A stretch of DNA of 63,372 bases, filler included, from Hyphochytrium catenoides (Eukaryota; Protista; Hyphochytriomycota): NCBI GenBank assembly GCA_900088475.1. It is 7 parts of 7 records of this genome, joined end to end, with 100 filler letters (N's around TTAATTAATTAA, not from the genome) between each part and the next. Parts side by side here need not be neighbours in the genome. Positions count along the whole stretch, not along the records: positions 18,034 to 41,429 come from FLMG01002234.1; 6 more parts are not named here. One strand, 5' to 3'. Below are positions 1 to 63,372 of the stretch, piece by piece (position 1 is the first letter of the stretch; every line of letters begins with the position of its first letter). Made by a program: the position numbers and the translations under genes. Below the pieces are notes generated by a model. The model did not search any database and was not told the DNA's origin. It was given only the letters and a program-made list of their open reading frames with translations.

Positions 1-12845: not shown

Positions 12846-13571
12846 CAGCATGACATGAGAGACAGCGGAAGAGAGAGAGGAAGGAGAGGAGCTGATTAAG
12901 ATAAGCCGCGACTTATAATTGAGGCACAGAGAGAGAGAGAGAGAGATATCTTATCATAGAGAAAGCAAGGGGGAGCGGAAGTGAAGACATGGAGAAAGGA
13001 TCAGGAGAGAGTCAAGAGCAAGAAAGAGAAGACAGAGAGAGACCGGGGGGGCAGGGGGGTTGAGAGCGAGAGCGAGAGAGGAAGACACAAAAGACGATCT
13101 GACCGCGCTCAAACGTCCATCAACGTCAAGGCAAAGGCAAAGCTGGAAGAAAGATAGGGAAGCTGAATGCAGAGAAAGGAAGAGGAAGAGGGCAAAAAGA
13201 AACCGGAATGGGGAAAAGGAGAGATTAAGGATGTGCCAACATAGAGAGTGTGTGTGTGAGAGAGAGTGTGTGTGTGTGAGAGAGTGTGTGTGTNNNNNNN
13301 NNNNNNNNNNNNNNNNNNNNNNNNNNNNNNNNNNNNNNNNNNNNNNNNNNNNNNAGAGAAATAGCCCAACCTTGACGTTTTCTGTCTTCTGGAGAGTGAG
13401 TCGATACCCTATTCCCGCTCCTATCGCCGCTCCCAGCGTCACAATGAGCGCGGTGCGTACTCCAGAGCGATGGCGCGGAGACTGCAGGAGAGACAGCGCA
13501 GATCTCTCGCCAGACGCTGGAGGCGGAGATCCGCTTGACGGGAGAGACGAGGGGCCTTGGAGGTCAGTCAT
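12711..13571 (-). CDS. 96-aa single-pass membrane microprotein, 2 exons
   Basis: Exon 1 13571-13371 (MTDLQ...TALIVTLGAAIGAGIGYRLTLQKTENVK|gt), exon 2 12800-12711 (cag|TAAFVEQKAQERFLAYKEQMERDSRAQKP*), phase 0; one hydrophobic GxxxG-rich helix. An N gap in the intron could hide another exon. Confidence 0.7.
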
Positions 13572-14014
13572 AAGCGTTCTTTGAGGAAGACTGGTTGGTT
13601 ATCGAATGCACGCTGCTGGTTTGTTGCGTCTCACTCTCTCTCTCTCTCTCTGTGTCTCTGTCTCTCTTTGTCTCTCCTTTCCTTTCTCCTTAGAGTTCGT
13701 GATTTGCTGGTTAGCTTTGCTCAGGAAGCTTTCCTTCTGAGACGCTCGAGAGACAGAGGAGATGGGCTTCTCTCTTCTCTCCTTTCTCTTCCTCTCTCTC
13801 TCTCTCTGTCTCCCACTTTTCTCTCCGCCTCCTCTTTCCTCTGTCTCTCTCCACGCTCTCTTCTCTGCTCTCCTTTGTTCTGATCTCTTGACTCTGACTA
13901 GTACTCGAGGAGGAGCTCTGGAGCCTATTTCTCAAAAGGCTGTGTTTGATACATTTCTCTCTCTCTCTCTCTCTTTCTCTTTCTCTCTCTCTCTGCCTCT
14001 ACCTCTGTCTCTCT

Positions 14015-14047
<33 letters not shown>

Positions 14048-14091
14048 CCTCTGTCTCTCTTTCTCTCTCTCTCTTTTTCTCTCTCTCTCTC

Positions 14092-14122
<31 letters not shown>

Positions 14123-14840
14123 TTCTCTCTCTCACTCTCTCTCTCACTCTCTCTCTCTCTCTTTTGGTCAATGATGTCTTTCTCCTTTTTCTCTTCCTCC
14201 TCACGGACTTTCTCTCTCTTGCAATCACTTTTTAGCTCTCCCACCTCCTAGCGACATCAGGGGCTCGAGCGAGAGAGTGGGATGCATTGCTCAGAGCTCA
14301 AGAGAGAGTGAGATAGAGAAAGACCTATGAAAACTAGAGAAAGAGAGAGAGAATGACACGCAAGAACTTCGGCGAGAGCGCAGAAGAGAGAAAGAAAGGG
14401 AAAATGCGAGAGAGAGGAAACGAAAGAGCGAGAGCCAAGGGTTCGAGGGACACAGAGAGAGGAAGGACATTAGCAGGTAAACGGTCAATAAATAGAGTTA
14501 TACGCAGACGGAGGCTCTGGACATGCCCCTTTCCTACCATGGCTTTTCGGTCATGTCNNNNNNNNNNNNNNNNNNNNNNNNNNNNNNNNNNNNNNNNNNN
14601 NTTAATTAATTAANNNNNNNNNNNNNNNNNNNNNNNNNNNNNNNNNNNNNNNNNNNNGAGAGAGAGAGAGAGAGAAAGAGAGAGAAAGAAAGAGCAGAGC
14701 AGAGCAGATGATTTAAAAGGATGAGGAGGGGATAAGAGGAAAAAGGAAGAAAGGAGAATAAGGGGCCTGATCGTGTGTTCGATTGAGGGAAGAGAAGGAA
14801 GACGGAGAAAGAGAAAGAGAAACAGAGTTAGAGAGCATAC

Positions 14841-16575
14841 CGCGAGGATGTTCCGTCTAAAGTTGCTTTCTCCCTCCCTTCTTAGGTACAGGAGAACCTC
14901 TGTCCAGGGGAGGAAGAGGGAGAGAGAGGGAGAAGAGATAGAGGCGGTGTAGAGAGAGAGAGAGACACCGTTGCCCATCTCCCCAGCTTTCTCTTGCTTC
15001 TTCTCTTCCGCCTGCACAATGTGAAAGAGCCAGTATCTAGCGTTAAAGGCTTCCTCATTTTCCTGGCGGAAACCGCGACATGCGCCTTTCTCTTGCTTTC
15101 TCTCCTCCTTAAGAGCTCTTATGTTTCTGTCTCTCTCTCTCGGGATCTGCCTTTCTCTCCCTCTTCGTCTCTCGTCTCGTCATCCTTTTCCCCTCTCTCT
15201 CTTTACGGCCTGTCTCTNNNNNNNNNNNNNNNNNNNNNNNNNNNNNNNNNNNNNNNNNNNNNNNNNNNNNNNNNNNNNNNNNNNNNNCTCTCTCCCCTAT
15301 GTGGTGTCTTCTTTCTACCTTTCTTTCGTCTTCTCTAGAACTTACCACTCTCGTTCCTTCTTCCTGAGAGAGAGACATCTCTTTCGCTTCCGATCTCCTC
15401 TCATCTGTCTCCCCAATAGAAGAAAAGGAGTGTGGAATAGCGGCTCCCAAAGGAAGAAAGAGAGAGAAGATAATGTGCGCGCCACAAGAGAGAAAGAGGG
15501 CTCCCGAGGTCAGGAGAGAGCCTCGACCAGCCTCTAACATATGATGGGTCAGAGGTGAAGGAGGGAGTGAAAAGAAGAAAGAGAAAGAAGGAAAGAGAGA
15601 GAGGAGTTAGGAAGAGCCACAGAGAACAATGGGGAGGAGACAGAGAAAAAGAGAGAGATGAGAGAGAGAGAGCGAGAGAGGAGAGAGAGCGGGAGAGAGA
15701 GAGAGAGAAGAGAGAGACAGAGAGTGAGGAGAAGGGGAGGGAGAGAGAGAGAGAGAGNNNNNNNNNNNNNNNNNNNNNNNNNNNNNNNNAGAGAGAGAGA
15801 GAGAGAGGAGAGGGAATGATACAAATACCTCGTCTCGTTTTTTTTCTGGAAGAGAACAATTGTCTCTCTTCTCTTTTGACTCCTCTCTTTTGATCTCGGC
15901 TTCTTCTCTCTCTTCTCTTTCCTCCTCCTCTCCGGCGAGAGCAGCGCTGGTGGATGTGATAGGAGGGATGGTCCATCGGCATCGAGAGAGAGAAAGATCC
16001 TAAAGGGAGAGAAGTTAATCGAGCAACAAGAGGGGAGAGAGACCAGAAGAGAGAGACAATAGGGGGAGACCAAGGGAAAACAGAGGAAGAGAGAGGGGGA
16101 AGAGAGAAAGAGAAGAGAGAGATGGGAAGAGGAGTAAGAAGAAGGAAAGTGAGCCCAAGACTTGGGTCACTGCAAGCACAAAGAAGAATAGCGTAGTAGA
16201 GAAAAATCAGAGAGGAGACAGAGGCAGAGAAGAGCGACCGACAAAGGAGAGAAACAGGAGGATAATCTCTCTCTCTCTCTCTCCTTCTTCTCCCTTCTCA
16301 CCACTTTCTCCTGTCTCTCCTTCCACCAGCTGCCGCTTGACTCTTTCTAGCTGCTCCTGAGTCTCTTTTCCTTCCTCCTCCACCTTGGCACTCAACTCGG
16401 TTTCCTCTTTTTGAAGCTCTCTCTTCAGCTCCTTCATCGCAGAGACTAAGAGATTATTAGCCCATGACCATAGATTCGTAAGAAGGCAACAGACAACACA
16501 GACAGAGGAGGAGGGAGAGAGGGAGAGAGATGGAGAGAAGAAGACGAGACAAGGGGAGAGAGAGAACAGACGAGG

Positions 16576-16608
<33 letters not shown>

Positions 16609-17443
16609 AGAAGAGAGACCGAGATTTTGACTGAAGATTACCATAGGGAAGGAGAGTGAAGGAAAAAAAATGAGAAAGAGGTGGCGGGAGAAGGGCTGAG
16701 AACGAGCAAGTTTGAAGAGAGAGAGAAAGGTCAGCGAAAAGAAAAGGATCAGGACGAGAGAGAGAGAGAGAGAGCGAGAGAGCGAGAGAGACGCTATTAT
16801 TTAGGAAGCAGATGGATACTGGCGACGAGGCGTCCAAGTAAGAAGACAACGCGAACAGACAAGACGAGAGAGAGGGAGAATTGGACTGAGAAAGAAAACC
16901 CTTCTTCTTCTTCTCCTCCCACCTGCTTCTTTCTGCTTATGTTTGAGAGCAATCTTGACCTCTTTCTTTCGCGCTCTTTCCTCTTTTCTCTTCTCTTTGT
17001 CTTCTTCTTCGCCTTCCTCCTCCACTTTCTGAAGTGCAGCTACAGCCTTTTCTTCGTTCTCTCTCCAAATTTGGAGCTTCTCCTCTACCACTGTCCTCTT
17101 GGCCTCGAGAGCACGCTGAAGCCTAGCGGGGGAGAGAAAGAAATAGTGAAAGAGAGTGGAAGAGAAGAGAGGAAGGAAAGAGGGGAGAGAGGTAACACAC
17201 GGAGAGAGAGAGAGCGTGTGACGAGCAAAGCCAGAGTTATTGTTGTCGGCAAGCAGCGGGGAAGTGGAAGAGCTGAGAATGAGAAAAGCCAAGAGAGAAG
17301 AGAGACAATACCCAGCTTTCAATGCCTCCAGTTTCCCTTCTAAGTGATCTTTCTTTTGCCCGAGTTCTTCTATTTCTCTCTCTCTCTCTCTCTCCTCCTT
17401 CGTGCGATATGGAGGGAGGAGAGAGCGTGTCCCACAGAGCCCG
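14841..17443 (-). CDS. Hypothetical charged/coiled-coil protein, partial at both ends
   Basis: Phase-consistent GT-AG exons 17443-17312, 17122-16923, 16445-16302, 15999-15829, 15533-15346, ~15146-14841 (e.g. EIEELGQKKDHLEGKLEALKA, LQRALEAKRTVVEEKLQIWRENEE, MKELKRELQKEETELSAKVEE). No recognised domain; last acceptor uncertain. Confidence 0.5.
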
Positions 17444-18033
17444 CTGCGAGAGCATAGACAGAGTGTAGTGGTCTCTTTCTCAGAAGAAAGGGAGAGCTGT
17501 ATAAGGAGAAGGCGGGAGAGAGAGAGAGAGAGAGAAGAAAGGTGTTAATGCGAAGAGCTGAATGGAAACAAGGACTGGATACAGAGACATAGATATTGCT
17601 TTTGCCCTTCCAATCTTTTTGCGGCACTCTTTGGGCTTCCTCTTGGCAATTACAGGGCGAGGCTTCCTTCATTTCCTCTTTCTTTTATATCGTTCCTTTC
17701 TCTCTCTTTGTCTCTTCTCTCACGACCCCTTGGCTTCTCTGTTGTCTCTTTTTACTGACTGTCGCTTTGACCCTTTGCCCCCCTCCAAGCATTGTGCCCA
17801 CGTATACTCTCTCTGTGTCTCTCTTTGTTTCCTCTCTCTCCCTCATTCTATCGCTTTTCACTCTTTCTCATACTCTCTCTCCTGCCTCTGTCCTTCTGTC
17901 TCCGTCTCTCTCTCTTCTCTCTCTCTCTCTCTCNNNNNNNNNNNNNNNNNNNNNNNNNNNNNNNNNNNNNNNNNNNNTTAATTAATTAANNNNNNNNNNN
18001 NNNNNNNNNNNNNNNNNNNNNNNNNNNNNNNNN

Positions 18034-18829
18034 TTCTCTTCTTCATCTCTTCTCTTCGGCCTACTGCTCCTCTTTCCTCTGCTGGTCTTGCGGGGTGGTT
18101 ATCCAATCTCTTGTTCTTAGCCAGGAACCTTCCGCCTGTGGTCTCAGCTTCTCTTTCCTTCTCCTCCTGCGGCGCTGAAGAAGGAGGAGAGAAAGAGGGA
18201 GAGGTCGAAGACAGAGGAGCAGCAACAAAAGGTGACGAGTGACTAGATGAATCAGCAGGAGGAGGAGGAGGGGAAGGAGACGACTGAGAAGGAGAAGACG
18301 ATGAGGAAGAAGACGCTTTCTTTCTGCGCCGCTTCTGCTCTTGGATGATCAAGGTTGCTACCATGGGGAAGGCTGGGACGGAGAGACAGATAAAATAGAG
18401 ATCCATCCCATAGAAAAAGAAAGACGGTCCCATCGCATAGACCATTCCCAAGCCGTAGAGCACCGTCGCGCCCATCGTCCCGAAGAAAGCCAGGCAATAC
18501 GCCGTCCGATATTGGCCGCGATAGTCACTAACATACCACGTGACCAGGTAAACGGTCATTATATCGACAAAGGCTAAGTAGAGAAAGCTCCAACTGTTTG
18601 AACGAGGATTGGAGCCGTCCGGCTCAGCTTCCACATAGCGGAAGAGAGTGATGGGATAGAAAGCGCAAGAGCAGACGAGAAAGAGAAAGAGAGCCACGCC
18701 ATAGAGCTTCCCTTCATGTTTGATAGAGAGCCAGATGGCCCGCCAGAGGGAGGGCCGTGAAGGGAGGAGAGAGGAGAGAAGAGTAGACGAGGCGGAAGTA
18801 GGGAGAGGAACAGAAGAGGACGTCACCAT
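18034..18829 (-). CDS. Multi-pass membrane protein (about 4 TM helices, then a basic cluster and Ser/Pro loop), 3'-truncated by scaffold end
   Basis: High-complexity ORF from ATG 18829: LYGVALFLFLVCSCAFYPITLF, SWSFLYLAFVDIMTVYLVTWYV, AYCLAFFGTMGATVLYGLGMVYAM, FFFYGMDLYFICLSVPAFPMVATLII followed by QEQKRRRKK. Confidence 0.72.
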
Positions 18830-18890
18830 CACTATTTTCTCCTCGCAGAAAGGACCTGCTGCTATGCAATCCAGAGGAAGAGAGAGAGAG

Positions 18891-19013
18891 GAAGAGAGAG
18901 GGAAAGAAGGAAAGAGTGTAAGAGGCAAAATGGGATAGAGTTGTGAGAGAGAGAGAGAGGAAGAGAGAGGGAAAGAAGGAAAGAGTGTAAGAGGCAAAAT
19001 GGGATAGAGTTGT
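18891..19013. repeat. 69-bp direct tandem duplication
   Basis: GGAAAGAAGGAAAGAGTGTAAGAGGCAAAATGGGATAGAGTTGTGAGAG at 18901 and 18970. Confidence 0.9.
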
Positions 19014-20318
19014 GAGAGAGAGAGAGAGAGAGAGGAAGAAGAGAAGAGGATTGAGATCAATAAATCGTGGACACTGCTCTTCTTCCTAATTGTTATCTCT
19101 CCTCCTTCCACGAAGAGACTCTGTTGGCCCAGCAAATTTTGAGTCCTTGAAGCGTCAGCATTGCTCTCTTCCCTTCCTTGTCCCTTCTTCTCTGCGCAAG
19201 TGTTCTTTCCTCTATCTCCTCATATCGCTGGCTGCAGGTGATGGAAAGGGATACCCTAGAGAAGCGAAGTCACTCCAGTCCAGCCTTCTCTTTTCCAGCA
19301 GATTTTAGGCACATTATCAGGCTTCTTCTCTCTCTCCAGAACGCTTCTCTCTCTCTCTTGCCGCATCCCCTTACCGACACCGCAACGTCTCTTCTCTCTT
19401 CCGCTTTCTCCCGCTTACGCCCGCCTTATTGTCTCGCTTACAGGCTACTCGCGATTCTCTCCTCCTGCCTGCTGATAATGGCAGCTTTCTTTCTCCCGCC
19501 CCGCGATTTAATATCTCTGGACGTCTTTCAAGGTATGATCCTTCTCCTGCTTGCTGTCTTCTCTCTTCAGAAATACTATCCTCTTTCTCTATACTGTTTA
19601 TCCGCCTTTCTCTCTCTTCTTGTTGCAGGTCCCTCTCTCCATTTCTTCTCTTCTTCTGACCTTACTTGTTGCTAAACCCAGCTCGAGTAGTAGTAGTTCG
19701 GTGGGATTGTTGGTTGCTCGACCAGCAGCTGCTGGGTCTCTCTTTCTCTCTCATCACACACACACACACTGTCTTCACTCCCCGCTGTTGGCCAGATTGC
19801 TGTTTCTCTCTCGCCATATTCTCTCTCTCTCTCTCCCTTGTTCTCCCTTTTCTCCTTCCAAGAAGAGAGCCAATCGCTCTCTTTCTCCTTCTCGTCCCTC
19901 TTGTCTATTGTGCTTGCGATACCACTGACTCTCTCCCTCCTTCCGCAACTCTTTCGTAACCATGAGGACCTCTATGTGGTGTCATGGTGGGCGGTAAACC
20001 AATACGCTTTTCCTCGTCTTGTCTGTCTAGCTGTGAACTGTCTCAATCCCTTTTTTTTGGCTCTCCTTCTTTCTCTCTCNNNNNNNNNNNNNNNNNNNNN
20101 NNNNNNNNNNNNNNNNNNNNNNNNNNNNNNNNNNNNNNNNNNNNNNNNNNCTCTCTCTGACCCTCTCCCTCGAAGGTTAAGAAGCTTTGTCTCACTTGGC
20201 TAAACTCCAGGGGAAGAACTGAAACGTCCGTTACATGAGGTGGGAGATGGGTTTGGGAACCGTTTCAGGAGAGGCAGAGGAGGGAGAAGGAGGAGGATCG
20301 ATCTCCTCCCCCAAGTCT

Positions 20319-20355
<37 letters not shown>

Positions 20356-21967
20356 GTGTCTGTCTGTCCGTCTGTTTCTCTCTTTCTCTCTCTCTCTCCC
20401 TCTCTCTCTCTCTCTTTCCCTCCCTCTCGCGCGCTCGCTCTTTTTTCTTTGTCTCTCTTCTCCTTCTTAGCCTTTCCTTGAGCCTATCATCATCCTCAGT
20501 GCGCTGTGCTGCCTCGAAGGGCTTTCTCGAACCGGCTGACGGCTTCTTTCTTGTGACTCCATTCCACCCACTGTTCCTCTCCTCTCTCTCTCTCTCTCTC
20601 TTTTCTCTCTCTCTCACTTCACCTGCGCTCTCTGTCTTCACTCTCTCTTCTTTCTTTCAGCTTTGTTTTGCCCTCAATTTCTACCGTCATTAACAAACTC
20701 ATAAACTTCCTTCTCCCTGCCTAAACTAGTCATCTCCACCTCGCCTTTCTATGACGCAACCTCTTCTTCTTTCTCTCAGAATTGTTCTTTGCCCAGGAAA
20801 GGCAACCTCCTTGATGTGAGCGTCTAGAGGAGGTGGACTTCTTTCTATCGATGAAGAGAGTCACGTGACCGGAGCAGTGCAAACCAGGAAGACCAGCGAA
20901 GGGATGGGAAGAAACGGGAAATGGAGATGGAGAAACTGCGTCGTCTCTTCTTGATTGTTGGTCCCTTTGCCTCGTTATCTCTGCTTATTCGCCGTGCATT
21001 TGAAACCTCTCCTATTCGCTCTCTCTCTCTCTCTTCTGTGTCTGTCTGTCTGTCTCTATCTCTCTCAAGTATCGACTCTATCTCATTCTCTTCGTTTATC
21101 CTTGGTCTTTGTCTGTCGCTCTCCCTATCCCGTGCCTGGAATTATCCCAGGAAGTACCGACAAGAGCGAGAGGGGTCAAGAAGAAGAGGAGAGAGAAGAG
21201 GATAGAAGAGACAGGACTGTTTGGGATCGTTTATAAGCTCTCTGAATGACAGCCCGCCCCTCTGACAGATTCCTAAGCCTTCTCATTATCAGCTTCCAAG
21301 GGGAAAGGCCCACGTTGTGCGGACCTTGTGACGACTGCCTGGGACAAGGAGAGAAAGAGAGAAAGCTTGGCCATAGATCGAGTGCCTAGAAGATAGAGAT
21401 ATATAGAGGAGAGGTCAAGCATACAGAGTGATAGCAGAGAGCGAGACCTGCCTCATCTATCGAGAGACGATGTCCGCGCGATTAAATATATAACAATAAA
21501 GGGTGAACTTTATTATAAAGAACTCTTCCCTCCGGAGCTGCCCTCCGCTTCTCCATCGTACATCCGTGTTATCTTTTTTTTGTTATGGCCTGCCCTATCT
21601 CCCTTCTTCTCTTTTATTTCTTTCCCTCTTAGCTCTATTTGGGTTGTCAGTCACCATACTCTACAAGCAGCAGCTTTAAGCATTAGCGCCGCCTAGCCAA
21701 GTACCGCCCTTGGACGTCTGCTCCTTGTCTTTCATCGAAAGAAGGAGAGCCGAAGAATCGGCTCTAGGAAATTTGTCCCTCACCTGATTCTCTGCTTCTC
21801 TGCTTCTATCGTCTTCCGGGCCTAGCAGACGGACCAGCACCGTTAACTGTAGGAAGACACGCCTAGAGAAGCCTCCTTGGCCTGTCTTCCTCTTGCGTTG
21901 TCTTTCTTCCTTACCACCCTAGTACTGTCTCCCTCTTTCTGCTGCTATCCCTTTTCGGCTTCTTCTT

Positions 21968-22975
21968 TTAAGCTTTCCACTTGGCGATGTACTCGTTGAC
22001 GTTGACTCTCGTCTCTATGGACTTGTCGGACATCTTCTTGATGACAGGGTCCCACTCGACTTCTTTCTCAAAGCAGACGACAATGTCACTCCCGCCGTAC
22101 TCAAACCATCCGATCTCATCGCCTTTCTGCACCTCGTCTCCCTCCTTCACGAACATCTTCACTGTCCCAACACGCTCAGCGCCAATGGCGACAAACAGAA
22201 CGCGATAGCCTGGATCTCCATAGTAAGATCTGATGCAGACGATAGCTCTAGTGTTGTCCCCTAGCACGTTGATATCACTAGACAGAGCTTGCGGCTTGAC
22301 AGTGAAATACTCGCCAGAGATATGATAGACCTCCTCAACCCGACCACGGACAGGGCTATGAAAACGGTGATAGTCCATTGGAGAGAGTCTAAAGTTGGCG
22401 GTAGGAGAAGACTTGGCAAAGATTGAGAAAAGAGTGTCTCTCTTCTTGGCGTCTCTATCGGAGAGAGGTACCGAGAAGCCTAACAGAGACTCCATCGTAA
22501 AGTGCTTTCCCTTGATAAACAGAGTCTTCGCGTCTGAGAAGCTGCTGAACACTGTCAGTCTGCAGTCTGCGCAACTGGTAATGACTCTATCATCTTGCGG
22601 AGAAGCCACAGGTCTCTTCTCTTTCTTCACTTCTCTTATGAAGAAGTCATTGAACGTCTTAAAAAGATGCGGGTTCTCCTGAACGAAGTCTTCCATGCTA
22701 ATCCCATAGAAATCTACAAAGGCTGGAACCTCTTGCGCGCTGGCGTAGGTATTATGACTGTGCTTGCTATCAATGCTCTCACTCTTCAGCAGACGGCGGA
22801 TGAGGCCCCATCGGTCCATAAGATCTAAGGGCCAAGAGTACATAACGAGGTCTTCAATCCAGATGGAGAGAGGCATCTTTTCTTTCGTGAAAGTGTCCTT
22901 GTGCCTGTCATAAATCGTGGGCCCTAGCTCACGAGATCTTAGGGCGTGGACTTTGTCTAGGACCCAGCTCGTCAT
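21968..22975 (-). CDS. PSD: Phosphatidylserine decarboxylase proenzyme, Psd2-type short form (about 335 aa)
   Basis: Motifs FKTFNDFFIR, ADCRL (catalytic Asp), FRLSPMDYHRFHSP (catalytic His), FEYGGS (pyruvoyl-forming cleavage Ser). Uninterrupted ORF. A possible acceptor (cctcag) just upstream of ATG 22975 could add a 5' exon. Confidence 0.93.
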   Translation of the reverse strand: MTSWVLDKVHALRSRELGPTIYDRHKDTFTKEKMPLSIWIEDLVMYSWPLDLMDRWGLIRRLLKSESIDSKHSHNTYASAQEVPAFVDFYGISMEDFVQENPHLFKTFNDFFIREVKKEKRPVASPQDDRVITSCADCRLTVFSSFSDAKTLFIKGKHFTMESLLGFSVPLSDRDAKKRDTLFSIFAKSSPTANFRLSPMDYHRFHSPVRGRVEEVYHISGEYFTVKPQALSSDINVLGDNTRAIVCIRSYYGDPGYRVLFVAIGAERVGTVKMFVKEGDEVQKGDEIGWFEYGGSDIVVCFEKEVEWDPVIKKMSDKSIETRVNVNEYIAKWKA

Positions 22976-23863
22976 GATAGTACAAGCAGGTGCTGAGGCA
23001 GGGAGAAGGTCAGAAAGGAAAAGACAACTCAAGAGAGAGAGAGAGCAAGAGCGAGAAAGGAGAGCGAAGAAAGGGTCAACTGGCTCTGTTAGAGATGAAT
23101 GCGCCGCGTCTGGCTTTTCTTATGGTTCTTTCTTCCTTTTAGACTATGGCAGCAAGCCTTGGACACACTACTCCCTAGTTTGCTGCTTCTGTTTGCTGGT
23201 CGTCGCCTGTTCGCGGCACTGCAAATTGCATTGTGAGCAAGAGAATCAGTGCCCACCTCTCTTGCTTATTCTCTTTTACCTCCTCCTCTCTGCGGGCATC
23301 CTAAGAGAGAGGGAGGAAGAAACGTGCCGATGGAACAACAGGAAAGGCAGGTGCTCTTTCACTCATCTCCTTCCCTGTGGATCAGAATTGAGAGAAAAGA
23401 TAGGCCAAGCTCTGGTCGAAGCGTTTCCCTCTCGAACCCTTCCCTGCAGGGAAGGAGCACCTGCAGTGGCGGTGGATTCTCTCCATCCTCGCCATCTGTT
23501 CAGAGCTTGTTGAGCTCCTTCCTCTCTTCTCCTACCTGATAGCGGTGCCTGGATGGTTCTTCTCTTGGGTTTTTGGTTCCTTGTCTGTCCTCTCTGTCCT
23601 GCCAGCAGCAGCTTCCTGTTCGCTCTTCGCTTCGCTCATCTATTCTCCAGTTCTATTCTCTCTCCTCTCTCTTTCCTCTCTGTCTCTCTCTCCCTTTCTC
23701 TATCTTTCTCTCCCGCCTTTCTTACGCTCCTTTCTTTCTTTCTCTCTTGTTCTCTATCTCTCTCCGTCCCTCTCCTCTCTAATCACCGGCTTTTCTCTTT
23801 CCTGTCTCTCTCTCTTTTTATTTCTCTCTCTCTTTCTCTCTCTCTCCATCTCTCTCTCTCTCT

Positions 23864-23896
<33 letters not shown>

Positions 23897-24862
23897 CTTT
23901 CTCTCTGTCCTTTCTCTCTCTCTCTTTCTCCTTTCCCTCCCTCACTTTCTCTCTTTCTCACTCTCTCTTTCTCTCTCTCTCTCTCTTCCTCTCTCTCTCC
24001 AAAGATCCCCGCAACATCTGTTCAGACCAAAGATCCATCAACAGAAGCGAACAATGCGAATTTCCTAGGACAACCGTAGTAATATCCCCCCAAGTAGCAT
24101 ATTGTACATACCTAACAGCCGTACTACAGAAGTGATAATGCCAACTGCCCCTACTAAACAATGCGAGAACAGGACAGGACAAGTGTACAAAAGCTGATAA
24201 AAACACAACAGGCCCACCCAGCCCTAAAGTTGTAGTAAAAGCGCCAGCCCCAATTTTCGCCCACCCACACCTTTAAAACTAAAGATCTAATGAGGACCAC
24301 AATAAATCAATTGGTTAGGTTATCGTAGAGGATGACCGAGTCTGATCGATTTTCTAACGAAACGACACAGCAATAAGGTTCCTAAACACCGTTATGTCTC
24401 GTCCAGCATAGACTATTTCTGGTTTATTCTATCTAGATCTGGCGATTATGGTAGAGAAATGAAGCGAAATGGTTATTAGGATTTCAGAAGGGCCATGTCA
24501 ACGGCGGGCTCCGGAGGTTCGGGCGCCAGCCGAAGNNNNNAGAGAGGCACACTGTCACAGAGGGAGGAGAAGTAGAGCCCACAGGCTTAGATCTCTGACT
24601 CCTGCGCTGACAGTGGATGAATGAAGCTTTAGCCTGAGTCAAGACCAGTTGTTCAAGGACGTTATCCGCGCTGCAATCCACGTAGCACGGCCCTTCTCTT
24701 ACCTTGCTTAGCCTGCATCCTGCTCCTCATTAGGGCGGCCGGTCAACGCGCCATTATCTAACCCTTGGTGGAAGCTCCAAGTGCCGCCAGGGTGCTCCGT
24801 AGGCTCACGTAACTTGCCTTGGACTTGGATAACAGCTAGGAGCAGAAGGTCTTGGTCCAAAG

Positions 24863-27800
24863 ATGGCAGGCCCATCCCTCGAGGAGGTTCTTCTGAAGAG
24901 AAAGCTGACCATCGACACAAGCAGTGGACAAACTGTGCCTCCTGAAGCTGAGGAGAGAGAGTCACGAGATGTTGGCAGAATGGAAGAGCCCAAGAAAGAA
25001 GACTCTCTGTTAGCTCGGAGAAAGATTGACGAACTCCTAGAAGAGAACCATCGCTTTCTCTTCCGCCTCATGGTACGGTGACTAGACTGAGGAAAGTGTC
25101 GGTGACCTCTATCGTTGATGACGTTCCTCTCACTATGAAAACACTCTCTCCCTCTCTCTCTCTCTCTGTGTGTCGCCACTTTACTCTCAGGAATTCGGAG
25201 CGGAGACCAAGCACCAAGCTCTCCGCGTTGCTTTTGATCTCTACGAGATAACCACGCGGAACCCCATGAACTCGCACATCATCCAGGTTAGTTGGAAAGG
25301 TGACCATCGACCTTTCTCTCATGTCTGCTGCTGAACTGTCTGTTTCTCTCTTGACTACAATTAGCACCCGGGGCCTTTCTCCCTGTTGGTCTTTCCTCAT
25401 TTATATCTTCAATTTGATCTCTCTCACTGCAATATTGTTAGGCTTATATGTGACTTCTAGGTCCATTTCTCTCTCATCGCGCCACACGTGCTCTCTTTCA
25501 TGGCTTGCGGTCTCTCTCTTCCCCTCTCTCTATCTCTCTTCTTATTACTCTCTCTCCTCTCTCCCTCTCTCTTCCTGTCTCGCCTGTCTTCTCTTCTCTC
25601 CCTTTTCTCACTACCGCTCTCTGCTTCGCTCTTTCTCTCGCCCTCTTCCCTCTCTCGCTCTATCCGTTACTGACTGTCCACTCAGTCTATCTTCCTACTC
25701 GCAACATAAAAAACTTTCATTGAAACATAAAAAGTCTCTTGCTTCTCGTCATCATCACTCTTCCGATCCGCGTCACCTTGAAACCCTCACCAAGCACTAA
25801 GCATTGTCTCTCTTTGTGATGCTTTCTCCTTATTTCTCCTCCCATTTTCTCACCAATTTCTCTCTCCGCGGCTTGCCTTCTCTGTCTCTTCATGTCTTAG
25901 GTGAAGCTTCGCAGAGTCCGCCGCTTTTTACGCAAGCTTATGGCCTCGATAGCGAAAGCTGCGCCAAAGCCTAAGAGAAGAACAGCAGGAGCAGAGAACG
26001 ATGTATGACTTGATGCGGCTTTATTGTTTCCATTCTCTCTCGTTGAGGTCTTCAGATGTATCCCTAAACCGCGGATATCACTCATTTTATTCATGCCCAT
26101 CGGCGTCCTTAGTCGCCCTGATTCTTCACCTCTGACCATAGCGCTTATTTGCTCTTTCTTCCGCTCTTTCTTCTCCCGCCTTCGTCCCTTCCGCTTTGTG
26201 TTGAACGCCATCTTTCTGTCATTTGAAATCCCTCTCATGTCGGAAGATTCCTCTCTCTTCGTTCTATCTTCTCCCGTGTAAATATCTCTCCCAGACCTCC
26301 GCCGCACATGCTCTTCCTTCAAGAGTCTCAGTCCCCCCGAGTTCTTGACTCATTCTTGCCCCTCTCTTTCCCTTCCTCTTGCTTCTCTCATTCGTCTCTC
26401 TGTCTTCTCTCGTTCCTTTCGTCTCCGGCACGGTCCCTCTCTCTCTTTATTTGTTTGCGTCTTCGGTCTCGCTCTCTCAAACCTATTTCCCGTCTCTCTC
26501 CCGCCGCTTCTAACCCCTGTACAGGGCCTGACAACTATCACTAAGATTCACTTTTTGGAGACCGAGCTGGCGCGACTAAGAGAGGAAATGGCAATGTTAG
26601 CCAAGCTCAACCCTGCACTACATGCACGTTCCAGCAGCACTCAGGTGCCCGGAGCCAGGACTGAAGAGCCCAGACCACAGCGAGAACCGGAAGAGGAGGA
26701 AGGTGAACAAGAAGAAGAGAGAGAAGAAAGTCACTTTCATGAGGAGCATCAGGAAGAAAACGACTATGAGAACCAGGAATCTGAAGAAGAGAGCTATCCC
26801 GTCAACCAGCGTGGCCCTGTAGCGATGTGGGGCCCCGTAGCGGACGCAGGAGGACGAGTAGGGCAAGACCCTCGCCCTAGAAATGGCCTCAGAGTGACTC
26901 TCATTGAGACACAAGAGCTGGATGGAGAGGGCGGAGCTGATCAGTGGCTGCATCACATGGAGACGATGGGCTATGAACTGGAGAAGAGATTCCTTCTGGA
27001 AGGGAGACAGAGCGAAGAGGGAGGAGCGACACTCACAGACCAAATCCTTAGTGGAGGTGCTAAGAGGTTGCGAAAGACAGAGACTCCAAGGTGACAATTT
27101 GCTTTCTTCTTTTTGTTTCTCTTTTTCCCGTTGAACCCCAAAGGCATATCCGTTGTCTCTATCATTGTACCGCGTTATCTGCACCCTCTGTCCTCCTAGT
27201 CTTTTGCTTGACAGAGCTTTATTTCCGTCTCTCTCTCTGCCTTCTCTCTCTCTCTCTCTCGGTTTGGCACTCACTACCGGCACTGTGGATCAGGTCTCCG
27301 GGTGGCACTCCTCTGAAGATGCAAAGGCAGTCATCAAGCGGTAATGCTGTGGGCTCTCTTCTGCACCAAGCCCTGGGGGATAAGTTCAAGAATGCCAGAG
27401 GGTAAGGACCACCCGATCTTCATCTCTTCTCTTCTATTCTCTCCTCTGTCTCTATTGACAAATTTAGGGCCACGCGTCCCACCTTCGAAGCTACGTCCTT
27501 TTTCCTTTTCTCACATTCTTCAAGTCTGACTCTTCCTACTGATCGTCTCTATTGGCTTCGCCTCTTCTTTCTGCCTCTCTCTTTTGTAAGCCTCCGTATT
27601 CCTCTACTGGCTCTGTCTGTTCTCCTCACATTCTATCTCTCTTCCCTACCTCAATCCGCTAAGCTGAACTGTTGATCCTGATAGACCGAACAGTGGCTCC
27701 ACTACTGACAGCGAAGATGACACTTATGATGAGGAAGAGTGGATGGAAGGCCAGCGGAACAGTTCGCAGGTATGACCGTCGAGGAAAATTGGTTCCCACT

Positions 27801-27980
27801 TGTAAGGAGCTGACCGGATCTTCTTTCCTCTCTCTCTTTCACTGTCTCTCTCACTCTGTCTCTCTATCTTTGCTCCGCTTATGTCTCTCTCTCACGTTCA
27901 ACTATCAGAGGACCATCCTTAACGACCAGCTCCTGTCCGCAATAAGAGCAAGAGAAGCTAGAGGCATTGGAACCAAGTAA
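24863..27980 (+). CDS. MTFR1/PRR11-like protein with C-terminal WH2-central-acidic (WCA-like) module and an extra WH2-like helix, about 412 aa
   Basis: Exons 24863-25072, 25191-25286, 25901-26002, 26525-27090, 27294-27401, 27685-27769, 27909-27980 (phase-consistent; optional 30-nt exon near 26295). Motifs KIHFLETELARLREEMAML; LTDQILSGGAKRLRKT; RSPGGTP; GNAVGSLLHQALGDKF; DSEDDTYDEEEW; NDQLLSAIRAR. Confidence 0.8.
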
Positions 27981-28349
27981 GGCAGAGCTACCTTCCGTTC
28001 CAATAAGAAAGCTGCTCTATTTTCCTCTTCCATATCTTGACTCCCTCCAAGCACTCCTTTTCCTCTTCTTCCCTTCCCTCCTCTTGCTGTCTCTTTCCTC
28101 CGTTCTTGCCGCCGTGTCTCTCCTCCTCAAGCCACGGTCACTACTGACTTCTTTCCCTTGCTAACTGCAGAACAGGCTAGGCCAGTGAATGTGAGAGAGA
28201 GAAAGGCACTCAGGGAGCAGAGAGATCTGGACAGGATCTATAAACGCCAGAATATCCGTCCGCTAGAAAATATCCAAGAGTAAATGTCCGTGGCAGTCCA
28301 TAAATAATGATAAATATAAAGGTTTAGGAACCCGACCCTGTGTGGAAGC

Positions 28350-29510
28350 TCAGTCACTCTCTGATGTCGAGTCACTCTCCTTCTCTCTACGTCTCTTCTT
28401 CTTTCTCTTCCTCTCCTTGTCTTTGGGCTTCTTCTTCTTTTCCTTCTTCTTCTTCGCTTTATCTTTCTTGAGAGTCTTTCGCTTTTCTTGAGCTTCTTCA
28501 CCTTCGTCGTCTGTCACGGTGACTTCTATTATGGACTCTCTCTCTCTTTCGAGAGAGGCTGTTGCCATCATCTTTGCTTTTCTCTCAGCCCAGAAGTTCC
28601 TCTGCTCCGCTGGATCCTGAGATTTTCTGGAACTTGGCCTGCTCGCATTGTCTTCGACTGTGTACTGCTGACTGTACGGCTTCTGTAGGACTCGTTCCTC
28701 TCTAGCTCTGTCTTCTTCTCTTTCCAATGTACTCATATGCTTTTCCCTGCGAGCTTCTCGCCTGTCGTTATCTTCGCGTCTCTTTCTATCTCGGCTCCGG
28801 CTTCTCCGTCTCTCGCTGCTGCGAGACCTTTCTCTATTTCTGCTTCGGCTTCTCCTTTTCTCTCCGCTACGGCTGGTACGTGCTTCATGGCTTCCCTTTA
28901 AGTCTCTACTTCTCGAACGTGGTCTCTCTCCGCTTCTCCCTCTCTTTCTCCCTCGGCTAAATGTTTCGCTCTCTATAGCTCGTTGTTTCCAGCAAAGAGC
29001 TTCTTCTTGCCTTCTGTTATGGCCCGACACACTGGACGGGCGAGCAGGACAGAAGAAAAATGATGTCGGGAAACGAAAAGAAGAGACAACAGCGCATTCA
29101 GCTATCCGCCTACCTTTGGATGGTGGAGGCGAGATATTGCTTGTTAATCTCTAGAGAGGGTTTGGAAGGAGGAGCGCGTCCCTACAGGCAAGCTAAGTGG
29201 TAAGCCGGACTGAATAAAATAGAGCAATCAAGAGATAGAGTAAGGAAAGGATAAAGAGAAATGAAGGGTCAGTGATATTTTCTTCAGCAAGGCGTACCAA
29301 GTATCCAGTGACTCCCAGCTGCTCCACCTTCTCCTTGCGCTTCTTTACCTAGAGCCATGCAAGAGACGGACAAGAAGGGTTATGGGTTGATCGCGTTCTG
29401 GACCTTAGGGAAAGGGATCCCACCTCATCTCTAATAAGTGAAGCCACATAGTCATCGTCAAACTCGACGCGGGGCATAGCCTTGACAAGTGCTTCCACCT
29501 TCTTCTCCAT
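28350..29510 (-). CDS. RS/Lys-rich putative nuclear protein with a conserved-looking N-terminal domain, 4 exons
   Basis: Exons 29510-29424, 29348-29298, 29181-29114, 29031-28350, phase-consistent. N-term DDDYVASLI...LGVTGYL...INKQYLASTIQSVSGHNR; RSRSR repeats; poly-Lys tail. Confidence 0.82.
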
Positions 29511-29650
29511 CTTATCAACGCCTAGAGATGTAGAACTACCGTCATCTCCCTCTCAGAAACCGGTATCCGTCGCTGTACTTCATACCAGCAAGTCTGCTGG
29601 CCTCTTTCTCTATGTTTAGTGAACCTGACATGACCGCCCTTAGTCTTCAT

Positions 29651-29752
29651 TCTTCCACCATTCTAAATATTAAGGGCACCTCCCCACCGCAAGACAGCGT
29701 GCTCTTCCACCATTCTGAATAAAAAGGTCACTTCAACACGGCAAGACAGCGT
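29651..29752. repeat. Imperfect 52-bp tandem duplication upstream of the RS-rich gene
   Basis: TCTTCCACCATTCT...GCAAGACAGCGTG at 29651 and 29703. Confidence 0.8.
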
Positions 29753-30883
29753 GGGGAGTCTTTCCCCACATAAAACTTCTTCCTCTGGCAATATCGAGCT
29801 CTTTGAAGATTTATTTATGAAGATTATCGCCTGATCAAATGAAGATTTTGTCTGCCAAGATCTGCATTGCTGCGATTCCTACTCCTGGGGGGTGTTCATA
29901 ACGGACACCTGAGATTTGGCCATAGGTTCAATGCTGCAGAACAGAAACAGAGAATGTGAGTGTCTCCCTCTCAAATTGACGCAATCATCCTTTCTTTGAC
30001 TCATAAACGCCGAATTATTGTGAATTCTAACTCTAAACTATATTAACATTACCGTAACAGTTATACTTTAAATAACAAAGGCCTCAGTATCAAGTTCTCT
30101 TGACCCATAAATAGCCGCATTATAGACTAAGAGTGAGAAAGCGACAATCCTGGTCCGTATAGTGCTGTACTTTGTTTGCTCCAACATTCACAAACCTGCT
30201 TTCTTCTATCAAGGATGTATCTCAGCTTTATCGTGAATCCTAATCGCCAAACATGCCGTTATCAGGTATTCTAAGCGGTGTTGAAGTGAGTTCTTTCTTG
30301 GTTTTGTTGTTGGCGCAACTTCGTGCAGCTCTCAATGTGCAGATCTGAAGCAGCAATGCAGCTTCTGCAGATGAGGTTGGCAGCTTTCTGAAAGCCACAG
30401 AGGCGCTAGATGGCGTCTGAGCCTGATAGCAAGGCACACGTAACAAGGCAGGGGTGGTGAGGGTTCATTGAGACCAGGCAGGTGAGAAGGGCAAGCTATA
30501 GCAATCAGAGATAGGAAGTTGAGCCACCACGGAGGGAGACAGTGTCGCTCGCAGAGCTTACTATCTAGTGAGCAATCTACCTTGTTCTTGCCAAGGTCCA
30601 GGGAATTTGTCGTTGTTCTAGGAGGCTACAGGTAATAGGACGTAGCTGAAGGCGTGCGCAACAGTTCCAGACGGTTTTCTCGGGAGCCTTTTTTGCCTCA
30701 TGCACGCGCCTTCGGTGAAGAAGTTCAGCAGCTGAGGGTCATACCTCGCTATGGCGAAGTTACTCAATGAGGAGAGACTGTCCTCCCTTCGGGAGCAGTG
30801 ACGGCGCCTGCTGCTAACGCTTTTCAAGGCTGTTGTCATCAACAAAAGAGTCTCAAGGTCAAGGTCTACTCAGACGCCGCAAG

Positions 30884-33213
30884 ATGAAAGACGAGGAGCT
30901 CCTAAGAGGAGTTTTGGAGAGCACTGCCCTCAAGCGTCAGCGGTCGATATCGCTCCGGGATCGGGAGGAATATCCCCGCGCTAGGGACATTCACTTCCTT
31001 GATGATCAGCACTACATTAGAAGAAGGCACTATGACCACCTCCGAGGGAATGAAAGTGGTTCCCCCGGGCGCTTCTTCCGGTCGCAGTTTCCTTTCTCGA
31101 GGAGAAGAGACTCCTCTGTCCTCTCCCTCGCCTCTCCATCTCCTGTTTCCTCTGATGTCCTTAGCAGAGATTCGGACATCAGCCTGGGCTCTCAGGGGAC
31201 AGCAGAGTTTATGGAATGCATCAATGAAGATGCGTCCACCCTCTCTGCCGATGAAGGTAGAGATTCTCTCATCAAGAACATGCTGCATTTGGCTCATGAG
31301 CTGAAGGTCCAGGGCATTCTCAGCCCTGAGCAGCAAGGCATTTTGAAGGATAGTATTTTAAAGAACCCTCAGGTACGCCTGTTATCTCTATTAGATGTCT
31401 CTCTCTGCTACCTTTGCCTTCTCACTTGATAAGGCGTTTAAGTCCTATAGCAGGTCCTGCTGCCTTTGCTGTCTTCCAACTCTCTTCCATCATCCCTGTA
31501 TTTAGAGCTTGAGCCGTACTCACTCATTCAAGGCTCTGTTCATCTGTTCTTCTCTTTATTTGGTCTCTCCTCCTCTCACGTCCTTTGTTGCTAACGTATG
31601 CCTTCTCCCTGTAGGAAGTAGCTCGGATAGAGCTTTCCGATACAAAGGCCCTCATCGCCTATCTAGAGTCTACACGGAGAGAGTCAACGGAACTGGCAAC
31701 ACCCTCTCTTTCACTGTCAGGAGACACTCCGGCCGCATCTCTGGGAACAGAACGCTCCTCGTCCTCCTCATCCTCCTCCTTTCGCCCTTCTTCCCTTCTG
31801 AGTAGCTCAAGAGTCAAGAGCCTCTCTCATGATATCCACTCCTCCATAGATCTGAGGATGTTAGAGACGCCTCGGACGCCCAGAATGGCCAGAGACATGA
31901 GAAGCATCTCTGAGCCTTCGTCAGCTGGCGCCGCCATCTCCGACGAGGTCCTTTATAACGGAATAACCGTTCGCATCGTGGACACCAGCGTCAGTAAGTC
32001 TGTCACACATTATAACATCCGCGTGGAAGACCATGCCACGGGTTATCGATGGATAGTTAGCAAGAGATTCAGAGACTTCTTCTTCTTCTACCATCAGCTC
32101 TCCAGCATCTCCTACCGCTATCCCAATGGCAAGCCCTTTGGTGGCACAATGTCCTGGCTCGGCACACAGCAGTTTCCCAGGCGAAGATTAAGAGGTTCTT
32201 CCCGGGCCGTAGTGGTAGAAGAGAGAAAGAAGCTTCTCGACGCCTTTCTTCGGCATACCTCAGCCCTGGTACTGCCACAACCTATTGGGCATACACGGAA
32301 AAGAGCCCTCTTGGCCCTGCAGGACTTCCTCCGCGTCCCACCTAGTCTGATAGAGAGAAGCAACGAAATAGAAGGAAGACTACATGGCCATGTGGACGCT
32401 TTGGAACGTACGCGATCGTATGAACGTGCGCAGAGCATTGTCCGCAGAGTCCTTACCTCCTGTGATACGACGCTGTATCATAAGGTGCAGCAATGTATCA
32501 GGCAGTTCAAGAAAGAGACGTACACTCTTCTGAACTCGAAGGACAGCCTAGGACAGAGTGGAGAACTGCAGGTGATAGATGTGGACGGGGTGGAGAGCTT
32601 GAAAGACTTAGCGAAAAGGATAAGCGCAGTGACGGACGCCTTCCTCTCTCTCCCAGAGATCAGCAAAGAGCTCTCTCCTGATTCCTCATCCCCGATCAAC
32701 GCGGACGATGACGCTTACCTCGCCATACAGTGCACCGTAGAAGAGTACTTCTTTCTACCTCTAGAGGAAGAGATAACGGAGATGCTCCGGACGGTCGTGA
32801 GCCCAGAGGAAGATACAAAGCTCAGACTACGCCTGAAAGAGCTTCAAAGCCAGTCACAGAGTGACTTTGGCATTCCTCCGCACCTTCAGTCAGCGGACGA
32901 TTTTGAGAGAACGAGAAAGATCCTGAGGCAGATGGATCGCTACTCTCTCCCTTCTGCTAAGCTTCAGTGCTTAGTAGAGGCAGCTAGGTCGGTGGCAGAG
33001 GCCCATTCTTCCGCAGGAAGACTGGGTGCGGACGACTATCTTCCTATCCACATCTTCTCCATCGCGACCTGCAATATATCTGAGCCTCTGAAGACTTTGC
33101 AGCTGATCACCTCCATGTGCCCGCCAAGACAGAGAACAGGGCAAAGAGGCTATTTTTTGACGATGTTTCAGGGCGCTCTTTCCTTCTTAGACCAAAAAGA
33201 CGGCGCAGCCTGA
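30884..33213 (+). CDS. PX domain + VPS9 domain protein (putative Rab5-family GEF); start uncertain (30751 or 30884)
   Basis: Exon to 31372|gt, ag|31615-33213 in frame. PX: THYNIRV...WIVSKRFRDF...FPRRRL...EERKKLLDAFL...LQDFL. VPS9: PSAKLQCL...LGADDYLP...GQRGYFLT. Confidence 0.88.
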
Positions 33214-33522
33214 GAGAGAGAGAGAAAAAGCTAGCGCAAAGAGCGATCGTTGACAGGGTGAAGGAAGATGTAACAATAAAGGAGTTCTCTCTTGTTAACC
33301 TCTTTTTGTTGAGCGCTGCGCATGGACTGAAAGAAGAGAGAGACCCTGCCCATCGCTGTTTTCCTCTCTCCTTCCGCTGTCTTTGCTCTACCAGCTCTCC
33401 TTCTCTTGCGCCAATCTGCTTCTATGTCTTGTTGGTTCTAAGTTGTCTCCTGTGTCTCCTTTTCTTTCTTTGTGCATTAGTCTCATTCCTACTCTTCTCC
33501 ACCCTATGGAGTCGACTTGAAG

Positions 33523-33553
<31 letters not shown>

Positions 33554-33953
33554 CGGTCTTTTGTCCTTGTCTGTGCCTTTCCGTCCTGGCTCATCACCTG
33601 CCGTTGCGCGCGAGAGAGGGGAGGGGGATGGCTGGGAAGAAGGTGCCATGAAAGGAAGAAACGCTTAGCCAGATCAGCATTGAAGAGGAACAGGGTTGGT
33701 CCTTACTCTCCCTTTCCGGAGAGATTTTATAAATATAAAGGCTCCTATTACGCTCTCTCCTTCCAATACATCTTCCTCTCTCTCTGTCTCTCTCTCTGTC
33801 TCTCTCTCTGTCTCTCTCTCTCTCTTTCTGTCTCATATCAGAACTGTTCTTTTGCCGGTTCTGCCCTTTTTCCCTTGTCTAAGCACATTACTCTCTTTCC
33901 TCCTTTCCTATTTTCTCGTTCTCCTCTATTGATTGCTATCCGTGTACGTGACG

Positions 33954-33989
<36 letters not shown>

Positions 33990-34118
33990 CTCTCTCCTCA
34001 CTCTTTCTCTCTCCCTTTCTGTCTCTCGCTGTCTCTTTCTGTCGGTCTCGACTCGTCCTCTTCAGGTGGGGGTTATATGTTAGCTCAGTCTATCTTGGTC
34101 TGATGGCGCGGCTCCTCT

Positions 34119-34705
34119 TCAGGACACTTCCAGCTTTTCCTCTTCTGTCCCAGCCTTTTCTCTCGCGTTACCATCCACAGACTCTCTCTTCTGTCTCTCT
34201 AGCTTAGGATCCCCAGCAGCCAACAGGTACCTCTCCAGCTCAGAGAGAGAGAGACGATAAGAGACATTTCCTCCGACAGCTCCTCCTCCCTCATCTCTCT
34301 CTCTCTTCTTTCTCTCTCTAATCTCCGGATGGAGGTCCAGCTGTTGCTTCCACCTTTCATAGAGCCTGCAGACCTTGCAGACGGCGGGACCTTTGCAAAG
34401 AGGGCACCAGCGCTGTGTCTGGCAGTCTCCCAACTGGTCGAAGAGAGAGAAGAACGTCTCATACTGTCGAAGAATCTTCAGTGTCTCTTTGTTTGCCCAG
34501 ATCGCCCGACGATAGCTCGTCTCTATGTCTCTATGGTAGGAGAGAAAAAGAGAGAGAGATCTTAGAATGAGAGAGAGAGAGAGAGAGAGAAGAGACAGAA
34601 AGCCAGAGAGGAACGCCGAGAGAGGGAGAACGGATTGAGAAGGGGAGAAAGAGAGAGACAGAGCAAGAGTTACCGCGAAAATTAGAAGATGAGTGTGATA
34701 AAGGG

Positions 34706-34745
<40 letters not shown>

Positions 34746-36870
34746 AGTCAGAGTCCTTACTCCGGGTCTGCCAGGGGCGCCACGGTGACGGCAGTGAGAG
34801 CATTTCCACAGGCGACGTGCGTGACTTTGCCTCCTCCAACTCTGTCCGAGTGATAGCCAAACACCTCTACCTCAGCCACATGGAGGTACGTCGCGCTCTC
34901 CAGCTGTATCCTAGAGGGAGAGAAACAGAGAGAGAGAGACAATGAGAGCGAGAGAAAGAGAGAAAGAGAGAGAGAAAGAAAGAGTTTAAGAGAAAGGAAG
35001 AGAAAGGGAAAGAGAGAGGGAGCAAGAGAAAGAAAGATAGAACAAGAGAGAGATTGAGAAAGAGCCAGACTGAGGGAGAAGGAAAGAGAGGATGAGAGAG
35101 TTAAGGAAGAGAGTAAGAGAGAGAGAGCAAGGGAAAGAGGAAGTGGGCCAAGGGGATGGAGAGAGACCTGACATATTGTCCCTCAGTGTGCGCAGGGACA
35201 TCCCACACTATCCGCGCCAAACTCGGCGTTTTCTGCGTCAGTTGTACGCGCTTCTTACAGTGACTCTGAGCCACGGCAGCCTGCAAACTGGTGATGGACG
35301 GGAGAGAAGAGAGAGAGAGAGAGAGAGAGAGTGAGACACACACACACACACACACACACAAAGAGAGGAGAGAGAGAGAGAGGAGAGAGAGAGAGAGGGA
35401 GAGAGGGGGGAAGAGGAAGTGAGAATGATACCGATCAGACTGCGAGATCGATACAACGAGAGGGTGAGAAAGAGAAGCTTTGATGGAGTACAAAAGAGAG
35501 AGACAGCCAGAGAGAGAGACAGACGGGATGGGGGATGCACCAAGGGCAAGGAATTCAAAGGTCATAGAGAGAGAGAGAGCGACAGGGGGAGGGAGAGACA
35601 GCAAGAGAGACGACCCAGGGGAAGGCAAGAGAGAGAAAAGCTAGAGGAGAGAGAGGTGGAACAGGGAAGAAGAGAAGGAGACATATGTAAAAGAAGGCTA
35701 GATCGAGGACAATAAAAAGAAAGGGACGACAGACAAAACAGAGAGACGACAGACAGAGAGAGAGAGGGTGAGAGAGAGAGAAGAGAGAGAAAGAATAAGA
35801 GAGAGAGAGAGAGGGGAAGCAAAGGAGAGCGCGAAAGCAGAGCCAGACACCACAGGCAGACAGAGAGAGAGAGAGAGAGAAAGAACAAAAGGAGAGGGTA
35901 GAGAAGAACAGGGAGGGAGAGGGAAAAAGCAAAGAGGGCAAACAAGGAGGGCGATAGACCTTATCGGCTCCGTCTCGTTTTCCTTAACAAACGGTGAGAA
36001 AGAGATGAGGATCCAGAAAGGAAAGAGACGCTTCGGGTAAGTCAAAGGGTCCATCACGGGGTCTGTCGGCCTGTCTGTCCGGTTATAGACCTTACATGGA
36101 GAAGAGAGAGAAGGGAATGCTTGCATGAGACGCCAGTGGAGAGAAGAGAGAGAGAGAGAGAGAGACAGAGAGAGAGACACCCACATACACAGAGACGGAG
36201 AAAGGAAGGAGAAGGCAAGAGGAGAGGGAAAGAAACGTGAGGGAGAGAAAGGAAGAGAGAGGGGGAAGAACAGCGACATGAAGAGAGAGATGGCAAAGCT
36301 CGCATCCGTGGCCCTGCATTTCCTCTCCTTCCTAACAAATGATTCTATTCTTGGGGCACCTTCTTCTAAGTCTCTCTTCTTCTCGCGTCCCTCTCTCTCT
36401 CTCTCTCTCTCTTTTTTCTCTCTTTGATCCTCCCCCTCCCTTCGGCTATCTTCCCTCTTTCTTAACTCTCTTGACGTTCTCCTTTCTCTCTCTCTCTCTC
36501 GCGTTCCTCTCTCTTCTCCCGTTCTCTCCCTCTTACCTTGATCTCCCGTATGGAGCAGACGCGTCCAAGGTCCACTTCCCACCAAGGCTGAGGGTCAAGC
36601 TAGGAGCGGAAAATAATGAGAGAGCTCTTCGTCTTCCTCTCTTTCTTGCCTCACCAGCTCACAATCTTTTCCTCCCACTCTTTCTTTCTCTTTCTCTCTC
36701 TTTCTGTCTTTCTCTCTCTTCCTCCCTTTCTTCCTTCCTTTCTCTCTCTCTCTCTTTTCCTCCCTTACTATCTCCCTCTCCNNNNNNNNNNNNNNNNNNN
36801 NNNNNNNNNNNNNNNNNNNNNNNNNNNNNNNNNNNNNNNNNNNNNNNNNNNNNNNNNNNNNNNNNNNNNN

Positions 36871-36903
<33 letters not shown>

Positions 36904-37181
36904 ACCTGGGTATGCGCACACTCGCCTCCCTTGCTCCCGTCTTTCTTTCCATCATTGGCGAGATTGGGTCCTAGTCGATTGTACACTGAAGACTGAGAGG
37001 CCTTGCCTCCGAGCGCGAGGTTGGACGGAGAGAAGTAGAGAGAAGAGACAAGACGAGGAGAGGGAGAGAAATCGCATTTAGAGGGAGAGAAACCTAGGCA
37101 ACCGTCCTGGTTCATTCCCCTAAAAGTCCAAATAAGAGAGAGAGAGAGAAGAAACGCACAGGGTTAGTGAGCCAGAGAAAA

Positions 37182-37215
<34 letters not shown>

Positions 37216-37521
37216 AGAGGAAGAAACGAAGTCCGTGGAACTGTCGAGACGTCCCAAAGTCTAGCCAATTGGGAAAAGAGAGAGAGAATGATGGAGAGGG
37301 AGAGGAACTGAAGGAAGTCAACCGGATGAGGAAGAGATTGCAGAAAGATTGGTAGAGAAAAATGGGGAACTAGAAGGGAAGAGGAGAGAGACTTTGAAGG
37401 ACGCAGAAAGTTAGAGGAGGAGGCCCAAGGAGGAGGAGAGCAGGAGAGGGAGAAAAGGAGAGAAGAGGAAAGAGGAACAGAAACTGATTGAGAGGCCGGC
37501 GAAAAAGAGAGAGACAGAGAC

Positions 37522-37562
<41 letters not shown>

Positions 37563-50133: not shown

Positions 50134-52296
50134 NNNNNNNNNNNNNNNNNNNNNNNNNNNNNNNNNNNNNNNNNNNNNNNNNNNNNNNNNNNNNNNNNNN
50201 NNNNNNNNNNNNNNNNNNNNNNNNNNNNNNNNNNNNNNNNNNNNNNNNNCTGAACAGCAGAGAACCGATGGGCCAAAAGCAAGGAGGTATAAAAAGAGTG
50301 CTGTATCAAAGAGAGAAGAGAGAGGAACGGAGAGCTCTCCCAAAGTTTTGCACGAGAAAGAGAGACCGGAGATTCCCCCTCTGGAGAGGGCTTCGAGTGT
50401 CCCCGCTAAGCTGTCTTTCTCTTTGTATACAGCCTCGGCCATGCAAGAAGAGGAAGGAGAGAACGAAGAGTTCTTTCTTCAGACGAAGTATCTGACGAAC
50501 AGCAGACTGCTGAAGCTCCAGCTGCGGGATCCTGTCCTGAGACAGAATGTCCTCACGCAGGTCTCTCTCCGTCCTTTGATCTTCCCAGCACTTCCAGTTT
50601 GACTGTCTCTCTTCTCGTTTTCTCCTTTCCTGAACAATGACTTCTCTCTCTCTCTCTGTCTCTGTCTCTCTGTCTGTCTCTCTCTCTGTCTCTCCCTCTC
50701 TCTCTCTCTGTCTCTCTGTCTGTCTCTCTGTGTGTCTCTCTCTCCCCCCTCTCCTCTCTCTCTGCTCTCTCTCTTTCTCTCTCCTCTATCTCTCCCTCGG
50801 CTCTCTCTCCCTCTCCTCTATCTCTCTCTTCTTCTTCTTCTCTTGATAGAGGCGTCTGCTCTCCCGTTCAAAGCTTCTGTCGATATCTTTTAGTCTGCTC
50901 TGATTTAGAGAGAGAGATTCCTTCCCCTGCAAGCTCTTTCTTTCTCTCTGACATTTCATGGCAGTTCTTGATCATCATCAGGCACCTTTCCACCGTCAAG
51001 ATCAACCTCACTCCGTCTCCGAAGGTACGATAAAATGGGCGAAAAGAGAGAGCGAGAAACGGCGGAGGGGAAAAGAAAGGAGAAAGCTCACAGAGAGAGA
51101 TACAGGGGAAGAGAGAGAGAGAACGCCGTCTTCTATTTTTCTTTTCTCCCGATGAGAAGGATCGACAAAATTGTATCAAGATGGAGAGAGAAAGAGAAAG
51201 GAACAAACATGGAGACGCAGAGAGAGGAGAGCGCGCGCGCGAGAGAGAGAGAGAGCGAGAGAGAGAGAGAGCGAGAGAGATAGATATAGATATAGATAGA
51301 GATACGGAGCTTGACCAAGGACTGTCTCTTCTTTTATCCCCGGCTTGTGCTGACGCTTTCCCTGGCCCTCAGGCTGTGCTGCCAGAGTACGAGAAGAAGG
51401 TGTTGGAGCAGCTGCGGAAGACTCCTCCGCGAGGAAGAGAGTACCAGTCGCTGGTGCAGCACTGTCTGGAGAGAGAGAGGAACTGGACGCGGTGGAAGGT
51501 AAACACAGTGAAGTGGGAGAAGCCCAAGAAAGAGACAAAGAGAGAGAGAAGAGAGAGAGAGAGAGGGAGAGAGAGAGAAAGAAAGAGAGGGACGAAAGGG
51601 AGAGAGGGCAGAGAAAGAGGAAGAAGAGAGAGATGCAGAGAGCATGAGAGGGGGATTAACAGAGAGAGGCAAATAGAGAGAGAGATGAGCCAGGTGACAA
51701 GGAGTTTAGCCTTTGAAAGACCACAGAGAGAGAGGAAGAGAGGAGTAGAAACGAAAAGAGAGACAGACCACTTGCAGGATCAATCTTCTCCAACCTTTCT
51801 CTATCATCTTTCCCTTCACAGGCAGACAAATGTCCACCTTTTGAGCGCTACCCTGACCCCAAACTCAAGGTGGAAGAGAAAGCAGGATCGAAGACAGGGA
51901 AGCGCCTCACTGGATTCAAGGTCTCTTTCTCCTAAAATGACTCGTCTCTTGGCTTCTCTATTACTTAGCTCTCCTACTCTCTATGAACAGCCCCAATCCT
52001 CTCTCTCACTTGCTCTCGCTCTTTCTCTTTGCTTTTTTTCTCTCCATCTCTGCCTCTTTCTCCCCTCTCTCTCTCGTTTTCTCTTCTTCCCCTTTGCTCT
52101 TTTTCTCTTTGTGCTCTCTCTCTCTCTCTTTGTGCTCTCTCTCTTTGTGCTCTCTCTCTTTGTGCTCTCTCTCTTTGTGCTCTCTCTCTCCCTGTCTCTC
52201 TCTCTCTCCCTGTCTCTCTCTTCTCGTCTTTTCCTGCAGCTCTAATCTTGATGCGACGACATAGTAATTTTCGTTTCGTCACTCTTTGTCTCTCGC

Positions 52297-52333
<37 letters not shown>

Positions 52334-52663
52334 GCGGCCGCTATCAGCGGTGGAACGGAACGGAGAACCAGAGTTAGAGATCGTCCTAGGCCGCAAGAAG
52401 GCGACAGATACACTGGAGTCCCTGAAGGACGAGTCCAGAGGTGCGGGCCAATTGGAAAAGAGAGAAAACTGGGCCTGAATCTGGGAACCGGGGGAAGACG
52501 GGGAGAGAGAGAGAGTGTAGGAGAGAGGGTGAGAGAGTGAGAGAGAGAAAGAAAGTGAGAGAGAGAGAAAGAGAGAGACGCGAGAGAGAGAGAGGGGGAG
52601 AGACAGAGAGAGACGAGAGAGAGAGAGGGAGAGAGACAGAGAGAGAGAGGGAGAGAGAGAGAG

Positions 52664-52695
<32 letters not shown>

Positions 52696-54410
52696 CCCTA
52701 CTACGAAAGTGCTTCTATCTGCTCATGTCTTCCAGACTCTGTCTCCGCGATTATTCGGGATTCAACCACAATCAATCTCATCTCGCTCACTCTGTCTTGC
52801 TAGCTCACACTCCACAGCTGAACGAGTTCCTCGAGAGCTTCATCGACGCGATGGATCCAGCGAATGAGATAGAAGCAGAATATCATCCCCGAAATGATAA
52901 GGTAAATGCTAAGAGCCAGGGGAGAGAAAGAGAGGCCGAGCGAGAGCGAGAGCGAGCGAGAGAGAACGAGAGAGCGAGCGAGCGGGAGAGCGAGAGAGAA
53001 AGAAAGAGAGAGAAAGAGATGAGAAATAGAGAGAGATAGAAAGAGATAGAAAATAGAGGAAGGTTAAAGGGGAGAGGGGGAAGCGCAGACCGGAAAGAGA
53101 GAAAGTACAGCAGAGAGAGAAGGAGAGAGCGCAGATGGCCGATCAAATCCCCATAGAAGAGATCTAGTAGGACATATGTCTGCACAGAGAGCGGCTGAGG
53201 AGAAAGAAACTTGAAAGCAGAGAGCGAAGGAGACAGAAATAGCACGAGAGAGACAACGATAGCACGAGAGACAGACATTAAGCAAGAGAGACAGATATAG
53301 AGCAAGAGAGACAGAGACACAGAGATAGAGCGAGGAAGAGTCGGATTGAATGGATGGAGGTCAGATGCATTCCGAGCAAAAGAAAGGGTCTGGACAGGAT
53401 CATCCGCCTCTTTACTTCCTCCCTAACCGTCTTCACTCTTGCTCCTTCCCTCCTTTCTCCCTCTCTCTCTGTGTCTCTCTCTCTGTCTCTCTCTCTCTCT
53501 CTGTGTCTCTCTCTCTGTGTCTCTCTCTCTGTGTGTCTCTCTCTGTCTCTCTCTCTCTGTCTCTCTCTCTCTCTCTCGTTAGATATATTGCTGGCGTGCC
53601 ATGAGGTTGATGACAATGTCAAAGTTGCAGGTCTTTGAGGCGGCTGTAGATGGTAAGTGGCAAGAAAGGGAGGAGAGGAGATGTGCTGGCGATTGGCTTG
53701 ACGAGAGAAGTAAACAGGGAGGTAGAGGATGGAAGAGAGAGAAGAGAGAGAGAGTTTTGTTGCAGATGGATCATTGCTAAAGTGATAATTGTTGACGTGG
53801 GAAGGAGAAGACGGTAAAAAAGAAGCCAAAAAAGAGAGAGAGAAAGAGAGACTGAGAGAGATGGAAAGAGAAAGAGAGAGAAACAAAAAAGGGAGAGAGA
53901 AAGAGAACGTAAATATTCGCCCTCTCATTCTTCTTTCTGCTCTCCTACTCCTTTCTTCTCTCATTCTCCTCTCTTCTCTCTTCCATTAGGGATCGAGGAC
54001 ATGGTGCAGTGGGTTCACACAGGAGAGAAGCCTCCCAAGAAGCCCAAGGAAGAGCCTCAAAAGGTGAGGAAGATCTATTTTAAGGACCTCAAGGAGAGAG
54101 AGCAGCCTTCGCTTTGACCAAGAAAGGAAATGGAGATAAAGATTAAGAGAACGACCGCCGTAGAGACAAACTTTGAAGGGGAGAGGCAGCCCGGGAGACT
54201 GAAAGGAGAGAGAAAGAGAGAAGAGTTACGTGAAAGAGCAACACGAAGGAAATCTACAGGCGAAGGGAGAGACAGAATGAAAGAGATCTTCTCCTTCCAC
54301 AGCTGCAAGGGAAAGAGAAGGGCTGACTCTCACGTTCTTAGGCTCAGCCAGCTTCTCAACCCCCACGAATTGCTGATGATAAGGATGCAGGAGAGAAAAA
54401 AGCAGCCTAA
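47461..54410 (+). CDS. THOC1: THO complex subunit 1 (Hpr1), 5'-partial, >=15 exons
   Basis: Exons 47461-47580, 48051-48119, 48580-48762, 49109-49201, 49437-49571, 49906-49990, 50433-50560, 50965-51024, 51373-51498, 51822-51920, 52335-52440, 52804-52901, 53583-53652, 53990-54063, 54342-54410. Hallmarks LLKMCNGLLRKLSKGQNAVFCGRILMFLA..FSLSERSAVNLSG, FYKTFWGVQRFL, KYLTNSRLLKLQLRDP, LERERNWTRWKADKCPPFE. Confidence 0.95.
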
Positions 54411-54635
54411 GGCTTAGGAAATGAAGAGAGAAGAGAAAAGAAGTTGAGAGTGAGATGGCGCACGCGCACGCGGACAAGAAGGAAGGAGAAAACGAGGTGG
54501 AGAAAGGGAAAGACAGAGAGAGAGGAAGAGAGAAAAAGAGAGAGAGAGAGGGAAAGAGAAGGTCTGAAGTTAGAGATAACAAAGGAGAGGTCATGGTAGA
54601 CTTTGCAGCGAAAGAAGACAATTTGCTGTTGACAT

Positions 54636-57600
54636 TTATTCGGGCTTGATAAAGCTATAATACATGCTCGAACTCATCTCTGGCTCCTCCTCTCCTGCCT
54701 CTCTCTCCTCGCTTCTCTCCTCTTCAGACCCCTCTCCAGTCACTGGGAGCTCCTCTCTTTCTTTCTTCTCTTCCTCAATTCCCTCATGGATAGAAACCGG
54801 CAAAGGAGAAGAGAGAGAGGAAAGCAGGGAACTCGGTACCTCTTGTTTTCTTCTCTTTTCCCCTGGCTTCTCACGTGCGGTGGTGGACGGGACAGGAGGA
54901 GGAGGAGCAGAGGGAGAGAGAGAAGACTCATTTCTCTCTCCTAAGACGTCCACTGTGTCTCCTGAGGATACGTCAAAAGAGCTTCTCTCCTCTTTCTCCC
55001 ACTGATGAACTAGCCCTTCATCTGTTATACGGCCTCTCCAGTCACACAGGCGCAGCAGTGGGGCGCTGTTTGTTGCCATGATAACAACTCTCTCTCTTTC
55101 TCTCTCTTTCTTTCCCTTTCGTTTCTTCTCTCTCTCCTCGCTCAGGCATCGAGTCAGAGCTTCCTCTGCTTTTGGAAAGGCGTCTACGTCGCTGACAAGC
55201 CATAGAAATGACTCTCGGAGAAGAGCTCTACACAGAGACAACAGGAACTTTTCTCCCTTTGATAGTTGGACCTTCTCCAGGTCAGTGAGAGGAAGAGAGA
55301 CAGTAGATGCGGATATGGGAGAGAAAAAGGAAGAAGAAGACGTTTGCTTGTCTCTCTTCCCCTCTCCCTCGGAGNNNNNNNNNNNNNNNNNNNNNNNNNN
55401 NNNNNNNNNNNNNNNNNNNNNNNNNNNNNNNNNNNNNNNNNNNNNNNNNNNNNNNNNNNNNNGAAGAAGAGATGATGCTGACGTTTCTCTTCTTCCAACT
55501 CTTGGGAAGAGAGAACCACGAGGTTCCGTCTTCTAGTGTGAGATCGCCAGCGACTCTGAGGTCGGCAGGGCAGCGGTAAATCAGGCGAGACAAGAGAGAA
55601 ACGCTGCTCAGATCACCTGAGAGGCCTACCATCTCTCCAGGAGATAGTTGCAACGTCCCCAGCCCCAGTTTCTCCGTGGCAGAGAGCTCTCTTTCTCTCT
55701 CTCTCTCTTCTTGGTCCAAATGGACCCTCTCTCTTGAGATTGTAAGATTTTGAAACTTTATAGCGCCCCTGCCGCTCTGTGAAGACAAGGGAGAGGCCCT
55801 GTCCTCTCTCTCTCTCAGTGCAGAGCCGGACAAGAGGACACTGGTGAGGCTTCGCACCATAGGAAAGGCTCGGTGGCATCTCTGGCTGGTTCCATAGGCA
55901 TCCCAAAGAGAGAGAAGAAGAAGAAGAGAGAGAAGAGGAACTTCAAAGAGCTCGTGCAGCTCTACTTTCTTCTTGCAGCAGCTCAGCCATCCGTAGCCGC
56001 AGTCAGGATGCTCGATAGGGTCCCAGTCAAAAGGAGCGACGTCAGAAGAGACGCACTGGGTAGAGAGATGGGCCGTGGTATAGGAGAGAAAGGAGAACGT
56101 GACCAGTCCCGCCAAGAGAGCAGAGCACACTTTGAGAATATGACTGTGTCTGATCAAGAGAGAGAGAGAGACAGGCCGAGAAGAGAGAGCTTGGAGGCGC
56201 TGCAGAGCAAACTCTTCGGCCTCCGAGTCTACCAGTTCCGTTGCCTTAGCAAAGATCTCTTCTTCTTGGCATTGCATGAGCTGCGTCTCAGCCAGCTCCG
56301 CAGCGGAGATGTTAGAGAGAGAGGATTGCAGAAGATAATAGGCACCTGCCGACAAGGAGAGAGAGAGGAGAAAGACGAGAGAGAGGTTCAAAGATTCGAA
56401 GGCGCTAAGAGAATAACAGGAGAGACAGATCGTTGCCGGCCCCACCAGCCGCATAAGACCTTCAGTGACGAGCCAGGAGACCTCAGACACCTCCTGGAGG
56501 AGAAGAAGTGGGGAGACAGAAGTTGGAAACGTATCCCCTCTCTCTTTCTCTCCCTCGTTCTCCCTCAGCTGGACCTCCAGCAGGAGTCGTTTCAGTCTCG
56601 TGCTGAGAGAGCTCTGGACCAGTCTGCTTGCATGAAGAGAGAGGAAGAGAAGTAGCACTAACCAGAGGAGAGAGAAGAAGAAAACGAAGAAAATTCCTTC
56701 CAAATAGTCTCTCGGGGCATCGTATCGCCCCAGCACCACGGTCTGGACCGCGGCGCCCATCATCCGCGCCCATAGTAGGGAAGAGAGAAGGAGAGAGAAG
56801 GCAAAGAACGCAGAGAGAAAGAGACAACCAAAGACCATCACTCTCTGCACGCCCAAGAGACGGAGAAGCTGCTTCACGGAGTCTTCCCCAGGGACCCGTC
56901 GTCTAGAGTTTGCCTAGCGGTACAGATAATCGCTTTAGGCTAAGAGATGAAACGGAGATAGAGACATGGATGCGTAGCAGAGAAAGAGACAGAGTGAGAG
57001 AGAAAGAGAGAGAAAGAAAGAGAAAGAAAGATGACGGCAGAAGAGCAGCCAGGGAAGGTTCTAGCGTCTCGCTAAACATCACTCGTAATCAAAGCAGCAC
57101 CACCATGATCCATATATGACGGGGAGGAAGGAGGAAAGAGCAGAGAAGAGAACAAGCACTGAAGATCACTCTCTCTCTCTGTCTTTCTCTCTCTCTCTTC
57201 TTGTGGCAATTGAAAGGAAGAAAGTCCTACCTCTTCAAATGCGAGCCACTCGGGAGCAGCGTAATGCACCTGCAGGTAGGAGAGAGAGATGTAGGCTGCG
57301 TAGCCCTGGACAGCCGTCTCCAGCCACCAGAACGGATAGAAGAGACGTCCTAGCACTCCTCCTACGGAGAGAGAAGGTGTGAAGCAGAGAGAGAGAGAGA
57401 AGAGGAGCAACCGCACGCCAAGCATGCCCATCACCCAGTAGAGCAGAAGGTGAGACCGCGGTTGACGTTGCTTATTCTCTCTCCAGACCACGAAGGACGC
57501 GACTAGCCATGCCAGAGGACTGCTGACCGTGCTATGCAGTGGGAAAAGCACAAGGAAACGAGAAGAGAGAGAGAGAGAGAGCAAAAGTGCAACGTCAGAG

Positions 57601-58590
57601 GTAGCTTTAGCGACTCTACTCAGGAGGAGAGAGAGCAGAGATTGGGGAAGTGAATAGTTCAAGAAGAGAGCAGCACGAAATGCGGGAGAGAGCGAGAGAG
57701 AGATGGCAGTTTTTGAGGATAGACGAACACGGCGAGCTGGGAGATTAGACTAAGAGGAGGAGACACAAGCTGATAGAAAAGGCAGCACATAAAGGGAGAG
57801 AAAAAATGATAACAGAAAGGGAGTGGGACCAAGAGATTGAGAGAAAGACAGATGGAAAGAGAGAGAGACTGCGGAGAGAGAAAAAACTAAACGAGAGAAG
57901 GGAGACACATCGCTGAAAGGAAAGCGCTTCGTTCTTGGTACCTGAACCAGCTGAGAGGTACAGGCGTGGCCTCCTCTCCCAGACTCCGCAGCAGCACTCC
58001 TCCCGAGGCCAAGGCGGCAGCGAGAAGGAGAGAGAAGAGGCCACTTGCCTCAAGTTCTCGCGTCTGTGCAGCTTTCTTCCCCATCTCCGCTCTTTCCCTT
58101 AGATCTCTGAGCTCTACTGGGAGTAACAGGTCCTCTGACTCTCCTCCTTCCTCTTCGTCCTACAGCAACGAAGAGAGAGGGAGGTTAGCCAAGGAGAGAA
58201 ATTGTTGACTTAAAGCGGGAAAAAGGTGAAGGCAAAGAAAGAGAGAGATAAACTAAGTTAGGAAGAGAGAAGGAGAGAGAGAGAGGTGTGATTGGTAGAG
58301 AGGGAGCTGAGTCCCCACACGTAAGAGAATGAGGAGGGAAAGGGGGATGAAGAAGAGCAAAGAGGAGATAAGACGGAGAGATTTACGGCAGAATGAGAGG
58401 AAGGAGAGAGAGAGAGAGAGAGAGAGACAAAGAGGAAGGGGAGGTATGAACGAGAAGAAGAGATAGAAGAAGGGAATGACGCTGTCCTGCCTCTTCCTCG
58501 GTACTATCTTCTTCCTTCTCTTCAAGATCTTCAAATAGTTCATACTCATCGTACGCAGACTGGTAAGGATGGCGACCGGCATATGGACCC
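54636..58590 (-). CDS. ABC half-transporter-like protein (extra N-terminal TM region + TMD + degenerate NBD); 5' exon structure uncertain, N gap at 55375-55462
   Basis: Hydrophobic TM segments 57750-55900; GRGAIKFQNLTI; LQLSPGEMVGLSG; signature-like LSKGEKFLLSLCRALLRES (55265-55210); Walker-B position LWLVSD; H-loop position RVVIMATNSAPLLRLCD. Upstream exons ~58159-57942 and ~58590-58488 are tentative. Confidence 0.7.
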
Positions 58591-58639
58591 TGCAACATAT
58601 GCAAACGTCAGCCAGGATGAAGGAGATGTTCTGAGCAAA

Positions 58640-58677
<38 letters not shown>

Positions 58678-58685
58678 AGAGGGAG

Positions 58686-58726
<41 letters not shown>

Positions 58727-60474
58727 AGAGGAAGATGATGTATATATGGAGAGGATATACATATATATATATAGATAGAGGGGAGGAGAGGAAGATGGTA
58801 TAGGGAGAGCGAGAGCGAGAGCGAGAGCGAGAGAGAGCGCGAGAGAGAGAGAGAGAAGATGAAGAAGAAAAGTGCGAGCGAGAGAGACTGCAAAGCACAC
58901 CGAGAGACGAGGAATAGCAATAGTGCACTTTCCCCTAGAGTTCGCCGGCAACAGATAAAGAGTACAGAGACAGAGAGTGTTGACAAGAAGCGAAGGCCGG
59001 GAAGAGAGAGAAAGAGAGACAGAGAGAGAGAGATCGTGGACACAGATGCAACAGCAAGAAGAAGAATAGAGGAGAAGTTAGGCACGAGTCTCTATTATAT
59101 ATCAGCACCTGTGGTCGATGGGGTCGGGCTGTCTTTGTCTTGGAAATAAGCTGCCAGGCCGAGTAGATAATAAACGCCCAGCAGAGGAGGTCAAACGCCA
59201 GCTCATGGCTGCATCTGACCGCACAGTCCTCTGTGCTGCCGCAATGGCAAAGATGATCAAAGAGCCCCATTTCGGGGTAGAAGTTAAGCTCAACCTTGAG
59301 CTGAAGCTATGTTAAAGCAGCTTGTGGAGCTTCTCCCTCCCGACCTTCCTCTTCGTCGTCCTCAAAAAACAGACGAAGACGGCTAATAAACAGCAAGCAA
59401 AACTGAAGCTTGTCCTTCCTTGAAGTCTTCCAATGTAGATGAATAGGGACAGCAGTAAACCTCTTGGGAAGCTAAGGCTAGAGCTTCTTCGAAGCTTGCT
59501 CCGTCATCGCCAAACAAAGCTTCATCTTGAAGTCTCTGCAGAAAATCCAATGACAGAGCTTTACGAATAGAAAGAAAAAGTTCGAAGATTGATGTGAAAC
59601 AATGATGAAAGCAATGGAAGCTTTGAAACTTAAGAATAGCTACTGTGAAGAATAGACTTGAAAGATCCACCATTAGTTTCGCTCAGTAACTTTCAAAAGA
59701 CTTCAGCTTGAAGATCGATGATTGGAGTTTCTGAAGCTTCAGAAAGCGCGTCTGCAGATGATTTTTGTCTCTCAAAAGGCCGCTCCGTGAAAGTCATGGA
59801 GCTTCTGCAGAGCAAGAAGAGCGGGCTCAGGCGGCTGAGACAGCTACTCATCGGTCCCATAGGTCCCAAAGAGGCACTGAACGATATTCCTGGTATATTC
59901 AAGGGAAGGTCGGCGACATCGAGATGTTATCCAAGCTCTGGAGCTTGCTAGTCTCTTCTTGCCTCGCTCTCCCGCTAGCTGGACAGCTGCGAACGAACAA
60001 GCTTATGATGGAATTCATCCTGTACTCTGTTCTCATTTCAGGGTTACTAATGGACGACAGAGCCCGCTACGACTCTCAATACTTGCACGCTTCCTTTCCC
60101 TTGCTTCTCTCAAAAACCTTCGCTCATTAAGCGTACCATTAGCTATCGATTGGCTGGATAGACGGAGATATGACTAGCTGAAGCCTCTAGCACTAGCATT
60201 CCCTATAGCTCCGCATCTCGTCTGCTACCGCGCCGATCTCCTCTTCGATAGTCTGCAACTGGCGGTCTGTAAGCCTTGCCTAGGCATCGCCTGGTGGAGA
60301 CAGCGCCGGCGATTCTCTCTTTGGAGACCGTGAAGCAGTGAAGACAAAACTTTTCCTTATTCCTTACTTCCTTTTATATAGAGCAATGGCTACACAGCGA
60401 TAGGGGGACGGTCGCTGGAGCAGAGCAAAAGAGAGAGGAGGAAACACGGCAAAACTTATAAAGAGACAAGTAAG

Positions 60475-60552
60475 AAATGAATGCAAATGCATTATAAGAG
60501 AAATGAATGCAAATGTATTATAAGAGAAAGATTTGCAAATGTATTATAAGAG
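60475..60552. repeat. 26-bp tandem repeat x3
   Basis: AAATGAATGCAAATG(C/T)ATTATAAGAG at 60475 and 60501, variant at 60527. Confidence 0.9.
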
Positions 60553-60699
60553 AAAAGATTGAAGAAGAGGAGGATAGAGTTTCCTAGCAGGAGAGAGAGA
60601 GAGAGAGAGAGAGACAAGGAGAGAGAGATATGAGGAGAGAACAGGAGCTGAACAGAGGTTAGCAATTTCTGCAGATTGCCGCCTTGTGTGCTAGGAGCC

Positions 60700-60736
<37 letters not shown>

Positions 60737-60816
60737 GATCATCTCTCTCTTATCAACTAGCCAAAAATCCAACCACAGCTATAACCATGTCCTTTGCCAT
60801 TTTCTCCCACCTCCTT

Positions 60817-62333
60817 TCACCCTGCTGCTGCCCATCGCAGCTGCCCCTGAGGACAGAGAAGCAACGTGCGGCCTTGGCGCTCCTGCCAGAGCTGTCGGAC
60901 GCCTGCTCTGTGAGGATCGATGGCCAGATAGGCGGATGGCGTTGCCGCGGGAGAAGCGAGAGAGCTAACAGAGCGAGAGAGATGGTGATGGATCTGAGGC
61001 GCTGGTGCAGTCATGGAGAAGACGCGAGCAGCTTGAGGTGTGGCTTGTGTGGGAGAGACAGTAGGAGGAGAACGCGGTTCTTCAAAGTCTCTTCTTCTCT
61101 CTCTCTCAGTCTGCGGTCTCGCGTCTCTCTCTCTTTCCTCCCGCGTGGCTTCTTCTCCGCCTCTGTGAGAAGCAAGAGGAGAAGATGCTGTCTCTTCTTG
61201 TCTCTCCCCTGTCCGTCCAGTCATGGCTCCAGGTGGGAAGAAGGGTCCCACAGGGATCAGGACGTTAGGCGGCAGTATTGCCCCTGCAGGAAGAACCACC
61301 ATCCTGCTGCTGGTGGGCGGGGGAGGACAGCAAGGAGAGAGAGAGAGAAAGCCTGATTGTGCCTCTCTTTCTCTCGCCATCAGGACAGCTCTCTGGCTGT
61401 GATGNNNNNNNNNNNNNNNNNNNNNNNNNNNNNNNGAGAGAGAGAGAGAGAGAGAGAGAAAGGTCAGTGATGTTATTCTTCTTGCACCATAAGGAAAACT
61501 AAGGCGTTCCTGGAAGATGAAGATCTATAGAAGAAGCAGACGGAGAAAGACTTACCATTGGGACTCTCTTCCTCATTCCTTCTCTCTTCCACTTGGCCGA
61601 CCGCCTGCCCTCTTCCTGTCCTTCGACTTTGGACTCGAGAGACTCTCTCCTCTTCTCTCTTCCCTTGTCTTGGCGTAGAGGAGGGAAGAGGAGAGGAGGA
61701 GGATAAAGAGGCTAGAGAAGGAAGAGGAGAGACGCTCTTTTGACTTATCTTCTTCTCTTCTCTCTCTCTCTTCTGCTGCTGGAGAGAGTGGACCTTCTCT
61801 TCTAGTTCTTGGATATACTCTAAAGCTGTTTGGAGAACGGCATGGCGATGGGGCTTCACAGGCTTTCCAGCCGCGAGCAGCGCTGCTCTAAGATTATCTA
61901 TGGCGTCGATGATGCGGCTCATTCTTCTTTTCTCTCTCTCTGAATGCAGGCGCCGCTCACGGGCGACAGAGTCCATCGCAGCACGGGCATTATGGAAGAC
62001 AGAGGGAGAGGAGAGATATTCTGCAGAGAGGGAGAGAGACGGCAAAGATGGAGAGAACTCCGTGTCTTTCGTCTCTATTTCTTCTTCACCAGGAGAAGAG
62101 CGTGTTCGGGGGCGTTTTCTCCACTCTTTCAAGGAAGAGGAAGAGGAAGAGGGCGCCGTCTTCTTGCTGTTCGTGCTGCTTCTCCGTCGTGCTTCTTCTT
62201 TCTCTTTTTCAAGAGAGAAAGAGAGAGAGGAAGGGGAAGAGAAGAAGAGGCTGGACTTCTTTGTCTTCTCTCCTTCTTTCCATCCTGAGAGAAGCGCTGT
62301 GGGAGGGAGAGACGCCAGAGCCGCTCCGCTCAT
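60817..62333 (-). CDS. bHLH transcription factor, >=2 exons
   Basis: ATG 62333, exon to 61556|gtaag; bHLH ARERRLHSEREKRRMSRIIDAIDNLRAAL...HRHAVLQTALEYIQELEEKVHSL; probable Pro-rich last exon ending 60817 (acceptor uncertain, N gap nearby). Confidence 0.82.
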
Positions 62334-62359
62334 CGTTAGAGAGAGCGCTACGCAGGCTT

Positions 62360-62417
<58 letters not shown>

Positions 62418-62802
62418 GCAGCGAAAGAAAGTGCGATGTAACGGCGCGGTTGTCAGGCAGGCAGACTTTCTTGCTGGATGGGATGAGCTGATGAGGCTTG
62501 GAGGGAGAGGAAATATAGGTTGTGGCAAGCAAGCGGCTGAGGAAACGTCCGCAGAGAGTTGTTTGAGCGAGGAGCAGGTGGGAAGGGAGAGAGAAGAGAG
62601 AGAGAGAGAGAGGAGAGGATCAGAGAGAGAGAGAGAGAAGAGAGGGAGAGAGAAAGGAGTCAAAGAGAGAGAGAGCGTGACGCAAGCAAGAGGCGACCAG
62701 CTGCAATACCAGACAGGAGAAATGTAGACGAATAACCGCCCAAAATGAGTCCTCCAAGCCCAGCCTGTTGGAGGTCAGAAACTGTACGACGCACCTGAGA
62801 AG

Positions 62803-62862
<60 letters not shown>

Positions 62863-62981
62863 AATGCTGGCATTAACCGCCCGCTGCCATCCAAGACGAT
62901 GATGGCTGGAGTAGGAGAAAGGAGGAGAAGAGGGAAGAAGAGAAGGAAGAAACGAAGACAGACTGTGATGGATGGTGCCTT

Positions 62982-63049
<68 letters not shown>

Positions 63050-63372
63050 CCCTTTACCCTCTTTTGAATACGTTGTGAAGGGCTACCACGGCACAGTTGT
63101 TTGCCTTTCTTTTGAATCTGAGGTGCAGGGAGTAAGATAGAGCAGCTGCAAAAGAGGCTGCTCTGCCTAATCACTGAGATCTTCTGCTGGGCAGGGAAGA
63201 GAGGGAGGGAAACACAGAAAAGAGAGAGAGAGAGAGGTTCACCTCCTCTAGCAAGAAGATCCACAAGAAAGATCAAAGAGAAAGGAGACTTCAGCGTTCA
63301 TTGCCCATCAATCCACAGTCGCACTGTGGGTTATTAGAGAGAAGCGAAGATCTCTCTCTCTCTCTCTCTCTC

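Follow-up and report, generated by a model that had tools for sequence, protein, structure and literature searches.

Within the WASP family, a VCA module joined to a different N-terminus is taken to mark a new subfamily, and lineage-specific ones are known, notably from amoebae, WAWH and WAML among them (Kollmar et al. 2012, PMC3298513). The hallmark of WAML is an IMD and that of WAWH a GBD, to which WAWH type II adds CxxC motifs and a proline-rich region (PMC3298513); all described members of the family carry a proline-rich region (Kollmar et al. 2012, PMC3298513). Two further groups of proteins bear on the present case. PRR11 has been reported to associate with and recruit the Arp2/3 complex, and it has two proline-rich regions, the second of which is required for its Arp2/3-linked effect (PMC8720695). 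The MTFRs have been described as ARMC1/MIRO-bound mitochondrial proteins of animals (PMC11980836).

Here we describe a gene from the soil protist Hyphochytrium catenoides, located on a stretch of 63,372 nucleotides (the window, to which all positions refer), which we interpret as encoding a lineage-restricted candidate nucleation-promoting factor, a largely disordered protein of 412 residues with a C-terminal module similar to the VCA of the WASP family. We assign a probability of roughly 0.4 to this interpretation. WAWH and WAML are precedents from protists for VCA proteins with non-standard N-termini, and WAWH type II has a coiled coil upstream of its VCA, as is predicted for the present protein. 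The latter differs from both, however, in having no proline-rich region, no match to a GBD or an IMD, and not a single cysteine.

The gene model

In silico, seven exons splice to a single open frame of 412 codons on the plus strand (24863–27980, Table 1), ending with the TAA stop codon at 27978–27980. The gene looks real, with support from reading frame, codon usage, base composition and sequence variants. All junctions have a GT donor and an AG acceptor, and the splice phases are compatible across the model without adjustment. Splicing of the four 3' exons at these predicted GT..AG junctions keeps the frame open and yields exactly the tail that had been quoted in the first-pass annotation. 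A search for an upstream coding exon over 23033–24862 produced no convincing candidate. The only plausible extra intron (27976/27977 to 28170/28171) that might have supplied an LKKT motif after the terminal helix was rejected, as it adds only Thr-Gly before a stop.

Table 1. Predicted exons and features of the gene, with positions in the window and residues of the spliced protein
Feature	Positions	Strand	Residues	Remarks
Exon 1	24863..25072	+	1-70	start ATG; charged, helical-looking N-terminus; donor GTACGG
Exon 2	25191..25286	+	71-102	acceptor CAG, donor GTTAGT, phase 0
Exon 3	25901..26002	+	103-136	carries basic helix VKLRRVRRFLRKLMASIAK; acceptor TAG, donor GTATGA
Exon 4	26525..27090	+	137-325	coiled coil, long acidic tract, helix, WH2-like motif
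Predicted coiled-coil helix LTTITKIHFLETELARLREEMAMLAKL	26528..26608	+	138-164	AlphaFold2 helix; inside Mito_fiss_reg match
Internal Glu-rich low-complexity tract	26663..26794	+	183-226	upstream of WH2-like motif
WH2-like motif LTDQILSGGAKRLRKT	27032..27079	+	306-321	Pfam PF02205, motif pattern, AlphaFold2 helix (residues 306-316)
Exon 5	27294..27401	+	325-361	108 nt; SPGGTPLK linker with TP/SP sites, then amphipathic helix
Amphipathic C-like helix AVGSLLHQALGDKFKNAR	27346-27399	+		exon 5
Exon 6	27685..27769	+	361-389	85 nt; acidic tract
Acidic tract DSEDDTYDEEEWME	27707-27748	+		exon 6; Tyr375 and Trp380 (Trp codon 27740-27742)
Exon 7	27909..27980	+	390-412 and stop	72 nt; terminal helix
Terminal helix ILNDQLLSAIRAR	27915-27953	+		exon 7; internal repeat of WH2 helix

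The codon score is highest in the model frame for six of the seven exons and does not exceed zero in any frame of the introns. It amounts to +14.3 bits in exon 1 (−20 and −25 in the other frames), +6.8 bits in exon 2 and +6.3 bits in exon 6 (−2.6 and −25 in the other frames), with exon 3, near zero, being the weakest. The pyrimidine fraction of the sense strand, 0.36–0.51 in exons vs 0.62–0.73 in introns, changes in a sharp step at every junction.

Among the matches listed, DNA contigs from the same organism differ chiefly in the introns. The variant contig over intron 5 has, among the matches listed, about 20 substitutions and 7 gaps in the 300 nt of this intron, with all substitutions lying within 27436–27673 and none in the initial 21 nt of exon 6. 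Within exons, the differences among the matches listed are a single Tyr-to-Asn codon, a net 3-nt indel and two synonymous changes; at both variant positions of exon 3 in same-organism contigs, 25948 and 25963, the change is synonymous. The 151-nt contigs from a run of another organism, which we guess to be RNA, match exon 4 only (84–93% alike) and contain no splice joint.

The N-terminal half and the search for relatives

The 412-aa protein is mostly disordered. For exon 4, AlphaFold2 (single sequence, low confidence with a mean pLDDT of 50) predicts helices at exon residues 2–28, 137–158 and 170–180. When the exons were scanned singly against Pfam, exon 1 gave no family at E<=10 and exon 2 no match, and none of WH1, WHD/SHD, WAHD1, WMD, GBD and IMD was found at E<=10 in exons 1–4, a procedure of reduced sensitivity. 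This agrees with the earlier view that the protein lacks WH1, WHD, WAHD and polyproline regions, none of which was detected by Pfam exon by exon or from composition. Proline accounts for 5.1% of the residues, with PP at residues 26–27 as the longest run. Over the whole 412-aa protein, a proline-rich region preceding the VCA-like tail is absent and its place is occupied by the Glu-rich tract, in which one variant contig has a net 3-nt in-frame indel.

The gene is most likely lineage-restricted, with no relative in the databases searched. Exon 4 had no homologue among 5.8 billion proteins, and neither had the 249-aa ORF that contains it (scored over residues 61–249, E<=10); phmmer with exon 4 against 1.84 billion representatives returned nothing, and exon 4 and the 77-aa tail had no homologue in JGI metagenome contigs. 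Feature searches of the ESM Atlas with exons 4 and 1 led to unrelated clusters, with scores of at most 0.84.

A eukaryote contig from a soil metagenome carries a PSD gene that is 53% identical to the PSD neighbour of the present gene. Synteny along this contig was considered and dismissed: the gene lying divergent to its PSD is unrelated, and tblastn with the spliced protein gave a best E of ~7.

The C-terminal module compared with VCA regions

At the level of motifs, the tail follows the layout of a W-C-A module, though formal tests bear out this likeness only weakly. A WH2-like motif is followed by a linker with TP/SP sites, an amphipathic helix, an acidic Tyr/Trp tract and a terminal helix; 22 residues separate W from the amphipathic helix and 8 separate the helix from the acidic tract, in canonical order. 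As in WASP and N-WASP, a WH2 helix with an LKKT-like motif precedes a linker of ~20 residues rich in Pro, Ser and Thr, an amphipathic helix, and acidic residues with an aromatic residue and a Trp, and the start of the amphipathic helix (VGxL[LM]) may be compared with IVGALMEVM in N-WASP. Unlike WASP and N-WASP, the protein lacks a WH1, a basic region, a GBD and a polyproline stretch, the KR doublet after the C helix is missing, and the Trp is followed by thirty further residues that include a second helix.

Pfam WH2 (PF02205) matches QILSGGAKRLRKTETPRS with E=0.062 and 13.5 bits (profile positions 11–26 of 28). This is below the cut-off of 23.1 bits (31.7 bits for N-WASP as control), yet it is the sole biologically meaningful match of the tail. 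A match to Shadoo (E=0.014) was set aside as an artefact of Gly/Ala/Ser low complexity. The first copy of the motif (residues 306–321) fits the WH2 pattern of Kollmar et al. 2012 at eight of ten specified positions, deviating at Thr307 (helix position 2) and Leu311 (helix position 6), and neither of the two copies satisfies the pattern in its strict form. Its linker of 6 residues lies between those of WASP/WAVE (4–5) and WASH (10). We take GGATL..I..GG.AK.LR and GIG.K to recall the long-linker WH2 of WASH, whereas LLSAIR is presumably the WH2 helix of WAVE and DSEDD..(aromatic)..W presumably recalls the acidic end of WAVE. The WHD/SHD and WAHD1 domains of WAVE and WASH were not detected in exons 1–3 (Pfam).

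The published rule for the C helix calls for three large hydrophobic residues, each three residues apart, then a K/R doublet or triplet and a further hydrophobic residue (Kollmar et al. 2012, PMC3298513). The exon 5 helix has hydrophobic residues four positions apart (V344, L348, L352 and F356; i, i+4), followed by K355, K357 and R360; V344/L348/L352 fit the rule, while the basic residues are non-adjacent and the closing residue is Phe. Exon 5 alone has no match in Pfam or the PDB. The tract in exon 6, with Asp or Glu at 9 of its 14 residues, is an acidic region with a Trp, although Trp380 sits ~30–32 residues before the C-terminus, an unusual position that is not terminal. As had been claimed, the W–C linker does hold proline-directed (TP/SP) sites, of which we count three; in the first-pass annotation they had been taken to suggest control by CDK or MAPK.

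The terminal helix contains, at residues 397–402 (LLSAIR), the exact six-residue helix of the Kollmar WH2 pattern, with no L-[KR]-[KR]-[VTA] motif after it. It fits the C-helix rule about equally well (L393/L397/I401, R402/R404/R407, I409), but it comes after the acidic tract. Exon 7 alone matches nothing in Pfam or the PDB. What had been described as a trailing second WH2 is a duplicate of the WH2 helix on an exon of its own, lacking the LKKT-like motif. The claim of a full WCA tail holds in its order, its spacing and its acidic Tyr/Trp tract, and falls short in the WH2 part, which is sub-threshold in Pfam (13.5 vs 23.1 bits) and fails the strict pattern.

Composition-preserving shuffling (20,000 shuffles) reproduced a relaxed WH2 pattern in 0.18% and an acidic window with Trp in 1% of cases; the two in order within 80 residues occurred in 0 of 20,000, for patterns that were defined after the sequence had been seen. 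A local alignment to the VCA of human N-WASP (sequence from PMC6624021) is collinear through W, C and A with a score of 49, which is attained by 2 of 5000 full shuffles and by 181 of 5000 within-module shuffles (P ~0.04). The W and C parts alone are not significant, their score being attained by 1535 of 5000 shuffles. Searches with the WH2 piece, exons 4, 5, 6 and 7 and the 77-aa tail found no VCA chain of the PDB at E<=10.

Alternative readings and biological meaning

The C and A parts hang on the predicted junction of intron 4, since an in-frame stop directly follows exon 4 if this intron is retained, and the protein would then end with ...LRKTETPR. We think it unlikely that the 3' model is wrong in this way, the transcript stopping after exon 4 or being built from different exons, and that the C-like and acidic pieces are chance open frames in non-coding DNA. 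Besides the immediate stop, the shortness of exons 5–7 (108, 85 and 72 nt) and codon scores only slightly above zero in exons 5 and 7 speak for such an error; the model frame is nevertheless the best of three in these two exons, and likewise in exon 6. Exons 5, 6 and 7 also show the drop in pyrimidine typical of exons (0.46, 0.36 and 0.41, with 0.68–0.72 in the flanking introns), the phases agree without adjustment, the substitutions that are numerous in intron 5 do not reach into the start of exon 6, and the encoded pieces extend the logic of a VCA. If the model is right, the protein could still be a disordered scaffold that does not activate Arp2/3, its WH2-like motif binding an actin monomer or nothing and its acidic tract serving another partner. 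Acidic-aromatic motifs bind coat and adaptor proteins too. In the formal comparisons the likeness to genuine VCAs is weak, no proline-rich region is present, the Trp lies away from the C-terminus and the candidate C helix lacks the doublet of basic residues that the published rule asks for, all of which would suit a scaffold. The VCA-like order and spacing of four elements, unreproduced by shuffling, and the collinear alignment to N-WASP through W, C and A do not, and we regard this possibility, too, as an unlikely one, if the most serious of the alternatives.

The first-pass annotation had also connected the protein with the MTFR and PRR11 families. On such a reading it would be a divergent member of this group, and RSPGGTP, ALxxKF, the coiled coil and the WH2-like motif would be family signatures. 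We take these motifs to be collinear with the layout of human MTFR1, and Mito_fiss_reg (PF05308), the family profile of MTFR1, MTFR2 and MTFR1L, is the best Pfam match of exon 4. This match covers the KIxxLExELAxLR helix (exon residues 3–54, residues 139–190 of the protein; profile positions 117–170 of 244) with E=0.51; its 10.9 bits, however, stand against a cut-off of 26.3 bits, it came from one of seven queries, and it is marginal and confined to the coiled coil. The 77-aa tail, which holds the supposed family motifs RSPGGTP and ALxxKF, has no Mito_fiss_reg match at E<=10. The reported association of PRR11 with Arp2/3 (PMC8720695) would suit such a kinship, but the proline-rich regions of PRR11 have no counterpart here. 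The phmmer search with exon 4 found no MTFR or anything else, the host genome looks like that of a protist and not of an animal, no paper in the literature searched ties MTFR1 to a WH2 domain, and a literature text search with the RSPGGTP and ALxxKF strings found no relevant paper. The proposed link is thus not borne out, and we consider membership in these families improbable. It would imply a role in organelle distribution, in the manner of the MTFRs with ARMC1 and MIRO, and not in general activation of Arp2/3, with actin binding being compatible. Still harder to accept is the most far-reaching combination, a functional activator of Arp2/3 belonging to a subfamily not yet described, with a novel helical N-terminus, no proline-rich region and a W-C-A followed by a second WH2- or C-like helix, which would moreover be homologous to animal MTFR/PRR11, these in turn being degenerate descendants of VCA factors.

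We therefore favour the candidate nucleation-promoting factor, for which binding of actin and Arp2/3, activation and regulation by the tail are functions that we infer from its motifs. The protein would begin with a helical N-terminus of a novel kind, followed by a single coiled-coil helix and a Glu-rich spacer, and would end in the VCA-like C-terminal module. The WH2-like helix with LRKT may bind monomeric actin, the amphipathic helix of exon 5, and perhaps also the duplicate terminal helix, may occupy the barbed-end groove of Arp2 or Arp3, and the acidic Tyr/Trp tract may provide the anchor on the Arp2/3 complex; in combination these elements would make a class-I nucleation-promoting factor. 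The coiled coil may mediate dimerisation, which is known to increase the potency of such factors, and the TP/SP/TPLK sites of the W–C linker would probably act as a switch by which the protein is regulated.

If a link to MTFR/PRR11 were demonstrated, which the evidence presented here does not support, it would provide a lead to the mechanism of animal proteins that are themselves poorly understood. Should the tail activate Arp2/3, the protein would represent another lineage-specific nucleation-promoting factor, one without a proline-rich region or known targeting domains. It would then illustrate the free recombination of the VCA module in protists, and would provide a natural experiment to see whether a helix located after the acidic Trp contributes to the binding of Arp2/3 or actin.

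Gene model and sequence variation

The joined segments form a single frame of 412 codons ending in TAA at 27978-27980 (see table). All introns start with GT and end with AG, and their phases are compatible without adjustment. The C-terminal 110 residues are identical to those spliced together in the first-pass annotation, an observation that is confirmed in silico. An in-frame stop lies directly 3' of exon 4; without the proposed splicing of intron 4, the protein would have neither the C-like helix nor an acidic tract.

With a codon-usage score trained on two long adjacent ORFs (assigned by Pfam to phosphatidylserine decarboxylase and the PX+VPS9 protein), the model frame was top-scoring of the three in six of the seven exons, exon 3 being a tie near zero, while all six introns scored at or below zero in every frame. 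Composition is more telling: the sense-strand pyrimidine content is 0.36-0.51 in exons vs 0.62-0.73 in introns, and the switches coincide with the proposed junctions. Among the differences listed, DNA contigs of the same organism vary mostly in introns of this gene, a distribution that backs the model but is suggestive only. A variant contig over intron 5 has about 20 substitutions and 7 gaps in 300 nt, all of them located within 27436-27673. Those listed for exons comprise two synonymous changes in exon 3, a Tyr-to-Asn codon and, within the Glu-rich tract, an indel of net 3 nt.

Within one DNA run, intron 5 is found in two contig versions (27406-27705), one being the window sequence and the other diverged; these could represent alleles, variants between strains or a diverged duplicate. 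A strong donor (AA/GTAAGG) overlaps the stop codon, and 3' of the gene there is a good acceptor ending at 28170, accompanied by branch-like sites (CTGAC/CTAAC). If both were used, the C-terminus would read ...GTKTG instead of ...GTK. Judging by these signals, a 3' intron or an alternative protein end is possible at 27976-28180 (+).

Features of the gene (exons are open segments, GT..AG joined), its predicted protein and the neighbouring genes
Feature	Location	Strand	Remarks
Exon 1	24863-25072	+	
Exon 2	25191-25286	+	
Exon 3	25901-26002	+	
Exon 4	26525-27090	+	
Exon 5	27294-27401	+	
Exon 6	27685-27769	+	
Exon 7	27909-27980	+	
N-terminal part	aa 1-136		charged, helical-looking, no Cys
Helix with coiled-coil character	aa 138-164		LTTITKIHFLETELARLREEMAMLAKL
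Glu-rich tract	aa 183-226		
Further predicted helix	aa 273-294		
WH2-like motif, copy 1	aa 306-321		LTDQILSGGAKRLRKT
Linker	aa 322-333		ETPRSPGGTPLK; TP, SP, TPLK sites
C-like helix	aa 343-360		AVGSLLHQALGDKFKNAR
Acidic tract with Tyr and Trp	aa 369-382		DSEDDTYDEEEWME
Terminal helix, copy 2	aa 392-404		ILNDQLLSAIRAR, then EARGIGTK and stop
Phosphatidylserine decarboxylase (PSD) gene	21968-23032	-	intron-free; Pfam E=2.6e-47
226-aa ORF	28350-29030	-	Arg/Ser- and Lys/Glu-rich
PX + VPS9 domain protein	31858-33213, perhaps + 30833-31429	+	Pfam
RCC1-like repeat gene, multi-exon	37370-39610	-	RCC1 repeats in three ORF fragments

Surroundings and relatives

The gene-bearing part of the window (18034-41429), which is eukaryotic DNA, contains long simple repeats (CT/GA) and small gaps of N, the N runs (near 20100, 24536-24540 and 36800) adjoining repeats. 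On every gene's sense strand, introns (median 243 nt here) and spacers consist of long CT repeats and so are rich in pyrimidines, e.g. 25287-25900 and 26003-26524; the direction of the strand skew follows that of the genes. The Physarum polycephalum genome is likewise described as having sense-strand pyrimidine-rich repeat introns and N gaps beside simple repeats (PMC4758236). The sequencing runs of 2011, whose small size points to 454 technology, would also agree with that description. An amoebozoan would be expected to have Arp2/3 and several WASP-family proteins.

The PSD gene is divergent from the studied gene and about 1.8 kb upstream of it. Its best relatives are metagenome proteins (49-56% identity), the best named ones being fungal (about 40%). 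A compact 122.8 kb JGI soil metagenome contig, soilH1_10000449, which appears eukaryotic and intron-poor, encodes a relative with 53% identity and shows no synteny with the window. The 226-aa ORF is convergent, its stop being about 370 nt from the TAA, and has no Pfam match. The PX + VPS9 protein probably acts as an exchange factor of the Rab5 type, and oomycetes dominate the ESM Atlas cluster nearest to it (score 0.96). GA-rich (sense CT-rich) introns separate the RCC1-like ORF fragments.

No homologue was found of exon 4 in protein collections or JGI metagenome contigs, nor of the 77-aa tail in the latter. As this genome is absent from the protein collections, missing matches say little about close relatives. 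Soil metagenomes contain reads with 95-99% identity, and those of a 2025 run match, at about 95-97%, exon 4 and its boundary with intron 4 (26558-27207). In a run from another organism, guessed to be RNA, 151-nt contigs that are 84-93% alike lie inside exon 4 only, and no splice joint was seen in the runs compared. These matches over 26558-27207 indicate that close relatives are present in public read data, not in assembled collections.

The tail compared with VCA modules

Motif patterns for W, C and A were taken from Kollmar et al. 2012 (PMC3298513), and neither WH2-like copy in the tail matches the strict WH2 pattern. In copy 1, Thr occupies the second hydrophobic position and Leu replaces K/R/Q, but the 6-residue linker leads to a correct LRKT. 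What had been annotated as a trailing second WH2 has a perfect helix (LLSAIR) and lacks the LKKT-like motif, so that only the helical half of that proposal stands. Both helices contain [TI]-L-[TN]-D-Q-[IL]-L-S, which makes the terminal helix an internal repeat of the WH2-like one. Pfam WH2 gave the tail E=0.062 and 13.5 bits vs a cut-off of 23.1 bits, aligning only from Gln309 on; human N-WASP (sequence from PMC6624021), whose second WH2 served as control, reached 31.7 bits.

In C domains, large hydrophobic residues at i, i+4 and i+8 are followed by basic residues and then a hydrophobic one (PMC3298513). The exon 5 helix follows this rule in part (V344/L348/L352 with K355/K357/R360), and the terminal helix fits about equally (L393/L397/I401, then R402/R404/R407, then I409). 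The acidic region has both Tyr and Trp, and the TP/SP sites previously noted between W and C are present.

Local alignment of aa 301-382 with the N-WASP VCA is collinear over W, C and A (score 49), a score attained by 2 of 5000 full shuffles and by 181 of 5000 that keep module composition; by the shuffle test, the W+C part alone does not align significantly. In 20,000 whole-protein shuffles, an acidic-Trp window never came after a relaxed WH2 pattern, both patterns having been set after the fact. With phmmer, the pieces and the 77-aa tail found no relevant match among all PDB chains at E<=10. The WCA tail originally proposed is upheld in its order and acidic Trp tract, but its WH2 is sub-threshold and its W+C alignment not significant. 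As predicted from sequence, the tail is built like a VCA; at the level of residues the evidence is weak, which is usual for motifs this short.

Affiliation of the predicted protein

Kinship with MTFR and PRR11 proteins, also suggested by the first-pass annotation, was not borne out. Its sole support is a Mito_fiss_reg match (one of seven queries) that falls on the coiled-coil helix encoded by exon 4, with E=0.51 and 10.9 bits vs a cut-off of 26.3, covering profile positions 117-170 of 244. The tail, with its RSPGGTP and ALGDKF, has no such match at E<=10. Human MTFR1 presumably agrees with the annotated motif list, which is a lead. Literature searches gave nothing relevant for the motif strings and no paper on MTFR1 together with a WH2 domain. 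MTFRs are described as mitochondrial proteins bound to ARMC1/MIRO (PMC11980836). PRR11 is reported to recruit Arp2/3 via a proline-rich region (PMC8720695), whereas none was found in the 412-aa protein (longest run PP, Pro 5.1%). Placement in the MTFR family was rejected because the match is below threshold, and we regard true membership as quite improbable.

As the annotation had stated, known N-terminal domains were likewise not found: exons 1, 2 and 3, scanned one by one, gave no Pfam family for aa 1-136 at E<=10. The protein was assigned to none of the six described WASP subfamilies, as neither a subfamily N-terminal domain nor a proline-rich region was found. A wrong 3' gene model is unlikely in view of the exon frames, the pyrimidine switches at junctions and the phase fit. 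That the tail is a VCA look-alike with another partner also seems rather unlikely. We favour, with a probability of about 0.4, a lineage-restricted candidate nucleation-promoting factor that would combine a novel N-terminus and a coiled coil with a W-C-A-like tail and a duplicate helix, and that has no proline-rich region.
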